This document shows, piece by piece, positions 1-64,000 of a stretch of 64,000 nucleotides of DNA. Numbering within the stretch: the first letter of the stretch is position 1; every line of letters begins with the position of its first letter. The notes under the pieces are model-generated. The model was not told where the DNA came from. It worked only from the letters and a program-made list of their open reading frames with translations, and did not search any database. The stretch comes from Gammaproteobacteria bacterium (lineage in GTDB: Bacteria > Pseudomonadota > Gammaproteobacteria > Burkholderiales > Burkholderiaceae_B): contig JAHIXK010000014.1 in the NCBI GenBank assembly GCA_018815245.1, positions 82,508 to 146,507 of the forward strand, written 5' to 3'. The translations under genes were made by a program, and so were the position numbers.

Positions 1-73
1 TTTGCGATTGTAGAAGTGTCAACTTGCAGCAAACTTACCCAATCACAGGCCCGAACATTTATTTTGTAGTCGT

Positions 74-841
74 TTAGCCCAAACGAGACATGAACAGTGA
101 CCTGACTTTTTCCAGATCCTGCACGGTGTCTACCCCGGGAAGCGGAGCATCCTGAATCATACACACTTTTATGCGAAAGCCATTGGCCAGCGCCCGGAGT
201 TGTTCAAGTGATTCAAGCACCTCAATGGCCGCTGGGGGCAGGGTTTGGTACTTTTTCAGAAAGCGGGCGCGGTAGGCATACAAGCCAATGTGGCGAATGC
301 CCAGTTGACCGGCAGGTGCACTGGCAGGCCAGCTTTCCGTGGTGTACGCATCTCGGGGAAAAGGAATGGGTGCGCGGGAAAAGTACAACGCTTCCCCGTC
401 TTCGCGCATTGCAATTTTTACGACATTCGGGTTTTTGAATTCTTCCCAGTTGTCAATTGCATGGCCGCAGGTCGCAATGTCTTGCTCGCCTGTCAGCAGG
501 GTATTCGCCACCAGATTGATCAAGGCAGGGTCAATCAACGGTTCGTCACCCTGTACATTCACCACCACGGTGTCGTCGGCCCAGCCCTTTTGATGAACCA
601 CCTCGGCAATTCGATCCGTGCCCGTGGGCCAGTCGCCGCGCGTCATCAACACCTGCAGGCCGTGGGCTTTACAGGCGGCTTCAATGTCCGCATGGTCGGT
701 GGCAACAAGCACTTCGTCTGCCCCTGATTGCATGGCCTGTTCTGCCACACGCACCACCATGGGTTTGCCCGCAATGTCCAACAGTGGTTTGCCAGGCAGG
801 CGCATGGATGCATGGCGGGCTGGAATAACGGCTTTAAACAT
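74..841 (-). CDS. kdsB: 3-deoxy-manno-octulosonate cytidylyltransferase
   Basis: N-terminal IPARHASMRLPGKPL, NVQGDEP and RHIGLYAY, LESLEQLRAL motifs; follows lpxK-ycaR. Confidence 0.96.
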   Translation of the reverse strand: MFKAVIPARHASMRLPGKPLLDIAGKPMVVRVAEQAMQSGADEVLVATDHADIEAACKAHGLQVLMTRGDWPTGTDRIAEVVHQKGWADDTVVVNVQGDEPLIDPALINLVANTLLTGEQDIATCGHAIDNWEEFKNPNVVKIAMREDGEALYFSRAPIPFPRDAYTTESWPASAPAGQLGIRHIGLYAYRARFLKKYQTLPPAAIEVLESLEQLRALANGFRIKVCMIQDAPLPGVDTVQDLEKVRSLFMSRLG

Positions 842-847
842 ATGGAT

Positions 848-1024
848 TTAGCTGTTGGGTGTTGTTGTGGGTTCCGCCTGCTCAACCAGCATGATGGGTA
901 TGCCGTCGCGTACGGGGAAGGCCAGTTTGTCGGCCTTGCACACCAAAAAACCATCAGCAGGGCGCTTTTCAAGCGGACCTTTGCAGATGGGGCAAACCAG
1001 AATGTCAATCAATTGTGGATCCAA
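848..1024 (-). CDS. ycaR: Trm112/YcaR family small protein (58 aa), absent from the supplied ORF track
   Basis: Hand-translated: TTG start after GAGGA; [20 protein letters not shown]...[24 protein letters not shown]; canonical position between lpxK and kdsB. Confidence 0.92.
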
Positions 1025-2075
1025 TGCAGTCCTCTAGGGCTTGGGTCAAGGCAGGTGGCAATTCAACGTTGATTTCGGCCACCCACACCTTGGGGTTCGA
1101 TGCGTTTAATTTTACGGCATCTTTGCCGCTTGTGATCAGAATTGGCTGATCGAACTGTGCGCAAAAGTCGATTGGGTAATTGTAATGGTCTGGCAGCCCG
1201 CGTTTTTCTTGCAATTCAATGCCTGTGGCCTGGATCGCCTTGAACAGTTTGTCCGGGTTTGCAATGCCTGTAAAAGCCAGCAGTGGCGTGTCTTTCCAGG
1301 CGGCAGTTGCTTGATTGGCTGACATGAATTGCCCGGTTTGCAGGTGGCGAAAACCTTGTAGCAGAACGCACGCCGCATGCCAGTTGTTTTGTGAAGGAAT
1401 GTGCAAAGCGGCACTTAATTGTTCAATTCCGATGTTGGAAGCCAATACTGCATCCACCGTGTTCAGGCGTGACAAAGGTTCTCGCAGGGGCCCGGCAGGC
1501 AGCAGCCTGCCGTTGCCTTTGGCGCGTTCATCGAACACGACCCATTCCAGTTGGCGCACAAGGCGGTGGTGTTGCAGACCATCGTCTGAAACAACCAGGT
1601 CCAGGTCAGGGAAGGCGCTGAGCAACGTGTCCAACGCTTTAGCCCGATCCGTGCAAACAGCCACTGGGCAGTGTGTTTCTGCACATAGAAAAAGGGGTTC
1701 ATCGCCCACCTCGCTGGCCTGTGGCAAAGGTTTGCCTGGGTCGATCAATACGGCGCGATTGCCTTTGCGACCATAGCCGCGGCTGACAATGCCCACCTTC
1801 TTGCCCACTGCAGAAAGATGCTGGCAGACAGCCATCACGATCGGGGTTTTGCCGGCACCGCCCGCAATCAAGTTGCCCACCACCAGGACTGGTGGATTGG
1901 TATTTCTTTTGCTGGAAAGGGTTTTGGCGTTTTGTCGACTCAACAGGCGCAAGCCTTTGTAAACATGTTCCAGAATGTTCAGGATGGTGTGCGTTGGCCA
2001 GCCAGGTTTGTAGCCGCCATACCAAATTTTCAGCAATGCCGTTTCAAGCCTGGCTTTGCGGTCGGGGCGGTTCAT
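1005..2075 (-). CDS. lpxK: tetraacyldisaccharide 4'-kinase
   Basis: [15 protein letters not shown]-loop, [24 protein letters not shown] motifs. Confidence 0.95.
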
Positions 2076-2500
2076 TTTGCCCTGCCACCCGCTGTGGCAA
2101 TGGATACCCGTGCCACGCCCAGCGAAGCCAGCATGTCCATGACCACGACAACAGATTGATGCGTGGCTGCCGCGTCTGCTTCAACAATGGCACGTTTTTC
2201 TTCACGGGCGTTGCCAGCCGAAATAACCTTGCTTAATTCGCGGCGCAATTGGGTTTCGTTCAAGATGCCCTGTGAACCAAGGGCATAGTTCCCATCGCGG
2301 CCAATGCGTATGCGTAGTGCCTCTGGTGGTGTGTCGTCTTCTTTGGCGCTTTGCGTGCCGGGCAGGTCTACTTCAAGCTGGCTTGGCTGCATGAAGGTGG
2401 TGGACACCACCAGAAAAATCACGATAACCAACAACACGTCAATCAGGGGAATCAGATTGATGTCGGGTGCCTCTGAGGCGCTGGTGCGTTTGATTCTCAA
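2072..2500 (-). CDS. exbD: ExbD/TolR family biopolymer transport protein
   Basis: INLIPLIDVLLVIVIF TM segment and C-terminal ADAAATHQSVVVVMD; TTG at 2500 has a GAGGA RBS (alternative TTG at 2515). Confidence 0.9.
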   Translation of the reverse strand: MRIKRTSASEAPDINLIPLIDVLLVIVIFLVVSTTFMQPSQLEVDLPGTQSAKEDDTPPEALRIRIGRDGNYALGSQGILNETQLRRELSKVISAGNAREEKRAIVEADAAATHQSVVVVMDMLASLGVARVSIATAGGRAK

Positions 2501-2511
2501 GGCAATGTTCC

Positions 2512-3129
2512 TCAACCAGCCTTGTGGTTATTGGTGACGTGTTGTTTCAGCAAATCTTCGAAAGGTTTCAAGGCTTCTCCCATGTCGTCCAGAATGTTGC
2601 TGATTCTGATTTTGAACAATCGGTAGGCCACCATTGCCGGAATGGCCACAATCAAACCAAAAGCAGTGTTGTACAGTGCAACGGCAATGCCAGCAGCAAT
2701 GGCCTCCGGCGTTTGGGCGCTTGATCCTTGAACTGCGAAAATTTCGATCATGCCGATCACTGTGCCCAATAGTCCCATCAAGGGGGCAGCACTTGCAATC
2801 ATCGACAGCACGTCCAGGTGCTTCTCCAGCGTGTTTTGCACGCCAATCGACTTGTCTTGCATGGCATGCTCGAAGTCTTCGTTTTTGTAGAAGGCTGCAA
2901 GGCCGGCGGCCATCAGCCCGCCCAGCGCGCTGTGCGATTCAAGCCGGGCAATGTTTTGCCGGTCTTTGAACTGGGGCAGGGTTTTGCACACATCGGCCAC
3001 CAGGTTGCCTGGTAACAGTTGATTTTTTCGAAGTGCCCAAATGCGTTCAAATACGATGGCTAATGCAACCACCGAGCCAAAAATCAAAGGCCAAATTGGC
3101 CAGCCCGCAGCGGAAATGATCGACCACAC
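2512..3129 (-). CDS. exbB: MotA/TolQ/ExbB proton channel family protein
   Basis: APLMGLLGTVIGMI and GIAVALYNTAFGL helices; GTG start after AGGAG. Confidence 0.9.
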   Translation of the reverse strand: MWSIISAAGWPIWPLIFGSVVALAIVFERIWALRKNQLLPGNLVADVCKTLPQFKDRQNIARLESHSALGGLMAAGLAAFYKNEDFEHAMQDKSIGVQNTLEKHLDVLSMIASAAPLMGLLGTVIGMIEIFAVQGSSAQTPEAIAAGIAVALYNTAFGLIVAIPAMVAYRLFKIRISNILDDMGEALKPFEDLLKQHVTNNHKAG

Positions 3130-3214
3130 AGTAGACTCCTATTGAACAAGACACGGACTCTAGCGAAAAAATCAACATTACACAAATTGCTTTCTTTGTG
3201 CGGCTTGCGGTCAT

Positions 3215-3397
3215 TGTGGATAACTTTGGGGAAAAAGCCCTTGTTTTATTCAGGAATCAACAAGTTTTTTGAATAATGAACTTTTTATGTTGTGTATTTG
3301 TGTATTTTTTCTCAATAAAATCATGTGGTTGTTTGAATTTTCCTGTGTTTCGGGCTTGTTGTGCCGAAGTTGGATTTTTGTTGGTTGCTGTGGAAAT
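3215..3397. promoter_or_regulatory. cluster of DnaA boxes with two IHF-like sites in an AT-rich divergent intergenic region
   Basis: Perfect TGTGGATAA at 3215-3223; TTTGAATAA at 3268-3276 (1 mismatch to TGTGNATAA); 2-mismatch boxes at 3227, 3246, 3291, 3299 and 3389; one-mismatch matches to WATCAANNNNTTR at 3255-3267 and 3319-3331. Confidence 0.6.
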
Positions 3398-3428
3398 GTG
3401 TCAAGAAATCCCCCGGTGTAGGTCATAA

Positions 3429-4799
3429 ATGATTGACTTCAAAACAGTTTTTTCTGTAAGCCAGTTCGCTCGCTTGCTGAATGATCACTTTCGAACCCAG
3501 TTCAGCGCCATGCGAATTCAGGGTGAAGTGGCCGCTTTCACCAAGGCATCCTCTGGGCATTGGTACTTGGCTTTGAAAGATGAGTCAGCCCAGTTGAAGG
3601 CGGTCATGTTTCGCCAACGCAATGTTTTGGCTGGTTTTTTGCCTGCTGTGGGTGACAAAGTCGAGGTGCTGGCCCAGCTCGCCATGTACGAACAGCGCGG
3701 CGAGCTACAGTTAATTGTCGACGTGATTAAAAAAGCGGGGCAGGGCAATCTTCACGAGCAGTATTTGCAGTTGAAGGCGAAGCTGGCCCAGGAAGGACTG
3801 TTTGATTTGGTCCGCAAGAAGGCGCTGCCCTCAGTGGTGTTCAATCTTGGCGTTGTAACTTCCCAGCAGGCCGCAGCCCTGGCCGATGTAAAGCAGGCAT
3901 TGGCCCGGCGAGCGCCCCATGTTCAGTACACCGTTTACCACACGGCCGTGCAGGGCGTGCAAGCTGCGGCCCAAATTATTGAGGCCCTGTGCAAAGCCGA
4001 TGAGGCTGGGCACGAGGCCATTGTTTTGTGTCGCGGCGGCGGTAGCCTGGAAGACCTGTGGAGCTTTAATATTGAAGCGGTGGTCAGGGCGGTTGCGGCT
4101 TGTAAAACGCCGATTGTGGTGGGCGTAGGGCATGAATCCGATGTTACTTTGGCCGAATTCGCGGCCGATTTGAGGGCTGCTACACCCACCGCAGCGGCAG
4201 AACTGATCAGCAGGCCAACCCGTGAACTGCTGGCTGATATTCATGGCTTGCACAGCGATTTGCGCCGCGCCTTGCGTCACCGCGCCCAGTCCCTTGTGCA
4301 ACAGCTTGACCGGGCTGAGTTGGGTTTGATCACGCCAACCGCCTACGTCAATTCGCTTCAGGCAAGATTGACCCACGCGGTTATTCGACTGCCGGGTGTG
4401 GCTCGGCGACATATTGCTCAACAGACAGATGGGCTTGCCAGGCTGGGGCAGCATTTGATCGACGACCTGGGGGCGGCCCAAACCCAGGCAAACCGGACTG
4501 TCCAGTTGTTGGGGCAAGGCTTGCAGGCAGCACAATCCAGGCGCATGTCGAGTGTTGATGGAAATTTGCAGCGGTTGGGTTCTGTGATTGAAGCGATGTC
4601 TCCCCAGCGCACGCTGGAACGTGGCTATGCTTTTTTACAACCCGGGCACGGCGGCGATGCCGTGATTCGTTCCGTGCAGCAGGTTCAGCCGGGTGATGGT
4701 GTTCGTGCCACATTGGCCGACGGTGAAATTTTGATGAATGTTCGTGAGAAAACAAGCGTGCACGGGCTTGCCAACATGGACGACAGCAAATCAAGATAG
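3429..4799 (+). CDS. xseA: exodeoxyribonuclease VII large subunit
   Basis: SGHWYLALKD OB-fold, RGGGSLEDLWSF, GVGHESDVTL, AATPTAAAE, PQRTLERGYA. Confidence 0.96.
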   Translation: MIDFKTVFSVSQFARLLNDHFRTQFSAMRIQGEVAAFTKASSGHWYLALKDESAQLKAVMFRQRNVLAGFLPAVGDKVEVLAQLAMYEQRGELQLIVDVIKKAGQGNLHEQYLQLKAKLAQEGLFDLVRKKALPSVVFNLGVVTSQQAAALADVKQALARRAPHVQYTVYHTAVQGVQAAAQIIEALCKADEAGHEAIVLCRGGGSLEDLWSFNIEAVVRAVAACKTPIVVGVGHESDVTLAEFAADLRAATPTAAAELISRPTRELLADIHGLHSDLRRALRHRAQSLVQQLDRAELGLITPTAYVNSLQARLTHAVIRLPGVARRHIAQQTDGLARLGQHLIDDLGAAQTQANRTVQLLGQGLQAAQSRRMSSVDGNLQRLGSVIEAMSPQRTLERGYAFLQPGHGGDAVIRSVQQVQPGDGVRATLADGEILMNVREKTSVHGLANMDDSKSR

Positions 4800-4874
4800 A
4801 ATTGAAGGGTTGAATTGCTGGGGTTTGGCCTCAGCTACAGTTTTCGTGATGATTGAGTGAGAGAGGATAATCAA

Positions 4875-5456
4875 ATGCAACACACACTGCCCGAATTGCC
4901 ATACGCCATGGACGCCCTGGCTCCACACATTTCCCAGGAAACACTGGAATACCACTACGGCAAGCACCATGCAACCTACGTGACCAACCTGAACAATTTG
5001 ATCAAGGGCACCGAGTTCGAAAACTCAAGCCTGGAAGAGATTGTCAAGAAGTCCACTGGCGGCGTGTTCAACAACGCGGCCCAGATCTGGAACCACACTT
5101 TTTACTGGAACAGCCTGTCTCCCAATGGCGGTGGTGAACCCACTGGTAAGTTGGCCGAGGCAATCAATGCCAAGTTCGGTAGCTTTGATGCATTTAAAGA
5201 CGCATTCACGAAAAGCGCAATTGGCAACTTCGGCTCCAGCTGGACATGGCTGGTCAAGAAGTCCGATGGTTCAGTTGACATCGCGAACACCAGCAATGCA
5301 GCAACGCCATTGACCACCCAGGACAAGCCACTGTTGACCTGCGACCTGTGGGAACATGCCTACTACATTGATTACCGCAATGCCCGCCCCAAGTACCTCG
5401 AAACTTTCTGGAACCTGGTGAACTGGTCATTTGCATCGTCAAACTTCGAAGGCTGA
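4875..5456 (+). CDS. sodB: superoxide dismutase [Fe]
   Basis: [18 protein letters not shown] (Fe-type), [11 protein letters not shown]; ATG at 4875 after GAGGA. Confidence 0.95.
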
Positions 5457-5474
5457 TCGCTTTCTGGTTTAAGT

Positions 5475-5527
5475 AAAAAAACCGACCCCAATTTGCGCAC
5501 TGTGTGCATCAAAGGGTCGGTTTTTTT
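5475..5527. terminator. bidirectional intrinsic terminator between sodB and the DUF192 gene
   Basis: A7-CCGACCC...GGGTCGG-T7 with additional inner pairing (TTTG/CAAA, GCAC/GTGC). Confidence 0.8.
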
Positions 5528-6017
5528 ATTGCTGCGCCTGCAGGGTTGACTCAGGCACGCGCATCACATGGCCTTCACCAAGGCCACGCCTTGCAAACCA
5601 GTTCAGGTTCATCTCTAGCGCCAGCTTAGCATTGCCTTTGGAGCAATGAATGTCTGCTGTGCCTGCTTTCATCTGTGCCACATTCAAAATTTTCCCCGAT
5701 TCATCCGCAAAAGCCACGTCCAGGTCAATCAGCGTGTTTTTCATCCACATGCACTGGGTTTCGCTGCGCTTGAATACAAACAGCATGCCATCGTCTTTTC
5801 CCAAACTTTCGCGGTTCATCATCCCGATCTGCCGGCTTGTGTCTGTATTGGCCACCTCGGCGATTACTCGCGTGGCCTCCAGCTGAATTTCGATTTTGGG
5901 CAGTTCGGCCTGCGCCGGATCAGCTGCACTGGATGCGCACGCTGCCAAGCCCAGCGTGGCGCCGAGCACACTGACGGTCAGTGTGGAGATAGAATTTTTG
6001 ATACGATGAAAGTGCAT
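5526..6017 (-). CDS. DUF192 family lipoprotein
   Basis: GMMNRESL...GMLFVF, CMWMKNTLIDLDVAF, ALEMN motifs; lipobox LAAC at residue 27. Confidence 0.85.
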   Translation of the reverse strand: MHFHRIKNSISTLTVSVLGATLGLAACASSAADPAQAELPKIEIQLEATRVIAEVANTDTSRQIGMMNRESLGKDDGMLFVFKRSETQCMWMKNTLIDLDVAFADESGKILNVAQMKAGTADIHCSKGNAKLALEMNLNWFARRGLGEGHVMRVPESTLQAQQ

Positions 6018-6178
6018 GAAATCAAAGTCCTGTCAGAGATCTGAAAGAAGATGGCGTTATTATACGGCTTGGCGCAATAAGGAACGTGATTTCATATTGC
6101 GAAATAATTGAGATTTTCGTATTGGGGGAATACACTAGAATGTTCCCTCTAACACACCAGAGAAGCAGCGGAGAGACC

Positions 6179-7426
<1,248 letters not shown>

Positions 7427-7447
7427 ACCGGTTTAAGTGACAGGCAA

Positions 7448-7478
7448 GAAAAAAGCCGGCTTGGGGCCGGCTTTTTTC
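7448..7478. terminator. bidirectional intrinsic terminator (icd / cspD)
   Basis: GAAAAAAGCCGGC-TTGGG-GCCGGCTTTTTTC perfect inverted repeat. Confidence 0.88.
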
Positions 7479-7506
7479 TTAATCGGTGGTTTGATTATTT
7501 TACTTG

Positions 7507-7728
7507 TCAGGCGGCGCTGGTTGCGTCCATCACAGATATGTTCTGAGCCTGCTTACCTTTTGGTCCATCCACCACTTCAAAGGTCACTTTCTGTCCTTCT
7601 TTAAGTGTGCGGAATCCAGATGCCTGGATTGCTGAAAAGTGGGCAAACAGTTCATCACTTCCTTCATCAGGCGTGATAAAACCAAAACCCTTTGCATCAT
7701 TGAACCATTTTACGGTGCCGGTCGCCAT
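7507..7728 (-). CDS. cspD: cold-shock domain protein, CspD-like (73 aa)
   Basis: [18 protein letters not shown] (RNP1), LFAHFSAI (RNP2); GGAGG RBS; divergent from clpS as is typical of cspD. Confidence 0.85.
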
Positions 7729-8091
7729 CGCGAAACCTCCTTCAAAAAACGATACTTCGATCGGAACGCAAGAACTTTCCGACAACTCACCGGTCGTAAC
7801 CAGCTTAACTACTATTCTTTGGCCTGTTTGGGTTGTGGTCAACCATACAATAGATACATTTTTTCAGGGTTTACCCCTTGTGATAGGCGATGTTTGTCCA
7901 TATCTGGAATATTCAGGCTTTTCGGGTGATTGACCCGGGCTTGAATCAATTGCAAATTGCTCGTTGGGTTTGCACAATTTTAAGGCCGGGATTGATTGAA
8001 TTTTCAGGAAAAATTTCTAGCCTTGAATAAAGGCGGTGTATTGCTCTCTTATCCTTGTTGCGTGCCCCTTGGAAGTGATTACAATGAAGTC

Positions 8092-8400
8092 ATGAGTTCG
8101 CAAAACAGTCCATCAACAGTTGTAGAGTCGCAGGCGCAAAAAGCGAAGCTGCCCCCGATGTATCAAGTCGTACTTTTGAACGATGACTACACCCCCATGG
8201 AGTTCGTCGTGATTGTTTTGCAGAAGTTTTTTGGAAAGGGAAGGGAACAGGCCACCCAGATCATGCTGAAAGTGCATCGTGAAGGAAAAGGGGTCTGTGG
8301 GGTATATCCCAAAGACATCGCCTCGACAAAGGTCGAAATGGTATGCGGTTTCGCAAAGCAGCATCAACACCCGCTGCAGTGCGTGATGGAGGAAACATGA
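8092..8400 (+). CDS. clpS: ATP-dependent Clp protease adaptor
   Basis: [32 protein letters not shown]; ATGA overlap with clpA. Confidence 0.95.
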
Positions 8401-10721
8401 TTGCGCAAGAATTGGAAGTAAGTTTGCACATGGCATTTGTTGACGCACGTCAGCAAAAGCATGAATTCATCACTGTAGAGCATTTGCTACTGGCCTTGCT
8501 GGACAATCCGTCGGCGGCTGAAGTGTTGCGTTCCTGTTCCTGCGATGTCGAAGAGATTCGCAAGAACTTGCAAAACTTCATTAAAGACAACACCCCTGTG
8601 GTGTCGGGTCAGGATGAAGTGGATACGCAGCCCACGCTAGGTTTCCAGCGCGTGATTCAGCGCGCCATCATGCACGTGCAAAGCACTTCGAATGGCAAAA
8701 AGGAAGTGACCGGTGCGAACGTGCTGGTTGCGATTTTCGGCGAAAAGGATTCCCATGCTGTGTATTACCTGCACCAGCAGGGTATTACACGCCTGGACGT
8801 GGTGAATTACATCTCCCACGGTATTACCAAAACACCACAGGCGCCCGCACCAAAGCCCGACAATGCTCAGAATGAGAGTCCGGAACAGGAAGCGGAGACC
8901 GCACAAGCTGTCGGCGACAAGCAGTCGCCTTTGGATCAGTACACCCAAAACCTGAATGTCCTGGCCAAGGAAGGCAAAATTGATCCCCTGATTGGTCGCG
9001 AACAGGAAGTTGAGCGCGTTATTCAGGTGCTGTGCCGCCGCCGCAAGAACAACCCGCTGTTGGTGGGTGAAGCTGGCGTGGGAAAAACTGCAATTGCTGA
9101 AGGCCTGGCCTGGCGGATTGTGCAAGGCGATGTGCCCGAAATCTTGAGCTCGGCCCAAGTGCATTCTCTGGACATGGGCGCCTTGCTGGCTGGTACCAAG
9201 TACCGCGGTGATTTTGAACAACGCTTGAAAGCTGTGCTGAAGCAGCTTAAAGCCAATCCCGATTCCGTGTTGTTTATTGATGAAATCCACACTTTGATTG
9301 GTGCGGGCTCGGCTTCGGGCGGCACGCTGGATGCATCCAATTTGCTGAAGCCTGCTTTGTCCTCGGGTCAGTTGAAATGCATTGGTGCAACCACCTTCAC
9401 GGAATACCGTGGCATTTTCGAGAAAGACCATGCGCTTTCCCGCCGATTCCAGAAAATTGATGTGTCTGAGCCTACAGTGGAACAAACCATTGAAATTCTG
9501 CGCGGCCTGAAAAGCCGCTTTGAAGACCACCATGGCGTGAAATATTCCAGCGCAGCGATTTCTGCTGCTGCGGAATTGTCAGCCAAGTTCATCAACGACC
9601 GCCATTTGCCAGACAAGGCCATCGACGTGATCGACGAAGCCGGTGCTGCGCAGCGCATTTTGCCGAAAAGCAAACAGCGCAAAACCATTACCAAAGGCGA
9701 CATTGAAGACATCGTCTCGAAGATTGCCCGTATTCCGCCTCAGTCGGTCAACACCGATGACCGAAACAAGCTGGCCACGCTAGACCGCGATCTGAAAGCC
9801 ACTGTGTTTGGTCAAGACCCGGCCATTGATGCACTGGCCAACGCGATCAAAATGTCCCGTGCGGGTTTGGGCAAGGCCGACAAGCCGATTGGTTCATTCC
9901 TGTTCAGCGGCCCCACGGGTGTTGGCAAAACCGAGGTGGCCAAGCAGTTGGCCTTTGTTCTGGGCATTGAAATGCTGCGCTTTGACATGTCGGAATACAT
10001 GGAGCGCCATGCTGTGTCTCGTCTGATTGGCGCGCCCCCCGGGTATGTGGGTTTTGACCAGGGCGGTTTACTGACCGAGGCCATTACCAAAAAGCCACAT
10101 TGTGTGCTGCTGCTTGACGAGATTGAAAAGGCGCACCCGGATGTATTCAATATTCTGTTGCAGGTGATGGACAATGGCACGCTGACCGACAACAACGGCC
10201 GCAAAGCTGATTTCCGCAACGTGATCATCATCATGACCACCAACGCGGGTGCAGAGGCCTTGACCAAGCGTGGTATAGGCTTCATGGAGTCGAAGGTGCA
10301 GGGCGACGAGATGGAAGACATCAAGCGCATGTTCAGCCCCGAATTCCGCAACCGTCTGGATTCAGTGATTTCCTTCCGTGCGCTGGATGAAGAAATTATT
10401 CTGCGTGTGGTCGACAAGTTCCTGATGGAACTTGAAGAGCAGTTGCACCAGAAGAAGGTTGAGGCCGTGTTCACAGACGATTTGCGCCAGCACTTGGCCA
10501 AAAAAGGTTTTGATCCTCTGATGGGCGCGCGCCCAATGCAACGCCTGATTCAAGACACCATTCGCAAGGCTTTGGCTGATGAGTTGCTGTTTGGCAAATT
10601 GGTCAATGGTGGCAAGGTGACTGTGGATCTTGATGCTGAGAAAACTGAGGTGACCTTGACCTTTGACGATGGCGTCACAGGGCAAGAGTCTGAAAGCGGT
10701 ACCGAAGTGGCGGTTGATTAA
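8397..10721 (+). CDS. clpA: ATP-dependent Clp protease ATP-binding subunit
   Basis: Two AAA+ modules ([16 protein letters not shown]), [11 protein letters not shown]-domain, IG(A)PPGYVG loop. Confidence 0.97.
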
Positions 10722-10729
10722 GCACCAAA

Positions 10730-11881
10730 TTAAGCGCCAACACTTCCCAGGCAACTTCGGTTTCGTCCATTGTGCTTGGCTTGATACAGCGCCTGGTCTG
10801 CAATGGCCATGGTGCGGTCAATGCTCTCCGTGTGTGTGATGTTGCAGATACCTGCTGAAAACCCAACCTGGCAGGTGTTGGCCAGCCGAATTCGATCCAC
10901 GATGCGTTGTGCATCGTGGGCCGTGCAGTTGGGCAATAACACCGCAAATTCCTCGCCCCCAATTCGGGCAATCAAATCGCCTGGCCGAAAATTTGTTCTC
11001 AGTGTCTCAGCGAATTCGCGCAGGCGGACATCACCGGCCTCGTGACCATAGGTGTCGTTGTACTGCTTGAAGTAATCAATGTCGATCATCGCCACACTGC
11101 CTTGTAAATTGTTTTGGCGCTGCATTTTTCGCAAGTAAGAGCCTGTCATGTCTTGCCAGCCCCGCAGGTTCAGAAGGCCTGTGAGTGTATCAGTTCTGGC
11201 CTGATTGCCAAGGTGAAGCAATTCATTGGCAAATCGCTGCCGCAGCCTGGATTGGCGCCAAAGGGTCAAGCTGACAAAACCAACGGAAAAAAACAGGACA
11301 ATCAGCGTCAGGATCAGGTTGTTGCGCTGAAGGGTGTTGACTTTTTCGTCAGCGGCCAATGCACTGTTTTTCATCGCGCTGTTGAGCAAACTCAATTCAA
11401 TAAACCATTGATCCATGGTTCTCGGGTCAGCCTGCCGTGGATTGTTGATCAGCTCATCAATCGCAATTAAATGCTTGCGCAAGGCACGTGCGTGTTCAAC
11501 CATGTTGCTGGGTTCATTGATGGCTTCAATCACGGCCAATCTCGCTGCAAGCTGGTTCAGCAGTTCCTGGGGGGAGCTGTAACCTCGGGTTTCGAGGCCC
11601 AGTTTTGTTTCGTATGCGTGCTGATTGCCCAAGTGGCGCAGCGCGGTGCTTTGTACAATGAGGTCTTGCAGGGACACTTCCAGCAAACGCCTTTTGGCCA
11701 TATCACCTTGAATCTGAAGTGCCTGATTGTAGTTAAACACCGCGACCAGCGCCAACATGGCACAAAGGCCCACCCAGAAATAGCGAAGGGTTTTTTCAGA
11801 ACAGGGGCGAATCTGCGTGAGCAAATACTTCCGCAGAGCATACCTTGCGGGCACATGTGGCTCGCCAACCCCTGAGTTCAT
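10730..11881 (-). CDS. membrane-anchored diguanylate cyclase (2 TM + extracytoplasmic domain + GGDEF)
   Basis: DTLTGLLN, IDIDYFKQYNDTYGHEAGD, RPGD I-site five residues before GGEEF, ADQALYQAK. Confidence 0.9.
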   Translation of the reverse strand: MNSGVGEPHVPARYALRKYLLTQIRPCSEKTLRYFWVGLCAMLALVAVFNYNQALQIQGDMAKRRLLEVSLQDLIVQSTALRHLGNQHAYETKLGLETRGYSSPQELLNQLAARLAVIEAINEPSNMVEHARALRKHLIAIDELINNPRQADPRTMDQWFIELSLLNSAMKNSALAADEKVNTLQRNNLILTLIVLFFSVGFVSLTLWRQSRLRQRFANELLHLGNQARTDTLTGLLNLRGWQDMTGSYLRKMQRQNNLQGSVAMIDIDYFKQYNDTYGHEAGDVRLREFAETLRTNFRPGDLIARIGGEEFAVLLPNCTAHDAQRIVDRIRLANTCQVGFSAGICNITHTESIDRTMAIADQALYQAKHNGRNRSCLGSVGA

Positions 11882-11940
11882 TGCATTCCTTGATGTATTT
11901 ACAATGCAATTCAGTGGTCGGGAATGCGCAATAGGTTCCC

Positions 11941-12393
11941 CTAGCGGGTGCCTGTGCTGCCAAAGCCGCCTTCACCCCGTGTACTGGGCGTGAAGTCGCT
12001 GACTACCTTGAAGTCGGCGTGGGCAACTGGCAGGATGACCAACTGCGCAATGCGCTCCATGGGTTCAATCGTGACGGTGGTCTGGCTGCGGTTCCAGGCC
12101 GATACCATGAGCGGGCCTTGGTAATCGGAATCAATCAAGCCCACCAAATTGCCCAGTACCAAACCTTTTTTGTGGCCCAAACCCGAGCGCGGCAAAATGG
12201 TTGCGCAGTAGTTGGGGTCGCCAATGTACATTGACAAGCCTGTGGGCACCAGTTCGGCCTGGCCGGGTTGCAGGGTCAAGGGCTCAACCAGGCAGGCGCG
12301 CAGGTCAATTCCAGCACTGCCGGGTGTGCCATAGGCTGGCAATTGTTCTTGCATGCGGGTGTCGAGTACTTTCAGTTCTACTTGAATTTTCAT
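11941..12393 (-). CDS. dut: dUTP diphosphatase
   Basis: [38 protein letters not shown]. Confidence 0.97.
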
Positions 12394-12406
12394 GGTTGCC
12401 AGTGTT

Positions 12407-13639
12407 TTAAGAATGTTCGGTAATGAATGCCAGTACAGATTGTGCAGCTTGCAGCTTGCTGGATTTCGGCAGGTGCACGGCAGGCATTTTGTGGCTGTAC
12501 AGGCTAAGTTCGGTCAGGTCTGCGCCCAAGGCGTCTTGCGCCAAATTGCCAATGATGAAGTGGGCTTTTTTGCCGGTCAGTTTTCGGTTTGCGTATTCAT
12601 CAAGCTGTTCGGTTTCTGCCGCAAAGCCAACCACGGTTAGTGGCTTTTGTCGTTGCGCGGCCAGCTCACCCACTTCGGCGAGAATGTCGGGGTTCAATTC
12701 GAATTCCATGTGAAGGCCTGCGGGTTGATCAGCCTGCTTTTTCTGCTTTTGATTGCTTGGATTTTTGATGCCGTAATCGGCCACCGCAGCGACACCAAAA
12801 AACAGGTCGCAGTGCTCAATCTGATTGAACACCGCGGCGTGCATTTGTTTGGCCGATTGCACGTTCAACACGTGTGCGCCATAAGGTCCAGGCAATGCAG
12901 TGGGGCCGCTGACCAGGTGCACTTCAGCACCCATAAACCACGCGGCCTGTGCAAGGGCGTAGCCCATTTTGCCGCTTGACCGGTTGGTAATGCCGCGCAC
13001 CGGGTCGATGGCTTCAAATGTGGGGCCTGCAGTCAGTAACACGCTTTTCCCTGCCAGTGGCTTGGGGTTCACTGCGCGGGCTAGTTCCAGAACGATCTCG
13101 TACGGTTCAAGCATGCGGCCACTGCCCATTTCACCACAGGCCTGCTCGCCGGCAGCGGGGCCAAACACGTGCACACCATCGGCCTGTAGTTGTTCCAGGT
13201 TGCGCTGGGTGGCGGGGTTGTTCCACATCTCCACGTTCATGGCCGGTGCAACAGCCATGGGGCAGTTGCGGGCCAGCACAAGATTGTCGAGCAAATTGTC
13301 GGCAAAGCCGTGGGCGTATTTGGCCAGTGAATTGGCAGTGCAGGGCGCAACAAGCAGGAAGTCGGCCTGGCGGCTGATGTCGATGTGCGGCATGCCGCGG
13401 TCGCTCGCCCCTGTGGGCCATTGCGACACGTGCACCGGCTTACCTGATAGCGCCTGGAATGTTAGTGGTGCGATGAACCGGGTGGCCGACTCAGTCATGA
13501 CCACTTGCACCTCGCAGCCCTGTTTTGTTAACAGGCGAACCAGTTCTGCAGATTTGTAGGCAGCAATGCCACCGCACACACCCAGCGCCACACGCAGTTG
13601 GTTCAAACCGGGAAGCTGTGGCAATTCAACTGGGCGCAT
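12407..13639 (-). CDS. coaBC: phosphopantothenoylcysteine decarboxylase / phosphopantothenate-cysteine ligase
   Basis: [56 protein letters not shown]. Confidence 0.96.
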
Positions 13640-13650
13640 GCGTTTAAACC

Positions 13651-14178
13651 TTATTGGCTTTTGACGGGTTGGGCTTTGTGTTCTTTGTTGAAAAACAATT
13701 CGTCAACAATCAAGCCAATTGCACCCATGGTAATCGCAATGTCAGCCACATTGAAAGCTGGCCAGTGATAGTTTTGAATGTAGAAATCAAGAAAGTCGAT
13801 GACCGCCCCATGTGCTACGCGGTCAATCAGGTTCCCGATTGCGCCACCCAAAATACAGGCCAGGCAGAACATTGCAAATTTGCGGTGGCTGGATGAGCGC
13901 ATCATGAAAATAATCACGATGGACGCCACCACAGCCACGCCGGCGAGGAAGTGCTTTTGCCAGCCCTCCTGGTCAGCCAGAAAGCTGAATGCCGCGCCGG
14001 GGTTCAACACATACACCAGATTAAAGAAGCTGGTGATTTCAACCACGGTGCCAAGGTCGAGCCGGGCTTGAACCCACAATTTGGTAATTTGATCAACCAG
14101 AATCAGCAGCAATGAGAAACCAATCCAGGGCAGGATTGATTTTTTTGGTGGCTTTAATGCTTTGGTTACCTTAGACAT
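13651..14178 (-). CDS. lspA: lipoprotein signal peptidase II
   Basis: [33 protein letters not shown]; ATG at 14178 overlaps the ileS end. Confidence 0.95.
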
Positions 14179-16966
14179 GATTGCGCACCTCGCCTTCGCC
14201 AAACAGGTTGCTGACACAACGGCCACAGACTCCGGGGTGTTCCGGGTCGGCGCCGGTGTCGGGGCGTACATGCCAGCAGCGCTCGCATTTCTCGCCTTCT
14301 GCAATGCCCACTTCAATGTTCTCTTCGCTGGCTTTTGCAATTGTCAGACTGGACACAATAAAGAGAAATTTCAGGTCGTCATCCAGGCTTTCGGCTGCTG
14401 AATACAGATCGGCTGGTAGTTGCAGGGCAACTGCGCCTTGCAGGGATGAACCAATTTTGCCTGCCGTGCGCAGGCTTTCCAGTTCCTTCACCACGCGTGC
14501 GCGCAGGGCCAGCAATTCGGCCCACTTGCTGCCCAGTGTTTCTGCATTGGCTACCTTGGGTACCTTGTAAAATTCATTGCAGAACACGGATGCTTCCACA
14601 TTGCCCATTACTTCACACGCTTCCTCTGCGGTGAAGCTGAGCACTGGGGCCATCAGGCGAAGCAGTGCGTGCGTGATGTGATACAGCGCGGTTTGGGCGC
14701 TGCGGCGTGATGTTGAGTTCACGCCCGTGGTGTACAGGCGGTCTTTCAATACATCAAGGTAGAACGCCCCCAAATCTTCGGAGCAGAAGATTTGCAGTTT
14801 GCTGACAATCGGGTGGAATTCGTACTTCAGGTAGTGTGCTTCGCACTCGCTTTGCAATTTGCTGATCAGAGTCAGCGCGTACTGGTCCACCTCGAGCAGT
14901 TCTTCAGTGGGTACGGCCTGCGTTGCATAGTCAAAATCGGAAATGTTGGCGAGCAAAAAGCGCAGCGTATTGCGAATGCGACGGTAGCTTTCCACCACAC
15001 GTTTCAAAATTTCGTCAGAGATGGTCAGCTCGCCGGAATAGTCGGTGCTGGCAACCCACAGGCGCAAAATTTCGGCGCCCATTTTGTCTGAAACCTGCTG
15101 CGGCGCAATGACATTGCCCACCGACTTGCTCATCTTTCGGCCCTGACCGTCGACCACAAAACCGTGGGTGAGCAGGGCTTTGTATGGGGGCACGCCGTTG
15201 ATCATGCAACTGGTCAACAGGCTTGAATGGAACCAGCCGCGGTGCTGGTCGGAACCTTCAAGGTACAGGTCAGCCGGGAAGTGGCTTTCGTCGGCATGGC
15301 TGCCACGCAAAACAGTTTCGTGGGTGGTGCCGGAATCGAACCACACATCCAGCGTGTCGGGGTTTTTTACGTAGTCTTTCGCTTCATCGCCGATCAGTTC
15401 TTCAACCGAAACATGTTGCCATGCCTCGATGCCTTTTTTCTCGATCATCTGGGCAATGGTTTCGATCAGTTCAGGCGTGCGTGGGTGCAGCTCACCGGTT
15501 TCACGGTGGACCAAAAATGCCATGGGCACGCCCCATTGGCGTTGGCGCGACAGGGTCCAGTCCGGGCGGTTGGCGATCATGGCGTGCAGCCGTGCCTTGC
15601 CCCATGCGGGGAAAAACTCGGTGGCTTCCACGCCGGCCAGTGCTTTCTCGCGCAGGCTGCCGGAACCGTCATTGGATTCCACATCCATACCTGCGAACCA
15701 CTGCGATGTGGCGCGGTAAATGATGGGGGTTTTGTGGCGCCAGCAGTGCATGTAGCTGTGGCCAAATTTCACCTGTTTGATGAGTGCGCCCACCTCGACC
15801 ATTTTTTCAACAATCAGCGGATTGGCTTTCCAGATGTGCAGGCCGCCGAAGAAGAGCAGGGAGTCGGCGTACACACCATTGCCCATCACCGGGTTGATGA
15901 TGTCGGCGTCTTTCATGCCATAGGCTTTGCTGGTCAAAAAGTCGTCGACGCCGTAGGCGGGCGAGCAATGCACAATGCCTGTGCCCGTGTCGGTGCTGAC
16001 ATAATCTGCCAAATACACAGGGCTTAGGCGGTCATAAAATGGATGATGAAATGCGATGCCTTGCAAGGTCGCGCCCTTGGTGGTGGCAACTTCAGTTCCT
16101 TCCAGTTCATAGCTGTCAAGGCAAGGCTTCACACGTTCTTGTGCCAGCAGCAAGTGTTTGCTGCCTACATCGACCAGGCTGTACACCAGTTCCGGGTGCA
16201 TGTTCAGCGCTTGGTTGGCGGGAAGGGTCCACGGTGTTGTGGTCCAGATAACCAGTTGGCCTGGTTTGGCCTGCAAGGTGGCCAGTGGCACATTGAATGC
16301 GGCGGCCAGTTTGTCCAGATTTGCTTCGTTGAATGCGAAGCCTACATCCACCGCAATGTCTTGTTTGTCTTTGTATTCAACCTCGGCTTCAGCCAAGGCG
16401 GAACCGCAATCGAAGCACCAGTTCACGGGTTTTAGCCCACGAAATACGTAGCCTTTTTCCAGGATTTTTCCCAAGGCGCGAAGTTCATCCGCCTCGTTGC
16501 CAAAGTTCATGGTTTTGTAGGGGTTCTCCCAGTCGGCGAGCACGCCCAGGCGAATGAAGTCTTTTTTCTGGCGTTCAATTTGCTCGGCGGCGTAGGCGCG
16601 GCTTTTTTCCTGCACTTCCAGTGTGGGGCGACCCTTGCCGTGGGTTTTTTCAATTTGAATTTCAATGGGCATGCCGTGGCAGTCCCAGCCCGGTACATAA
16701 CGTGCATCGTAACCCGCCAGGCAGCGGCACTTCACGATGATGTCTTTCAGGATTTTGTTGACCGCATGGCCAATGTGAATGTCGCCGTTGGCATAGGGTG
16801 GGCCATCATGCAGTACAAACTTGGGCTTGCCCGCTTTGGCGTTGCGAATGGCTTTGTACAAGTCTTCCTTGCACCACTTTTCAACCCAGTCGGGTTCACG
16901 CGCGGGCAAGTTGCCGCGCATCGGAAAGGGTGTGTCTGGCAGGTTCAGTGTGTTCTTGTAATCCAT
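14171..16966 (-). CDS. ileS: isoleucine-tRNA ligase (IleRS1 type)
   Basis: HIGH and KMSKS motifs, [10 protein letters not shown]-terminal CERC...CGRC zinc finger. Confidence 0.98.
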
Positions 16967-16972
16967 GTCGGG

Positions 16973-17944
16973 TTAACAGCCTGTATTTGAAATCCGGGGT
17001 TTGTTGGCGGCCAGCAGGGCCATGGCTTTTTCGGTGTCTTTGTGCATCTGGGTCACCATGATGTCGAGCGAATCGAAGTGTTGTTCCGGGCGAATGTGCG
17101 CAAGCACTTCGATACGCAGTAACTTGCCATACGCATTGCCTTGCCAGTCTGGAATGAATGTTTCCAGCAAGATTTGATCTGAATGTTCTACCGTGGGGCG
17201 CACGCCCATGCTGGCCACAGCGGGCAGTGGTTTTTGTTCCTGTCCTGCTGTTTCCAGTCCATGAACCCACACAGCAAGAATACCGGTCAGCGCACTGGCC
17301 CGCCCGGCAATTCGCAGATTCATGGTGGGAAAGCCCAGCGTGCGACCCAGTTTTTTGCCATGAACAATGTGGCCGGAATACACCAAGGGGTGGCCCAGCA
17401 TGTCGGTGGCATGGGGCACATCGCCCGCCTTCAGGGCTTCCCGAATATTGGAGCTGGAAACCCGCGCGCCATTTCGCTGAACCTCGGCAAGGTCGTTGAC
17501 CACAAATTCATGTGCGTTGCCCAAGGCTTGCAGCAAGGCGAAGTCGCCCGCGCGTTTTGCGCCAAAACGGAAGTCGTCGCCCACCCACACCTGTTTGGCA
17601 TTGAGCTGGTTCAACAGCACTTCCTGCACAAAGGCTTGCGGGCTGAGGGCGGCCATGGCCTTGTCAAATGGCAGCACGCACACCTGTTCAATGCCGCAGC
17701 GCTTCATCTCAATGATTCGATCCCGCAGGGTGGAAATTCTGTCGAGCTTGAAGCTGGAACTGAAAAACTCCTTGGGGTGCGGGTGCAGGGTCACCACCGT
17801 GGGCACCAATCCCTGCGCGCGTGCAGCGGCCACCACGCGGCGGAACAACTCGGCATGGCCGGAGTGAACGCCGTCGAAGTTTCCTATGGTGAGCGCAGTG
17901 CCCTTGGCAAATGTATGTGACCGGGGGCGGCGAATGATTTTCAT
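16973..17944 (-). CDS. ribF: bifunctional riboflavin kinase / FAD synthetase
   Basis: IGNFDGVHSGH, VSSSNIR, GRTLGFPTMN, RPTV...LLETF; ATG at 17944. Confidence 0.95.
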   Translation of the reverse strand: MKIIRRPRSHTFAKGTALTIGNFDGVHSGHAELFRRVVAAARAQGLVPTVVTLHPHPKEFFSSSFKLDRISTLRDRIIEMKRCGIEQVCVLPFDKAMAALSPQAFVQEVLLNQLNAKQVWVGDDFRFGAKRAGDFALLQALGNAHEFVVNDLAEVQRNGARVSSSNIREALKAGDVPHATDMLGHPLVYSGHIVHGKKLGRTLGFPTMNLRIAGRASALTGILAVWVHGLETAGQEQKPLPAVASMGVRPTVEHSDQILLETFIPDWQGNAYGKLLRIEVLAHIRPEQHFDSLDIMVTQMHKDTEKAMALLAANKPRISNTGC

Positions 17945-18048
17945 ACCGATTGTGTCGGCTCTTGAGCGGTTGCAAAACAACCGATCATTATAAGGCCTGA
18001 ATGGTGAAAAATAGGGCTTTTTTGCCCGCACAGTGATAAACTCGCGCC

Positions 18049-18690
18049 ATGCAAAATTCCACACCTTCCGTCGTCATTTTGATCTCGGGGCGGGGTTCAA
18101 ACTTGAATGCCCTGATCGATCACGCCAAACAGACCGGGGCCTACCAAATTCGTGCAGTCATTTCCAACCGCCCAGCAGCGGCTGGCTTGGCTTTGGCGCA
18201 ATCGGCCGGGCTGGATACGGCCATTCTGGATCACACCGAATATGAAAGCCGCGAGGCCTTTGATGCCGCGCTGGCCGGTTTGATCGACCAGTATCAACCT
18301 GATTGGGTTGTGCTGGCCGGCTTCATGCGGGTGCTTACAGACGGTTTTGTGAACCGCTATTTGGGGCGCCTGGTGAATATCCATCCCTCGCTGCTGCCTG
18401 CCTTCCCGGGCCTTAAAACCCACCAGCAGGCGCTGGATGCTGGTGTACGTGTGCATGGGGTTACCGTGCACTTGGTTACCCCCAAGCTGGACCATGGCCC
18501 CATTGTGGACCAAGCGCTGTTGCAGGTGCTGCCGGGTGATACCGCAGAAACCCTGGCCACCCGCGTGTTGGCGCTGGAGCATGAAATCTATCCCCGGGCA
18601 CTGGCGGCATTGGCCAGCGGGCAAATTAAAATGGTGAACGGGCAACTGGATGGCACTTTGGCCACAGCCCTGGTTCACGCAATTCAATAA
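18049..18690 (+). CDS. purN: phosphoribosylglycinamide formyltransferase
   Basis: LISGRGSNL, LAGFMRVL, NIHPSLLP, GVTVH, DHGPI. Confidence 0.96.
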   Translation: MQNSTPSVVILISGRGSNLNALIDHAKQTGAYQIRAVISNRPAAAGLALAQSAGLDTAILDHTEYESREAFDAALAGLIDQYQPDWVVLAGFMRVLTDGFVNRYLGRLVNIHPSLLPAFPGLKTHQQALDAGVRVHGVTVHLVTPKLDHGPIVDQALLQVLPGDTAETLATRVLALEHEIYPRALAALASGQIKMVNGQLDGTLATALVHAIQ

Positions 18691-18705
18691 AACAGGATAT
18701 TCAAT

Positions 18706-20052
18706 ATGGTCGGGTCAACTAAAAAAACCCCATTTCGCAAACCCAACACCCGCCGCGAAAGCAAGGTAGAGCGCCAAGGCGCGCAGTCCCGTTATGGCCT
18801 GGTAAGCACTGTGGCGCAGTTGATTGACTTGTTGGCCCAGTTTGAAGGCCCTGCGGATGCAGCCATTTCCCGCTTTTTCAAAGATCACCCTGAGCTGGGT
18901 GGCCGCGACCGCCCCATGGTGGCCGAGGCGGTGTATTGCTGGTTGCGTTACCGCTACCGAATCAATCACTTGGCGCAGGCCGGTGAAGGTCCCTCGGTGG
19001 TTCGCCAAGCCAAACTGGCCCTGTTGTGGTCGGGTGCGCCTGAGCAGATTTGGTCTGCAGGCAAGCAGGCTGACAATGAGTGGTTAAGCCGTGTAATCAA
19101 TATTTCTGCTGATGATTTGGGTGTTGAAGCCCGAACCTGTTTGCCTGAGTGGTTTTATAGCCGACTGGTTGAGCAATTCGGCAATGATCGCGCCGAGTCG
19201 TTTTCACAAGCCGTACTCAGCGCCGCCCCGCTTGATTTGCGAGTGAATACGGTTAAAACCAGTGTGGTCGATTTGTTGGCGGCACTGACGAACATGGGTG
19301 TCCAAGTAAACCCGATTGAAGGTCTGCCCGAAGGTTTGCGCGCAGTGGGTAAACCCATTGTTGGCAAAACCGAGATTTTTCAGGAAGGTTATTTTGAGGT
19401 GCAGGATGCCGGTAGCCAGTGGGTAAGCCGCTTGGTTGCGCCACGCCGAGGCGATTTGGTGGTTGACTTTTGCGCGGGCGCGGGTGGAAAAACCCTGGCG
19501 ATTGGCGCACAAATGAAGAACACAGGCCGCATTGTGGCGCTGGATACATCGGAAAAGCGTTTGGTGAAGTTCAAGCCCCGTGCGGCTCGCTCTGGGTTGA
19601 GCAACTTCTACACCATGGTGATCAACGACGAAACCGACCCGCGCCTGAACAAGTATTTCGGCAAAGCTGACCGTGTGGTAACCGATGTTCCTTGCAGTGG
19701 TATGGGAACCTTAAGGCGTAACCCGGATCTTAAATTTAGACAGAACTTGCAGAGTCTGGCAGAATTGACCGCGAAGCAAAAATCCATCATTGAGCATGCA
19801 GCCAAACTGGTAAAGCCCGATGGTCGGCTTGTTTATATCACTTGCAGTGTTCTTCGCGATGAAAACGAAAACATTGTCAATGCGTTCCTGGAAAGTCACC
19901 CGGAATTCCGGCTTCGCCGCTGGACTGAAGTGCTGAACCCCGGGGAGCGGCCTGTCAAGGCGAGCACGACTGACGACATGCTTCGATTGTGGCCAGAAGA
20001 TGGTGAATCAGATGGCTTTTTTGCAGCAGTGTTACAACGTTCCAAAGCCTGA
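18706..20052 (+). CDS. RsmB/NOP (sun) family m5C RNA methyltransferase
   Basis: VQDAGSQ, DFCAGAGGKT, DVPCSGMG and YITCS catalytic cysteines. Confidence 0.88.
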   Translation: MVGSTKKTPFRKPNTRRESKVERQGAQSRYGLVSTVAQLIDLLAQFEGPADAAISRFFKDHPELGGRDRPMVAEAVYCWLRYRYRINHLAQAGEGPSVVRQAKLALLWSGAPEQIWSAGKQADNEWLSRVINISADDLGVEARTCLPEWFYSRLVEQFGNDRAESFSQAVLSAAPLDLRVNTVKTSVVDLLAALTNMGVQVNPIEGLPEGLRAVGKPIVGKTEIFQEGYFEVQDAGSQWVSRLVAPRRGDLVVDFCAGAGGKTLAIGAQMKNTGRIVALDTSEKRLVKFKPRAARSGLSNFYTMVINDETDPRLNKYFGKADRVVTDVPCSGMGTLRRNPDLKFRQNLQSLAELTAKQKSIIEHAAKLVKPDGRLVYITCSVLRDENENIVNAFLESHPEFRLRRWTEVLNPGERPVKASTTDDMLRLWPEDGESDGFFAAVLQRSKA

Positions 20053-20086
20053 ACTGAATATAAATTCCAAATGTGTTCCGGCTTTA

Positions 20087-20104
20087 AAAGTACACTTGTA
20101 CACT
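20087..20104. promoter_or_regulatory. candidate FabR/DesT-type operator upstream of the desaturase
   Basis: AAAGTACACTTGTACACT; core GTACA-CT-TGTAC palindrome resembling FabR/DesT AG-GTACA-NN-TGTAC-CT sites; 80 bp upstream of the desaturase start. Confidence 0.5.
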
Positions 20105-20184
20105 GAAAATATGATACGGCTCCTTCAGAAGCAAATTGAGACGGCCGTAACCTTTGTAATACGACCTGTTGAGAGTTGGTGAAT

Positions 20185-21378
20185 ATGATTGAATTTTTAA
20201 CCTCAGGAATTACCGGTGCCAGCATTGGCCAAATGGTGATTTACACCCTGATTGTGACCCACATTACTATTGTGGCCGTAACAGTGTACTTGCACCGTTG
20301 CCAGGCCCATCGTGCTTTGGAAGTACACCCGGCACTGGCGCATTTTTTTCGTGCCTGGCTTTGGTTCACCACCGGCATGAGCACCCGCGCATGGGCGGCC
20401 ATTCACCGAAAGCACCACGCCAAGTGTGAAACACCCGATGACCCCCACAGCCCGCAAACCCGTGGCTTGAAAACCGTATTTTGGCGCGGTGCCGAGCTTT
20501 ATCGGTCGGAATCCAAGAATGCAGAAACCCTGGCCAAGTACAGCCACGGCACGCCCAGCGATTGGCTGGAGTTTCAGGTGTATGAGCGTTTTCCGTGGCA
20601 GGGTGTTGGTTTCACTCTGGTGCTTAGTTTCATTCTGTTCGGTTTCCCCGGCGTTAGTATTTGGGCCATCCAAATGTTGTGGATCCCTGTGCTGGCTGCA
20701 GGCGTGATCAACGGCATTGGCCATTATTGGGGCTACCGCAATTACGATTGCCCCGATGCCAGCCGCAATATTTCCCCGTTTGGAATTTTGATCGGCGGTG
20801 AAGAGCTGCACAACAACCACCACACACACGCTACTTCGGCCAAGCTGAGTTCCAAGTGGTTTGAATTCGATATTGGCTGGATGTACATCAAGGTTTTCAG
20901 TTTTCTTGGTTTGGCCAAAGTCAAAAAAGTGGCGGAGTCGCCCAAGTTTTCGTCTGAAAGCAAACCGGTGCTTAGTTTGGTGACAGTCCAGGCGGTGGTG
21001 AATCACCGTTATGATGTGATGGCGCGCTACGCCAGTTCAATGCGCAAGGCCTTCCGTTCTGAGGCGGCAGCGATGAAGCAAAAAGCAGCCAATGCCCAAG
21101 AACTTAAAGTGTTGTCCAAGGGCACCAAGCTGTTGTCGATCGACGAAAGCAAGCTGTGTGATGTGCAGCGTGCCGAACTGGCCCAGTTGTGTGCGCAATC
21201 GAAGATGATCAATACGTTGGTTGAGATGCGTGCTGAATTGCGCCAGATTTGGGAAAAAACCAACCTGAGCCGTGAGCAAATGCTGGTTCAGCTGCAAGCG
21301 TGGTGCGAGCGTGCTGAGCAAAGCGGTATTCGCTGGCTGGAAGACATGTCTATTCGCATTCGTCGCTACGCTGCCTGA
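20185..21378 (+). CDS. acyl-CoA/acyl-lipid delta-9 type fatty acid desaturase (DesA-like)
   Basis: Three His boxes HRCQAH, HRKHH, HNNHH; TM helices. Confidence 0.9.
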   Translation: MIEFLTSGITGASIGQMVIYTLIVTHITIVAVTVYLHRCQAHRALEVHPALAHFFRAWLWFTTGMSTRAWAAIHRKHHAKCETPDDPHSPQTRGLKTVFWRGAELYRSESKNAETLAKYSHGTPSDWLEFQVYERFPWQGVGFTLVLSFILFGFPGVSIWAIQMLWIPVLAAGVINGIGHYWGYRNYDCPDASRNISPFGILIGGEELHNNHHTHATSAKLSSKWFEFDIGWMYIKVFSFLGLAKVKKVAESPKFSSESKPVLSLVTVQAVVNHRYDVMARYASSMRKAFRSEAAAMKQKAANAQELKVLSKGTKLLSIDESKLCDVQRAELAQLCAQSKMINTLVEMRAELRQIWEKTNLSREQMLVQLQAWCERAEQSGIRWLEDMSIRIRRYAA

Positions 21379-21401
21379 TATTCGCGAAGCGTTGGTTTAA
21401 G

Positions 21402-21432
21402 AAAGCCGCTGGTTTCGATCAGCGGCTTTTTT
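21402..21432 (+). terminator. intrinsic terminator of the desaturase gene
   Basis: AAAGCCGCTG-loop-CAGCGGCTTTTTT. Confidence 0.85.
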
Positions 21433-21549
21433 ATTGATGCGCTGGTGTTTGTGTTTGCAGCCCGACCTTCAGCCACCGTCAGCGGCATTCGCGAAATCGC
21501 GTTTCACTAGCACTTCAGGGCATCTATGCGGCTTCGCAAATGCCAAACG

Positions 21550-21581
21550 AAAAACCCGCTCTGAATTTCAGTAGCGGGTTT
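21550..21581 (-). terminator. intrinsic terminator of rpmB-rpmG
   Basis: AAACCCGCT/AGCGGGTTT stem extended by CTGAA/TTCAG; U-tract on the minus strand. Confidence 0.8.
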
Positions 21582-21607
21582 CTGTAGAAACAGCGAAAGC
21601 AAGCGAG

Positions 21608-21775
21608 TTACTTCAGCTTGGTTTCTTTGTATGACACATGCTTACGAACCACTGGATCGTATTTCATGATTTCAATTTTCTCGGGCTTCGTGCGCTTGTT
21701 TTTGGTCGTTGTATAGAAATGACCTGTACCAGCAGAAGATTCGAGTTTGATTTTTTCGCGACCACCTTTAGCCAT
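21608..21775 (-). CDS. rpmG: 50S ribosomal protein L33 (55 aa, Cys-free form), absent from the ORF track
   Basis: Hand-translated [55 protein letters not shown]. Confidence 0.97.
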
Positions 21776-21788
21776 GATTTACTCCTGC

Positions 21789-22022
21789 TTAGATTTCGCC
21801 ACGTGCACGAAGATCGGCCAAAACAGCATCAATGCCGTTTTTGTCGATAGTGCGCAGGGCGTTATTAGTTAGACGCAGGCGAACCCAGCGGTTTTCGCTT
21901 TCAACCCAGAACTTGCGTGACTGCAAGTTAGGCAGGAAACGACGTTTTGTTTTGTTGTTGGCGTGGGAAACTTTGTTTCCAACCATCGGGCGCTTACCCG
22001 TTACTTGACATACGCGAGCCAT
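21789..22022 (-). CDS. rpmB: 50S ribosomal protein L28
   Basis: [33 protein letters not shown]. Confidence 0.98.
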
Positions 22023-22158
22023 GATGACCCCAAAAAATTCAGCAAATTAGTGTATCTGCAAAACCACACGGCATGAATTGAAAAGCCATGGATTTGCGGC
22101 GAAGTCCAAGATTGTAACCAATTACTATTCTTTTGCCCAGCCTTTTTTGTGGAAAAAA

Positions 22159-22842
22159 TCAAAAAGGTGGACGATTGTTGAGTCGGTACGAATACCCGCA
22201 GCTGGGGCCAACCACTAAATGGTCTACCAATTCTATATCAATCAGTGCCAAGGCTGAGTGTAGCTCGCGGGTCAGGCGGTCGTCGGCGCTGCTGGGCGTG
22301 CAGCAATCGCTTGGGTGGTTGTGGGCCACCATGATGCGCGGGGCATTGGTGTGTATTGCAAATTTAAGCACTTCACGCGGAAAAACGGCTGTTTTGTTGA
22401 CGGTGCCGCTGGACAACACCTTGTGATCCAGCACTTTTAGTTGGCTGTCCAGGGCAATTGCCAGAAAGTTTTCAACGTCGCTTAAACCTATTTGAGCCCG
22501 CACAAACCTTTCAAACAGGTCTGGCGAGCCCAGCAAATGGGGTGTTTCCTGCAATTCATGGCTTAAACAACGCTTGGCCATTTCCAGGCAGGCGCGCAGT
22601 TGGGCGTATTTTGCTTCGCCTAGACCCCGAATTTGAACCCATTCAGCCAGCGATACGCGGTTCAGGTTTTGTAAGCCGCCAAATTGCGTGATCATTTCAC
22701 GGGCCAGGTCGACTGCGCTTTTGCCGGGCAAGCCTGTGCGCAAAAAAATGGCCAGCAGTTCTGCATCTGAAAGTGCCTGTGCGCCTTGTTTGATAAGCCG
22801 CTCGCGGGGGCGGTCGTGTTTGGGCCAGCTTTGAATGCTCAT
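22159..22842 (-). CDS. radC: RadC (UPF0758) JAB-domain protein
   Basis: RPRERL, LSDAELLAIFLRTG, HNHPS...PSSADD JAB motif. Confidence 0.93.
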   Translation of the reverse strand: MSIQSWPKHDRPRERLIKQGAQALSDAELLAIFLRTGLPGKSAVDLAREMITQFGGLQNLNRVSLAEWVQIRGLGEAKYAQLRACLEMAKRCLSHELQETPHLLGSPDLFERFVRAQIGLSDVENFLAIALDSQLKVLDHKVLSSGTVNKTAVFPREVLKFAIHTNAPRIMVAHNHPSDCCTPSSADDRLTRELHSALALIDIELVDHLVVGPSCGYSYRLNNRPPF

Positions 22843-22977
22843 GGAATTTAACCTGAAAACGGTTATGTGGTCTGCCCCCAGGACTCAGTTCCCCTGCATG
22901 CGAGCCATAAATGGCTGAAGACCTGCGCCCAAAGGCGTAGAATAGAGCCGTTTTTGAAATGATTTCAGGATGTTGAA

Positions 22978-23442
22978 ATGACTGATGCAGTACAGCCCAA
23001 GCCCGTGGTGAACGAATCTTCATTCGTAACGCTGCATTACCGAATTCGCTTGGCGGAAAGCCAGCAAGTAATAGTGTCTACATTTGAGGACAAACCTGCC
23101 ACATTGTCGATTGGCGCAGGTCAGCTGGCCGAAGGCCTTGAGCGTTGCCTGTTTGGCATGCAAGCGGGTCAGCGCGACACGTTCACGCTGCCGGCCGGTA
23201 GTGGCTATGGCGACATCAACCCCGATTTATACCGCCCGGTTAGCAAGGCTTTGCTGTCGAAGTATGCTGAAGAGGGCACTACGTTTGAGCCTGGCGAGTT
23301 TGTGCATTTCCCGGCACCCGATGGTGGCCAGTTTGCCGGCACCGTGGTGGAGGAGCGTGATGATGATATTTTGTTTGACTTTAATCACCCCTTGGCTGGC
23401 AAAGCACTGAGCTTTGAAGTGCAGTTGATCGGGGTGTTGTGA
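22978..23442 (+). CDS. fkpB: FKBP-type peptidyl-prolyl isomerase (SlpA/FkpB)
   Basis: [18 protein letters not shown]; directly upstream of ispH. Confidence 0.88.
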
Positions 23443-23449
23443 GGTGAGT

Positions 23450-24382
23450 ATGGAAATTAGCTTGGCCCAGCCGCGTGGTTTTTGCGCTGGTGTAGACCGT
23501 GCCATTGAAATTGTGGAACGCGCGCTGCAGCAGTTTGGTTCGCCCATTTATGTAAAGCACGAAATTGTTCACAACAAAACCGTGGTGGAGGACTTGCGGG
23601 GCAAGGGTGCCATTTTCGTGGATGAGCTTGAAGACGTGCCCACGGGTTCCACTGTGGTGTTTTCTGCCCACGGTGTTTCACAAGATGTGCGCACCCAAGC
23701 CGAAAGCCTTGGCCTGAAAGTGTTTGACGCCACTTGCCCGCTGGTGACCAAGGTGCATGTTGAGGTTAGTAAAATGCGCGCGCAGGGTTGCGAAATCATC
23801 ATGATTGGTCATGAGGGCCACCCCGAGGTAGAAGGCACGATGGGGCAAGTGCAAGACGGCATTTATCTGGTGGAAACCGAAGAGGATGTGGCCCGGTTGA
23901 ACATTGCTGCGGGTACGCAACTGGCGTTCGTGACGCAAACCACCTTGAGTGTGGACGATGCATCGCGTGTAATTGCAGCGCTGAAAGCCAAGTTTCCTGA
24001 CATTCGTGAACCGAAAAAAGCGGACATTTGCTATGCCACCCAGAACCGTCAGGATGCGGTGAAATTCATGGCTCGCCAAGTGGATTTGGTGTTGGTGGTG
24101 GGCAGCCCCAGCAGCTCAAATTCCAACCGGTTGCGGGAAGTGGCTGAGAAGCTGGGCGTGCCTGCCAAGCTGATTGAGAATGCAGACAGTCTTGAGAAAA
24201 CCTGGTTCGAGGGGGTGAAGCACATCGGCCTGACAGCGGGTGCATCGGCGCCGGAACATTTGGTTCAAGGCGTGGTGAAGCGTTTGAAAGAGTGGGGTGC
24301 TTTGTCGGTGCGCAACCTGGAAGGTGTGGAAGAAAACATTGCATTTCCAATGCCCAAGGGTTTGGTGCGCGCTGCTGAGTAA
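23450..24382 (+). CDS. ispH: 4-hydroxy-3-methylbut-2-enyl diphosphate reductase
   Basis: [24 protein letters not shown] Fe-S cysteines; SSNSNRL. Confidence 0.97.
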
Positions 24383-24392
24383 ATCGGCTAGC

Positions 24393-24898
24393 CTAATCCG
24401 ATTGTGTTTGCGGTGCAGCGCTGTTCTTGAGCGTTTGCTGAATTTGCCATTGAATCAGGTCTTGAACAAACCAGGGATTAACCCTCGATTTTGGACTAGC
24501 CAAGTAAACTGATTGCAGTGCCAATTTGACACTCGTTTTTTCCTGTCGAAGTAGATAGCCTGCGATCGAAGCGGCAGAACGGCTGATCCCCTGTTCGCAA
24601 TGAACCACCACTTTTCCATCTGTTTTCAAGGTTTTGTCGATAAATTCATACACTGTATCGAGATGGGCGAGAAGCGAGGCTTGGGGGTCGTCAGCGATGG
24701 CCACATGAAGCTGAAATATCCCGGGCTTTAGGTCGGGGCATTCTTCGATACAACTTACGGCATGCGTGAAGAATGAGGGGGATCTGTGCAGTGTCTGGGT
24801 GACTCCTTGAAGTGATCCAATCCAAAGTATGGGGCGAACCTCGTATATGTTGCCAGCAGTGTTTCAACGCCTGGTTGATTGATCGATGTCGGCATCAT
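24393..24898 (-). pseudogene. dual-specificity protein phosphatase (DSP), apparently frameshifted near the 5' end
   Basis: Open frame 24863-24393 reads NIYEVRPILWIGS...LHVAIADD...VHCEQGISRSAAS...VNPWFVQDL with no ATG/GTG/TTG until residue ~54; coupled ATG at 24898 is one base out of frame. Confidence 0.7.
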
Positions 24899-25068
24899 GT
24901 GGTGGCGTGTTCAAGGTTTTTGATGATGGATTCAATGCCCAATTTGATCGCTTCTTGTTGTGGTGCGGTGAGTCGACTAAAAAAGTTAACCTTCAATTGT
25001 TGTGCAAGCGTAGGGCTTTGTAAGGCGCTGGAAAGTACTCGAATTTGCAGGCTTTGAGGTTTGATCAT
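24895..25068 (-). CDS. hypothetical 57-aa protein
   Basis: Hand-translated MIKPQSLQIRVLSSALQSPTLAQQLKVNFFSRLTAPQQEAIKLGIESIIKNLEHATT; its stop overlaps (ATGA) the ATG at 24898. Confidence 0.4.
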   Translation of the reverse strand: MIKPQSLQIRVLSSALQSPTLAQQLKVNFFSRLTAPQQEAIKLGIESIIKNLEHATT

Positions 25069-25357
25069 GCACAAACCCGCCCCACCATGAATTCCCCATT
25101 CCCCATGAACTGTTTCACCTGAATCGCTGAGTTCTTTGTTACTCAGGCTGAATGCTGAGCATTTGAGTGGTATCCCAGATTTCTGTTCCGGTTTGAACCG
25201 GTTTATGGGATGTGTTACTGCCTTCTGTGACAGGAATTGTTAGGTATGGGATGGCTGCGGATAGAGGGAAGCTGACCGGTTGTGGCATCGTCAAGGATTT
25301 AGTTCGAACATGAGCCTTGAGTGAACGCCTGTCGATGAAAATTCGTTTTAGTGTCTT

Positions 25358-26683
25358 TTATTGATGTTTGGCAGTTGTGTGTTGGGTGGATTTTGACGTG
25401 TTAGGGGTGGCCAGTACCTGGTCGACCCGGTTTCTGTCGACGTCCACCACTTCAAATCGCCAGTCGTTCCAGTCGAACTTCTCGGTTTTCTTTGGAATCC
25501 GCCCAAGCGAGGCCAAAACGAAACCACCCACTGTGTGAAAGTTGCCCAGGTCCTCTTGCGGAAGGCCGCGAATACCCAGCTTTGTTTTCATCTCGTCGAT
25601 GGGCAGCAGGCCATCGAGCAACCAGGAACCGTCGTCACGTTTCACAGCCAGTGATTCTTCGGGCGTGTCGATCAGGGGCATCATGTCGCCCACCACGCTG
25701 GAAAGTACGTCATCGATGGTCACGATGCCTTCAGTCATGCCGAATTCGCTGACCACAAACGCAAAGGTATTTTTCTGCTGGCGGAAGGTGCGCAGCAAAT
25801 CGACCAGTGTTAATGAGGCAGGCACAAACAGGGCGTTTTGCAGGGGGATTTCTGCGAAATCAATATCGCCTTCCATCGCGGCTTGCAAAATGTCGTGGCT
25901 TTCTGCCACGCCAATAACCTGCTGCAAACTGCCTTTGCAGATGGGCAGCATGGAATGGGGCGCTTCGCGGAGCAGACGCAGATTGTCTTCGCGTGGTGCG
26001 TGCAAATCAAGGTAGGCAATGTCGCTGACAGGGGTCATGACCGAGGCCAAACGCCGGTCTTCAAGACGCAACACGTTGCTCATCAAGTGGCGTTCTTCTG
26101 GTGCAAGCATGCCGGTTTTGGCACCTTCGTCCAGATACGCTTGAATTTCTTCAATGGTGCTGACCGCGGGTGCGGCTTTGAAAGGAATGAAGCTGAGCAC
26201 CAGGTCGGAGCCTTTTGATAACAAGGCGATGGCCGGGCTGAGAACCCTCAGGAATATCGACATGAAGGGTGCGCAGAAGGCAGCAACCTTTTCCGGGTTT
26301 GCAATGGCCAAACGCTTGGGCACGATTTCGCCAAAAATAATGGAGAAACCCGTGACCAGGGCGATGGTGACAGTGAATGAAATGGCATCGGCCCATTCGG
26401 TAAGTGCTGGCAGGTAAAGATCGATGTAATGCTGAAAAGTGGCGGTAAGCGCTGATTCACCATAAATACCCATCAACAGTGCCGCGGCGGTAATGCCTGT
26501 TTGTGTGGCGGCAAGCAGGCGGCTTGGGTTGTCCATGATTTGCAAGGCAATGCTGGCTTTGGGGTTGCCAGCATCGGCCATGGCTTGCAGCTTGGATCTG
26601 CGGCTGGAGGCCAGTGCCATTTCCGACAGCGCAAAAAAGCCGGAGACTAAAATGAGAAGGAGCAAAATCCAGAAGGCATTCAT
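25358..26683 (-). CDS. HlyC/CorC (hemolysin family) transporter: DUF21 + 2 CBS + CorC domain
   Basis: FFALSEMALASSR, GEIVPKRLA, VVSEFGMTEGIVTIDDVL, FHTVGGF; ATG at 26683. Confidence 0.9.
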   Translation of the reverse strand: MNAFWILLLLILVSGFFALSEMALASSRRSKLQAMADAGNPKASIALQIMDNPSRLLAATQTGITAAALLMGIYGESALTATFQHYIDLYLPALTEWADAISFTVTIALVTGFSIIFGEIVPKRLAIANPEKVAAFCAPFMSIFLRVLSPAIALLSKGSDLVLSFIPFKAAPAVSTIEEIQAYLDEGAKTGMLAPEERHLMSNVLRLEDRRLASVMTPVSDIAYLDLHAPREDNLRLLREAPHSMLPICKGSLQQVIGVAESHDILQAAMEGDIDFAEIPLQNALFVPASLTLVDLLRTFRQQKNTFAFVVSEFGMTEGIVTIDDVLSSVVGDMMPLIDTPEESLAVKRDDGSWLLDGLLPIDEMKTKLGIRGLPQEDLGNFHTVGGFVLASLGRIPKKTEKFDWNDWRFEVVDVDRNRVDQVLATPNTSKSTQHTTAKHQ

Positions 26684-26851
26684 GGTGTGTGTTCTTGTTG
26701 TGTGGGTTGCTGCTGCGTTGTGCGGCGTTTGTGCCAGTTTACCAAAGCCTGCATTGCTTTGGTTTTTCGCCTGATTGGGCAAAACCCGGTGCTCGGTTAC
26801 AATAGAGGGCTAAGTTAATTTGATAGAAAGTACTTTTTAGAAAGAATCGCC

Positions 26852-27847
26852 ATGCCGATGATTGAAGCATCCATTCCACAAACCGATGACATCGTGGTTG
26901 CGGCCTTGTACAAGTTTGTCAGCTTGCCCGATTTCGAGGACATCAAGCCCCAGCTTGAAACGGTGTGCACGCAAAACGGCGTGCTGGGTACCTTGTTGCT
27001 GGCCAAAGAAGGCATCAACGGCACGGTAAGTGCGCCGCGCAAAGGCATTGTGGCGCTGATGAATTTTTTGTGGAGCGATTCACGCTTTGCGGATGTGTCG
27101 CCGAAGTATTCGATTGCGCCTGAGCAGGCTTTCACACGCATGAAGGTGAAGTTAAAGCGTGAAATTGTGACCATGGGTAAAAACGGCATCGACCCAAACC
27201 GCTTGGTGGGCCGCTATGTGAAGCCTTCGGACTGGAATGCGCTGATTCAAGACCCCGATACCTTGGTGATTGATACGCGCAACAATTACGAGTACGCGAT
27301 TGGCACATTCGAAGGTGCCGTTGACCCTGCCACTACCACATTCCGCGAATTTCCGGAATGGGTTGAGAAGAATTTGAAAAGCTTGCCTGCTGACAAGCGT
27401 CCAAAAAAGATTGCGATGTTTTGCACGGGTGGCATTCGCTGCGAAAAATCCACGGCCTATATGCTGGAGCAGGGCTTTGACGAGGTGTATCACCTTGAGG
27501 GTGGCATTCTGAAATACCTGGAAGAAGTGCCTGAAGAACAAAGCCTGTGGAAGGGCGAGTGCTTTGTGTTCGATCAGCGGGTTTCCGTAACCCACGGTTT
27601 GCAGGTGGGGCATTACGACCTTTGCCACGCATGCCGCATGCCGATTACCGATGAAGAAAAGCAAAGCGAGAAATACATTCAAGGCGTGGGGTGCCCGCAT
27701 TGCTATGACTCTTTGACTGAAGACCAGAAGGCACGCTTTGGTGAACGCCAAAAGCAGATTCAATTGGCCAAAATGCGCAATGAAAAGCACATTGGTCGCA
27801 AGATGTTGCCCAAAGAAGTGCCGCCCAAAGAAACGCATTTGGAGTAA
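26852..27847 (+). CDS. trhO: rhodanese-domain tRNA uridine(34) hydroxylase TrhO (UPF0176)
   Basis: [42 protein letters not shown]. Confidence 0.88.
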
Positions 27848-27852
27848 CTAGG

Positions 27853-28590
27853 GTGAAGCAGCCCAATGCACTTGATTGTGCGCACCAACTCGGCCTTCCG
27901 GTGTTGTACACCTTTCGCCGCTGTCCCTACGCCATGCGAGCACGCCTGGCGATCGTTGCTTCGGGTGTAAAGGTTGAAGTGCGCGAACTGGTGCTGCGGG
28001 CCAAGCCTGCGCACATGCTTGAAATTTCTCCGAAGGGGACTGTGCCTGTGTTGTGGTTACCCGACGGCACCGTGATTGATGAAAGCCTGGATGTGATGCA
28101 CTGGGCGGTGGGTCAGAATTTCCCGGCCGACTGGTTGGTGCTGAACGCTGAGCAGCAGCAACAGTGCGATCATTGGATTGCGCTGCTGGACGGTGAGTTC
28201 AAGCGCAATTTGGATCGTTACAAATACCCCCATCGATACCATGTAAAAACAGAGGCTGAGACCTACACCTGCGACCCGCTTGAACACCGCGCAGCGTGTG
28301 AAAAAATTTTGGCGCAATGGAATGCGGTGCTTGAGCAACAGGCGCAACAACAGGGACAACAACAGGGCTCTTGCCTGTTTGGCAGCCAACCCAGCTTCGC
28401 AGACTACGCCATTCTTCCTTTTGTTCGCCAGTTTCGAATTGCCGATCAGGCATGGTTTGATACCGCACCCGGTTACGATGCGCTGAAAAACTGGCTAGGT
28501 ATATTTTTAGATTCGAGCCTGCTGGAACAAGCCATGGTGAAGTACAGCCCTTGGCAGCCAGGCGACATGCCTTTAACCTTTCCGGGTTAG
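27853..28590 (+). CDS. glutathione S-transferase family protein
   Basis: LYTFRRCPYAMRARLA, SPKGTVPVL, ESLDVM. Confidence 0.85.
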   Translation: MKQPNALDCAHQLGLPVLYTFRRCPYAMRARLAIVASGVKVEVRELVLRAKPAHMLEISPKGTVPVLWLPDGTVIDESLDVMHWAVGQNFPADWLVLNAEQQQQCDHWIALLDGEFKRNLDRYKYPHRYHVKTEAETYTCDPLEHRAACEKILAQWNAVLEQQAQQQGQQQGSCLFGSQPSFADYAILPFVRQFRIADQAWFDTAPGYDALKNWLGIFLDSSLLEQAMVKYSPWQPGDMPLTFPG

Positions 28591-28636
28591 AGAAAGCACT
28601 CTACGATTTTCGGCCGAAGTTTCTATACACTCACAA

Positions 28637-28652
28637 GTTACGCAACAGTAAC
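28637..28652. promoter_or_regulatory. palindromic candidate TetR operator upstream of the fabG-thiolase-MaoC operon
   Basis: GTTAC-GCAACA-GTAAC; a related 16-mer TTTACTTGCCAGTTAC abuts the downstream TetR start codon. Confidence 0.5.
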
Positions 28653-28717
28653 ATTGTCTTGCTGGGCTATGCTAAGCCCTGAAAAAAGACATTCCCCCCA
28701 TAAGAAGGACGAGACAC

Positions 28718-30145
28718 ATGGCCGACAAGATTCTTGAATTTGTTCACACCTCCACAGGTAAACAAATTGCCGCCGCACTGGGCCTGCCCGTGCCCCCCAT
28801 GCTCAAGCGCGCGAAAACGGGCTACGCTGAAAAAGCACTGGCCAACGCCAACGCCTTGGTGGGTGCCAGCGCATTTGGCCCTGTGGCCACTGCGGTGGTG
28901 ATGGGTCTGAATGCCATGGGAGCATCGATTAAGGTGTCTGCTGATTTGGCGGGTCTGGATGGCATCAAGCAGGCCGCAATCAAGGCCAAGCTGGAAGTAA
29001 GTATTTCTCAATCCGACAATGGCGTGCCTGAAAACGTGTATGTATTGGATGTAACCGCCGCCGCGAATGTGGCTGACCTGCGTTTGTTGTACGATTTCTT
29101 CAACCCACGCTTGCGCAAAGTACCTTCGAACAGCCGCATCGTTGTGATTGGTCGCCCGCGCGGTGATTGTAAAGATGCCCTGGCTGAAACCGTACAATCT
29201 TCATTGCCCGGCTTCATTCGCAGCCTTGCCAAAGAAAGTGGCAAGAACGGCACAACCGCCAATTTGATTCAGGTAAAAACCGGTGCTGAAAACGGCATTG
29301 AAGGTGCGTTGCGCTTTTTCCTGAGCCCGCATTCAGCATTTGTAACTGGTCAGGTATTGCCAGTGGTTGGCGCACCCAAGGGCGTGAAAGTTGCCGCATT
29401 CTCTGAAAAGCCATTGACAGGCAAGCTGGCCGTTGTAACCGGTGCTGCACGCGGCATTGGCGCAGCCATTGCTGAAGTGCTGGCCCGCGAAGGTGCAACC
29501 GTGATTGGTGTGGATCGCCCGGCTGATGAAAGCGTGTTGGGTACCACCATGAGCAGCCTTGGTGGCATTGCCTGCCCGTTGGACATTACCGATGCTGATG
29601 CTGGCAAGAAGCTGGCCGCTGTAGCCGCAGACAAGGGCGGAAAAATTGACATTATTGTGCACAACGCAGGCATTACCCGCGACAAGATGATGCGCAACAT
29701 GGCTGCCCACCTGTGGGACATGGTGCTGGACGTGAACCTGGGCGCGATTGTTCGCTGTAACGACCAATTGCTGGCTGGTGATGCGTTTGGCGCGAATGCG
29801 CGCATTGTGTGTATTTCATCGATTGGCGGCATTGCCGGCAACGCTGGTCAAACCAACTACGCCGCTACAAAGAGCGCAGTGATTGGTTATGTGGATGCCA
29901 TGGCCAGGCAACTGGAAGGCAAGGGCATTTCCATTAACGCGATTGCACCGGGCTTTATCGAAACACAAATGACTGCGGCCATTCCAGTGGTAACCCGTGA
30001 AGTGGCCCGTCGTTTGTCCAGCCTGTCGCAAGGCGGCTTGCCAGTGGACATTGCTGAGGCAGTGACCTTCATGGCCAGCCCATTGGCTGCTGGTGTAAAC
30101 GGTGCCACCTTGCGTGTGTGCGGACAAAACCTGGTGGGCGCCTAA
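28718..30145 (+). CDS. high-molecular-weight 3-oxoacyl-ACP/CoA reductase (FabG4-like SDR)
   Basis: Degenerate N-terminal domain plus TGAARGIG, HNAGITRD, NYAATK, APGFIET. Confidence 0.88.
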   Translation: MADKILEFVHTSTGKQIAAALGLPVPPMLKRAKTGYAEKALANANALVGASAFGPVATAVVMGLNAMGASIKVSADLAGLDGIKQAAIKAKLEVSISQSDNGVPENVYVLDVTAAANVADLRLLYDFFNPRLRKVPSNSRIVVIGRPRGDCKDALAETVQSSLPGFIRSLAKESGKNGTTANLIQVKTGAENGIEGALRFFLSPHSAFVTGQVLPVVGAPKGVKVAAFSEKPLTGKLAVVTGAARGIGAAIAEVLAREGATVIGVDRPADESVLGTTMSSLGGIACPLDITDADAGKKLAAVAADKGGKIDIIVHNAGITRDKMMRNMAAHLWDMVLDVNLGAIVRCNDQLLAGDAFGANARIVCISSIGGIAGNAGQTNYAATKSAVIGYVDAMARQLEGKGISINAIAPGFIETQMTAAIPVVTREVARRLSSLSQGGLPVDIAEAVTFMASPLAAGVNGATLRVCGQNLVGA

Positions 30146-30199
30146 CTTATTCAATAAGCAAATACGCTGCCTGCAACTAAAAATTATTTGGAGAACATT

Positions 30200-31480
30200 A
30201 TGAAACACGGTCGTCGCGTTGCCATTATTGGCGGTTCACGCATTCCATTTGCACGTTCAAACACAGCCTACATTGGCAAATCCAACCAGGACATGCTGAC
30301 TGCAGCGTTCCGCGGTGTGGTCGACAAGTTCCAGTTGCACGGCGAAGAACTGGGCGACGTGGTTGCTGGTGCGGTGGTTAAGCACAGCCGCGATTTTTCC
30401 CTGTGCCGTGAATCTGTACTGGGCTCGGGCCTAAGCCCAATGACCCCCGCATTCGATATTCAACAGGCTTGCGGTACTGGCCTGGAAGCGGCCATTGTTG
30501 TGGCCAACAAAATTGCCTTGGGTCAAATTGAAGCGGGCATGGCTGGTGGTGTAGACACCACCACCGATGCACCCATCGCTGTAAGCGAAGGCCTGCGCAA
30601 AATTTTGCTGGAAGCCAACCGTGCCCGCGACACCAAAGGCAAGCTGGCAGCCCTGTTGAAAATTCGCCCCAAGCACCTGGCACCACTGCCACCCGCCAAC
30701 GCAGAACCACGCACAAAAATGAGCATGGGCGCACACTGTGAAGTGATGGCACAAACTTGGGGTATTAAGCGCGAAGATCAAGACGAACTGGCAGTAAGCA
30801 GCCACCTGAAAGCTGCGAAAGCGTACGAAGAAGGCTTCTTTGATGACCTGGTGGTGCCTTTCAATGGTTTGACTCGCGACAACAACCTGCGTGCTGATTC
30901 TTCAGTAGAACGTTTGCAAGGTTTGCAGCCTGCATTTGATCGCAAAAGCGGCAAGGGCACCATGACTGCGGGTAACTCCACACCGTTGACCGACGGCGCT
31001 TCTGCCGTGTTACTGGCTTCTGAAGACTGGGCCAAGGCACGTGGCATTGAACCATTGGCTTACCTCACTTTCAGCGAGACCATTGGTGTTGATTTCGTTT
31101 CTGGCAAGGAAGGCCTGTTGATGGCACCTGCTTATGCCGTGCCACGCATGTTGAAAAAAGCCGGTGTAAAGCTGCAAGACTTCGATTTCTATGAAATTCA
31201 CGAGGCGTTTGCCGCACAGGTATTGTGTACATTGAAGTCTTGGGAAGACCCCAAGTTCTGCAAGGAAAAGCTGGGTCTTGATTCTGCGCTGGGTTCAATT
31301 GACCGCAGCAAACTGAACGTGAAAGGCGGCTCGCTGGCGGTTGGCCACCCATTTGCTGCCACTGGCGGCCGTATTATTGCCACACTGGCCAAGCTGCTGA
31401 ATGAAAAAGGCAGCGGCAAGGGTTTGATCTCTATTTGTGCAGCCGGTGGTATCGGTGTAACCGCAATTATCGAGAAGTGA
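30200..31480 (+). CDS. acetyl-CoA C-acyltransferase (FadA2-like thiolase)
   Basis: QACGTG catalytic Cys, HEAF, GHPFAATG, CAAGG motifs. Confidence 0.92.
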   Translation: MKHGRRVAIIGGSRIPFARSNTAYIGKSNQDMLTAAFRGVVDKFQLHGEELGDVVAGAVVKHSRDFSLCRESVLGSGLSPMTPAFDIQQACGTGLEAAIVVANKIALGQIEAGMAGGVDTTTDAPIAVSEGLRKILLEANRARDTKGKLAALLKIRPKHLAPLPPANAEPRTKMSMGAHCEVMAQTWGIKREDQDELAVSSHLKAAKAYEEGFFDDLVVPFNGLTRDNNLRADSSVERLQGLQPAFDRKSGKGTMTAGNSTPLTDGASAVLLASEDWAKARGIEPLAYLTFSETIGVDFVSGKEGLLMAPAYAVPRMLKKAGVKLQDFDFYEIHEAFAAQVLCTLKSWEDPKFCKEKLGLDSALGSIDRSKLNVKGGSLAVGHPFAATGGRIIATLAKLLNEKGSGKGLISICAAGGIGVTAIIEK

Positions 31481-31484
31481 AATC

Positions 31485-32387
31485 ATGAGCGTGAATGACA
31501 CCCTGAAAGCGGCGGCGAAATTTTACGAGCTGTCGGAGTTTCCAAATGGCAAGGCGCTGCTGCTGAAGGCTGCCACCACGTCGAATAAAAAACCAAAACC
31601 CGACACGCAGGCCGCGCGCCTGGGTGCCCGGGTGAAGAAAGTGTTCATCGACCGTGAGTGGGTGCGGCAGTACAACGCTGTGTGTGGCTTCAAGGAGGAT
31701 GAAATTTCTTTGACGGCTCCCCAGGTGGTGGCTTCGCCCCTGCACATGTACTTGTTAAGTCGTCCCGAGCACCCCATGCCGATGTTGGGTATGGTTCATC
31801 TGCACAATTCGATTGAATGCATCAAGCCGCTGGAATATGGCACAGCCTACGACGTGTTGGTGACAGTGGGCGAAACCCGCAGTATTTCGCTGGGTTTGGA
31901 GTTTGATGTGCACACCGAGTTTTTGGTGGGCGAGGAAGTTTATTGGAGCAGTGTGATGACCATTCTTTGCCGCGTGAAGGGAATGCCTAAGTTGGCCAAT
32001 AAGCCTTTGACGAAACCCGCACCTGTTGAGCCTTTGAGTGCATTGAGTGCGCAATATGTTGCTGTGAAAGTGCCTGAAAATCAGGGCCGCAAATACGCCA
32101 AGGTTTCAAACGATTACAACCCGATTCACCTGTATGCGCAAACCGCAAAAATGTTCGGTTTCAAGCAAGCGATTGTGCATGGCATGTGGACTGCAGCAAA
32201 AACCCTGAGTATTGTTGAAGCCAGTTTGGGTGCACCTGCACGCAAGTTTGATTTGTCGTTCAAGCAGCCGGTGTTTTTGCCCTCGGGTATTTCGGTGAAG
32301 CATATAACAGCCGTTGGTACTTCGAAGTTTGAAGTACTGGCTGAGCGGGATTCGAAAGTGTTGATGGTGGGAAGTATTGCGGCTTGA
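31485..32387 (+). CDS. MaoC-like double hot-dog (R)-specific enoyl-CoA hydratase/dehydratase
   Basis: YAKVSNDYNPIH...AIVHGMW hydratase motif. Confidence 0.85.
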   Translation: MSVNDTLKAAAKFYELSEFPNGKALLLKAATTSNKKPKPDTQAARLGARVKKVFIDREWVRQYNAVCGFKEDEISLTAPQVVASPLHMYLLSRPEHPMPMLGMVHLHNSIECIKPLEYGTAYDVLVTVGETRSISLGLEFDVHTEFLVGEEVYWSSVMTILCRVKGMPKLANKPLTKPAPVEPLSALSAQYVAVKVPENQGRKYAKVSNDYNPIHLYAQTAKMFGFKQAIVHGMWTAAKTLSIVEASLGAPARKFDLSFKQPVFLPSGISVKHITAVGTSKFEVLAERDSKVLMVGSIAA

Positions 32388-32432
32388 GATGATGCAACGC
32401 TGCTGCAATCCGCCACGGGTGCATCAACCCGG

Positions 32433-32477
32433 CCGGTTCAAGGCATGCGACTTCGCAGATGCCTGTAAACAAACCGG
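32433..32477. repeat. imperfect hairpin containing a 19-mer shared with 21526-21544
   Basis: CCGGTT/AACCGG and AGGCAT/ATGCCT stems around GCGACTTCGC. Confidence 0.35.
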
Positions 32478-32499
32478 GCATTTGACTTAGCAACAGCTG

Positions 32500-33162
32500 C
32501 TATCGCTTGGAAAGCCCTGGCATCAAACTGGTTTCGATCAGCCTTTGCATGTCGCGAATCGGAATATCCGGGTGCTGGATCCACCACCGTGCGCCCGCTT
32601 CAACAGCACCCACCATGATGTTGGCCAAGGCAACGGCCTGAATTCCAGCTTTGTCGCCATTTTTGGCTTTTGATGGATCGTTCAGTTCTTCAATGGTTTT
32701 GGCGGAGGCTTCAATGAAACTGTTTCTGAAAAATGCCACCTTTTCTCCAACCGGGCCAACACTTGTCAGCGCCTCGTTGTACAACACGGACCAGCCTTCG
32801 CGGTGACGCTCAACAAAGGTCAAAAAGCTGTGCATGATCATTTTCAGGCGTTCTTCGGGGTCCGGGTTTTCCATCAACAGGCTTAGACCGGACATTAGGT
32901 GATTGCCTACCTGCGTAATGGTGGCCAGGTAAAGCGCGTCTTTTGAGCCGAAATAACGGTATAGCAGTGGTTTGGTTACGCCTGCACCTTCGGCAATCTG
33001 CTCCATGCTGGTGGAGTGGAAACCGTGACGCGAAAAGACGGAGCCTGCGACCTCAAGGATCTGGATCATTCTTTGTTCTTTGGGCACCTTGCGGGTACCC
33101 AGTCTTTTTGTCTCCGAACCCTGCGCTGTGGCTTTGTTTTTGTTGTTTGTTTTTTTCACCAA
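32500..33162 (-). CDS. TetR/AcrR family transcriptional regulator
   Basis: ILEVAGSVFSRHGFHSTSMEQIAEGAGVTKPLLYRYFGSK HTH. Confidence 0.92.
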   Translation of the reverse strand: MVKKTNNKNKATAQGSETKRLGTRKVPKEQRMIQILEVAGSVFSRHGFHSTSMEQIAEGAGVTKPLLYRYFGSKDALYLATITQVGNHLMSGLSLLMENPDPEERLKMIMHSFLTFVERHREGWSVLYNEALTSVGPVGEKVAFFRNSFIEASAKTIEELNDPSKAKNGDKAGIQAVALANIMVGAVEAGARWWIQHPDIPIRDMQRLIETSLMPGLSKR

Positions 33163-33178
33163 TTTACTTGCCAGTTAC
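33163..33178. promoter_or_regulatory. candidate autoregulatory TetR operator
   Basis: TTTACTTGCCAGTTAC, two mismatches to GTTACT-N4-AGTAAC, directly adjacent to the TTG start. Confidence 0.4.
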
Positions 33179-33223
33179 ATAGATATTTTGGAGTGTAACA
33201 AGCTTCTTTCATGTTTGTGAACA

Positions 33224-33256
33224 AAAAAGGCCCCACAAAAAATGTGAGGCCTTTTT
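33224..33256 (-). terminator. intrinsic terminator of the iron-binding protein gene
   Basis: AAAAAGGCC-C-CAC...GTG-A-GGCCTTTTT. Confidence 0.8.
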
Positions 33257-33289
33257 GATAGTTGCTTGTCAGCAAATTACAGCCTGGAT

Positions 33290-34324
33290 TTACTTGTAGC
33301 CCACACGGTCCATAATTTGTTGGGAAAGCGCGGTGTTGGCAGCCAGTGTTTTTGCAGGGGTTACGTCTTGCTTGAAAGGACCGAGCGAGTCAAGTGCAGG
33401 GTTGCTCACTTTCACGCCGGGTACGGTTGGCCATTCATTGTTGCCGTTGGCAAAGTATTTCTGTGCAGAATCGCTTGCCAGGTATTCAAGAAACTTCACT
33501 GCACTTTCGCGGTTGGGTGCGTACTTGGCCACAGCAGCGCCGGACACGTTCATGTGTGCGCCGTAGTTGCTTTGGTTAGGCCAGATGAAACCCACTTTAG
33601 AAACCACGTCCTTGTCTTCGGCTTTCTCGGAATTCAGCAGGCGAACCCAGTAATAACTGTTGGTCAACGCCACACCACATTCACCGGATGCAACCGCGCG
33701 AATCTGGTCAGTGTCGCCGCCTTTGGGGCTGCGTGCCATGTTGTCAACCACGCCCTTGGCCCAGCTTTCGGCGCCTTTCTCGCCCAAGTGGCTGATCATG
33801 CTGCTCATCAATGACAACATGTAGGGGTGTGAGCCTGTGCGTGTGCACACTTTGCCTTTCAATGCGGGCTTGGCCAGGTCTTCGTAGTTTTGGGCCAGTT
33901 TGGGGTCGATGTTTGCCTTGCTGTACACGATCACGCGGCTGCGTGAAGAAAATGCGTGCCAAAGACCGTTTTCGCCAGTGAACTGCGCTGGAATTTTTTC
34001 GGCCAGAACTTTTGATTTCACGGGTTGAAAAAGATCCTGTTTCTGTGCAGCGGCCAGGCGGGCTGCATCGACCAGCAACACCACGTCGGCGGGGCTGCGA
34101 GCACCTTCACTGCGCATGCGTTCCAGCAGGGCTTCGTCTTGCAGTTCAAGGCGTTTGACTTCAATGCCGGTTTGTTTTGTGAACTCCTGGTACATCAATT
34201 CATCGCCTGCGTAATGGCGGGCAGAATAGATGTTGATGGCGTTGTCTGCGGCCTGTGCTGCAGTGCCGAAACCCAGCGTGCCAGCAACAGACAGAACCAG
34301 CAATTTCTTGAAAGTGTTGCTCAT
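33290..34324 (-). CDS. Fe(3+) ABC transporter periplasmic binding protein (FutA/FbpA-like)
   Basis: Signal peptide, IYSARHY, GGDTDQIRAVA, TNSYY tandem Tyr ligands; ATG at 34324. Confidence 0.88.
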   Translation of the reverse strand: MSNTFKKLLVLSVAGTLGFGTAAQAADNAINIYSARHYAGDELMYQEFTKQTGIEVKRLELQDEALLERMRSEGARSPADVVLLVDAARLAAAQKQDLFQPVKSKVLAEKIPAQFTGENGLWHAFSSRSRVIVYSKANIDPKLAQNYEDLAKPALKGKVCTRTGSHPYMLSLMSSMISHLGEKGAESWAKGVVDNMARSPKGGDTDQIRAVASGECGVALTNSYYWVRLLNSEKAEDKDVVSKVGFIWPNQSNYGAHMNVSGAAVAKYAPNRESAVKFLEYLASDSAQKYFANGNNEWPTVPGVKVSNPALDSLGPFKQDVTPAKTLAANTALSQQIMDRVGYK

Positions 34325-34376
34325 GGTATGTTTACTTTCCTGAAGGTGAGTGATGTGAATTAACCCGATTAGTCTA

Positions 34377-34395
34377 TCAAATAGTAATCGTTTAT
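34377..34395. promoter_or_regulatory. possible Fur box
   Basis: TCAAATAGTAATCGTTTAT; central AATAGTAATCGTT matches 10/13 of AATGATAATCATT; upstream of an iron-uptake gene. Confidence 0.4.
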
Positions 34396-34496
34396 GTAAC
34401 AAGAAGTGTTTTCGTTTAGCAATATTTTTTGGTGAAGTCAGAGTGCCGTAAGCGCGAGTTTCTACATTGGTGCAACTAGAACGAGGAGACAGTGCT

Positions 34497-36410
34497 GTGG
34501 GTGAGCAAATAAAATACCAATCCAGGGGGGCCTATCAAGACCTGTACGATGAATCAATTCGAAACCCAAAGGGTTTCTGGGCTCGTCAGGCTGATTTGAT
34601 CCATTGGCACAAGCCGTTCGATAAGGTGCTGGATGATTCCAAACCACCGTTTGCAGCCTGGTATGTGGGTGGCCAAACCAACCTTTGCTACAACGCGGTG
34701 GATCGTCACCTTGACCAGTTGGGCGACAAGCCGGCGTTAATCTATGTATCCACCGAAGTGGATCAAGAGAAAACCTACACCTTTCGCCAACTTCACCAAG
34801 AGGTGCAAATTGCTGCGGCCATGTTGCAGAAAATGGGGGTGAAGAAGGGCGATCGTGTCTTGATTTACATGCCCATGATTCCCGAAGCCACATTTGCCAT
34901 GTTGGCCTGTGCCCGAATTGGTGCTATTCATTCTGTGGTGTTTGGCGGGTTTGCTTCGCACAGTCTGGCATCGCGAATTGATGACGCCAAACCCAAAGTG
35001 ATTGTGTCGGCCGATGCTGGTTCGCGTGCGGGCAAAGTGGTGGCTTACAAACCGTTGCTGGACGAGGCGATCAATAAGGCAAACCACAAACCCGACAATG
35101 TACTGATGGTGAATCGTGGACTGATTGCCTTTGATCAGGTGCATGGGCGGGATCAGGACTACACCACTTTGCGCAAGGAACTGGCCAACGCCAAAGTGCC
35201 CGTAACCTGGTTGCAGGCCACCGACACCAGTTACATTCTTTACACCAGTGGCACCACGGGCAAGCCCAAGGGTGTTCAGCGCGATGTGGGGGGGTACACG
35301 GTGGCTTTGGCTGCGTCGATGAAATACATTTTCATGGGCGAAGCAGGCAAAACATTTTTCGCCACCAGCGACATTGGCTGGGTGGTCGGCCACAGTTACA
35401 TCGTTTACGGTCCCTTGGTGGCAGGCATGGCCACGGTGATGTATGAAGGTTTGCCCATTCGCCCGGATGCCGGTATTTGGTGGAAGATTGTTCAGGATTA
35501 CAAGGTGTCGGTGCTGTTTTCAGCACCCACGGCTGTGCGCGTGTTGAAGAAGCAAGACCCCGCTTATTTGAGCAAGTACGATTTAAGTTCGCTCAAGGCT
35601 TTGTTCCTTGCTGGCGAGCCGCTGGATGAAACCACCTCACAGTGGATTTCCAGCGCGATTGGCAAACCGATTGTCGACAATTACTGGCAGACCGAGACAG
35701 GCTGGCCAATTCTGGCCGTGCAGCGTGGCATCGAAGAAATGCCCGGCAAGCTGGGTAGCCCTGGTGTGCCTGTGTTTGGTTTTAACGTGAATGTGTTGAG
35801 TGAAGACACCGCACAACCTTGCAAAGTAAATGAGAAAGGCGTGGTGGCCATTGAAGGGCCGCTGCCACCGGGTTGCATGCAAACGGTGTGGGGTGATGAT
35901 GAACGGTTTGTGAAAACCTACTGGTCCAGCTTCAAAACACGGCAGGTGTATTCCACTTTCGATTGGGGCATTCGGGATGAAGACGGTTACTTCTTCATAC
36001 TTGGGCGAACTGACGACGTGATCAATGTGGCCGGGCACCGTTTGGGCACGCGTGAAATTGAAGAGAGCATTTCTTCCCACTCTGCGGTGGCCGAAGTGGC
36101 GGTGGTGGGGGTGGCGGATCAAGTGAAAGGGCAAGTGGCGGTGGCGTTTGCAATTTTGAAATCGATGGATGCGCTGGATGCCGCGCAATCCAAAACGCTG
36201 GAAGCCGAGATCATGAAAGTGGTGGATGGACAGTTGGGGGCGGTGGCCCGACCCGCGCGTGTTTATTTCGTGAATGTGTTGCCCAAAACCCGCTCAGGCA
36301 AACTGTTGCGCAGGTCCATTCAGGCCGTGTGTGAAGGGCGCGATCCCGGGGACATGACCACCATTGAAGACCCGACTGCTTTGGAGCAGATCAAGGCGTC
36401 CATGAATTAA
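34497..36410 (+). CDS. prpE: propionate-CoA ligase
   Basis: GQTNLCYNAVDRH, YTSGTTGKPKG, YWQTETGW, PKTRSGKLLRR; GTG at 34497 after GAGGAG. Confidence 0.88.
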   Translation: MGEQIKYQSRGAYQDLYDESIRNPKGFWARQADLIHWHKPFDKVLDDSKPPFAAWYVGGQTNLCYNAVDRHLDQLGDKPALIYVSTEVDQEKTYTFRQLHQEVQIAAAMLQKMGVKKGDRVLIYMPMIPEATFAMLACARIGAIHSVVFGGFASHSLASRIDDAKPKVIVSADAGSRAGKVVAYKPLLDEAINKANHKPDNVLMVNRGLIAFDQVHGRDQDYTTLRKELANAKVPVTWLQATDTSYILYTSGTTGKPKGVQRDVGGYTVALAASMKYIFMGEAGKTFFATSDIGWVVGHSYIVYGPLVAGMATVMYEGLPIRPDAGIWWKIVQDYKVSVLFSAPTAVRVLKKQDPAYLSKYDLSSLKALFLAGEPLDETTSQWISSAIGKPIVDNYWQTETGWPILAVQRGIEEMPGKLGSPGVPVFGFNVNVLSEDTAQPCKVNEKGVVAIEGPLPPGCMQTVWGDDERFVKTYWSSFKTRQVYSTFDWGIRDEDGYFFILGRTDDVINVAGHRLGTREIEESISSHSAVAEVAVVGVADQVKGQVAVAFAILKSMDALDAAQSKTLEAEIMKVVDGQLGAVARPARVYFVNVLPKTRSGKLLRRSIQAVCEGRDPGDMTTIEDPTALEQIKASMN

Positions 36411-36421
36411 ACTGACGCGGA

Positions 36422-36442
36422 AAGCGGGCTTTGTTCCCGCTT
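36422..36442 (+). terminator. hairpin after prpE (no clear U-tract)
   Basis: AAGCGGG-7nt-CCCGCTT. Confidence 0.4.
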
Positions 36443-36537
36443 GGGTTTAAGCCTGAAAACATGGTTAAATGACTTGTGCCTGTACGGTGTGTGGGCACAA
36501 CGTTGTTTTGGCATGCCTTTTCAGCGAGGGCTACTGA

Positions 36538-37341
36538 GTGGCAATCCATTCCCCTTCATCATTGCCCCCAAGCGGGCCTTCTGCGCGTGAACTTGAAGTG
36601 CTCAAGCTCAGCGTGTTGTTCGACAATCATTTTTTCGAGGGTGTTCCCACGCAGGTTCACTTCACGCAAAATACCGACATGGTGGGCACGTGGATTGACG
36701 AACAGGGCGCAGCCAATTTGAGTGTTGGGCTGGACCGCATCCAGTTCATGTCCAGTGAACAACTGGCATTTTTGATTGCGCACGAGTACGGGCATCTGGT
36801 ACTGAAACACCCGGATAAAACCACAGAGATTCAACAACAGTACGGTGTTAATTCCACGTATGACGAGTTTCTTCTGTCGTTTGACATGAAGCGTGAGTAT
36901 TCAAGGCTGATGCGCGACATGGAACTGCAAGCCGATTTGTTCGGTGCGAAGCTCGTGTTGGGCTTGGGGCATGACCCGGTGTCGGGTGCTTCGTTTTTAC
37001 TGGGCGAAACCAAAAGCATTCAGCACCCGGAAGGTACGTTGCGGATTGCCAAAATCAAGTCGAAACAGAATACGCTTGAAGCCGAGGATTTTTCCGGCAC
37101 CATTGGTGGGTTGGCTTTACAGCTGGGTGATGCAGAGTTGCTGGCTTCACTGATCCCGGCCGAGGGTGTCACGTTTGAAACCACCGATCTAACTGTGAAA
37201 GCAGTTGTTGAATATTGGCCAGCCCCCGTGGGCAGAACCGCCGTTGACACCCTGTACGGATTCGAAGTGTCAGCCCTTTTGACCTTGGCCATACTGGCTT
37301 GTGCGTTACCAAGGTGGTGGCGCAAAGCCAGCGAGGGCTGA
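36538..37341 (+). CDS. M48-family zinc metalloprotease with C-terminal TM anchor
   Basis: QLAFLIAHEYGH (HEXXH) and downstream ELQAD; C-terminal hydrophobic segment followed by RWWRK. Confidence 0.75.
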   Translation: MAIHSPSSLPPSGPSARELEVLKLSVLFDNHFFEGVPTQVHFTQNTDMVGTWIDEQGAANLSVGLDRIQFMSSEQLAFLIAHEYGHLVLKHPDKTTEIQQQYGVNSTYDEFLLSFDMKREYSRLMRDMELQADLFGAKLVLGLGHDPVSGASFLLGETKSIQHPEGTLRIAKIKSKQNTLEAEDFSGTIGGLALQLGDAELLASLIPAEGVTFETTDLTVKAVVEYWPAPVGRTAVDTLYGFEVSALLTLAILACALPRWWRKASEG

Positions 37342-37352
37342 CGTTTTTGTTC

Positions 37353-38873
37353 TTATTCCACGCTGACCGGAATTTTTCCGATCTTCGCTTGCCATTCTTT
37401 TGGCCCGGTGTTGTGCACTGAAATGCCAGTGCTGTCTACCGCAACAGTAACAGGCATGTCCTTGATCTCGAACTCGTAGATTGCTTCCATGCCCAGGTCT
37501 TCAAAGCCAACCACTTTCGCGTTGGTAATCGCCTTGGACACAAGGTAAGCTGCGCCACCCACAGCCATCAGGTAAGCTGATTTGTTGTCGCGAATTGCTT
37601 CAATTGCCACAGGGCCACGTTCGGCCTTGCCGATCATGGCAATCAGTCCGGTTTTCTCAAGCATCATGCGTGTGAATTTGTCCATGCGGGTGGCGGTGGT
37701 GGGGCCTGCAGGGCCTACCGCTTCATCACGAACCGGGTCAACTGGACCCACGTAATAGATCACGCGGTTGGTGAAGTCGACGGGCAGTTTCTCGCCTTTT
37801 TGCAGCATGTCGGCAATGCGTTTGTGGGCTGCATCACGACCTGTCAGCATTTTGCCGTTCAACAACAGGGTTTGGCCTGGTTTCCAGCTGGCCACTTCCT
37901 CGGGGGTAAGTGTGTCCAGGTTCACGCGCTTGCTTTTCTCGGTGTCTGCTGTCCAGCTGACTTGTGGCCAATCTTCAAGATTGGGTACTTGCAGCTTGGC
38001 GGGGCCGTCGCCGTGCAAATGAAAATGCACGTGGCGAGTGGCTGCACAGTTGGGGATCATTGCAACGGGCAATGATGCAGCATGGGTTGGGTAGTCCATG
38101 ATCTTGACATCCAGAACTGTGGTCAGGCCACCCAGGCCTTGTGCGCCAATGCCAAGCGCGTTGACTTTCTCGTAAAGCTCCAGGCGCAATTCCTCGGCCC
38201 TGTTGCTTGGCCCACGCTCGATCAATTCAAAAATGTCGCAAGGTGCCATCAGGCTTTCCTTGGCCATCAACATGGCTTTTTCCGGTGTGCCGCCAATGCC
38301 AATGCCCAGAATACCGGGGGGGCACCAACCTGCGCCCATGGTGGGCAAAGTTTTCAGAACCCAGTCGACGATTGAATCGGAAGGGTTCAACATCACCATT
38401 TTTGCTTTGTTTTCAGAACCGCCACCCTTGGCTGCGCAAATGACTTCCACATCGTCGCCGGGTACAATTTCATAATGGATCACAGCGGGTGTGTTGTCTT
38501 TGCTGTTTCTGCGTGCGCCAGCGGGGTCAAGCAGGATTGATGCGCGCAGTTTGTTGTCCGGGTGCAGGTAGGCGCGACGAACGCCCTCGTTGACCATGTC
38601 TGTAACACTCATGGTCGATTCCCAACGTACATTCATGCCCACTTTCACAAACACCACCGAAATGCCGGTGTCCTGGCAAATCGGGCGCTTGCCTTCGGCA
38701 CACATGCGGCTGTTGGTCAGGATTTGCGCAATCGCGTCTTTTGCAGCTTCACTTTCTTCGCGGTCGTAGGCTTTGCCCAGAGCCTGGATGTAGTCTAGGG
38801 GGTGGTAGTAGGATATGTACTGGAAGGCATCAGCGATGGAGGTGATGAAGTCCTCTTGCTTGATTGTGGTCAT
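37353..38873 (-). CDS. fumA: class I (Fe-S) fumarate hydratase
   Basis: RPICQDTG, AKGGGSENK, GAGWCPP, CAATRH, GPTTATRM. Confidence 0.93.
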   Translation of the reverse strand: MTTIKQEDFITSIADAFQYISYYHPLDYIQALGKAYDREESEAAKDAIAQILTNSRMCAEGKRPICQDTGISVVFVKVGMNVRWESTMSVTDMVNEGVRRAYLHPDNKLRASILLDPAGARRNSKDNTPAVIHYEIVPGDDVEVICAAKGGGSENKAKMVMLNPSDSIVDWVLKTLPTMGAGWCPPGILGIGIGGTPEKAMLMAKESLMAPCDIFELIERGPSNRAEELRLELYEKVNALGIGAQGLGGLTTVLDVKIMDYPTHAASLPVAMIPNCAATRHVHFHLHGDGPAKLQVPNLEDWPQVSWTADTEKSKRVNLDTLTPEEVASWKPGQTLLLNGKMLTGRDAAHKRIADMLQKGEKLPVDFTNRVIYYVGPVDPVRDEAVGPAGPTTATRMDKFTRMMLEKTGLIAMIGKAERGPVAIEAIRDNKSAYLMAVGGAAYLVSKAITNAKVVGFEDLGMEAIYEFEIKDMPVTVAVDSTGISVHNTGPKEWQAKIGKIPVSVE

Positions 38874-38914
38874 GTCAACTGCTCCTGATCGATTGGTGGG
38901 CGTAGCCTGTCATT

Positions 38915-39451
38915 TTAATGTTTTTTGGGCGCGGCAGATTCATTAAGCAGTTTATCGCAGTACGCAATTGCCACAGCCGATAGCAAAAAGATCACATGAA
39001 TTGATGCCTGCGCGATGATGGTTTTTTCATCGTATTGTTCGGCGTTGATGAACGTTTTCAGCAGGTGGATGGAGGAAATACCAATGATCGCCATGGCCAG
39101 CTTCACTTTCAACACGGAGGCGTTCACATGATCAAGCCACTCGGGCTGGTCGGGATGGTTTTCCAGGTGCATGCGGCTTACAAAGGTTTCATAGCCGCCC
39201 ACGATCACCATGATCAACAGGTTGGAAATCATGACCACGTCGATCAGGCCCAGCACCACGAGCATGATGCCGGCTTCATCCAGCGTGTGGTTGGTGGCAC
39301 CAGTGACCAGGTGCCAAAGTTCGATCAGGAAGTGGTAAACGTACACGCCCTGCGCCACAATCAAGCCGAGGTACAGGGGCAGTTGAAGCCATCGGCTCAT
39401 GAAGATGAGGCGGGCGATGGGCGGGGGCGGGAGTTTTTTGTTTTGTTCCAT
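38915..39451 (-). CDS. TIGR00645/UPF0114 (YqhA-like) membrane protein
   Basis: [44 protein letters not shown]. Confidence 0.85.
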
Positions 39452-39654
39452 TTTGTGACAAGTGTGCGGTGCAGCATTGGTTAATGGGATCATCGCGCAA
39501 ATCATAGCAGAACAGTGTTGCCTCAGTGTGATGGCTGCTTGGCTGGAACGCGAATTGCTGTGGTGCGCCATGGTGTAAGGTGAGAGTAAGAGCTTTTGCC
39601 TATTGTTTATGCAAACTAAATTAATAGAAAATCAAGTAACTCTTGGAGGACAGG

Positions 39655-41637
39655 ATGTCATCAATCGAATCAGTGTCACACGAAACACGTGTGTTTGAAC
39701 CCAGTGCAGACTGGCAGCGCAGTGCCGCAATCGGGGGTATGGACGCCTACAACGCACTGTGCAAGGAAGCTGAAACAGATTTCGAAGGTTTTTGGTCGCG
39801 TTTGGCCCAGGAAAACCTGCAGTTTGCAAAGGCATACGACAAGGTGTTGGACGAATCCAACCCACCGTTTTACAAATGGTTCACCGGCGGCGAACTAAAC
39901 GTTTCAGCAAATTGCCTGGACAAGAATGTGGACGCCGGTTTGGGCGACAAGGTGGCCCTGATTTTCGAAGCCGACGGCGGCGAAGTAACCAAGGTGACCT
40001 ACAAGGAACTGCTGGGCAAGGTAAGCCGCATTGCCAACGGTCTGAAAAGCCTGGGCGTGAAAAAAGGTGACCGGGTTGTAATTTACATGCCCATGAGCGT
40101 TGAAGGTGTTGCGGCCATGCAGGCCTGTGCGCGCATTGGCGCAACGCATTCGGTGGTGTTCGGTGGTTTTTCAGCCAAGGCCTTGCAGGATCGCATTGTG
40201 GACACTGGCGCCGTTGCCGTGTTCACCGCTGACCAGCAGGTGCGTGGCGGCAAACAGTTGCCCCTGAAAGCCATTGTGGACGAAGCATTGAGCCTGGGTG
40301 GCTGCGAAGCCGTGAAGAATGTCATTGTGTACAAGCGCACCGGTGCCGATGTGGGCATGCAGGCTGGCCGTGATATCTACATGCACGACCTTTCTGAAAA
40401 GCAAAGTGATGTGTGCGCACCGGAAATGGTGGATTCCGAGCATCCGCTGTTCATTCTTTACACATCCGGTTCTACAGGCAAGCCCAAGGGCGTGCAGCAC
40501 AGTTCTGCAGGTTATTTGCTGTGGGCCGCATTGACCATGAAGTGGACGTTTGATATCAAGCCCAGCGATGTGTTCTGGTGTACGGCCGACATTGGCTGGA
40601 TTACCGGGCACACCTACATTACCTATGGCCCATTGGCTGTGGGTGCCACACAGATTGTGTTTGAGGGCGTGCCCACTTACCCGAATGCGGGCCGCTTCTG
40701 GGAAATGATTCAGCGCCACAGCGCGACAATTTTCTACACTGCACCTACGGCCATTCGGTCTTTGATCAAAGCCTGCGAGTCCAATGAGAAAGTGCATCCA
40801 AAAAGCTATGACCTTTCAAGCCTGCGCTTGATGGGTTCTGTCGGCGAGCCGATCAACCCCGAAGCGTGGATGTGGTACTACAAGAACGTGGGTGGCGAGA
40901 AGTGCCCAATCGTGGACACCTTCTGGCAAACCGAAACGGGCGGGCACATGATTACGCCTTTGCCCGGTGCCACACCCTTGGTGCCCGGTTCATGCACATT
41001 GCCACTGCCCGGCATTATGGCGGCCGTGGTGGATGAGGTGGGTGGTGATTTGCCCAATGGCCAAGGTGGTATTTTGGTGGTGAAGCGCCCATGGCCTGCC
41101 ATGATTCGTACCATTTGGGGCGACCCCGAGCGGTTCAAGAAAAGCTACTTCCCTGAAGAGCTGGGCGGCAAATTATATTTGGCCGGCGATGGCGCAGTGC
41201 GCGATAAAACCAGCGGCAACTTCACCATCATGGGCCGAATCGATGATGTGTTGAACGTATCGGGTCACCGCATGGGCACCATGGAAATTGAAAGTTCACT
41301 GGTGGCCAATGAATTGGTGGCTGAAGCTGCCGTGGTGGGCCGCCCCGATGATTTGACCGGCGAAGCAATTGTGGCCTTCGTGGTGTTGAAAGGCGATCGC
41401 CCGACCGGTGAAGCTGGCCAGAAACTGGCGATGGATTTGCGCAACTGGGTGGGCAAGGACATTGGCCCGATAGCCAAGCCCAAAGAAATCCGGTTCGGTG
41501 ACAACCTGCCCAAAACACGTTCAGGCAAAATCATGCGTCGCTTGCTGCGCAGCCTGGCCAAGGGTGAGCAGATTACACAAGACACGTCCACACTGGAGAA
41601 TCCGGCCATTCTGGATCAACTGGGCAAGCCCAACTGA
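39655..41637 (+). CDS. acs: acetate-CoA ligase
   Basis: [35 protein letters not shown]; ATG at 39655 after GGAGG. Confidence 0.96.
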
Positions 41638-41682
41638 TTGGCCCGGCCTTCTCCGTGAACGGGGATGTGTTTGGATGTTTAG

Positions 41683-41716
41683 AAACCAGTTCCACTTCGG
41701 TGGACTGGTTTTTTTC
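41683..41716 (+). terminator. intrinsic terminator after acs
   Basis: AAACCAGT(T)CCAC-TTCG-GTGGACTGGTTTTTTT. Confidence 0.88.
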
Positions 41717-41749
41717 GTTTCGCAGGTTTGACAATTCTGGAGTTGGTGC

Positions 41750-43804
41750 ATGAGTTTTACGCTAAGCCTGACCCGGTTTTTCTCGGTGCTTACCTTTGGC
41801 TTTTTGGTGTGCATTGCGGGTGCCGCCATTATGGAAGACTACGGCATTGGCCGCCAATGGATTGGTTACTTCTTTATCTTTGTAACCCTTGGTGCCTACG
41901 CTGTAATTGGCTTGCTCAGCCGCACTTCTGACATGCATGAATACTTTGTGGCCTCGCGCACTGTGCCTGCGGTGTACAACGGCATGGCCACTGCGGCAGA
42001 CTGGATGAGTGCGGCGTCATTCCTTGGGGTTGCGGGCACTTTGTTTTACAGTGGCTTCGAGGCGCTCGCCCTGCTGGTTGGCTGGACAGGTGGCTTTGTG
42101 TTGATCGCCTTGTTGATTGCGCCTTACCTGCGCAAATTTGCGTTTTTCTCGGTGGGCGATTTTCTGGCTGCGCGGTATGCCGGTGGCGACAAGGGCAGGG
42201 CGGTGCGCCTGATCTGCGTGTTGGTCACCGTGAGTATTTCTTTTGTGTACGTAATTGCCCAAATTTATGCGGTGGGTTTAATTACCTCGCGCTTTGCCGG
42301 TGTTGAATTTGGCATTGGTGTTTTTTTTGGCCTTGCCGGTATTTTGGTGTGCTCGTTTCTTGGTGGCATGCGCGCGGTAACCTGGACTGCTGTTGCACAG
42401 TACATTGTCATGATTGTGGCGATGATGGTGAGCGTGGTCGCCTTGATTGGTTTTACCGGAAAGGGCAGCAGCGAGCGTTTTGTAGACGGTGGACCCACCA
42501 GTTTTCCAGAATACGTGCGCGCGCAGGAACGAAAATTTTTCTCAGACCCAGCCGAAGCCGAGGTGCGCAGTGTTTATTTGCGCGAGGCGGACCGCTACCA
42601 ATTGTTGATCGACACCTTGCCTTCCTCTTGGGCCGAGGGCTATGAAGCGCGGCGCAAGAACCTGGAGTTGGCCCGTTACGATGGCTCCACGTTTCAGGAA
42701 ATCAAAGCGGCGGAGAGGGTATTAACCAGTTTCCCCAAAGACCCTCAAGATGCGAAGCGCAAATGGAGTCAGGAAAAGCAGCGATACCTGGACAAAGTCA
42801 AAGCCAGTGTGCCGCATTTTGGTTCGATACAAGACGATTCGGGGCTATCAAATTCCAGGGCTTTGGTGAGTTTTCTCGCCGTGGCCTTTACCTTGATGTG
42901 CGGCACAGTGGCCTTGCCCCACATTATCATGCGGTTTTACACCACCCCGAGTGCGTCGCAAACCCGGTGGTCGGTTGTGGTTGCATTGGGCTGTATTTTG
43001 GTGATTTATTTGGCCTCGCCCTGGCTTAGCGTAATTGCCAAAGTGGTGGTGTACGAAAACCTGGTGGGTTTGAGTTACAACGAGATTCCAAACTGGATTG
43101 CAGCGTGGTCGCGCGTAACACCGGGCCTGGCCACCTTGCAGGACGTGAATCAGGACGGCGTGGTTCAGTTTGCGGAAATTGGCCTGAGCCCGGATATTCT
43201 GGTGCTGATTACACCTGAAATTGCAGGCATGCCATTTTTTCTCTCGGGACTGATTGCGGCTGGGGGCCTGGCTGCCGCATTGTCTACGGCCGATGGCCTG
43301 TTGCTGGCCATTGCCGGTAGTTTGTCGCATGACCTGTATTACCGGGTGCTTGACCCGGAAGCCACTGCGCAGCGGCGGGTCACCATGTCGAAAATTGCGT
43401 TGCTGAGTGCCGCCCTGATGGCTGCGTGGATTACCAGCATGCAACCCGGCAACATTGTGGTGCTGGTGGGCTCCGCATTCGCATTGGCAGCGTCTAGCTT
43501 GTTTGTGCCGCTTGTGGCGGGTATTTTCTGGAGCGGTGCCACACGACGTGGCGCCCTGTGGGCCATGGGCACGGGTTTTTTAAGCTCGAGTTTGTGTTTG
43601 GCACTGACCAATTCTTCTTTCATGGCCATGTTCAATCTGGATGCGGTGCAAATTGGTGGTTTAAGTGGTGTGGCCAGTGGCGTATTCACCATCCCGCTAA
43701 GCGCACTGGCCATGGTGGTGGCTTCCTTGGCTGGCGGGCGCAAAGACGAGGCACCGGCCGTAATGCGGGTGTTGCGCTTGCCTGAATCTGAAGGAAATGT
43801 TTGA
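41750..43804 (+). CDS. sodium:solute symporter, ActP/VC_2705-like carboxylate permease
   Basis: NGMATAADWMSAASFLG, GWTGG, GGMRAVTWT, LPHIIMRFYT, AAALSTADGLL; large soluble insert. Confidence 0.88.
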   Translation: MSFTLSLTRFFSVLTFGFLVCIAGAAIMEDYGIGRQWIGYFFIFVTLGAYAVIGLLSRTSDMHEYFVASRTVPAVYNGMATAADWMSAASFLGVAGTLFYSGFEALALLVGWTGGFVLIALLIAPYLRKFAFFSVGDFLAARYAGGDKGRAVRLICVLVTVSISFVYVIAQIYAVGLITSRFAGVEFGIGVFFGLAGILVCSFLGGMRAVTWTAVAQYIVMIVAMMVSVVALIGFTGKGSSERFVDGGPTSFPEYVRAQERKFFSDPAEAEVRSVYLREADRYQLLIDTLPSSWAEGYEARRKNLELARYDGSTFQEIKAAERVLTSFPKDPQDAKRKWSQEKQRYLDKVKASVPHFGSIQDDSGLSNSRALVSFLAVAFTLMCGTVALPHIIMRFYTTPSASQTRWSVVVALGCILVIYLASPWLSVIAKVVVYENLVGLSYNEIPNWIAAWSRVTPGLATLQDVNQDGVVQFAEIGLSPDILVLITPEIAGMPFFLSGLIAAGGLAAALSTADGLLLAIAGSLSHDLYYRVLDPEATAQRRVTMSKIALLSAALMAAWITSMQPGNIVVLVGSAFALAASSLFVPLVAGIFWSGATRRGALWAMGTGFLSSSLCLALTNSSFMAMFNLDAVQIGGLSGVASGVFTIPLSALAMVVASLAGGRKDEAPAVMRVLRLPESEGNV

Positions 43805-43864
43805 TGCCGTGAGAATGCACTGGATACCCTAGGGGATTCTTTGCTATACTCTCGCGCTTACCGC

Positions 43865-43955
43865 GGAGAGATGGATGAGTGGTTTAAGTCGCACGCCTGG
43901 AAAGCGTGTATAGGTTAATAGCCTATCGGGGGTTCGAATCCCCCTCTCTCCGCCA
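43865..43955 (+). tRNA. tRNA-Ser (anticodon GGA)
   Basis: GGAGAGA/TCTCTCC acceptor stem, G discriminator + CCA, CACGC-CTGGAAA-GCGTG anticodon arm, long variable arm, GGGGG-TTCGAAT-CCCCC T arm. Confidence 0.98.
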
Positions 43956-43963
43956 AAAATTAC

Positions 43964-43995
43964 AAAAAGCCCTAAACCAAGTTTAGGGCTTTTTT
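43964..43995. terminator. intrinsic terminator after tRNA-Ser
   Basis: Perfect 14-bp stem AAAAAGCCCTAAAC-CAA-GTTTAGGGCTTTTT. Confidence 0.9.
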
Positions 43996-44003
43996 CATTT
44001 CAA

Positions 44004-44261
44004 GGCGGAAGAGAAGCAAAGCCCCTGCGGGCTTTGCGTGGGGGATTCGAAGCTTTTCGCCTACGAGCGAAAAGCCGGGAGAATTGACACAGCCAGTGAC
44101 GCGCAAGCGGCGCGCAGGTGTGGCATGTGGTGTTTCGATACTCAGAGAATCATGCCGAGCGGCGATGTATGCTGCGATTACCGTGTACAAGGTCTCCAAA
44201 GATGAACCGCCCCGGTTGAGTCGTTTGGGGGCTCCTTTTGGGTACTTACCCAAGTCAATCC
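44004..44261. repeat. tRNA-associated multi-hairpin element beginning with an interrupted inverted copy of the tRNA-Ser 3' end
   Basis: GGCGGA-a-GAGA-[25-nt hairpin]-GGGGGATTCGAA is the reverse complement of 43933-43954; further stems at 44016-37, 44052-75, 44122-56 and 44238-53. Confidence 0.75.
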
Positions 44262-44445
44262 TGAGCACTAGTATTTAAGAGCTGAGCTGAATAAATGAAG
44301 TTTTTAACTCATTTGATAAATTACTTTGCTGTTTTTCAGTGTTTAGTCTTCGGCTAGCCAAATTAAATTGCTCTAACTACTCAGTGAGTTGAAGCTCATG
44401 CGGTGTAGTTCAATACAAGCTACTAAAATGATCAGGGGATGAGCG

Positions 44446-45507
44446 ATGGATTTCAAAGACGGCATTGCTGAATTATCACGACGAATTAGCTCCACAATGG
44501 AGCACGCCAAAACAGAAGAGGCGGTTAAGACTGCGTTCATATTGCCTTTTCTCTCCAAATTGGGTTATGACGTTTTCAATCCAACCGAGGTAATTCCAGA
44601 GCTTACGGCTGATCATGGCGTTAAGAAAGGCGAGAAGGTTGACTACGCTATCAAACTGGACGGCAAAATTGCAATCTTGATTGAATGCAAGCAGCCGGGC
44701 GCACCGCTAGAGACTAAACACGCGGGTCAACTATTTAGATACTTCGCTGTGACCGATGCCAAGTTCGGGGTTTTGACGGACGGCATTCGCTACCTGTTCT
44801 TTAGCGATCTAGAGAAAGAAAATAAGATGGACGAACGGCCATTCTTTGAGTTTAACCTTTCAGATTACAGTGACAATGACGTCGAAGAATTAAAGAAATT
44901 TACCAAGCCTGGATTTGACCTCGAGACCATCTTGAGCACGGCTAGCAACCTTAAATACATGAAGGCTTTGAATCTTGAAGTTCGAAAAGAATTCGCTGGC
45001 ACCCCATCTGAAGAAATCGTTAAAATTTTTACTTTACGGGTGTATGACGGAAGATTCACTGCGCAAGTTAAGGACCAGTTCACCGAACTGCTGAAACGCT
45101 CCTTCGATAATTTTTTGAAGGAAAGCATCAACAGTAAGCTGAAGTCTGCATTTGAATCTGATCCTCCCAAAGGAGATGGCGTATCGGATTTACCCTCTGT
45201 AGATGGTGATTCTGATGGTGATGTTGATACAACTCATGAAGAGGTAGACGCCCACCGAATTATTCAAGCCATCGGTGCGGAGTTGGCTGACGTGGATAGA
45301 ATTGTGATGAGAGACGCGAAATCATACTGTGCAATTATTTTTGATGACAACAATCGTAAGCCAGTCGTACGTCTTCACTTCAACAAAAAGAAACTTGCAA
45401 TCGGGGTTTTTATCGGTAAAGAGGAGCAAAAGTTCGACATTGAGAAATTGTCGGAAATTTATAAGCAGAAAACATTGATACTTCAAAGCATTCAGCAATA
45501 TTTGTAA
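44446..45507 (+). CDS. stand-alone HsdR N-terminal-like PD-(D/E)XK nuclease (353 aa)
   Basis: TEEAVKTAFILPFLSKLGYDV, EKVDYAI, LIECK, GVLTDGIRYLFF; visibly AT-richer codon usage than flanking genes. Confidence 0.8.
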   Translation: MDFKDGIAELSRRISSTMEHAKTEEAVKTAFILPFLSKLGYDVFNPTEVIPELTADHGVKKGEKVDYAIKLDGKIAILIECKQPGAPLETKHAGQLFRYFAVTDAKFGVLTDGIRYLFFSDLEKENKMDERPFFEFNLSDYSDNDVEELKKFTKPGFDLETILSTASNLKYMKALNLEVRKEFAGTPSEEIVKIFTLRVYDGRFTAQVKDQFTELLKRSFDNFLKESINSKLKSAFESDPPKGDGVSDLPSVDGDSDGDVDTTHEEVDAHRIIQAIGAELADVDRIVMRDAKSYCAIIFDDNNRKPVVRLHFNKKKLAIGVFIGKEEQKFDIEKLSEIYKQKTLILQSIQQYL

Positions 45508-45642
45508 ATTGAACCGCCCCTCTTTCCTTATGCACTTTCAGAATCAGAAATACGTTGCGCTTTTAACTTTTGTCTGAACTTCCAACTCTCCCGGTGGCGC
45601 CCTAAAGGGCGTAGATAGCAGCATTCAAATCAGGAGTACCCC

Positions 45643-46248
45643 ATGTCTATCCCCAACGCCACCCCCATCAAAATCCAGGTCTGGACCGATTTCGTGTGTC
45701 CGTTTTGTTTGCTCGGTGAATCGATCATTGAAAAAGCCATTGAAGGTTTGAACGTTGAACTGGAATGGATGCCTTTTGAGCTGCGTCCGTACCCAACCCC
45801 TACTTTAAAACCTGAAGATGAATACCTGCCACGTGTGTGGAAGGCATCTGTGTACCCCATGGCTGAACGCCTTGGCGTGCCGATCAAGCTGCCCACAGTG
45901 TCGCCGCAGCCATACACCCGCAAGGCGTTTTTGGGTTTGCAGTATGCCAAGCAGCAGGGTAAGGGCAATGAATACGCCACGGCAGTGATGAAGGCGTTTT
46001 TTCAGCAGAACCAGAACATTGGTGAAGACGAGGTGTTGAAAGGCATTCTCCAAAACCTGGGTATGAACCCTGCAGGTCTGGATGCGTTTGTAAATTCTGA
46101 ACAAGCCAACGCGCAGCATGATGCGGACCTTCAATATGCAAAACAGGTGGGCATTCAGGCGGTGCCCTCGCTGGCGGTGGGTGCGCAGTTTTTCTCGGGC
46201 GTGCCCAGTGTACAGGCGCTTCGGGAAGCCATTCAACATGCACAGTAA
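45643..46248 (+). CDS. DsbA/FrnE-family thioredoxin-fold oxidoreductase
   Basis: WTDFVCPFC (CXXC), WMPFELRP, cis-Pro IQAVPSL. Confidence 0.85.
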   Translation: MSIPNATPIKIQVWTDFVCPFCLLGESIIEKAIEGLNVELEWMPFELRPYPTPTLKPEDEYLPRVWKASVYPMAERLGVPIKLPTVSPQPYTRKAFLGLQYAKQQGKGNEYATAVMKAFFQQNQNIGEDEVLKGILQNLGMNPAGLDAFVNSEQANAQHDADLQYAKQVGIQAVPSLAVGAQFFSGVPSVQALREAIQHAQ

Positions 46249-46338
46249 GGGCGCTGCTTAGGGATACTTCGGGTTTTCCGGCAACGTGTGTGCGGGTTAT
46301 TCTGTGAGCCAAACCTGCACCCACCACAAAAGGCCACC

Positions 46339-47673
46339 ATGAATTTATTTTCCAAACTTCAGCAACGTGCCGCTGAAGGCAAACCCCTTCGCGTTGGCAT
46401 GATAGGTGCTGGCAAGTTCGGCTCCATGTATCTTTCCCAAGTGCCACGCACGCCCGGTATTCACATGGTGGGCATTGCCGATTTGTCCCCGGCGCGGGCC
46501 AAGGCCGCGCTGAAAAATGTGGGCTGGAAAGAAGAAAGCTACGCGGCCACATCGCTGGAGCAAGCGGCCAGGCAGGGCAACACAGCGATTGTCGACGATG
46601 GCATGAAGCTGATTGAATCGCCTTTCGTCGACATCATTATTGATTCCACAGGCAACCCGGCTGTGGGAATTGCCCACGTGCTAGCCTGTTGCGAATTCAA
46701 AAAACACATTGTGATGGTGAACGTAGAGGCCGATGCATTGGCGGGCCCTTTGTTAAAGCGCAAGGCCGATGAGGCTGGCATTGTGTACTCGCTGGCCTAT
46801 GGCGACCAGCCCGCGCTTATTTTCGAGATGGTGGATTGGGCGCGAGCCGCTGGTTTTTCAGTGGTGGCCGCAGGCAAGGGCACCAAGTACCTGCCCACCT
46901 ACCACGAAAGCACGCCAGACACAGTGTGGAACCACTACGGCTTGACTGCTGAAGACGCTGCCAATGGCGGTATGAATGCGCAAATGTTCAACAGCTTTCT
47001 GGACGGCACCAAAAGCGCCATTGAAATGGCGGCGGTTGCCAACGCAACAGGCCTGACTGCACCCAGTGGTTTGAAATTTCCAGCCGTGGGTGTCGATGAT
47101 TTGGCACGCATTTTAAAGCCGAAAGAACACGGTGGAATTTTGGACCAGCGTGGGCAGGTCGAGGTTATTTCCAGCGTGGAACGCGACACACGTCCAGTGT
47201 TTCGCGACCTGCGTTGGGGCGTGTATGTCACCTTCGCGGCAGACAGTGAGTACGTGGCGCGTTGTTTCAAGGAATATGGTTTGATCACCGACCCCAGCGG
47301 GCAATATTCCAGCATGTACAAACCGTTCCATTTGATTGGCCTTGAGCTTGGAATTTCAGTGGCATCAATCGGTGTGCGGGGCGAGGCCACCGGTGCCCCA
47401 ATATGTTGGCATGGCGACGTGGTGGCCACAGCCAAACGCGATTTGAAAGCTGGTGAAATGCTGGACGGTGAAGGTGGCTACACCGTGTATGGCAAGCTGT
47501 TGCCCGCACAGGAATCGTTGACCTTGGGCGGTTTGCCGTTGGGCCTGGCGCATGGTGTGAAGTTGCTGAAACCCGTGAAAGCGGGGCAAGCTGTAAGTTG
47601 GAACGATGTGGCGTTCGACGCCAATTCCACGGCGGTGAAGTTCCGCCGTGAAATGGAACGAAGCTTTATTTAA
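46339..47673 (+). CDS. NAD(P)-dependent oxidoreductase, homoserine-dehydrogenase-like with C-terminal SAF domain (COG4091 type)
   Basis: VGMIGAGKFG Rossmann motif, NVEADAL, GDQPA, DGTKSAIEMAAVAN, SAF DVVATAKRDLKAGEMLDGEGG. Confidence 0.82.
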   Translation: MNLFSKLQQRAAEGKPLRVGMIGAGKFGSMYLSQVPRTPGIHMVGIADLSPARAKAALKNVGWKEESYAATSLEQAARQGNTAIVDDGMKLIESPFVDIIIDSTGNPAVGIAHVLACCEFKKHIVMVNVEADALAGPLLKRKADEAGIVYSLAYGDQPALIFEMVDWARAAGFSVVAAGKGTKYLPTYHESTPDTVWNHYGLTAEDAANGGMNAQMFNSFLDGTKSAIEMAAVANATGLTAPSGLKFPAVGVDDLARILKPKEHGGILDQRGQVEVISSVERDTRPVFRDLRWGVYVTFAADSEYVARCFKEYGLITDPSGQYSSMYKPFHLIGLELGISVASIGVRGEATGAPICWHGDVVATAKRDLKAGEMLDGEGGYTVYGKLLPAQESLTLGGLPLGLAHGVKLLKPVKAGQAVSWNDVAFDANSTAVKFRREMERSFI

Positions 47674-47690
47674 AACGCATTTTGCAAAAC

Positions 47691-48125
47691 TTATTTTGCA
47701 AAAATCTGGTCCATGTTTGCAAATGCCTTGAATTCAAGTGCATTGCCACATGGGTCCATGAAAAACATGGTGGCCTGTTCGCCCACCTGGCCTTTGAATC
47801 GAATGTAAGGCTCAATCACAAACTTGGTGCCCGCAGCTTTCAGGCGGTCAGCCAGTTCATTCCACTGTTCCATGGTCAAAATCACGCCAAAATGTTTGGC
47901 GGGTACGGCGTGGCCGTCTACGCTGCTGTTGGCCTTACAGCCTACTTCTTCTGGTGCCAAATGCGCCACCAACTGGTGGCCGTAAAAGTTGAAATCCACC
48001 CAGTGTGGGGCGCTACGGCCTTCTTCACAGCCAATTACCTCGCCATAAAACTTGCGGGCCACTGCAATGTCGGTTACCGGAAATGCAAGGTGGAAGGGTT
48101 GCAGGGTTGAATGTGTAGTGGCCAT
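47691..48125 (-). CDS. VOC/glyoxalase family protein
   Basis: PFHLAFPV, WVDFNFYGHQLVAH, HFGVIL, DPCGNALEFK. Confidence 0.85.
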   Translation of the reverse strand: MATTHSTLQPFHLAFPVTDIAVARKFYGEVIGCEEGRSAPHWVDFNFYGHQLVAHLAPEEVGCKANSSVDGHAVPAKHFGVILTMEQWNELADRLKAAGTKFVIEPYIRFKGQVGEQATMFFMDPCGNALEFKAFANMDQIFAK

Positions 48126-48231
48126 GTGAATTACCATTGAATTAGCGGTTGATCATTCGCACACTATAGGGTTGTTCGGGCTTCCCGGCCAATCGTGGAA
48201 ACCCGAGTATTACCGACAAATTAACAGCCGC

Positions 48232-50202
48232 CTAGGGCGTCACAATGTTGAAGTTGCCTGTGGCTTTTTCCAGCATGCCGAAAAACTGGCCTAGCTTCAG
48301 GGTGCTGCCGTCAATTTTGGTTTGGTCTGAGAACAGCAAATCAGTGGCTCCGGCCTCACCGGTCATCATGTTCAAAAAGAATGGTTTGTTTAAAGTGAGC
48401 GTGGCCGCAGAATTTCTTTCGGGCTTGCCGGCGCGGTGGTGCAACACGCTGTTGTTGATTCGCAGCACATAACTTTCCTGTGTGTCTGAAAAAACCAGGT
48501 TGATTTGAATGTCTTCGCCTTCGGCTTTCTCGCTGTTCAATGAGGCAGCCATTGCTTCCAAAAAGCGTTCGGTGGGGGTGTGTTTCAGCATGTTGAGAAA
48601 TGCCGTGCGTTTGAAACCTTCGGCATAGCCGCCCTCGCGCAGTTCCAGCGCGCCGGTCAGGTAGAAGTTGCGCCAGGGCGCAGACTCGGCCATGTAGCCC
48701 ATTTGGTCAAAACTTGTTGCCAGCAAGGCCTTGGCACGCGCATTCTCGGGCTCGGCATACACCGCATGTTTCAGCAGCTCGGCCGCCCAGCGGTATTCGC
48801 CCTTGTTCACCGCTTCTTCGGCCTTGTTCAGCAGGGCATCCATGCCACCCGCCACTTCAACATACTTTTTCGCAGCTTCAACTGGGGGCAGGGGGTTCAG
48901 GTTGGCAGGGTTGGCGTCGAACCAGCCCATGTAAAACTGGTAAACCGCTTTGACGTTGTGCGACACGGTGCCGTAGTAGCCGCGCCCACTCAGGAAGTTG
49001 TTCAATGCGGGTGGCATTGCCACCTTCTCTGCAATTTCCGTAGAGGTATGGCCCGCATTCATGTGGCGCACTGTTTGGTCGTGAATGAAGCGGTAGGTGT
49101 CGCGCTGTTTTTCCATGAAATTGCGTATGTTTTCTGCGCCCCACACCGGCCAGTTGTGTTGGTGAAACATCACCTCGGCATCGCCTGCGTAGCCAATGGC
49201 TTCGTCCATGTAACTGGCCCACTTCAGCGCATCGCGCACCTTGGCACCCCGTGGGGTGTACAGGTTGTGCAGGGTGTGGCCAAACAGTTCGGCGCTGCCA
49301 AACGCTTTCAGCGTGGGCAGGTAAAACACAAACTCGGAAGGGGCTTCGCTGCCGGGCACGTTGTGGAACATGAACTCAAGCCCGTCGAGCATGTGGGTTT
49401 CTTTGGCTTCTTTCACCACCAGCGTGGGCGGTAAAATGCCCACCTTGCCATAGGCCACAGCCTTGCCCAAACCATTGTCGACCAGGCCTTGTGGGCTGCG
49501 TGGCAGGCGTTTGCCGTACATGTAAACCGACCGCCTTGCCATGGCCATGCCCACCAGCAGGTTTTCACTGGTGGCTTCTTCCATGAAGCCAATCGGGGCC
49601 ACCACGGGCACCTTGCGTGTTGCAACTTCTTCGGCGCTGAGTACACCCAGCGCGCCACCAAAGTGGTCCACGTGGCTGTGGGTGAATACAATCGCCGTAA
49701 CCGGTTTGTTGCCAAGGTGCTTGCGCGCAAAGGCCATGGCGGCGCGTGCGGTTTCTTCACTGGTCAGTACATCGATCACAATCCAGCCGGTGTCGCCTTC
49801 AATCAGGGTTATGTTGGACAAATCAAAACCGCGCAACTGGTAAATGCGTTCGGCCACTTTGTACAAGCCAATCTGGTTGTTCAGGCTGGCCTGCCGCCAC
49901 AGGCTTGGGTTTACCGTGCTGGGGGCGTTGCCTTCAATGAAATTGAATTCGTCGTAATCCCAAATAATTTCGCCTTGATCATTTTTCACCTGCCCAGTCG
50001 GTTTGGCAATCAAACCCTTGCGGGCATCGGCGTTGTTGGCTGGGTCTAAAAGGTCGGTGTTCTTGGCCACCTCAGCGTGAAAGGCCTGTGTGGTTTCACT
50101 GGCAGCGCTGTTGGGGTCAAAGGGGGAGGGGGTTTTGGAACAGGCCGCCAAAAAAGTGGTTGTGCCTAGGGTAAAGGCTGCCAAAGCCATGGTTGTTTTC
50201 AT
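48232..50202 (-). CDS. alkyl sulfatase (BDS1/SdsA1-type metallo-beta-lactamase fold), predicted lipoprotein
   Basis: NPSLWRQA, THSHVDHFGG, HNLYTPRGAKVRD, QHNWP, C-terminal SCP2-like domain; lipobox LAAC. Confidence 0.88.
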   Translation of the reverse strand: MKTTMALAAFTLGTTTFLAACSKTPSPFDPNSAASETTQAFHAEVAKNTDLLDPANNADARKGLIAKPTGQVKNDQGEIIWDYDEFNFIEGNAPSTVNPSLWRQASLNNQIGLYKVAERIYQLRGFDLSNITLIEGDTGWIVIDVLTSEETARAAMAFARKHLGNKPVTAIVFTHSHVDHFGGALGVLSAEEVATRKVPVVAPIGFMEEATSENLLVGMAMARRSVYMYGKRLPRSPQGLVDNGLGKAVAYGKVGILPPTLVVKEAKETHMLDGLEFMFHNVPGSEAPSEFVFYLPTLKAFGSAELFGHTLHNLYTPRGAKVRDALKWASYMDEAIGYAGDAEVMFHQHNWPVWGAENIRNFMEKQRDTYRFIHDQTVRHMNAGHTSTEIAEKVAMPPALNNFLSGRGYYGTVSHNVKAVYQFYMGWFDANPANLNPLPPVEAAKKYVEVAGGMDALLNKAEEAVNKGEYRWAAELLKHAVYAEPENARAKALLATSFDQMGYMAESAPWRNFYLTGALELREGGYAEGFKRTAFLNMLKHTPTERFLEAMAASLNSEKAEGEDIQINLVFSDTQESYVLRINNSVLHHRAGKPERNSAATLTLNKPFFLNMMTGEAGATDLLFSDQTKIDGSTLKLGQFFGMLEKATGNFNIVTP

Positions 50203-50277
50203 GCTGTCTCCGGAATATTTTTAATTTCCCTTATTACAGCACAAAAGTGGCACGATGCGTGTCAGTATTTTATTGTG

Positions 50278-51678
50278 TCACTGGCTGAAAAATTTTGTGG
50301 TCACGGTGATGGCAAACACCGTGGCTAAAATTGCGGGAATCCAGAAGGCCACCGCAAAGTGGGTGTAGCGTTCAAGCCAACCTGTTTGGCTGCTCGCAGC
50401 CATTTCTGCCGCCATATTGTGGCGTTTCCACTGCCACACCACCAAGAGGCAAATCAGCAGGCCATTGAAGGGCAAAATGGTGTCATAGAACACATCCACC
50501 AACACATCGAAAAGCGATTTTTTGGCACCGGAATAAAACGCAAACTCGCTAAGCCATTTCACCTGTCCAAACGACAGTGCACTTAGCACTGCACCCACTA
50601 GTACGCCCGCAATCACCAAACCCAAGGCTTTGTTTCGGGTTTGTTGACCCTGTGCTTTTAGTGCGGCCACGGGCACTTCAATGATTGACACAAGCGATGT
50701 GATGGCCGCCACAAATGCCAGCAGAAAGAACATGGCCGCGATGAAGCTGGAAATCAGATAGCCGAACCTGGGCACCATGGCCATAAAAATGTTCGGAAAA
50801 AACGAGAAGATCAAACCCACGGAAGAATCGCTCAGTTCACTGGGGTTTGTGTTGGGGTAAATTGCAAAAATTGCGGGCAGGGTCATCAGGCCCGCCACCA
50901 GCGCAACGCCAGTGTCGGTTATGGCCAGCATTTTCGCCGATTGCACCAGGTTGTCTTGCTTGCGCAAATACGAACCATAGGTAATCAAAATGCCCATGCC
51001 CAGTGACAATGAAAAGAATGCCTGCGACAGTGCGCCGTTCACCACGCTCCAGGTAATTCTGTCCAGTTGCGGGGTGAAGTAAAACTTCAAGCCTGCACTG
51101 GCATTCGGTAGGGTCAGCACAAACACGGCAAGTCCAATCAGCATGATGAACAGCATGGGCATCAGCAGGCGGGATGCTTTTTCTATGCCATTGCGCACAC
51201 CGCCTTTCAGCACCAACACAACCATACCAATTACGCCCGCCAGGTAAGCGAATATCCAGGGGCTGGTGATAAACCCGCCGAAGTACACGGGTGTTGCCAG
51301 TTGGTCCAACTGCCCCAGCAGCACCAGTAAAAAATACCCCAGCAACCACACGGTGAGCACGCTGTAAAACACCGCGATCATGAAGGGAGTGACAAGTGAC
51401 AAAGCCCCGGCAAATGCCCACAACTTGTTGTTTTTGGAGACCTGCTTGAATGCGCCCAGCGGGTTTTTCCCGGTGGCGCGGCCCAGGCTGAGTTCAGCCA
51501 GTATGAGTGGAAGGCAAATGGCCACCACAAAAAAAATGTAAAGTAGCAAGAACGCACCGCCACCGTTTTTTGCGGCGGCCACTGGAAAAGCCACCAAATT
51601 GCCAATGCCCACAGCCGATCCTGCAGCTGCCAGCACGAAGCCGATTTTGGAACTGAACTGATCCGGGCTGTTTTGCAT
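50278..51678 (-). CDS. sodium-dependent transporter (NSS/SNF family)
   Basis: FSSKIGFVLAAAGSAVGIGNL, NGGGAFL, QAFFSLSLGMG, TYGSY. Confidence 0.9.
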   Translation of the reverse strand: MQNSPDQFSSKIGFVLAAAGSAVGIGNLVAFPVAAAKNGGGAFLLLYIFFVVAICLPLILAELSLGRATGKNPLGAFKQVSKNNKLWAFAGALSLVTPFMIAVFYSVLTVWLLGYFLLVLLGQLDQLATPVYFGGFITSPWIFAYLAGVIGMVVLVLKGGVRNGIEKASRLLMPMLFIMLIGLAVFVLTLPNASAGLKFYFTPQLDRITWSVVNGALSQAFFSLSLGMGILITYGSYLRKQDNLVQSAKMLAITDTGVALVAGLMTLPAIFAIYPNTNPSELSDSSVGLIFSFFPNIFMAMVPRFGYLISSFIAAMFFLLAFVAAITSLVSIIEVPVAALKAQGQQTRNKALGLVIAGVLVGAVLSALSFGQVKWLSEFAFYSGAKKSLFDVLVDVFYDTILPFNGLLICLLVVWQWKRHNMAAEMAASSQTGWLERYTHFAVAFWIPAILATVFAITVTTKFFSQ

Positions 51679-51714
51679 GGTGGTGCGGTTTCCTCTACAA
51701 AAAAGGACAACAAA

Positions 51715-52362
51715 TTGGGATTATTTGCTGAATTATACGACCGCCACGTGTTGCCCACCTTGCTTGATTTCGCATGCGGCATGAAAGCCATTAACCGTCA
51801 GCGCCAAAAAGTAGTGCCCAAAGCCACAGGCAAGGTGCTCGAAATTGGCATTGGCACGGGCCTGAACATGCGCCATTACGACGCCGCGAAAGTGGAAAAA
51901 ATCGTTGGCCTGGACCCCGCCATGCAAATGCACCGCCTTGCCAAAAAGCGCATTCAGAAAACAGCTTTAAGTGTTGAATTAATGGGCCTGCCCGCCGAGA
52001 AAATTCCCTTGCCCGACGCCAGCATTGACACCATTGTGATGACCTACACGCTGTGCACGATTCCCGACCCGGTGCAGGCTTTGAAGGAAATGCGCCGGGT
52101 TCTAAAACCGGGTGGAAAATTGTTGTTCTGTGAACATGGCGTTGCTCCGGATGAACCGGTTCGGCGCATGCAAAACCGTTTGCAACCCGTGTGGGGCAAG
52201 TTGGCAGGTGGTTGCCACTTGAACCGCGATATTCCAGCCTTGCTGAAAGCAGGCGGGTTTCAGGTGGATGACATTGAAACCATGTATGTGCCGGGCCCCA
52301 AAGCCTTTGCTTACAACTATTGGGGTGCCGCTTATTCGGAAGGCAGTCAAAAAGGCAATTAA
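51715..52362 (+). CDS. class I SAM-dependent methyltransferase
   Basis: VLEIGIGTG, GLDP, DTIVMTYTLC, LKPGG...FCEHG; TTG at 51715 after AAAGGA (ORF track start 51673). Confidence 0.85.
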   Translation: MGLFAELYDRHVLPTLLDFACGMKAINRQRQKVVPKATGKVLEIGIGTGLNMRHYDAAKVEKIVGLDPAMQMHRLAKKRIQKTALSVELMGLPAEKIPLPDASIDTIVMTYTLCTIPDPVQALKEMRRVLKPGGKLLFCEHGVAPDEPVRRMQNRLQPVWGKLAGGCHLNRDIPALLKAGGFQVDDIETMYVPGPKAFAYNYWGAAYSEGSQKGN

Positions 52363-52559
52363 GCCTTTACATGGGCTGGGTAACCTGCATCGCTGATGAT
52401 TTTTGCCAGGCTGGCCGTTGGCAAGGTGCTTTCTACCTGCACCAGTTTCAGGGCCAGATCAATTTGTACTTGTGCTGTGGGGTCTTGCGCTTTCACCGCG
52501 CGTTCCACATTGGCGGAACAACCGCCGCACTTCATTTTTTCAACTGTGAGTTCAATCAT
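52359..52559 (-). CDS. copZ: CopZ-like copper chaperone (HMA domain)
   Basis: MKCGGC metal-binding motif; divergent from copA. Confidence 0.88.
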   Translation of the reverse strand: MIELTVEKMKCGGCSANVERAVKAQDPTAQVQIDLALKLVQVESTLPTASLAKIISDAGYPAHVKA

Positions 52560-52590
52560 TTTCGTACTCCGGTGGGTTGATCACAATTGT

Positions 52591-52621
52591 AGTTTGAAGC
52601 TTCCAATCATGGTAAGGTCAA
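52591..52621 (-). promoter_or_regulatory. CueR-type promoter for copZ
   Basis: -35 TTGACC, 19-bp spacer, -10 CAAACT; operator ACCTTACC-N5-TGGAAGCT. Confidence 0.8.
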
Positions 52622-52625
52622 GGGG

Positions 52626-52656
52626 TTGACTTTACCATGATGGGAAGGTTTACCCT
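52626..52656 (+). promoter_or_regulatory. CueR-type promoter for copA-cueR
   Basis: -35 TTGACT, 19-bp spacer, -10 TACCCT; operator ACTTTACC-N5-GGGAAGGT. Confidence 0.82.
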
Positions 52657-52682
52657 GTGCACACTGTTCAACGGAGATTACC

Positions 52683-54896
52683 ATGACCACCAACAACACA
52701 TTGAATTTGGCCGTAGGCGGGATGAGTTGTGCTTCCTGTTCTTCCACTGTGGAAAAAGCCTTGCTGAAAGTGAAGGGTGTAACACAGGCAACGGTGAATC
52801 TTGCCACTGAAAAAGCGCAAATTGATTTTGCTGCGCCGGCCACGCCCGAACAAATTGCCAGGGCGGTAGTAGATGCTGGTTATGACGCAGAAATTTTAAA
52901 TGCCAGTGGCGAAAAATCAAGCACAAGCAGCGCACCCGCCAGGGAAGGTTTTGGCGAGGGTGCTTTGGTGGCGATTGCAGCACTGCTTACCTTGCCCTTG
53001 GTGTTGCCCATGGTGGCCCTGCCGTTTGGTGAGCACTGGATGTTGCCGGGTTGGTTGCAACTGCTGCTGGCCACACCTGTGCAGTTCTGGCTGGGTGGGC
53101 GGTTTTATCGCGCTGGTTTGAAGGCTGTTCAAAACCGGACTGGCAATATGGACCTGCTGGTGGCAATTGGTACATCGGCGGCCTATGGTTTGTCGGTGTA
53201 TATGATGGATAAGGGCAATGGCCATTTGTATTTCGAGGCGTCCAGCGCCGTGATCACCCTGGTGATGCTGGGCAAGTGGCTTGAAGGCCGTGCCAAGCGC
53301 CAAACCACCGCAGCGATTGCTGCCTTGCAGGCCCTTCGGCCTGACACCGCGCGCGTGCGCCGCAACGGGGTGGACAAAACCATTGCCATGGCAGAAGTAC
53401 AGTTGAACGATGAGGTGGTGGTTCGCCCCGGTGAACGCATTCCTGTGGATGGCCTGGTACTGGAAGGCAGCAGCCATGTGGACGAAGCCTTGATTACCGG
53501 CGAAAGCGAACCTGTGGTGAAAGCGGTGGGCAACAAAGTAACCGGTGGGGCTGTGAACCTGGACGGTTTGTTGCTGGTGCAAACCAGTGCCGTGGGCACC
53601 GAAACCACCTTGGCACGAATTATTCGCCTGGTTGAAGATGCACAGGCCGCCAAGCCCGACATTCAAAAACTGGTGGACAAAGTTAGCGCGGTATTTGTAC
53701 CGGTGGTGTTGGTGATTGCCCTGTTCACACTGCTGGGTTGGGGCGTGTTGGGTGGTTCGCCTGGCACAGGCGGAAACCCGTGGGAACAGGCCATTTTGAA
53801 TGCGGTGGCAGTGTTGGTCATTGCCTGCCCTTGCGCCTTGGGTTTGGCCACACCAACGGCCATCATGGCGGGCACCGGTGTTGCGGCACGTCACGGTATT
53901 TTGATCAAGGATGCGCAAGCGCTCGAGTTGGCCCACAGCATTCAAACCGTGGTGTTCGACAAAACCGGCACGCTGACCGTGGGCAAACCCACGTTGATGC
54001 AGTTCGAGGCTGTACACGGCGAGCGCGGCAGCATGTTGACCAAGGCCGCCGCCGTGGAAGCTGGCAGCATGCACCCACTGGCCAGCGCGGTGAAAAACCG
54101 TGCGCAGCAAGACAAACTTGATGTGCCGCATGCCACCGATTTGCAAGATGTGGCGGGCAAGGGTTTGTCGGCCCAAGTGGGTGACACACGCGTGTATGTG
54201 GGCACGATTCGCTGGATGGAGGAATTGGGTGTTTCAGCCGCGACCATGCAGGAAGTGCTGGCCTCTGTGAATGCGAATGCAGCCACCCGTTCCTGGGTTG
54301 CGGAGCAAACCGACACGGGCATTCGTTTGCTGGGTGTGCTGGCCTTTGGTGATGAATTGAAACCCAGCGCACAAGGCGCCGTAAGTGCGCTGCACGGGTT
54401 GAAGGTGGACACGGTGCTGTTGACCGGCGACACGGCAGCGAGTGCGCAGCGCGTGGCTTCTGAACTGGGAATTGGCCACGTGATGGCGGAACAGTTGCCC
54501 GGTGACAAATCAAAAGCGATTCAGGCACTGCACGATTCAAAACGGGTGGTGGCCATGGTGGGTGATGGCATTAATGACGCACCGGCACTGGCCATGGCCG
54601 ACGTAAGTTTTGCCATGTCCACGGGCACTGATGTGGCCATGCACACAGCCGACGTGACCCTGATGCGTTCAGACCCCAGCCTGGTGGCGCAGACCATCGA
54701 CATTTCACGCCGCACCTACAACAAAATCAAACAGAACCTGTTTTGGGCGTTCATCTACAACGCCGTGGGTATTCCTTTGGCCGCCTTGGGTTATTTGAAC
54801 CCCGTGTTGGCGGGCATGGCCATGGCGCTTAGTTCGGTGAGCGTGGTCACCAATGCATTGATGTTGCGCAACTGGAAACCGAAAGTAGGGGCTTGA
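52683..54896 (+). CDS. copA: copper-translocating P1B-type ATPase
   Basis: MSCASC HMA, TGES, CPC, DKTGT, HP, GDGIND, YN and MALSS motifs. Confidence 0.95.
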
Positions 54897-54897
54897 T

Positions 54898-55311
54898 ATG
54901 AATTTGCAAACCACTGACCATTATTTCACCATTGGCGATGCCGCGATGGAATCGGGTATTTCCAGCAAAATGATTCGCCATTACGAACAGGTGGGTTTGC
55001 TTGCGCAGGCAGTGCGCACCGACGCCGGTTACCGTTTGTACAACAGCCGCGATCTGCATGTGTTGCGCTTTATTCGGCATTCACGCGACCTGGGTTTTTC
55101 AATCAAACAGATTGAGGAGTTGTTGGCGCTGTGGCAGGACAGGGATAGACCCAGTCGCGAAGTAAAAAAACTGGCGCAGTCGCACCTGAGCGCACTGGAC
55201 ATGAAAATTCGGGAACTGAATGCCATGAAGGCCGAACTTGAACGCTTGGTGCAGTGTTGCAAAGGCGATTCCCGACCCGATTGCCCCATTCTGGATGGGT
55301 TGGCCAGTTAG
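54898..55311 (+). CDS. cueR: Cu(I)-responsive MerR-family regulator
   Basis: KMIRHYEQVGLL, GYRLY, LGFSIKQI, C-terminal CKGDSRPDCPI. Confidence 0.92.
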   Translation: MNLQTTDHYFTIGDAAMESGISSKMIRHYEQVGLLAQAVRTDAGYRLYNSRDLHVLRFIRHSRDLGFSIKQIEELLALWQDRDRPSREVKKLAQSHLSALDMKIRELNAMKAELERLVQCCKGDSRPDCPILDGLAS

Positions 55312-55911
55312 TCAGTTTTCCAGCATCTGCTTGATTACCGACCGCAGCACCCGCCCAACTTCATCGGCTTTCATGTTCGGGTCGCGAATGGCCCGAATTT
55401 GCAAACCATCAAACAGTGCCATCAGAATGGTGGTTTTTGCTGCCAGGCCAAGTTCACAGGAAGCCGGTTTCCCCCGCGGCTGAATGCCCTTGATGAGGTG
55501 AGCCACTTTGTCGCGAACAATGCTGTCAGTGGCTTGAACGGTCGCTGCTACTTTCGGATTGCGTGCTGCTTCGGCCAGAATTTCCGTGTCCAGTTCGCTT
55601 CGTTCAATGCGCCGCTGAACACCTTCGTCCACGGTGCCCAGCATAGCTTTCAGTATGTCTTTCTCACCTTGAATTTTTGCAATGCGTTCCAGTGCCTGAT
55701 CGAGATCGCGCTTGATCATGGCCTCGATAATCGCTTCCTTGCTTTCAAAATAATTGTAGATGTGCCCGGCGCTCATGCCAAAGGATTTTGCGATCTCCGA
55801 CATGCTGGCACCATGAAAACCGCTTTTTCGGAAGCACTCGGCTGCTGCATCCAGAATTTGCTGGCGACGCAGTTCTGCTTTACTGGTCATTGATTTGGTC
55901 TCCATGCCCAT
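55312..55911 (-). CDS. TetR family regulator at the end of the RND operon
   Basis: RRQQILDAAAECFRKSGFHGASMSEIAKSFGMSAGHIYNYFESK; start taken at ATG 55911 (alternatives 55905, 55890). Confidence 0.9.
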   Translation of the reverse strand: MGMETKSMTSKAELRRQQILDAAAECFRKSGFHGASMSEIAKSFGMSAGHIYNYFESKEAIIEAMIKRDLDQALERIAKIQGEKDILKAMLGTVDEGVQRRIERSELDTEILAEAARNPKVAATVQATDSIVRDKVAHLIKGIQPRGKPASCELGLAAKTTILMALFDGLQIRAIRDPNMKADEVGRVLRSVIKQMLEN

Positions 55912-55912
55912 G

Positions 55913-58900
55913 TCATTGCCTTTTTTTGCCGAACATTTGACTGACAACCACAAAGAAAAGTGGCACGAAGAAAATGCCCAGCACCGTGGCTGAAATGGTG
56001 CCGCCCAACACGCCCGTGCCAATCGCATTCTGGCTGCCAGAGCCGGCCCCGGTGGAAATGGCCAATGGCACCACGCCCAGGCCAAAGGCCAGCGAGGTCA
56101 TGAGAATGGGGCGCAAACGCATGCGCACCGCCTCCAGCGTGGATTCAACAAGGTCACGACCCTGTTCAACCTGCTCCTTGGCAAATTCCACGATCAGAAT
56201 CGCATTCTTGGCCGACAGGCCGACCGTGGTCAGCAAGGCCACCTGGAAGTACACATCGTTTGCCAAACCGCGACCAGTTGCCGCCAGCAGGGCACCTGCC
56301 ACACCCAGTGGCACGATCAGCATGACGGCAAACGGGATGGACCAACTTTCATACAACGCAGCCAAACACAGGAACACCACCAACAGCGACAGGGCATACA
56401 GCAAAGGTGCTTGTGAACCGGACTGGCGTTCCTCATACGACAGGCCTGTCCACTCGATGCCCAAACCTTCCGGCAAGTTCGCGGCAATGTCTTCCATCGC
56501 ATCCATGGCGTCGCCCGAGCTCATGCCCGGTGCAGCCTGACCCTGAATTTCAACCGCTGGCAAACCGTTGTACCGTTCAAGGCGCGGCGATCCCATGGAC
56601 CATTGGGCCGTTGCAAAATTGGAGAACGGCACCATTTCACGGTCGGCGTTGCGCACGTGCCAGCGATTCAAGTCGCCGGGCAGCATGCGGAACGGGGCGT
56701 CGGCCTGCATGTAAACCCGCTTCACCCGACCACGGTCAATGAAATCGTTGATGTAGCTGCCGCCCCATGCGGAAGTCAGCGTGTCGCTGATTTCTGCAAC
56801 ACTGACACCCAGCGCACCTGCCTTGGCATTGTCAATGTCCAGCTTGTATTCCGGGGTGTCAGCCTGTGCATTGGGCCTGACGCCTGCCAGCAACGGGTTT
56901 TTGGATGCTTCCCCGATCAGGTTGTTGCGTGCCTGCACAAGTGCATCGCGACCCAAACCTGTGCGGTCTTGAATGAACAGGTTAAAACCCAGTGCGTTGC
57001 CCAGTTCCCGAATGGCAGGTGGTGCGAAAGCAAAGGCCTGCGCCTCGGGCCAGCTGTTGAATTCTTTGGAGGCTCTTTGCACAATGCCTGCGGCAGAATT
57101 TTCTTTGCCCTGGCGTTCGCTCCAGTCGCGCAAACGAACAAAACCGATGCCAGAATTCTGGCCAGTGCCAGAGAAGCTGAAACCTGCCACTGTGAAAAGC
57201 GACTTCACATTGTCGCCTTCCTGATTCAGGAAGTAGTCTTCCATCTTGGCCAACACTGCCAAGGTTTGCTGTTGCGTGGCGCCCGCTGGCAATTGAACCT
57301 GGGTGAAGAACACGCCTTGGTCTTCATCGGGCAGGAAAGAGGTTGGCAAGCGCGTGAACATGAACGCTGTAATGGCCAGCAGGCCACCGTAAATGATCAG
57401 GTAGCGGCCCGATTTGTGCAACATGCGGCCCACCATGCCCTGGTAGCGGGCGTTGCTGGAATCAAACTTGCGGTTGAACCAGCCAAAGAAGCCCCTTTGT
57501 TCAAGCATGTGGCCTTTCTCAATTGGCTTGAGCATGGTGGCGCACAGGGCTGGTGTAAGCACCAGGGCAACCAGCACCGACAAAGCCATGGCCGACACAA
57601 TGGTGATTGAAAACTGCTTGTAAATTACCCCTGCGGACCCCGGGAAAAATGCCATTGGCACAAACACGGCCGACAGTACAAGGCCGATGCCCACCAGCGC
57701 CCCGGTAATTTGATCCATCGATTTTCGCGTGGCTTCCAGCGGGGGTAGCCCTTCCTCGGACATCACGCGTTCCACGTTTTCAACCACCACAATCGCGTCG
57801 TCCACCAGCAAACCAATGGCCAGCACCATGGCAAACATGGTGAGCGTGTTGATGGAAAAACCAAAGATTGAAAGCACCGCGAATGTGCCCAACAACACCA
57901 CGGGCACGGCAATGGTTGGGATCAGCGTAGCCCGGAAGTTTTGCAGGAACAGGTACATCACGAGAAACACCAGGATGATGGCCTCGATCAGGGTAATGAC
58001 AACGCCCTCGATCGATATTTTTACAAAGGGGGTGGTGTCGTAGGCCACATCCCATTCCATGCCTTCCGGGATCAGGGGCGTGATGCGCTCCATTTCGGCG
58101 ACCACAGCCTCTGCGGTGTCCAGCGCATTCGCGCCCGAGGCCAGGCGAATACCAATGCCAGATGCGTTTCGGCCGTTCCAGCGCGGCAGAATGTTGTAAT
58201 TCTCGCTGCCATAGTCAATGCGTGCCACGTCTTTCAAGCGGACAGTGCCGCCGTCGGGGCCCGTGCGCAGAATGATCTGCTCGAAGTCTTTCGGTGTTTC
58301 CAGCAAGGTTTGCGCAGTGATGGTGGCGGTTAGCGATTGCCCCTTCACGGCGGGTGCCGCACCCAGTTCACCTGCGGACACCTGGGCGTTTTGGGCGTTG
58401 ACAGCCGAACGAATGTCGCCAGCGCTTACATTGAATTGATTCATTTTGTCCGGGTTCAGCCAGATGCGCATGGCATAAGGGCTGCCGAACACTTGCACTT
58501 CACCCACGCCACTGACGCGGCTCATGGAGTCCTGTACGTTGGAGGTGATGAAGTCGGCCAATTCTGTCGACGTGAACGCGCCGTCCACTGCCGTGAATGC
58601 AATGACCAGCAAATAACCGGCCGCACTTTTTGTCACTTGAATACCCTGGCGCTGCACCGCGTTGGGCAGCAACGGCGTGGCCAAGCTTAGCTTGTTTTGT
58701 ACCTGCACCTGTGCAATGTCTGGGTTGATGCCTGGCTCGAAGGTCAGCTCAAGGCGCAAGCGCCCGGTGGAGTCGCTGGTGGACTTCATGTAGCGCAGAC
58801 CATCCAGCCCGGTCATGCGCTGCTCGATCACCTGTGTTACTGAATCTTGCAGGGTTTCAGCCGATGCACCAGGGTAGGTGGCTTGAATGGTCACCGCTGG

Positions 58901-59020
58901 CGGCGCAATGGCGGGGTATTGCGCCACGGGCAGGTTGAAAATGGCAAGCGCACCGGCCAGCATGATCACAATGGCGATCACCCACGCAAAAATGGGGCGG
59001 TCAATGAAGAATCTGGACAT
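55913..59020 (-). CDS. acrB: HAE1 RND efflux permease (AcrB/MexB-like)
   Basis: [52 protein letters not shown]. Confidence 0.93.
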
Positions 59021-59044
59021 CGTACTACTCCTGCTGGGCCGTGT

Positions 59045-60205
59045 TTATTGCTTCTCGGTGTCGGAAACGATTTCGGCTGTTTGGCCGGGGCGAACTTTCT
59101 GCACGCCTTCAACAATCACGCGGTCACCTGTTTGAAGGCCTTCGGCAATCAACCATTGGTCGCCGATTGCACGGGCAGTTTTAACACTGCGCTTTTCGAC
59201 TTTGTTGTCGCTGTTCAGCACGAGTGCAGAAGGCTCGCCGGTGGCATCGCGCATGATGCCCTTTTGTGGCACCAGAATGCCGTTTTCCCGCACGCCTTCT
59301 TCAAGCGATGCGCGCACGTACATGCCGGGCAACAGTTGTTGTTTCGGGTTTGGAAACACGGCGCGCAAGGTGACCGTGCCGGTGTTTTGATCCACGGTAA
59401 CGTCGCTGAACTGCAGCTTGCCCTCCTGTTCGTAGTCCGATCCATCTTCCAGTTTCAGGGTTACTTTGGCGGCGTTTTTGCCCGCGCTTTTCAGCACACC
59501 GCTTTCAAGATCGCGTTTCAATTGCAGTAATTCACTGGTGGATTGCGTCAGGTCCACATAAATGGGGTCAAGCTGCTGAATGGTGGCCATGGCGTTGGCT
59601 TGACCCTGTTGAACCAGTGCACCGGGGGTGACGCTGGACCGGCCGATCCGGCCGCTGATTGGTGCGGTAACCCGGGTGTAGGTCAGGTTGATTTGTGCGC
59701 TTTGAAGGGCGGCTTTTCCAGAAGCGACATCCGCCTCTGCCAACTTCAGTGCTGCGTAGGCATCGTCGCGTTCCTGTTGGCTGACAGCATTCATTTTTGC
59801 CAGTTCCTGAAAACGGTCGTTGCGAATTGTGGCGCTGGTCAGGTTGGCCTGTGCTTTTTCAAGCGCCGCCTTGGCGCTGGCGTATTCAGCCTGATAAGTG
59901 GATGCATCAATTTGGTACAGCGATGTACCCGCTTTCACGTCGCCACCTTCCTTGAACTGGCGGGTTTTGATGATGCCATTGACCTGGGGGCGCACCTCTG
60001 CAATCAGGAAAGGGCTGGTTCGACCCGGCAGTTCGGTGTACAGCGAAACAGGCTTGGCTTGAACTTCAAACACGCGAACTTTGGGTGCACTGGGTGTTGC
60101 TGCTGCCTTTGCATCGCCGTCCCGGTTGCCGCAACCGGCCAGGGTCAGGGTGCCAACGGTCAGCAAGGCGCCAATGTTGAACGCCATTTTTCTTCGGAAA
60201 ATCAT
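59045..60205 (-). CDS. acrA: RND efflux periplasmic adaptor (AcrA/MexA-like lipoprotein)
   Basis: LAGC lipobox, ELPGRT...AEVRPQVNGI, APISGRIG, TVTLRAVFPNP. Confidence 0.92.
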   Translation of the reverse strand: MIFRRKMAFNIGALLTVGTLTLAGCGNRDGDAKAAATPSAPKVRVFEVQAKPVSLYTELPGRTSPFLIAEVRPQVNGIIKTRQFKEGGDVKAGTSLYQIDASTYQAEYASAKAALEKAQANLTSATIRNDRFQELAKMNAVSQQERDDAYAALKLAEADVASGKAALQSAQINLTYTRVTAPISGRIGRSSVTPGALVQQGQANAMATIQQLDPIYVDLTQSTSELLQLKRDLESGVLKSAGKNAAKVTLKLEDGSDYEQEGKLQFSDVTVDQNTGTVTLRAVFPNPKQQLLPGMYVRASLEEGVRENGILVPQKGIMRDATGEPSALVLNSDNKVEKRSVKTARAIGDQWLIAEGLQTGDRVIVEGVQKVRPGQTAEIVSDTEKQ

Positions 60206-60288
60206 GGTACTACCCCAAAATTGATTGATGCGGGAACAGCGATAAATCGCGCGATGGGCGCAAGGAACAAATTATAGACAAAAATTCT

Positions 60289-60304
60289 GAATGAACGTTC
60301 ATAC
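60289..60304. promoter_or_regulatory. candidate TetR operator upstream of acrA
   Basis: GAATGAACGTTCATAC containing the perfect 12-bp palindrome ATGAACGTTCAT. Confidence 0.6.
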
Positions 60305-60388
60305 TTTTTCGTGACCGGAATGAAATTTGCTGTGAATCAAACTTCAGGTGATGATGAATCACCATTTTCAATTTCCGGGAGCTATGTT

Positions 60389-61693
60389 TTGGATCTTTCG
60401 TCAGTCTTGATCGTGGGTGGTGGTGCAGGCGGGCTCGAGCTGGCCTGCAAGTTGGGCCGCAAGTTTGGCCCTGATCGCATTACCCTTGTAGATTCAAAGA
60501 TGTACCACATCTGGAAACCTTCACTGCATGAAGTGGCGGCAGGCACGCTGGATATTCATCAGGAAGGGCTTTCTTACCCGATGCTGGCCCACAACAATGG
60601 TTTCAATTTTGTGCTGGGTGCGATGGAGGGTTTGGACGCGGCGGGCAAGATGGTCGCCATTGCTGCTGTGTTGGACGATACCGGTGACGAAGTGCTGCCC
60701 AAGCGTCTGTTGCAGTTTGGAACGCTTGTGATTTCCGTCGGTAGCCAGTCCAATTACTTTGGCGTGAAGGGCGCACAGGAGTTCACCATTTCCCTGGATG
60801 GCCCGCAACAGGCCGAGAATTTTCGCCTGAAAATGCTCAAGCAACTGGCCACGCTTGACCTGCGCAAGAAAGATGATCCCACAGCCAGCCTGGACATTGT
60901 GATTATTGGTGCCGGTGCCACCGGGGTGGAACTGGCTGCTGAACTGCGCGAGGCCAGCCATGTGCACAGCCGCTACGGGTTCAGCCGGATCAATGCCTCC
61001 GAGGATGTGACCATCACGATCCTTGAAGGCGCACCCAGCATTTTGCCGGTGTTGCCAGAAAGTGTGTCTGGCGCGGCCTTGCGTTTGCTGGAGCAGCGCT
61101 TCATCAAAGTGGTGAACAATTGCAGGGTGATTGAAATTTCGCCCAAACAGGTGCTAGATGCCAGTGGCAACCAGTACAAAGCGGATTTGTGCGTGTGGGC
61201 GGCTGGTATCAAGGCACCCGCATGGCTTGCTGAACTGGGGCTGCCGGTGAACAAAAACAATCAACTGGAAGTGCAGGGCGACCTTCGGGTGAAAGGGCAT
61301 GCAGATATTTTTTCGCTGGGCGATTGTGCTGCATGCATGCAAGCTGATGGCAGCATGGTGCCGCCACGCGCGCAATCGGCACATCAGCAGGCCGATTACA
61401 TTTACAAGGCCATGTTGAATCATGAGCGCGGCAAAGTGAGCCTGGACAAACCTTATCTGTACAGAGACCACGGTTCTTTGGTGTCTTTGGGCTCGCGCAG
61501 TTCAGTGGGCAGTTTGATGGGCGGCCTGTTCAAGGCCAGCAGCATGTTCGTAGAAGGTTTTTTCGCGCGAACCATGTACGCCAGTTTGCACCTGATGCAC
61601 CACTATGCCGTGTTAGGGGGAATGAAAACCGTCCTGCTGGCCGTAGCGCGGTTCCTGTTGAAACGTGCCACGCCTTTGGTGAAACTGCACTGA
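60389..61693 (+). CDS. ndh: type II NADH dehydrogenase (NDH-2)
   Basis: IVGGGAGG and IIGAGATGVELAAEL dinucleotide motifs, VWAAGI, GDCA, PRAQSAHQQA; TTG at 60389 after GGAG (track start 60311). Confidence 0.88.
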   Translation: MDLSSVLIVGGGAGGLELACKLGRKFGPDRITLVDSKMYHIWKPSLHEVAAGTLDIHQEGLSYPMLAHNNGFNFVLGAMEGLDAAGKMVAIAAVLDDTGDEVLPKRLLQFGTLVISVGSQSNYFGVKGAQEFTISLDGPQQAENFRLKMLKQLATLDLRKKDDPTASLDIVIIGAGATGVELAAELREASHVHSRYGFSRINASEDVTITILEGAPSILPVLPESVSGAALRLLEQRFIKVVNNCRVIEISPKQVLDASGNQYKADLCVWAAGIKAPAWLAELGLPVNKNNQLEVQGDLRVKGHADIFSLGDCAACMQADGSMVPPRAQSAHQQADYIYKAMLNHERGKVSLDKPYLYRDHGSLVSLGSRSSVGSLMGGLFKASSMFVEGFFARTMYASLHLMHHYAVLGGMKTVLLAVARFLLKRATPLVKLH

Positions 61694-61700
61694 AACCGGG

Positions 61701-62432
61701 TTAGTTCGATCGCAGGTCGTCTACCGCAAGCTGGCCGAACCCCGGGGCCAGCAGGTAGTTGACCAAGTGCTCGCCTGTGTGTTGCGGGTTGGTCAGTGCG
61801 CCCTCATTGTTCAGCTCTATGAATCGCTGCTTGTTGGGAAAAAGATTCACGTCTGTTTCCCGGATTTGCGCTTGCATCCCGGTGTCGATCACGCCGGGGG
61901 CAAGGCTGCAAATGCGCACATTTGGCTGCCCATCCAGTTTCACGGTTTGTGCATGTATGTCCAGGGCGGCTTTGGTGGCGCCATACACGCTCCAGCCCGG
62001 ATAAGGCCTGCGGCCTGCGCCGCTCGACACATGCAGCACGCGCAGTTCCTGCCCGTTTTTCAGTATGTGGGTCACCTTTGCGCTCAGCACCATGGGCGCT
62101 GTCACATTCAGTTGCACGCTGCGGGCAATTTCAACCGGGTCTTGCGCATGCAATGGACCAATTGGCGTAACCAGCCCCGCGTTGTTGATTAACAGTAAAA
62201 GTGTTGCGTTTTCAATGAATTCTTGCAGCTGCGTGCCGTTTGCCCAGTGTTCAAGTGCACTGATTTCAGACAAATCAATGGCGACCTGCTGCAAAAGAGG
62301 CGGGAATTCATGTTGAAGTTCGTCGTTGATGCTTCTTGAAAGCCCCAGAACCGGGTGACCTTTGCACAACAAACTTCTCGCAATTCCTAGGCCCAACCCT
62401 TTGCTGTGTCCGGTCAGAATGGCTTTGATCAT
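61701..62432 (-). CDS. short-chain dehydrogenase/reductase (YueD/sepiapterin-reductase-like)
   Basis: TGHSKGLG, INNAG, VSSGAG, YGATK, APGVIDTGMQ; ATGA overlap with the upstream gene. Confidence 0.88.
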   Translation of the reverse strand: MIKAILTGHSKGLGLGIARSLLCKGHPVLGLSRSINDELQHEFPPLLQQVAIDLSEISALEHWANGTQLQEFIENATLLLLINNAGLVTPIGPLHAQDPVEIARSVQLNVTAPMVLSAKVTHILKNGQELRVLHVSSGAGRRPYPGWSVYGATKAALDIHAQTVKLDGQPNVRICSLAPGVIDTGMQAQIRETDVNLFPNKQRFIELNNEGALTNPQHTGEHLVNYLLAPGFGQLAVDDLRSN

Positions 62433-62689
62433 TGTTGATTCAATTTCAGGTAAAGAATGGATGAGGCCAGCGCCAATGTAATTGCGTTGGCAAACACCAC
62501 TGGCCATTGCTCAACCAGCAGGCCGTATATTAGCCACAACAACACACCCAGGCAGAAACACGCGTACATGCCCAAAGAAATGCTTCGGGTGTCGCGTGTT
62601 TTCCAGCAATAAACCACCTGTGGAACAAACGAAAAAGTGGTCAATACGGCGGCCAAAAAGCCCAGCGCCTGGGCCCAATCAAGATGCAT
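62429..62689 (-). CDS. SemiSWEET/PQ-loop sugar transporter family protein
   Basis: 86 aa, 3 TM, LTTFSFVPQV PQ motif, SISLGMY, WLIYG, ANAITL. Confidence 0.88.
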   Translation of the reverse strand: MHLDWAQALGFLAAVLTTFSFVPQVVYCWKTRDTRSISLGMYACFCLGVLLWLIYGLLVEQWPVVFANAITLALASSILYLKLNQQ

Positions 62690-63642
62690 TAATCCGCCTG
62701 AATTTTTTGTGCCGTTTCTTTGTACGAGGCCACCCGGTTTCCGCCAATTGCGATGGCTTTGTTGATTGCCGCCCTGGCTTCGCTTTTTCGCTCAAGCTTG
62801 ATCAAGGCCTCTGCCAGATTGTTCCAGGCATCGGCCATGTCGGGATAAACGCCCACTGCCTTGCGGTAATTTTGTTCGGCTTCAACGTAGTTTTTTTCGC
62901 CGTAAGCCAAATTGCCCAAGCCAAAATGAAACCAGGGTTCTTTCGGCCAGGTTTTTGCACCTTGCTGGTAGGCAAGTGCGGCTTTTTCCTTGCTTGAGCG
63001 CTCTAGCGCCACAGCGGAATTCAGATAACCCTGGGCATTGGTGTAAATCGGCGGATCTTCGCTGGGTTTAATGACCGTGAACCCCCAATTTTGTGCACGT
63101 TCCCACAATTTCAGGAATGTGGCCACAGGGATCAGATCACGCTCTGTCGGGCCTGAACGCATAATCATGTTGTTGGTTTTTGCATCGTAACCAACCACCA
63201 CGGCATAGTGCCATTGCGGTGCAATCTGCAATGAGAGATTCAACAGCACCACCACGGGCGAACCCGCATTCAATGCATCAAACAACGCAGGCAATCGCGG
63301 GTCGATCTGGTAGGTCAAATAACCCATGCGACGCGGTGCAGCAAGCATTTCCAGCTGCAGGCTACCTTGGCGGCCGGGCAAATACACCAGCTTTGCAAGT
63401 TCATCGGGTTTGGTGCTTTCGCCCTGGTGGTTCAACACCATGGCCAAAGTGGACGGACCGCAGTAATACTCTTCCTGTGCAAAAAATGGCACATTCTTCA
63501 GTTCTACGGTTGCTTGGGTCTGGACTGTACTTTGAAGGTCTTGCGGGACTGTTGGCAGCAGTGAACAGCCTGCCAACAGCCCTACAAGCACAGCTGAACC
63601 CGCCAGGCGGGTCCAGGCAGTACTAGAAAAATTTAATTTCAT
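62689..63642 (-). CDS. PA2778-family C39-like cysteine peptidase with TPR tail, lipoprotein
   Basis: LAGC lipobox, VPFFAQEEYYCGPSTLAMVL (Q-x4-C), WHYAVVVGYD (His/Asp), C-terminal TPR repeats. Confidence 0.85.
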   Translation of the reverse strand: MKLNFSSTAWTRLAGSAVLVGLLAGCSLLPTVPQDLQSTVQTQATVELKNVPFFAQEEYYCGPSTLAMVLNHQGESTKPDELAKLVYLPGRQGSLQLEMLAAPRRMGYLTYQIDPRLPALFDALNAGSPVVVLLNLSLQIAPQWHYAVVVGYDAKTNNMIMRSGPTERDLIPVATFLKLWERAQNWGFTVIKPSEDPPIYTNAQGYLNSAVALERSSKEKAALAYQQGAKTWPKEPWFHFGLGNLAYGEKNYVEAEQNYRKAVGVYPDMADAWNNLAEALIKLERKSEARAAINKAIAIGGNRVASYKETAQKIQAD

Positions 63643-64000
63643 CGAACGGATCGGGTAAACGGAAATACCTTGGTCAAGCCAAGAATGTCGGTCACCAACA
63701 AAACAATGAACACGGTGAATAATATACCAAGAACACCGGCACCTGCAGGCGCATTTTCGATGTGAGCGGCCAATTTTTGTGCTTCTTCCTCGGTCATTGA
63801 ATCTACACGGGCTTTGGCCGCTTCAGGGCTTACGCCGCGAGCCTGCAGGGCTTTGGCAATGTCTTCCCTGTCAAAGAACTGTTTTAGTTCTGAACGATCC
63901 TGTTGTTGGTGCATTACTACCGCTTCTTCGGTGCTTACGATTGCCGCATGAACCGGGGCAACAATAAAGCTGCTTGAAAAGCTGAGCAGTACTGCCATTG
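63639..64000 (-). CDS. PA2779-family protein (5' end beyond the window)
   Basis: Signal peptide end PVHA-A, helical core, PAG followed by very hydrophobic GVLGILFTVFIVLLVTDILG; directly upstream of the PA2778-like gene. Confidence 0.8.
   Translation of the reverse strand, partial: MAVLLSFSSSFIVAPVHAAIVSTEEAVVMHQQQDRSELKQFFDREDIAKALQARGVSPEAAKARVDSMTEEEAQKLAAHIENAPAGAGVLGILFTVFIVLLVTDILGLTKVFPFTRSVR

Follow-up and report, generated by a model that had tools for sequence, protein, structure and literature searches.

The layout of the element that we report here is that of the RtT RNA (RF00391; rttR), which corresponds to the 178-bp repeats of the tyrT-tyrV operon of E. coli and which, to our knowledge, has until now been a curiosity limited to the tyrT operon of that species. 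In each E. coli RtT unit, GGGGAAGGAU pairs with AUCCUUCCCC, the latter being located in a 19-nt copy of the tRNA-Tyr end; four E. coli RtT units score 133-137 bits with the RF00391 model. Other RNAs are derived from the same side of tRNA genes: the tRNA 3' external transcribed spacer RNAs, such as 3'ETS-leuZ of E. coli, are sponges for other sRNAs. At the level of DNA, the T loop is a known crossover sublocation for islands that integrate into tRNA genes. Our search of the literature has returned no description of a general class of tRNA-trailer modules of the kind described below. The Xanthomonas RNA sX4 (RF02223) has been reported as a 280-300-nt transcript band (PMC3300014).

The stretch of DNA that we have analysed, hereafter called the window, comprises 64,000 nucleotides of a Limnobacter genome, and it carries a module directly behind a serine tRNA gene. 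This tRNA-Ser(GGA) gene (43865..43955, plus strand) is recognised by ARAGORN and by the Rfam tRNA model (RF00005, 56 bits); a consensus scan places a sigma-70-like promoter, TGGATA-18-TATACT with TG, at 43821..43850 of the same strand, and the 60 nt upstream of the gene are 88-95% identical in close species. The terminator scan locates a bidirectional intrinsic-terminator hairpin at 43964..43995, composed of an A-tract, a 14-pair stem counting A-T pairs, and a T-tract. The module begins 49 nt downstream of the tRNA gene and shares its strand; its conserved unit (44000-44125) consists of about 125 bases that contain no ORF and form three hairpins between purine-rich single strands. We tentatively read this unit as the Limnobacter form of an RtT-like tRNA-trailer module, most likely working as RNA.

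Two single-stranded arms of the module are the exact reverse complement of 22 nt of the tRNA gene (43933..43954, plus strand; TTCGAATCCCCCTCTCTCCGCC), which comprise the T loop, the 3' strands of the T and acceptor stems, the discriminator and CC. Direct reading gives the anti-acceptor arm (44004..44014, plus strand) as GGCGGA-a-GAGA, the reverse complement of TCTC-TCCGCC with a 1-nt bulge; across species the position of the bulge shifts, with GGCGG and AGAGA being retained. The anti-T arm GGGGGATTCGAA (44040..44051, plus strand) is the reverse complement of the T loop and the T-stem 3' strand, and between the two arms lies hp1 (44016..44037, plus strand), a perfect 9-bp hairpin GCAAAGCCC-CTGC-GGGCTTTGC with the loop CTGC. 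The anti-T arm is followed by a second 9-bp hairpin, hp2 (44052..44075, plus strand; GCTTTTCGC-CTACGA-GCGAAAAGC), by a nearly invariant box CGGGAGAATTGAC (44076..44088, plus strand), and by hp3 (44089..44125, plus strand), a composite hairpin with an outer CACAGCC/GGTGTGG helix. In a 15-sequence alignment, 11 of the 13 positions of the box show no variation; 14 of the 15 sequences have C as the first base, and one position is T or C.

The initial annotation had described 44004-44051 as an exact 22-nt inverted copy of 43933-43954 once a 1-nt insert and a hairpin-forming insert are removed, with the terminator located between the two copies and a further 9-bp stem at 44052-44075; on re-reading, all of these elements have been located where it had placed them, and the inverted copy is beyond chance. 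At one mismatch or fewer, the 12-mer TTCGAATCCCCC occurs three times in the 64 kb, against 0.23 expected, a number reached by none of 100 shuffles; among the 35 tRNA genes of the genome, only tRNA-Ser(GGA) has a downstream reverse-complement match longer than 9 nt. Since the 3.2-Mb genome contains a single copy each of hp1, hp2 and the box, a dispersed repeat of the REP or MITE type, which needs many near-identical copies, has been rejected.

The extent that had been given to the module has to be shortened: the additional stems at 44122-56 and 44238-53 and the end GTCAATCC exist, but cross-species conservation ends at about 44125 and all of them belong to what follows. This is a species-specific insert of 1.5 kb outside the module (44126..45610, plus strand; blastn against five Limnobacter loci, and Pfam), which carries a gene for an HSDR_N-type nuclease (44446-45507) and is absent from relatives; synteny with the five loci picks up again just before dsbA (45643), where this genome has the 1.5-kb insert, other species carry different ones, and in three relatives the module adjoins dsbA. 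A role of the module as leader or regulator of the nuclease gene or of dsbA, suggested by its position upstream of the nuclease gene on the same strand and by its proximity to dsbA in those three relatives, is rejected by this synteny and has to be regarded as extremely improbable; moreover, the same module occurs behind tRNA-Ser(CGA) with a convergent neighbour, and the downstream genes across the wider family are unrelated. The initial annotation had proposed a cis-antisense RNA that unfolds the tRNA in read-through transcripts and thereby controls the nuclease: the control of the nuclease is unsupported, because the gene lies in the species-specific insert and the module is conserved without it, and the unfolding itself is considered below. 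Small proteins have also been considered and rejected, as the ORFs at 44084-44278 (plus strand) and 43972-44268 (minus strand) both extend into the non-conserved insert; a Pfam scan of the minus-strand ORF has given no match.

The module resembles RtT in its position immediately 3' of a tRNA gene and on the strand of that gene, in its internal hairpin core, in the lack of a conserved ORF, and in a 5' arm that, in RtT too, is the reverse complement of the T-stem/acceptor 3' strand of the host tRNA; in the complete relatives of the module in Burkholderiales, a terminal direct copy that runs through CCA pairs with the arm, and units occur in tandem or between two tRNA genes. It differs from RtT in sequence and in the make-up of its core (hp1 with loop CTGC, hp2 and hp3), the RF00391 model (gathering score 45 bits) having no match at E <= 10 in the segment 43600-44600 and none at E <= 1 in seven related loci. 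The hosts are also different, being Ser, Leu, Asp, Thr and Arg tRNAs in Burkholderiales for the module and tRNA-Tyr in enterobacteria for RtT. Further differences are that the anti-copy of the module extends over all 22 nt, the complement of CC(A) among them, that a hairpin interrupts it precisely at the acceptor/T-stem junction, and that a terminator is usually located between tRNA and module. Finally, the Limnobacter form has no direct copy, so that the closing helix with it is absent; to judge from the complete relatives, this is a form that has lost the copy. In the window, the direct copy of the tRNA 3' end is represented by GAAT(T) of the box alone, which pairs with ATTC of the anti-T arm in a helix that contains G-U in three sequences, and which, by comparison with relatives, is probably the remnant of a downstream direct T-loop copy.

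Among all Rfam models, only that of tRNA reaches its threshold in the segment 43600-44600. The single non-tRNA model that aligns across the tRNA and the arm region is sX4 (39.1 bits, E = 1.9e-6 over 43860-44050), below its gathering score of 70 bits; related loci give 33-43 bits. The sX4 model spans a tRNA-Ser and a downstream GGCG...GGGGGG that pairs back with the 3' end of the tRNA and encloses an internal hairpin. At the tRNA-Ser(CGA) loci of Stenotrophomonas and Luteimonas, a 19-nt anti-copy is located past a palindromic terminator, without a direct copy, as in Limnobacter; in these Xanthomonadales, unlike in Limnobacter, nothing interrupts the anti-copy and there is no hp1-hp3 core. The initial view that no named family applies is thus superseded by the layout of RtT and by sX4 as a sub-threshold relative, and the orphan sRNA sX4 is probably explained by modules of this kind. 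As to whether an anti-copy is a general trait of tRNA-Ser genes with such a 3' end, it occurs downstream in 2 of 76 diverse loci, both from Xanthomonadales, and this possibility has been rejected.

Outside Limnobacter, the family has been delineated with a covariance model, R2, that was built from non-Limnobacter members only and that matches the window at 44001-44094 (G000:C5:126508-126601) with 49.1 bits and E = 1e-8 per genome. R2 matches occur in 27 of 401 Burkholderiales genomes, representing 20 of 167 genera; about 397 other genomes of the class have given none, and thus none has been found outside Burkholderiales. Most of the distinct copies (33 of 39) follow a tRNA of the same strand at a distance of 2-75 nt, the remainder being second units of arrays, an island attR junction, or at a contig end; the host tRNAs are Ser(GGA, CGA, GCU, UGA), Leu(CAG, CAA), Asp, Thr and Arg. 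The window shows the order of the family, in which the anti-acceptor arm is followed by hp1 (loop CTGC), the anti-T arm and hp2, and in which the arms complement the neighbouring tRNA. In some relatives the module begins 2-8 nt after CCA, or is situated between two tRNA-Asp genes, and there it must be co-transcribed with the tRNA.

In 12 of 33 relatives, the tRNA end is repeated directly over 15 nt or more, typically over 21 nt; the 21-nt repeat begins at the same T-loop position (C56) in eight loci, and some direct copies run 19-49 nt beyond CCA. The complete relatives are bounded by the tRNA 3' end and the 21-nt direct repeat, the latter preceded by a 7-bp hp3 with a G-T pair; this arrangement is absent in the window, Limnobacter and G272 forming a subtype with a different tail and without the direct copy.

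The correspondence between the arms and the adjacent tRNA is close. The longest exact reverse-complement match of the anti-T arm has a mean length of 10.2 nt to its own tRNA, as compared with 6.1 nt to tRNAs of other types. Position by position, the pairing over 11-12 nt is almost perfect for all of the host tRNAs listed above, and the arm in the window pairs with its tRNA at 12 of 12 positions. Behind tRNA-Ser(CGA) the anti-T arm becomes GAGGG, and it becomes GAAGGG where the tRNA of the species reads CCCTTC; in species G005, it complements the 3' strand (CCCTT, giving AAGGG) and is not a copy of the 5' strand (GAGGG). In the arm:tRNA helix G-U is preferred over A-C, by 8 to 1. The anti-copy, for which a check against tRNA identity had been suggested, thus covaries with nine tRNA species. 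A degenerate tandem tRNA copy, i.e. a pseudo-tRNA, has been rejected: the arm is a true reverse complement at the non-palindromic T loops of Leu (GAGGACTCGAA), the T-stem 5' strand and T loop (GGAGGTTCGAG) are not what the Leu arm shows, and the arm also complements G-U positions and CCA.

Within Limnobacter, covariance model R1 finds the module, at orthologous positions, in 17 of 26 species, and in the other nine it is absent or internally deleted; the losses are internal deletions and not clean empty sites. The module has also been lost from the tRNA-Ser(CGA) locus of the studied genome, and its dispensability at that locus and in the nine species speaks against a function as RNA. Between species, the identity of the module is 81-94%, compared with 47-57% at the four-fold sites of the adjacent gene, and in distant species pairs the module is better conserved than the tRNA promoter region; the module is under purifying selection in Limnobacter. 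In sister species, the same module is also located behind tRNA-Ser(CGA), with its arms altered to match that tRNA and the next gene converging on it; the GGA and CGA cores of Limnobacter differ by about 4%, and the arms of each match their own tRNA. The window contains a single unit, without tandem repetition; tandem units occur in G005, at the CGA locus of G007, and in G289, G420 and G188.

Islands have been integrated into tRNA-Ser(GGA) in several Limnobacter species although the module is present, which leaves the earlier proposal that a DNA fold-back occludes the attB site unsupported. At these loci the module is on the chromosomal side of attR, and integration leaves it intact up to 38 kb from the functional tRNA gene; this persistence of an intact module far from a functional tRNA is unfavourable to the RNA reading, and the insertions that separate the two may be recent events. 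The ends of islands (attL/attR) share with the module the direct repeats of a tRNA 3' end, and true Limnobacter islands use tRNA-Ser(GGA), but the module has neither integrase nor cargo, its Limnobacter copy lacks the direct repeat, and the islands examined have no inverted copy. The module has likewise been rejected as the P' arm of the islands that use tRNA-Ser(GGA), given its location outside attR and the left end of the G020 island, which carries no anti-copy. A palindromic junction at a contig end (G022:C4) has been set aside as a probable assembly artefact.

A non-autonomous mobile micro-element, as had been suggested initially, would use its inverted and direct copies of the tRNA end as a folded att site, either single-stranded or duplex, to be recombined with the T loop of tRNA genes by a recombinase acting in trans, the Limnobacter copy being old and immobilised. 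This model agrees with several features at the level of the family: the defined bounds of the complete relatives and the C56 start of the repeat, the tandem units, up to 5-6 copies per genome behind different tRNAs, homologous cores that group by lineage across tRNA types with re-tailored arms (Limnobacter and G272), and an island of G272 with a copy of the module at each end. By analogy only, the attP of the CTX phage and the attC of integrons also carry inverted, target-like copies that fold into a target-mimicking duplex with extra-helical parts. In contrast to these, no recombinase is linked to the modules, and a Pfam search of the neighbours of the module in the window has found none; the Asp-type cores, from at least four genera, group in a single clade, a sign of vertical descent, and ordinary islands at tRNA-Ser(GGA) are without the module. 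For the copy studied here, which is single in its genome, orthologous in 17 of 26 species, without a direct repeat, under selection in its host and lost only by internal deletion, the model is decidedly unlikely.

The hairpins covary as well, the observed covariation score being reached by none of 500 shuffles. In Limnobacter, all cells of hp1 are paired and two of its pairs show compensatory changes, while hp2 occurs in a variant with the compensatory change GCTTTGCCC/GGGCAAAGC; across the wider family, covariation is seen in 7 of 9 pairs of hp1 and in 8 of 8 pairs of hp2. Five pairs of hp3 show compensatory changes between two sequence variants, some of them via U-G; G-U pairs are present in the Limnobacter helices, and a G-T pair is conserved in hp3 of the relatives; together with the surplus of G-U in the arm:tRNA helix, these pairs hint at the tRNA strand as the relevant one. 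In hp1 and hp2 taken together, 632 of 660 cells are Watson-Crick, with G-T against A-C at 5 to 9, i.e. without an excess of G-T, and the copies of hp2 are often palindromic through the loop. This pattern resembles that of a DNA palindrome more than that of a typical RNA helix, and the almost perfect Watson-Crick pairing of both hairpins weighs against the RNA reading.

It also suggests a possible, though somewhat unlikely, origin as a by-product of DNA-level processes, in which the tRNA end and its inverted copy, together with the second direct copy of the relatives, arise from template switching or tandem-inversion duplication at the palindromes of the terminator and the T arm. Quasi-palindrome correction, for which the selected tRNA would serve as template, would keep both arms and hairpins perfectly complementary, and no function as RNA is needed. 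In keeping with this, the arm includes the complement of CCA and at some loci that of the spacer too, the 19-nt anti-copy of Stenotrophomonas and Luteimonas forms part of a near-perfect long palindrome around the terminator, an uninterrupted 23-nt anti-copy is found at locus L098, and there are tandem arrays and direct copies that extend past CCA. Such an origin leaves unaccounted for the homologous hp1/hp2/hp3 cores behind nine different tRNAs, the conserved loop sequences, and the conservation of the unpaired boxes and of the rest of the 125 nt against saturated silent sites; it also needs quasi-palindrome correction to act over a spacer of 49 nt and past an inserted hairpin, which is hypothetical.

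The RNA reading is supported by the predicted fold of a read-through transcript (43865-44135), with a minimum free energy of -121.5 kcal/mol (z = -7.0), in which the 22 nt of the tRNA 3' end are paired with the arms and the terminator hairpin forms the tip of the long helix. Further support is drawn from the position of the family behind tRNA genes, from arms that follow the tRNA, from the constraint on the module and the covariation of its hairpins, and from the precedents of RtT, of the co-transcribed relatives and of the sX4 band. Folded separately, tRNA and trailer reach -110.1 kcal/mol, so that joint pairing is favoured by about 11 kcal/mol in an energy model that ignores tertiary structure and modifications, the tRNA folding before the arms are made. 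The unfolding of the tRNA in read-through transcripts, as first proposed, is thus favoured thermodynamically. Two features of the locus are at odds with the RNA reading, namely the good intrinsic terminator between tRNA and module and the fact that a consensus scan finds no promoter-like site for the module itself.

According to the RNA reading, polymerases that pass the terminator would produce an RNA composed of tRNA and trailer, the relevant strand being that of the tRNA gene; the two arms would pair with the T loop, the 3' T-stem strand and the 3' acceptor strand, and the resulting long branched duplex would withdraw the read-through copy from normal maturation. Cutting of the duplex might then set free a stable, hairpin-rich trailer RNA, comparable to the 3'ETS RNAs, which are functional RNAs derived by cleavage from the trailers of tRNA transcripts; the 3'ETS RNAs differ in not being complementary to their own tRNA and in having neither inverted nor direct tRNA copies. 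In complete relatives, the arms could alternatively pair with the downstream 21-nt direct copy, as in E. coli RtT. With that copy lost, the arms of the Limnobacter form would be able to pair only with the tRNA itself, and this sole partner makes the pairing hypothesis directly testable.

The minus strand also has an unusually stable predicted fold (z = -4.3), and an extended bidirectional terminator or insulator may be envisaged, in which GC-rich hairpins, stacked one after another, would protect the highly expressed tRNA gene against antisense or convergent transcription and halt read-through. The match of the arms to the tRNA would then be incidental to the enlargement of a terminator stem. 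The bidirectional terminator, the minus-strand hp1 followed by a pyrimidine run (flagged as terminator-like by the scan) and the convergent genes at the tRNA-Ser(CGA) loci point in this direction. We consider it very unlikely, however: an insulator needs neither arms of 11-12 nt matched to each tRNA nor a directly repeated tRNA end, most of the tRNA genes in the genome are without the module, and the plus-strand hairpins have no U-tracts.

As Burkholderiales have a distinct family in which an RtT-like design recurs, behind nine tRNA species or more, RtT looks like one instance of a general appendage of tRNA genes, which points to a function at the tRNA 3' end: processing, quality control of read-through precursors, or sensing. 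Because the modules mimic attR scars and tRNA fragments, they can mislead the annotation of island boundaries and pseudo-tRNAs.

A further reading, which we regard as unlikely, is that RtT-like modules, the Limnobacter one included, are widespread ORF-less elements that spread between tRNA genes and rebuild both arms, i.e. the inverted and the direct copy, from the 3' end of the new host tRNA; if true, their targeting would be written in nucleic acid. Two routes may be imagined, a folded att site presented to a trans-acting recombinase as a mimic of the acceptor/T-arm duplex, or template switching at the palindromes of the T arm and the terminator. Re-tailoring of the arms within a lineage is observed between the GGA and CGA modules of Limnobacter and between the GGA and UGA modules of G272, the tails of the latter being about 90% identical by eye with arms that differ.

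The only tRNA gene in the window is a tRNA-Ser(GGA) gene on the plus strand (43865-43955), and the last 22 nt before its terminal A (43933-43954, TTCGAATCCCCCTCTCTCCGCC) recur 49 nt downstream in reverse-complement form, in two pieces: GGCGGA-a-GAGA at 44004-44014 and GGGGGATTCGAA at 44040-44051. The two pieces of this anti-copy are divided by a perfect 9-bp hairpin (44016-44037), which we refer to as "hp1", and a terminator that consists of an A-tract, a hairpin and a T-tract (43964-43995) separates the tRNA from the inverted copy. The anti-copy 12-mer, with at most one mismatch, occurs three times in the 64 kb, versus 0.23 expected, and no downstream reverse-complement match longer than 9 nt was found behind the other tRNA genes (35 tRNA genes, 3.2-Mb genome); the reappearance of the tRNA 3' end as a reverse complement is not due to chance. 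The initial annotation, which had located the pieces, the hairpin and the terminator by sequence reading, described the inverted tRNA 3' end correctly; its extension of the module to 44261 is not borne out, as conservation across species ends at about 44125.

The window genome belongs to Limnobacter (Burkholderiales), and the block from the tRNA to approximately 44125 is present in most species of this genus, with unrelated sequence past that point. Synteny with the relatives restarts at about 45610, just ahead of dsbA (blastn, five relatives), and the stretch 44126-45610 is therefore a species-specific 1.5-kb insert between the module and dsbA; a nuclease gene of 353 aa with HSDR_N / HSDR_N_2 domains is located inside it (44446-45507). 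Different inserts occur at the same point in other species (about 650-690 bp in genomes G010 and G011), so that the 3' edge of the module resembles an insertion hot spot.

The alignment of 15 sequences over 44000-44128 reveals three hairpins (hp1, hp2 and hp3) and, enclosing hp2, a short ATTC/GAAT helix, with 96.8% paired cells and both-side changes at nine pairs; the observed covariation score was equalled by none of 500 shuffles. Module identity between species is 81-94%, versus 47-57% at the four-fold degenerate sites of the adjacent transporter gene, and for the two pairs that are furthest apart it is 84-85%, versus 68-69% for the 60 nt upstream of the tRNA. We read the module as being under purifying selection at the sequence level, rather than as a decaying scar. 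A covariance model of the Limnobacter modules (R1) matches in 17 of 26 Limnobacter species, the inspected absences being internal deletions or truncations, and the module is dispensable. In the same genome, beyond the window, the tRNA-Ser(CGA) locus (G000:C10:180150-180285) is without the module; there, GCGGATTCGCC comes after a hairpin and may be what is left of a decayed anti-T arm, i.e. the second anti-copy piece. Behind tRNA-Ser(GGA) at locus L011 (G005:C20) and behind tRNA-Ser(CGA) at locus L021 (G007:C48), a part of the module of about 90 nt, which comprises the anti-T arm, hp2, the box and hp3, is repeated 2-2.2 times in tandem, with unit boundaries at the anti-T arm.

The initial annotation had also asked whether the anti-copy co-varies with tRNA identity, and it does, both at the CGA and GGA loci of Limnobacter and over the nine tRNA types of the wider family. 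In genomes G007, G002 and G001, the same module is also located behind tRNA-Ser(CGA), where the anti-T arm is GAGGGATTCGAA and fits the CCCTC of that tRNA, while in G005 the T stem of tRNA-Ser(GGA) is changed to GAGGG/CCCTT and the arm, GAAGGGATTCGAA, complements the 3' strand of the T stem and does not copy its 5' strand. The anti-T arm match averages 10.2 nt to its own tRNA versus 6.1 nt to other tRNA types. The complementarity of arm and tRNA is near-perfect over 11-12 nt, position by position, and ends at the T-stem/acceptor junction, which is the exact insertion point of hp1. An origin of the arm as a degenerate tRNA copy is ruled out, since the non-palindromic Leu T loop TTCGAGT is faced by the arm ACTCGAA. 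Locus L018 (G004:C44:33788-33959) has a full module behind a different tRNA-like 3' remnant (…GCTGGGCCGCCA), with a second tRNA-like 3' end (GGTGGGGTTCGAATCCCCGACCCCACCA) about 55 nt upstream and arms that are a GGA/CGA hybrid. The tRNA-Leu(CAG) anti-copy at locus L098 (G341:C11) is an uninterrupted, perfect 23-nt reverse complement, CCA included, with the hp1-like hairpin shifted to behind the arm.

A second covariance model (R2), built on ten non-Limnobacter members initially detected with R1, matches in 27 of 401 Burkholderiales genomes (20 of 167 genera) and in none of about 397 other genomes of the class. Among the 39 distinct copies, 33 are located 2-75 nt behind a same-strand tRNA, the hosts being Ser(GGA, CGA, GCU, UGA), Leu(CAG, CAA), Asp, Thr(UGU) and Arg(ACG). 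Complete members share one order: the tRNA, usually a terminator, the anti-acceptor arm, hp1 (loop CTGC), the anti-T arm, hp2, hp3 (7 bp, with a conserved G-T pair) and a direct copy of the tRNA 3' end. This direct copy begins at C56 of the T loop and runs to CCA, and its typical length is exactly 21 nt; 12 of 33 loci have at least 15 nt of it, and at some loci the copied sequence extends a further 19-49 nt, through spacer and terminator. Some relatives carry their modules in tandem arrays. The modules of Limnobacter and of genome G272 make up a subtype that differs in its tail and lacks the direct copy; all that is left of the T loop there is GAAT(T/C), within the nearly invariant box CGGGAGAATTGAC.

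In E. coli tyrT-tyrV, ATCCTTCCCC of tRNA-Tyr recurs in every 178-bp rtT unit as its reverse complement GGGGAAGGAT, each unit terminates in the 19-nt tRNA 3' end, and the Rfam structure of RtT (RF00391) pairs exactly the GGGGAAGGAT segment with this terminal copy; the architecture of the module is therefore that of RtT, an inverted copy paired with a terminal direct copy, as in the complete Burkholderiales members. Membership in RF00391 fails: neither the window nor any of seven related loci is matched by the model, while the E. coli units score 133-137 bits. The modules make up a new family of RtT-like tRNA-trailer elements that is specific to Burkholderiales, and the window copy is a variant without the direct copy. 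The only other Rfam model that aligns across the tRNA and arm region is sX4 of Xanthomonas (RF02223), at 39 bits versus a threshold of 70; sX4 was detected as a 280-300-nt RNA (PMC3300014). At the tRNA-Ser(CGA) loci of Stenotrophomonas and Luteimonas, an uninterrupted 19-nt anti-copy follows a palindromic terminator and the direct copy is absent, which resembles the Limnobacter case. Among 76 phylogenetically diverse loci that share that tRNA 3' end, only two show such an anti-copy; the feature is lineage-specific.

The mechanism that we tentatively favour is a read-through trailer RNA, whose arms would capture the tRNA 3' end or, in complete relatives, could capture its copy instead; where the direct copy is absent, the single possible partner of the arms is therefore the tRNA itself. 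The MFE of the read-through RNA (43865-44135) is -121.5 kcal/mol (z = -7.0), versus -110.1 kcal/mol for tRNA and trailer folded separately. In the predicted read-through fold, the arms are paired with the T loop, the 3' T-stem strand and the 3' acceptor strand, with hp1 as a branch and the terminator hairpin at the tip. The constant orientation and position across the family argue for an RNA on the tRNA strand, and certain copies, located 2-8 nt past CCA or between two tRNA-Asp genes, must be co-transcribed with the tRNA. An RNA is also favoured by the ratio of G-U to A-C in the arm:tRNA helix (8 to 1), the G-U pairs of the Limnobacter helices, the conserved G-T pair retained in the relatives' hp3, the fact that RtT and sX4 are themselves RNAs, and the apparent sequence-level selection on the whole unit, unpaired boxes included. 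Against an RNA stand the good terminator ahead of the module, for which no promoter of its own was found, and several features of the helices: hp1 and hp2 consist almost wholly of Watson-Crick pairs, in which G-T does not outnumber A-C (5 to 9, 660 cells), hp2 is frequently palindromic through its centre, and the arms complement CCA and at times the spacer too. This second set of features is expected from DNA palindrome dynamics, and the main rival to the trailer RNA is a DNA-level palindrome by-product, arising for example by template switching at the terminator/T-arm palindromes, tandem-inversion duplication (copy, inverted copy, copy) or quasi-palindrome correction; by themselves, such processes leave the shared core and the selection unexplained.

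A mobile, att-like element ranks after the palindrome by-product. In a core tree that excludes the arm and direct-copy columns, the Asp-type cores of at least four genera form one clade, which indicates vertical descent, while the GGA cores cluster with CGA in Limnobacter and with UGA in G272, a pattern that indicates spread within lineages, the arms being re-tailored to the new tRNA. The GGA and CGA cores of G007 differ by about 4%, and each arm fits its own tRNA; in G272, the tails are about 90% alike (by eye), while about 8 of 24 arm positions differ and each arm again fits its own tRNA. In the course of evolution, members of the family have thus passed from one tRNA gene to another. The one in the window, by contrast, is a single-copy ortholog under constraint, and no recombinase was linked to the module at the copies inspected. 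Islands are integrated at the tRNA-Ser(GGA) 3' end in several Limnobacter species: G020 (G020:C10:129008-167854, loci L008 and L119; 38.5 kb, 45-nt repeat), G002 (G002:C45:105540-111876, L016; about 6 kb, repeat of about 11 nt) and G004 (G004:C16, L024; 17-nt repeat). In all three, the module is left at the distal junction attR, on the chromosomal side, and the anti-copy is absent from the island end examined, that of G020.

In G272, a stretch of about 300 nt, made up of 17 nt from the 3' end of tRNA-Ser(UGA), the terminator and the whole module, occurs at both a complete tRNA and an island-side junction (loci L067 and L070, contigs C14 and C7), and the attachment region of this one island seems to carry its own module copy. 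Loci L015 / L043, at a contig end (G022:C4), form a perfect large palindrome, in which the reverse complement of the module tail is fused to the tRNA 3' end with the T-loop TTCGAA as the joint; the assembly is fragmented and 4%-contaminated, and the palindrome is probably an assembly fold-back artefact, though it could be a real inversion product.

Follow-up and report, generated by a model that had tools for sequence, protein, structure and literature searches.

We show that a lone gene at positions 44446-45507 (+ strand) of a 64,000-nucleotide stretch of gammaproteobacterial DNA (GCA_018815245.1, JAHIXK010000014.1:82508-146507; 'the window' below is this whole stretch) is intact, long-lived, strongly constrained, repeatedly transferred and partner-less. 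It encodes a 353-aa stand-alone nuclease of the COG2810/PHROG 4225 family with an HsdR_N-type head, and the best reading of this protein, which we hold with moderate confidence, is that of a methylase-independent restriction or exclusion nuclease acting against incoming phage or other foreign DNA. The gene is a credible but unproven candidate for a one-gene anti-phage defence system.

Results

A single-gene insert at a variable tRNA-Ser site

The site is anchored by a tRNA-Ser gene with the anticodon GGA (43865-43955, + strand; identified by ARAGORN, with an Rfam tRNA score of 56 bits). Next to it lie a terminator hairpin and a hairpin element (43956-44127, + strand) that form part of the conserved backbone and stand outside the insert; this segment is near-identical in all five congeners aligned, the empty sites of congeners G021 and G007 included. 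Homology to the congeners stops at 44127 and restarts at 45580 (G012) or 45593 (the others). Since the terminator and the hairpin element are common to all congeners up to 44127 and homology is back at 45580-45593, the strain-specific insert spans approximately 44128-45579 (+ strand, ~1.45 kb). It holds a single gene, has no match in the congener loci and begins 172 bp downstream of tRNA-Ser(GGA), with the ORF following 490 bp downstream of the tRNA. The right-hand core flank is a DsbA-like gene (45643-46248, + strand, taken from the ORF list), which is found at 75-88% DNA identity in 15 of the 24 congeners sampled. The original prediction had placed an AT-rich islet at 44262-45527, just downstream of a tRNA: the islet is real and lies near tRNA-Ser, but it is wider than proposed and does not abut the tRNA, from which it is separated by conserved backbone. 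The gene and its leader are AT-richer than their surroundings, as had been noticed at the outset, with a GC content of 0.41-0.47 across 44200-45600 compared with 0.52-0.58 in both flanks.

How far the DsbA-like gene lies from tRNA-Ser differs between congeners. The empty sites of G021 and G007 leave 186-196 bp, and G010, G008 and G011 have ~800 bp between the two genes; the distance grows to 3.3 kb (G012), 6.3 kb (G002) and 39.6 kb (G020). In G020 the 3' end of the tRNA is also repeated over 50 nt. Congener cargo at this site comprises a RelE/ParE-like pair, an AraC regulator with NTF2-like proteins, and a P4-type integrase island, and islands that combine an integrase with a direct repeat of the tRNA 3' end sit at tRNA-Ser in congeners G002 and G020 and in the relative L125. 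The empty sites, the RelE/ParE pair and the integrase islands are in good agreement with the earlier proposal of a tRNA-adjacent variable hotspot. The insert itself (44128-45579) has neither an integrase nor an att repeat. No direct repeat of the tRNA 3' end is present at its far junction; the sole tRNA-like repeat (43933-43944 / 44040-44051) lies within the hairpin element of the backbone, where the 3' end of the tRNA recurs in inverted and interrupted form. Descent of the insert from the islands of related genomes was considered and rejected, as its non-coding flanks match nothing in G002, G012, G020 or L125.

An 11-nt direct repeat, TGAACCGCCCC, brackets the nuclease gene at 44203 and 45510. 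We considered whether it marks a cassette or a target duplication and discarded this as a feature of the family: flanking repeats of at least 10 nt occur in 9.5% of 74 homologous loci compared with 8.2% of mismatched controls, and because such repeats are no commoner in the homologous loci than in the controls we treat this one as a chance occurrence. The nuclease gene is present in only one of 41 related genomes, being absent from all 24 congeners and from 16 further relatives, which disposes of the conserved core-genome synteny that had been named as an argument against a defence role. These comparisons support the view that the nuclease gene belongs to the accessory genome, was acquired horizontally and occupies a genuine variable hotspot at tRNA-Ser.

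An HsdR_N-type head joined to a separate C-terminal domain

The start codon of the ORF is backed by the N-terminus, M1-D2, which is conserved among homologues. Ahead of it, the AT-rich 5' leader (44262-44445, + strand; GC 0.42 in 44200-44599) carries the Shine-Dalgarno sequence GGGGA at 44435-44439, which likewise speaks for this start. A search of the + strand of the leader for a consensus sigma-70 site found none, and the Rfam matches were confined to the tRNA and a sub-threshold sX4 match overlapping the tRNA, with no leader RNA element among them.

Residues 1-140 (44446-44865, + strand) form a PD-(D/E)XK nuclease domain. Pfam HSDR_N (PF04313) matches over residues ~24-127 with E=4.7e-15 and 56.4 bits against a cut-off of 25.1, and HSDR_N_2 (PF13588) matches with E=7e-10 and 39.4 bits against a cut-off of 25; PF04313 was recovered again in a whole-genome profile search. 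The catalytic residues are D66 (44641-44643), held by the motif EKVDYAIK, together with E80 (44683-44685) and K82 (44689-44691), both held by LIECK, and they are followed by Q95-x-x-R98-Y99. QxxxY is a hallmark of HsdR nuclease heads such as that of EcoR124I. In an alignment of 41 homologues D66, E80, K82, Q95, R98 and Y99 are all invariant. The assignment of an N-terminal HsdR_N-type nuclease from the pattern E..VDY..IECK was thus correct, and the degeneration of catalytic residues in homologues that would have spoken against the prediction is not seen. Apart from HSDR_N and HSDR_N_2, Pfam contains no domain matching the 353-aa protein; in particular, ResIII and Helicase_C give no match at E<=1, as expected from the helicase motifs having been reported missing, and the search against NCBIfam also returned no match.

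The AlphaFold2 model of the full protein, built on the 41-sequence alignment (pLDDT 80.9), has a putative nuclease fold at residues 1-137 with an alpha-beta-beta-beta-alpha-beta core, for which Foldseek gives weak matches to BpuSI, 3ijm and EcoR124I HsdR (2w00), with E-values of 0.03-0.2. The fold is followed by a helical middle domain (residues 141-236; 44866-45153, + strand) that has no Pfam match and is modelled as helices 143-150, 159-184, 189-199 and 206-236, and by an acidic disordered linker (residues 237-262; 45154-45231, + strand) with a pI of 4.05, nine D+E against one K+R, and pLDDT below 50 at residues 236-259. Both the length and the sequence of the linker vary between aligned homologues. 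The remaining residues, 263-353 (45232-45504, + strand), make up an alpha-beta5-alpha domain. All the parts that had been proposed beyond the head, i.e. a helical middle, an acidic linker and a separate C-terminal domain, are therefore visible in the model.

Structure prediction of the C-terminal domain alone (residues 264-350) bore out that it is a separate fold (pLDDT 91.4, pTM 0.85), and found it to be one with no known relative. Foldseek yielded nothing significant: the best E-value was 0.056 in the PDB and 0.012 in BFVD (DUF5858), and the weak best matches, i.e. TarM, OspA, MRP1/2 and DUF5858, brought no identity. The domain likewise had no match in Pfam at E<=10 and none in a profile search against PDB sequences. 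The notion that it is a second, degenerate nuclease was ruled out by an hhalign probability of 1.5% against the nuclease domain. Among homologues the domain bears an invariant signature, R289-D290-A291-K292-x-Y294-C295-A296 ... N302-N303-R304 ... R309, and we propose that it serves as a target-recognition or regulatory module.

A widespread and strongly constrained family

The protein matches PHROG 4225 ('endonuclease') across residues 1-352 with E=2.4e-106. Its homology to COG2810/PHROG 4225 is full-length, covers all three domains and reveals no difference from the family, whose function is itself a prediction. The family is already catalogued, as COG2810 'predicted type IV restriction endonuclease' and as PHROG 4225, and the locus adds a member to it; a census of PD-(D/E)XK nucleases groups COG2810 with HSDR_N (PMC3424549). 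A word-indexed search returned 7993 homologues, which among the matches listed are 56-91% identical at ~100% of the length, some of them bearing the JGI name 'predicted type IV restriction endonuclease'. An exhaustive search returned 5065 clusters at 50% identity, 1072 of them with E<=1e-30; nearly all are 340-390 aa long and have the same architecture. The family occurs in at least 573 species genomes, from Cyanobacteria through to methanogenic Archaea and across many phyla, with homologues also on plasmids and in phages, and 190 of 5426 complete E. coli genomes (~3.5%) have one. No experimental study of any family member, phenotypic or biochemical, was found in the literature searched. A Campylobacter jejuni protein that RAST labels 'Prophage Lp2 protein 6' is strain-specific and has been detected by proteomics and RNA-seq; a possible homologue by its label, it was not used as evidence.

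Identity across phyla is 57-66%, the C-terminal domain included. For the three closest relatives pN is 0.05-0.09 against a saturated pS of 0.87-0.96, and DNA homology to the closest relatives is confined to the ORF (44446-45500). In 78 of 80 genomes the gene has a lower GC content than its flanks (median difference -0.114). In the tree the window protein groups with two cyanobacterial sequences, a Sphingobacterium (Bacteroidota) and a Woeseia (SH-aLRT 99 for the clade).

Some relatives are longer. An N-terminal TerD domain is present in three of the nine scanned, and there is a C-terminal fusion to RAMA (E=2.7e-14) as well as a weak SeqA_C match. RAMA is a predicted m6A-discriminating domain that is fused to restriction nucleases and to SeqA (PMC4738411). 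The 353-aa protein itself has no RAMA, SeqA or TerD domain.

Homologues are solitary in chromosomes and occupy lysogeny modules in phages

We clustered all against all the genes lying within four positions on either side of the homologue at 74 chromosomal loci. No family recurred at more than four of the 74, which rules out a conserved partner gene for the nuclease. In the window, too, the gene is flanked by the tRNA and the DsbA-like gene, so that the original description of it as standing alone, with no methyltransferase or specificity gene adjacent, holds for the locus and is matched by the family. Among the 143 immediate neighbours at these loci, the commonest Pfam families are Fic, AAA_19 and AAA_30, at three times each; no methyltransferase stands out, and HsdM and HsdS are absent. 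In raw counts, defence families appear no more than twice each among the same 143 neighbours, and the GajB-type matches proved to be UvrD helicases. In chromosomes, homologues mostly stand as solitary insertions between housekeeping genes rather than within defence islands. Two checks suggested along with the original prediction came out negative: co-localisation with defence islands, for which the neighbours show no enrichment, and a comparison with PADLOC-DB v2.0.0, which returned 0 families at E<=1.

Some individual loci are suggestive, though the TIR, HicAB and HigB neighbours among them are anecdotal. The closest homologue (91% aa identity, among the matches listed) belongs to an integrase island and has a TIR-domain gene beside it; the end of this island matches the backbone just downstream of tRNA-Ser at 83%. 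A marine homologue sits among IS66, IS110 and HigB genes, and the E. coli homologue WP_000061477.1 is a lone gene beside HicAB, between GH127 and aldB. In five of seven annotated temperate phages, namely IPP25, Javan316, Juicebox, EG-TP1 and FNU_1P (with Streptococcus, Corynebacterium, Enterococcus and Fusobacterium hosts), the gene lies between the repressor and the integrase on the strand of the repressor; the Lacticaseibacillus phage P7.1 has the same repressor-integrase layout with its genes unnamed, and in a Porphyromonas phage the homologue adjoins HicAB and an 'acr candidate'. The position between repressor and integrase, the TIR neighbour and the toxin-antitoxin neighbours lend independent support to a role in defence or exclusion.

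The nuclease is not a type I restriction subunit

The head belongs to the same PD-(D/E)XK family (PF04313/PF13588) as the N-terminal domain of HsdR (EcoR124I, 2w00), with D...ExK followed by a Q-x-x-x-Y helix (here Q95 and Y99), and PGAP uses the name 'type I restriction endonuclease' for such proteins. Both facts could suggest an orphan subunit that acts in trans with a type I methylase/specificity complex encoded elsewhere. However, HsdR continues into an SF2 translocase/helicase, whereas the 353-aa protein has no motor or helicase domain and continues into helical and C-terminal domains specific to its family. HsdM and HsdS, the partners of HsdR, are found neither at the locus nor in the genome, and no such genes accompany homologues at the 74 loci. 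The host genome encodes no HsdM, its sole and best N6_Mtase match being marginal (23.9 bits), and no second HSDR_N protein. Lacking HsdM and a second HSDR_N protein in its genome, the nuclease is not a type I subunit; we regard action in trans as so improbable that it can be considered ruled out, and 'type I restriction endonuclease' is a misnomer for the family. Dam-type and C5 DNA methylases were also sought in the host genome, and none was found.

Discussion

The gene described here, brought by horizontal transfer to a hotspot of recombination and integration downstream of tRNA-Ser, would encode a self-contained DNA endonuclease, predicted to be active. In the mechanism that we favour, the C-terminal alpha/beta domain would select the target, the nuclease head being tethered to it via the helical spacer and the flexible acidic linker. 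The target in turn would be some invariant property of foreign nucleic acid, for instance modified bases or an unusual DNA structure, amounting to direct restriction of a type IV-like kind. Since there is no protecting methyltransferase and identity across phyla reaches 57-66%, the target is most likely such an invariant feature and not a fast-evolving phage protein; the fusions of relatives to reader domains point in the same direction. These fusions, to RAMA, SeqA_C and TerD, may by analogy link the family to modified DNA, and we count them in favour of restriction. The lack of Dam-type and C5 methylases in the host is compatible with it. E. coli, by comparison, normally carries Dam and Dcm, so its homologue must tolerate G6mATC and C5mCWGG, and if a modification is the target it would be something else. 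Several observations count against the restriction reading: the C-terminal domain resembles no known modified-base reader, the high sequence conservation is atypical of defence genes, there is neither a PADLOC model match nor enrichment in defence islands, and the leader lacks a consensus promoter.

Among known systems, the solitary type IV enzymes (Mrr, and the DpnI/HhiV4I wH-fusions) are likewise single polypeptides that lack a cognate methylase and consist of a nuclease head with a separate domain, and END nucleases with iEndoIII have an analogous architecture. They differ in their readers: the C-terminal domain described here has no detectable similarity to wH, SRA, EVE, RAMA or iEndoIII, nor to solved folds. 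The phage homologues share position and orientation with lambda cI-rexAB, P22 sieB and BstA, which also lie between repressor and integrase and are divergent from the early lytic genes, but the proteins and mechanisms of rexAB, sieB and BstA are unrelated, and the window copy sits in a bare islet with no prophage.

The main rival of direct restriction is an activated nuclease that causes abortive infection: the C-terminal domain or the acidic linker would autoinhibit the head until a phage cue releases indiscriminate DNA degradation. We consider this unlikely, though it deserves the most attention of the alternatives. As proposed, and with the same reservation, the cue might be a protein, free DNA ends or a replication intermediate, in parallel with Shedu-like single-protein nucleases. 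The architecture of a nuclease, a flexible acidic linker and a separate domain would suit such control, the host is shielded by neither an antitoxin nor a methylase, toxin-antitoxin and TIR genes are among the neighbours, and a place in the lysogeny module suits abortive infection genes such as rexAB equally well. Yet the 57-66% identity across phyla, which extends to the C-terminal domain, is hard to square with the sensing of fast-evolving phage proteins, and relatives fused to RAMA and SeqA-like readers suggest that DNA is discriminated directly. Nor does the likeness to Shedu (DUF4263) go far: Shedu, too, is encoded by one gene and adds a regulatory or sensor domain to a PD-(D/E)XK nuclease, but PADLOC reports no sequence match to it, the order of domains differs, and activation by DNA ends is a feature of Shedu. 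The missing methylase, the conservation across phyla and the reader fusions therefore make it likelier that a DNA feature is recognised than that a phage protein is sensed.

It is also conceivable, albeit improbable, that the gene serves a mobile element rather than the host, as a single-gene passenger with a selfish, homing-like, addiction-type or prophage/MGE function. The MGE functions that we have in mind, with as little confidence, are competition with other elements and a processing or recombination step. Transfer across phyla, contexts that include IS66, plasmids and phages, and single-gene inserts that lack mobility genes and whose homology ends at the ends of the ORF all fit this idea, but direct or inverted repeats show no enrichment at the flanks (9.5%, with 8.2% in controls) and the insertion sites are unrelated. 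Homing in particular is disfavoured because it requires flank homology, which is absent across phyla, and competition between elements would in practice amount to a defence phenotype. Very improbable, finally, is a housekeeping nuclease of DNA repair or recombination, or a decaying, now functionless leftover of an eroded island. PD-(D/E)XK nucleases do include repair enzymes, there is a weak Foldseek match to EndoMS, and any integrase or att site that the islet may have had is gone. Against these readings stand the absence of the gene from all 24 congeners and 16 other relatives, its patchy distribution and foreign composition, the intact frame with invariant catalytic residues, and strong purifying selection.

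For this genome taken alone, then, the nuclease gene is an accessory gene of the ordinary kind at a tRNA-linked hotspot; as a family, COG2810 is a good defence candidate. Going further than methylase-independent restriction by the window protein, COG2810 might be a very widespread single-gene immune nuclease that defence catalogues have missed, and its C-terminal domain might be a new class of nucleic-acid reader that aims the nuclease at foreign DNA by way of modified bases or a DNA structure of replication or packaging. We put this forward tentatively, as a possibility that we rather doubt; on this account the catalogues would miss the family because the gene travels alone. If the family does restrict phages, a very common one-gene system would join the defence catalogue, spanning ~3.5% of complete E. 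coli genomes, many bacterial phyla, some Archaea and the lysogeny modules of phages of Firmicutes, Actinobacteria and Fusobacteria. Another consequence would be that genes spreading as solitary inserts escape searches guided by defence islands. Finally, a function would be gained for a conserved domain that has no structural relative, with a possible use as a reader of DNA features.

Relatives of the nuclease

Homologues of the stand-alone HsdR_N-type nuclease, members of the COG2810 / PHROG 4225 family, include longer proteins with a further domain. In three representative proteins of this kind (P0146, P0154 and P0177) a TerD domain precedes all three domains of the nuclease (nuclease, helical and C-terminal domains). 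In P0192 a RAMA domain is added at the C-terminal end. The E. coli homologue, WP_000061477.1 (359 aa), bears the PGAP name 'type I restriction endonuclease' despite having no motor domains. Its gene lies in the sgb/GH127-aldB region (loci L136 and L137), adjoins hicAB and is chromosomal in every case, and it is at least 99% identical in 183 of the 190 carrier genomes.

On marine contigs (L041, positions 2691-4943; L042; L043) IS66-type tnpA- and tnpB-like ORFs are followed by the homologue, which takes the usual place of the IS66 transposase, and a HigB toxin pair lies upstream. A long flanking repeat was found at one of the 74 chromosomal loci compared: in a Methylophaga MAG (L053) the homologue is bracketed by a perfect 34-nt direct repeat, GAGAAGGTTGGGATGAGGGTGACAGATTTAATAG, which may stem from recent insertion or represent an att-like duplication.

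The sole clear N6_N4 DNA-methyltransferase signal of the window's own genome (G000) is on another contig (C2:66639-68306; loci L141 and L142). It falls within very long open frames of 2234 and 962 aa, which may encode a large mobile-element or defence protein.

The tRNA-Ser site and its cargo

Immediately 3' of tRNA-Ser lies a hairpin element (window positions 43956-44127) within which the 3' end of the tRNA recurs in inverted orientation as an interrupted copy. The element is kept in all five congeners examined, those with empty sites among them, and also occurs at 83% identity in the unrelated metagenomic contig that encodes the closest homologue (L125); it is backbone and lies outside the islet. 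The sole Rfam match to the region is sX4, which is sub-threshold (39 bits versus a gathering score of 70).

Precisely the site of the nuclease gene is occupied in three congeners (G008, G010 and G011) by a RelE/ParE-like toxin of 87 aa and an antitoxin of 77 aa (in G010 at L028, positions 335-818). At the same tRNA-Ser, G002 carries a 6.3-kb P4-type integrase island (L032) and G020 a 39.6-kb island (C10:129103-168701), at whose terminus 50 nt of the tRNA 3' end are repeated. The 3.3-kb insert of a further congener, G012, at this hotspot holds genes for a regulator of the AraC type and for two small NTF2/SnoaL-like proteins, along with small ORFs that have no assignment (L031, positions 2578-2931); the hotspot is therefore not reserved for defence cargo.
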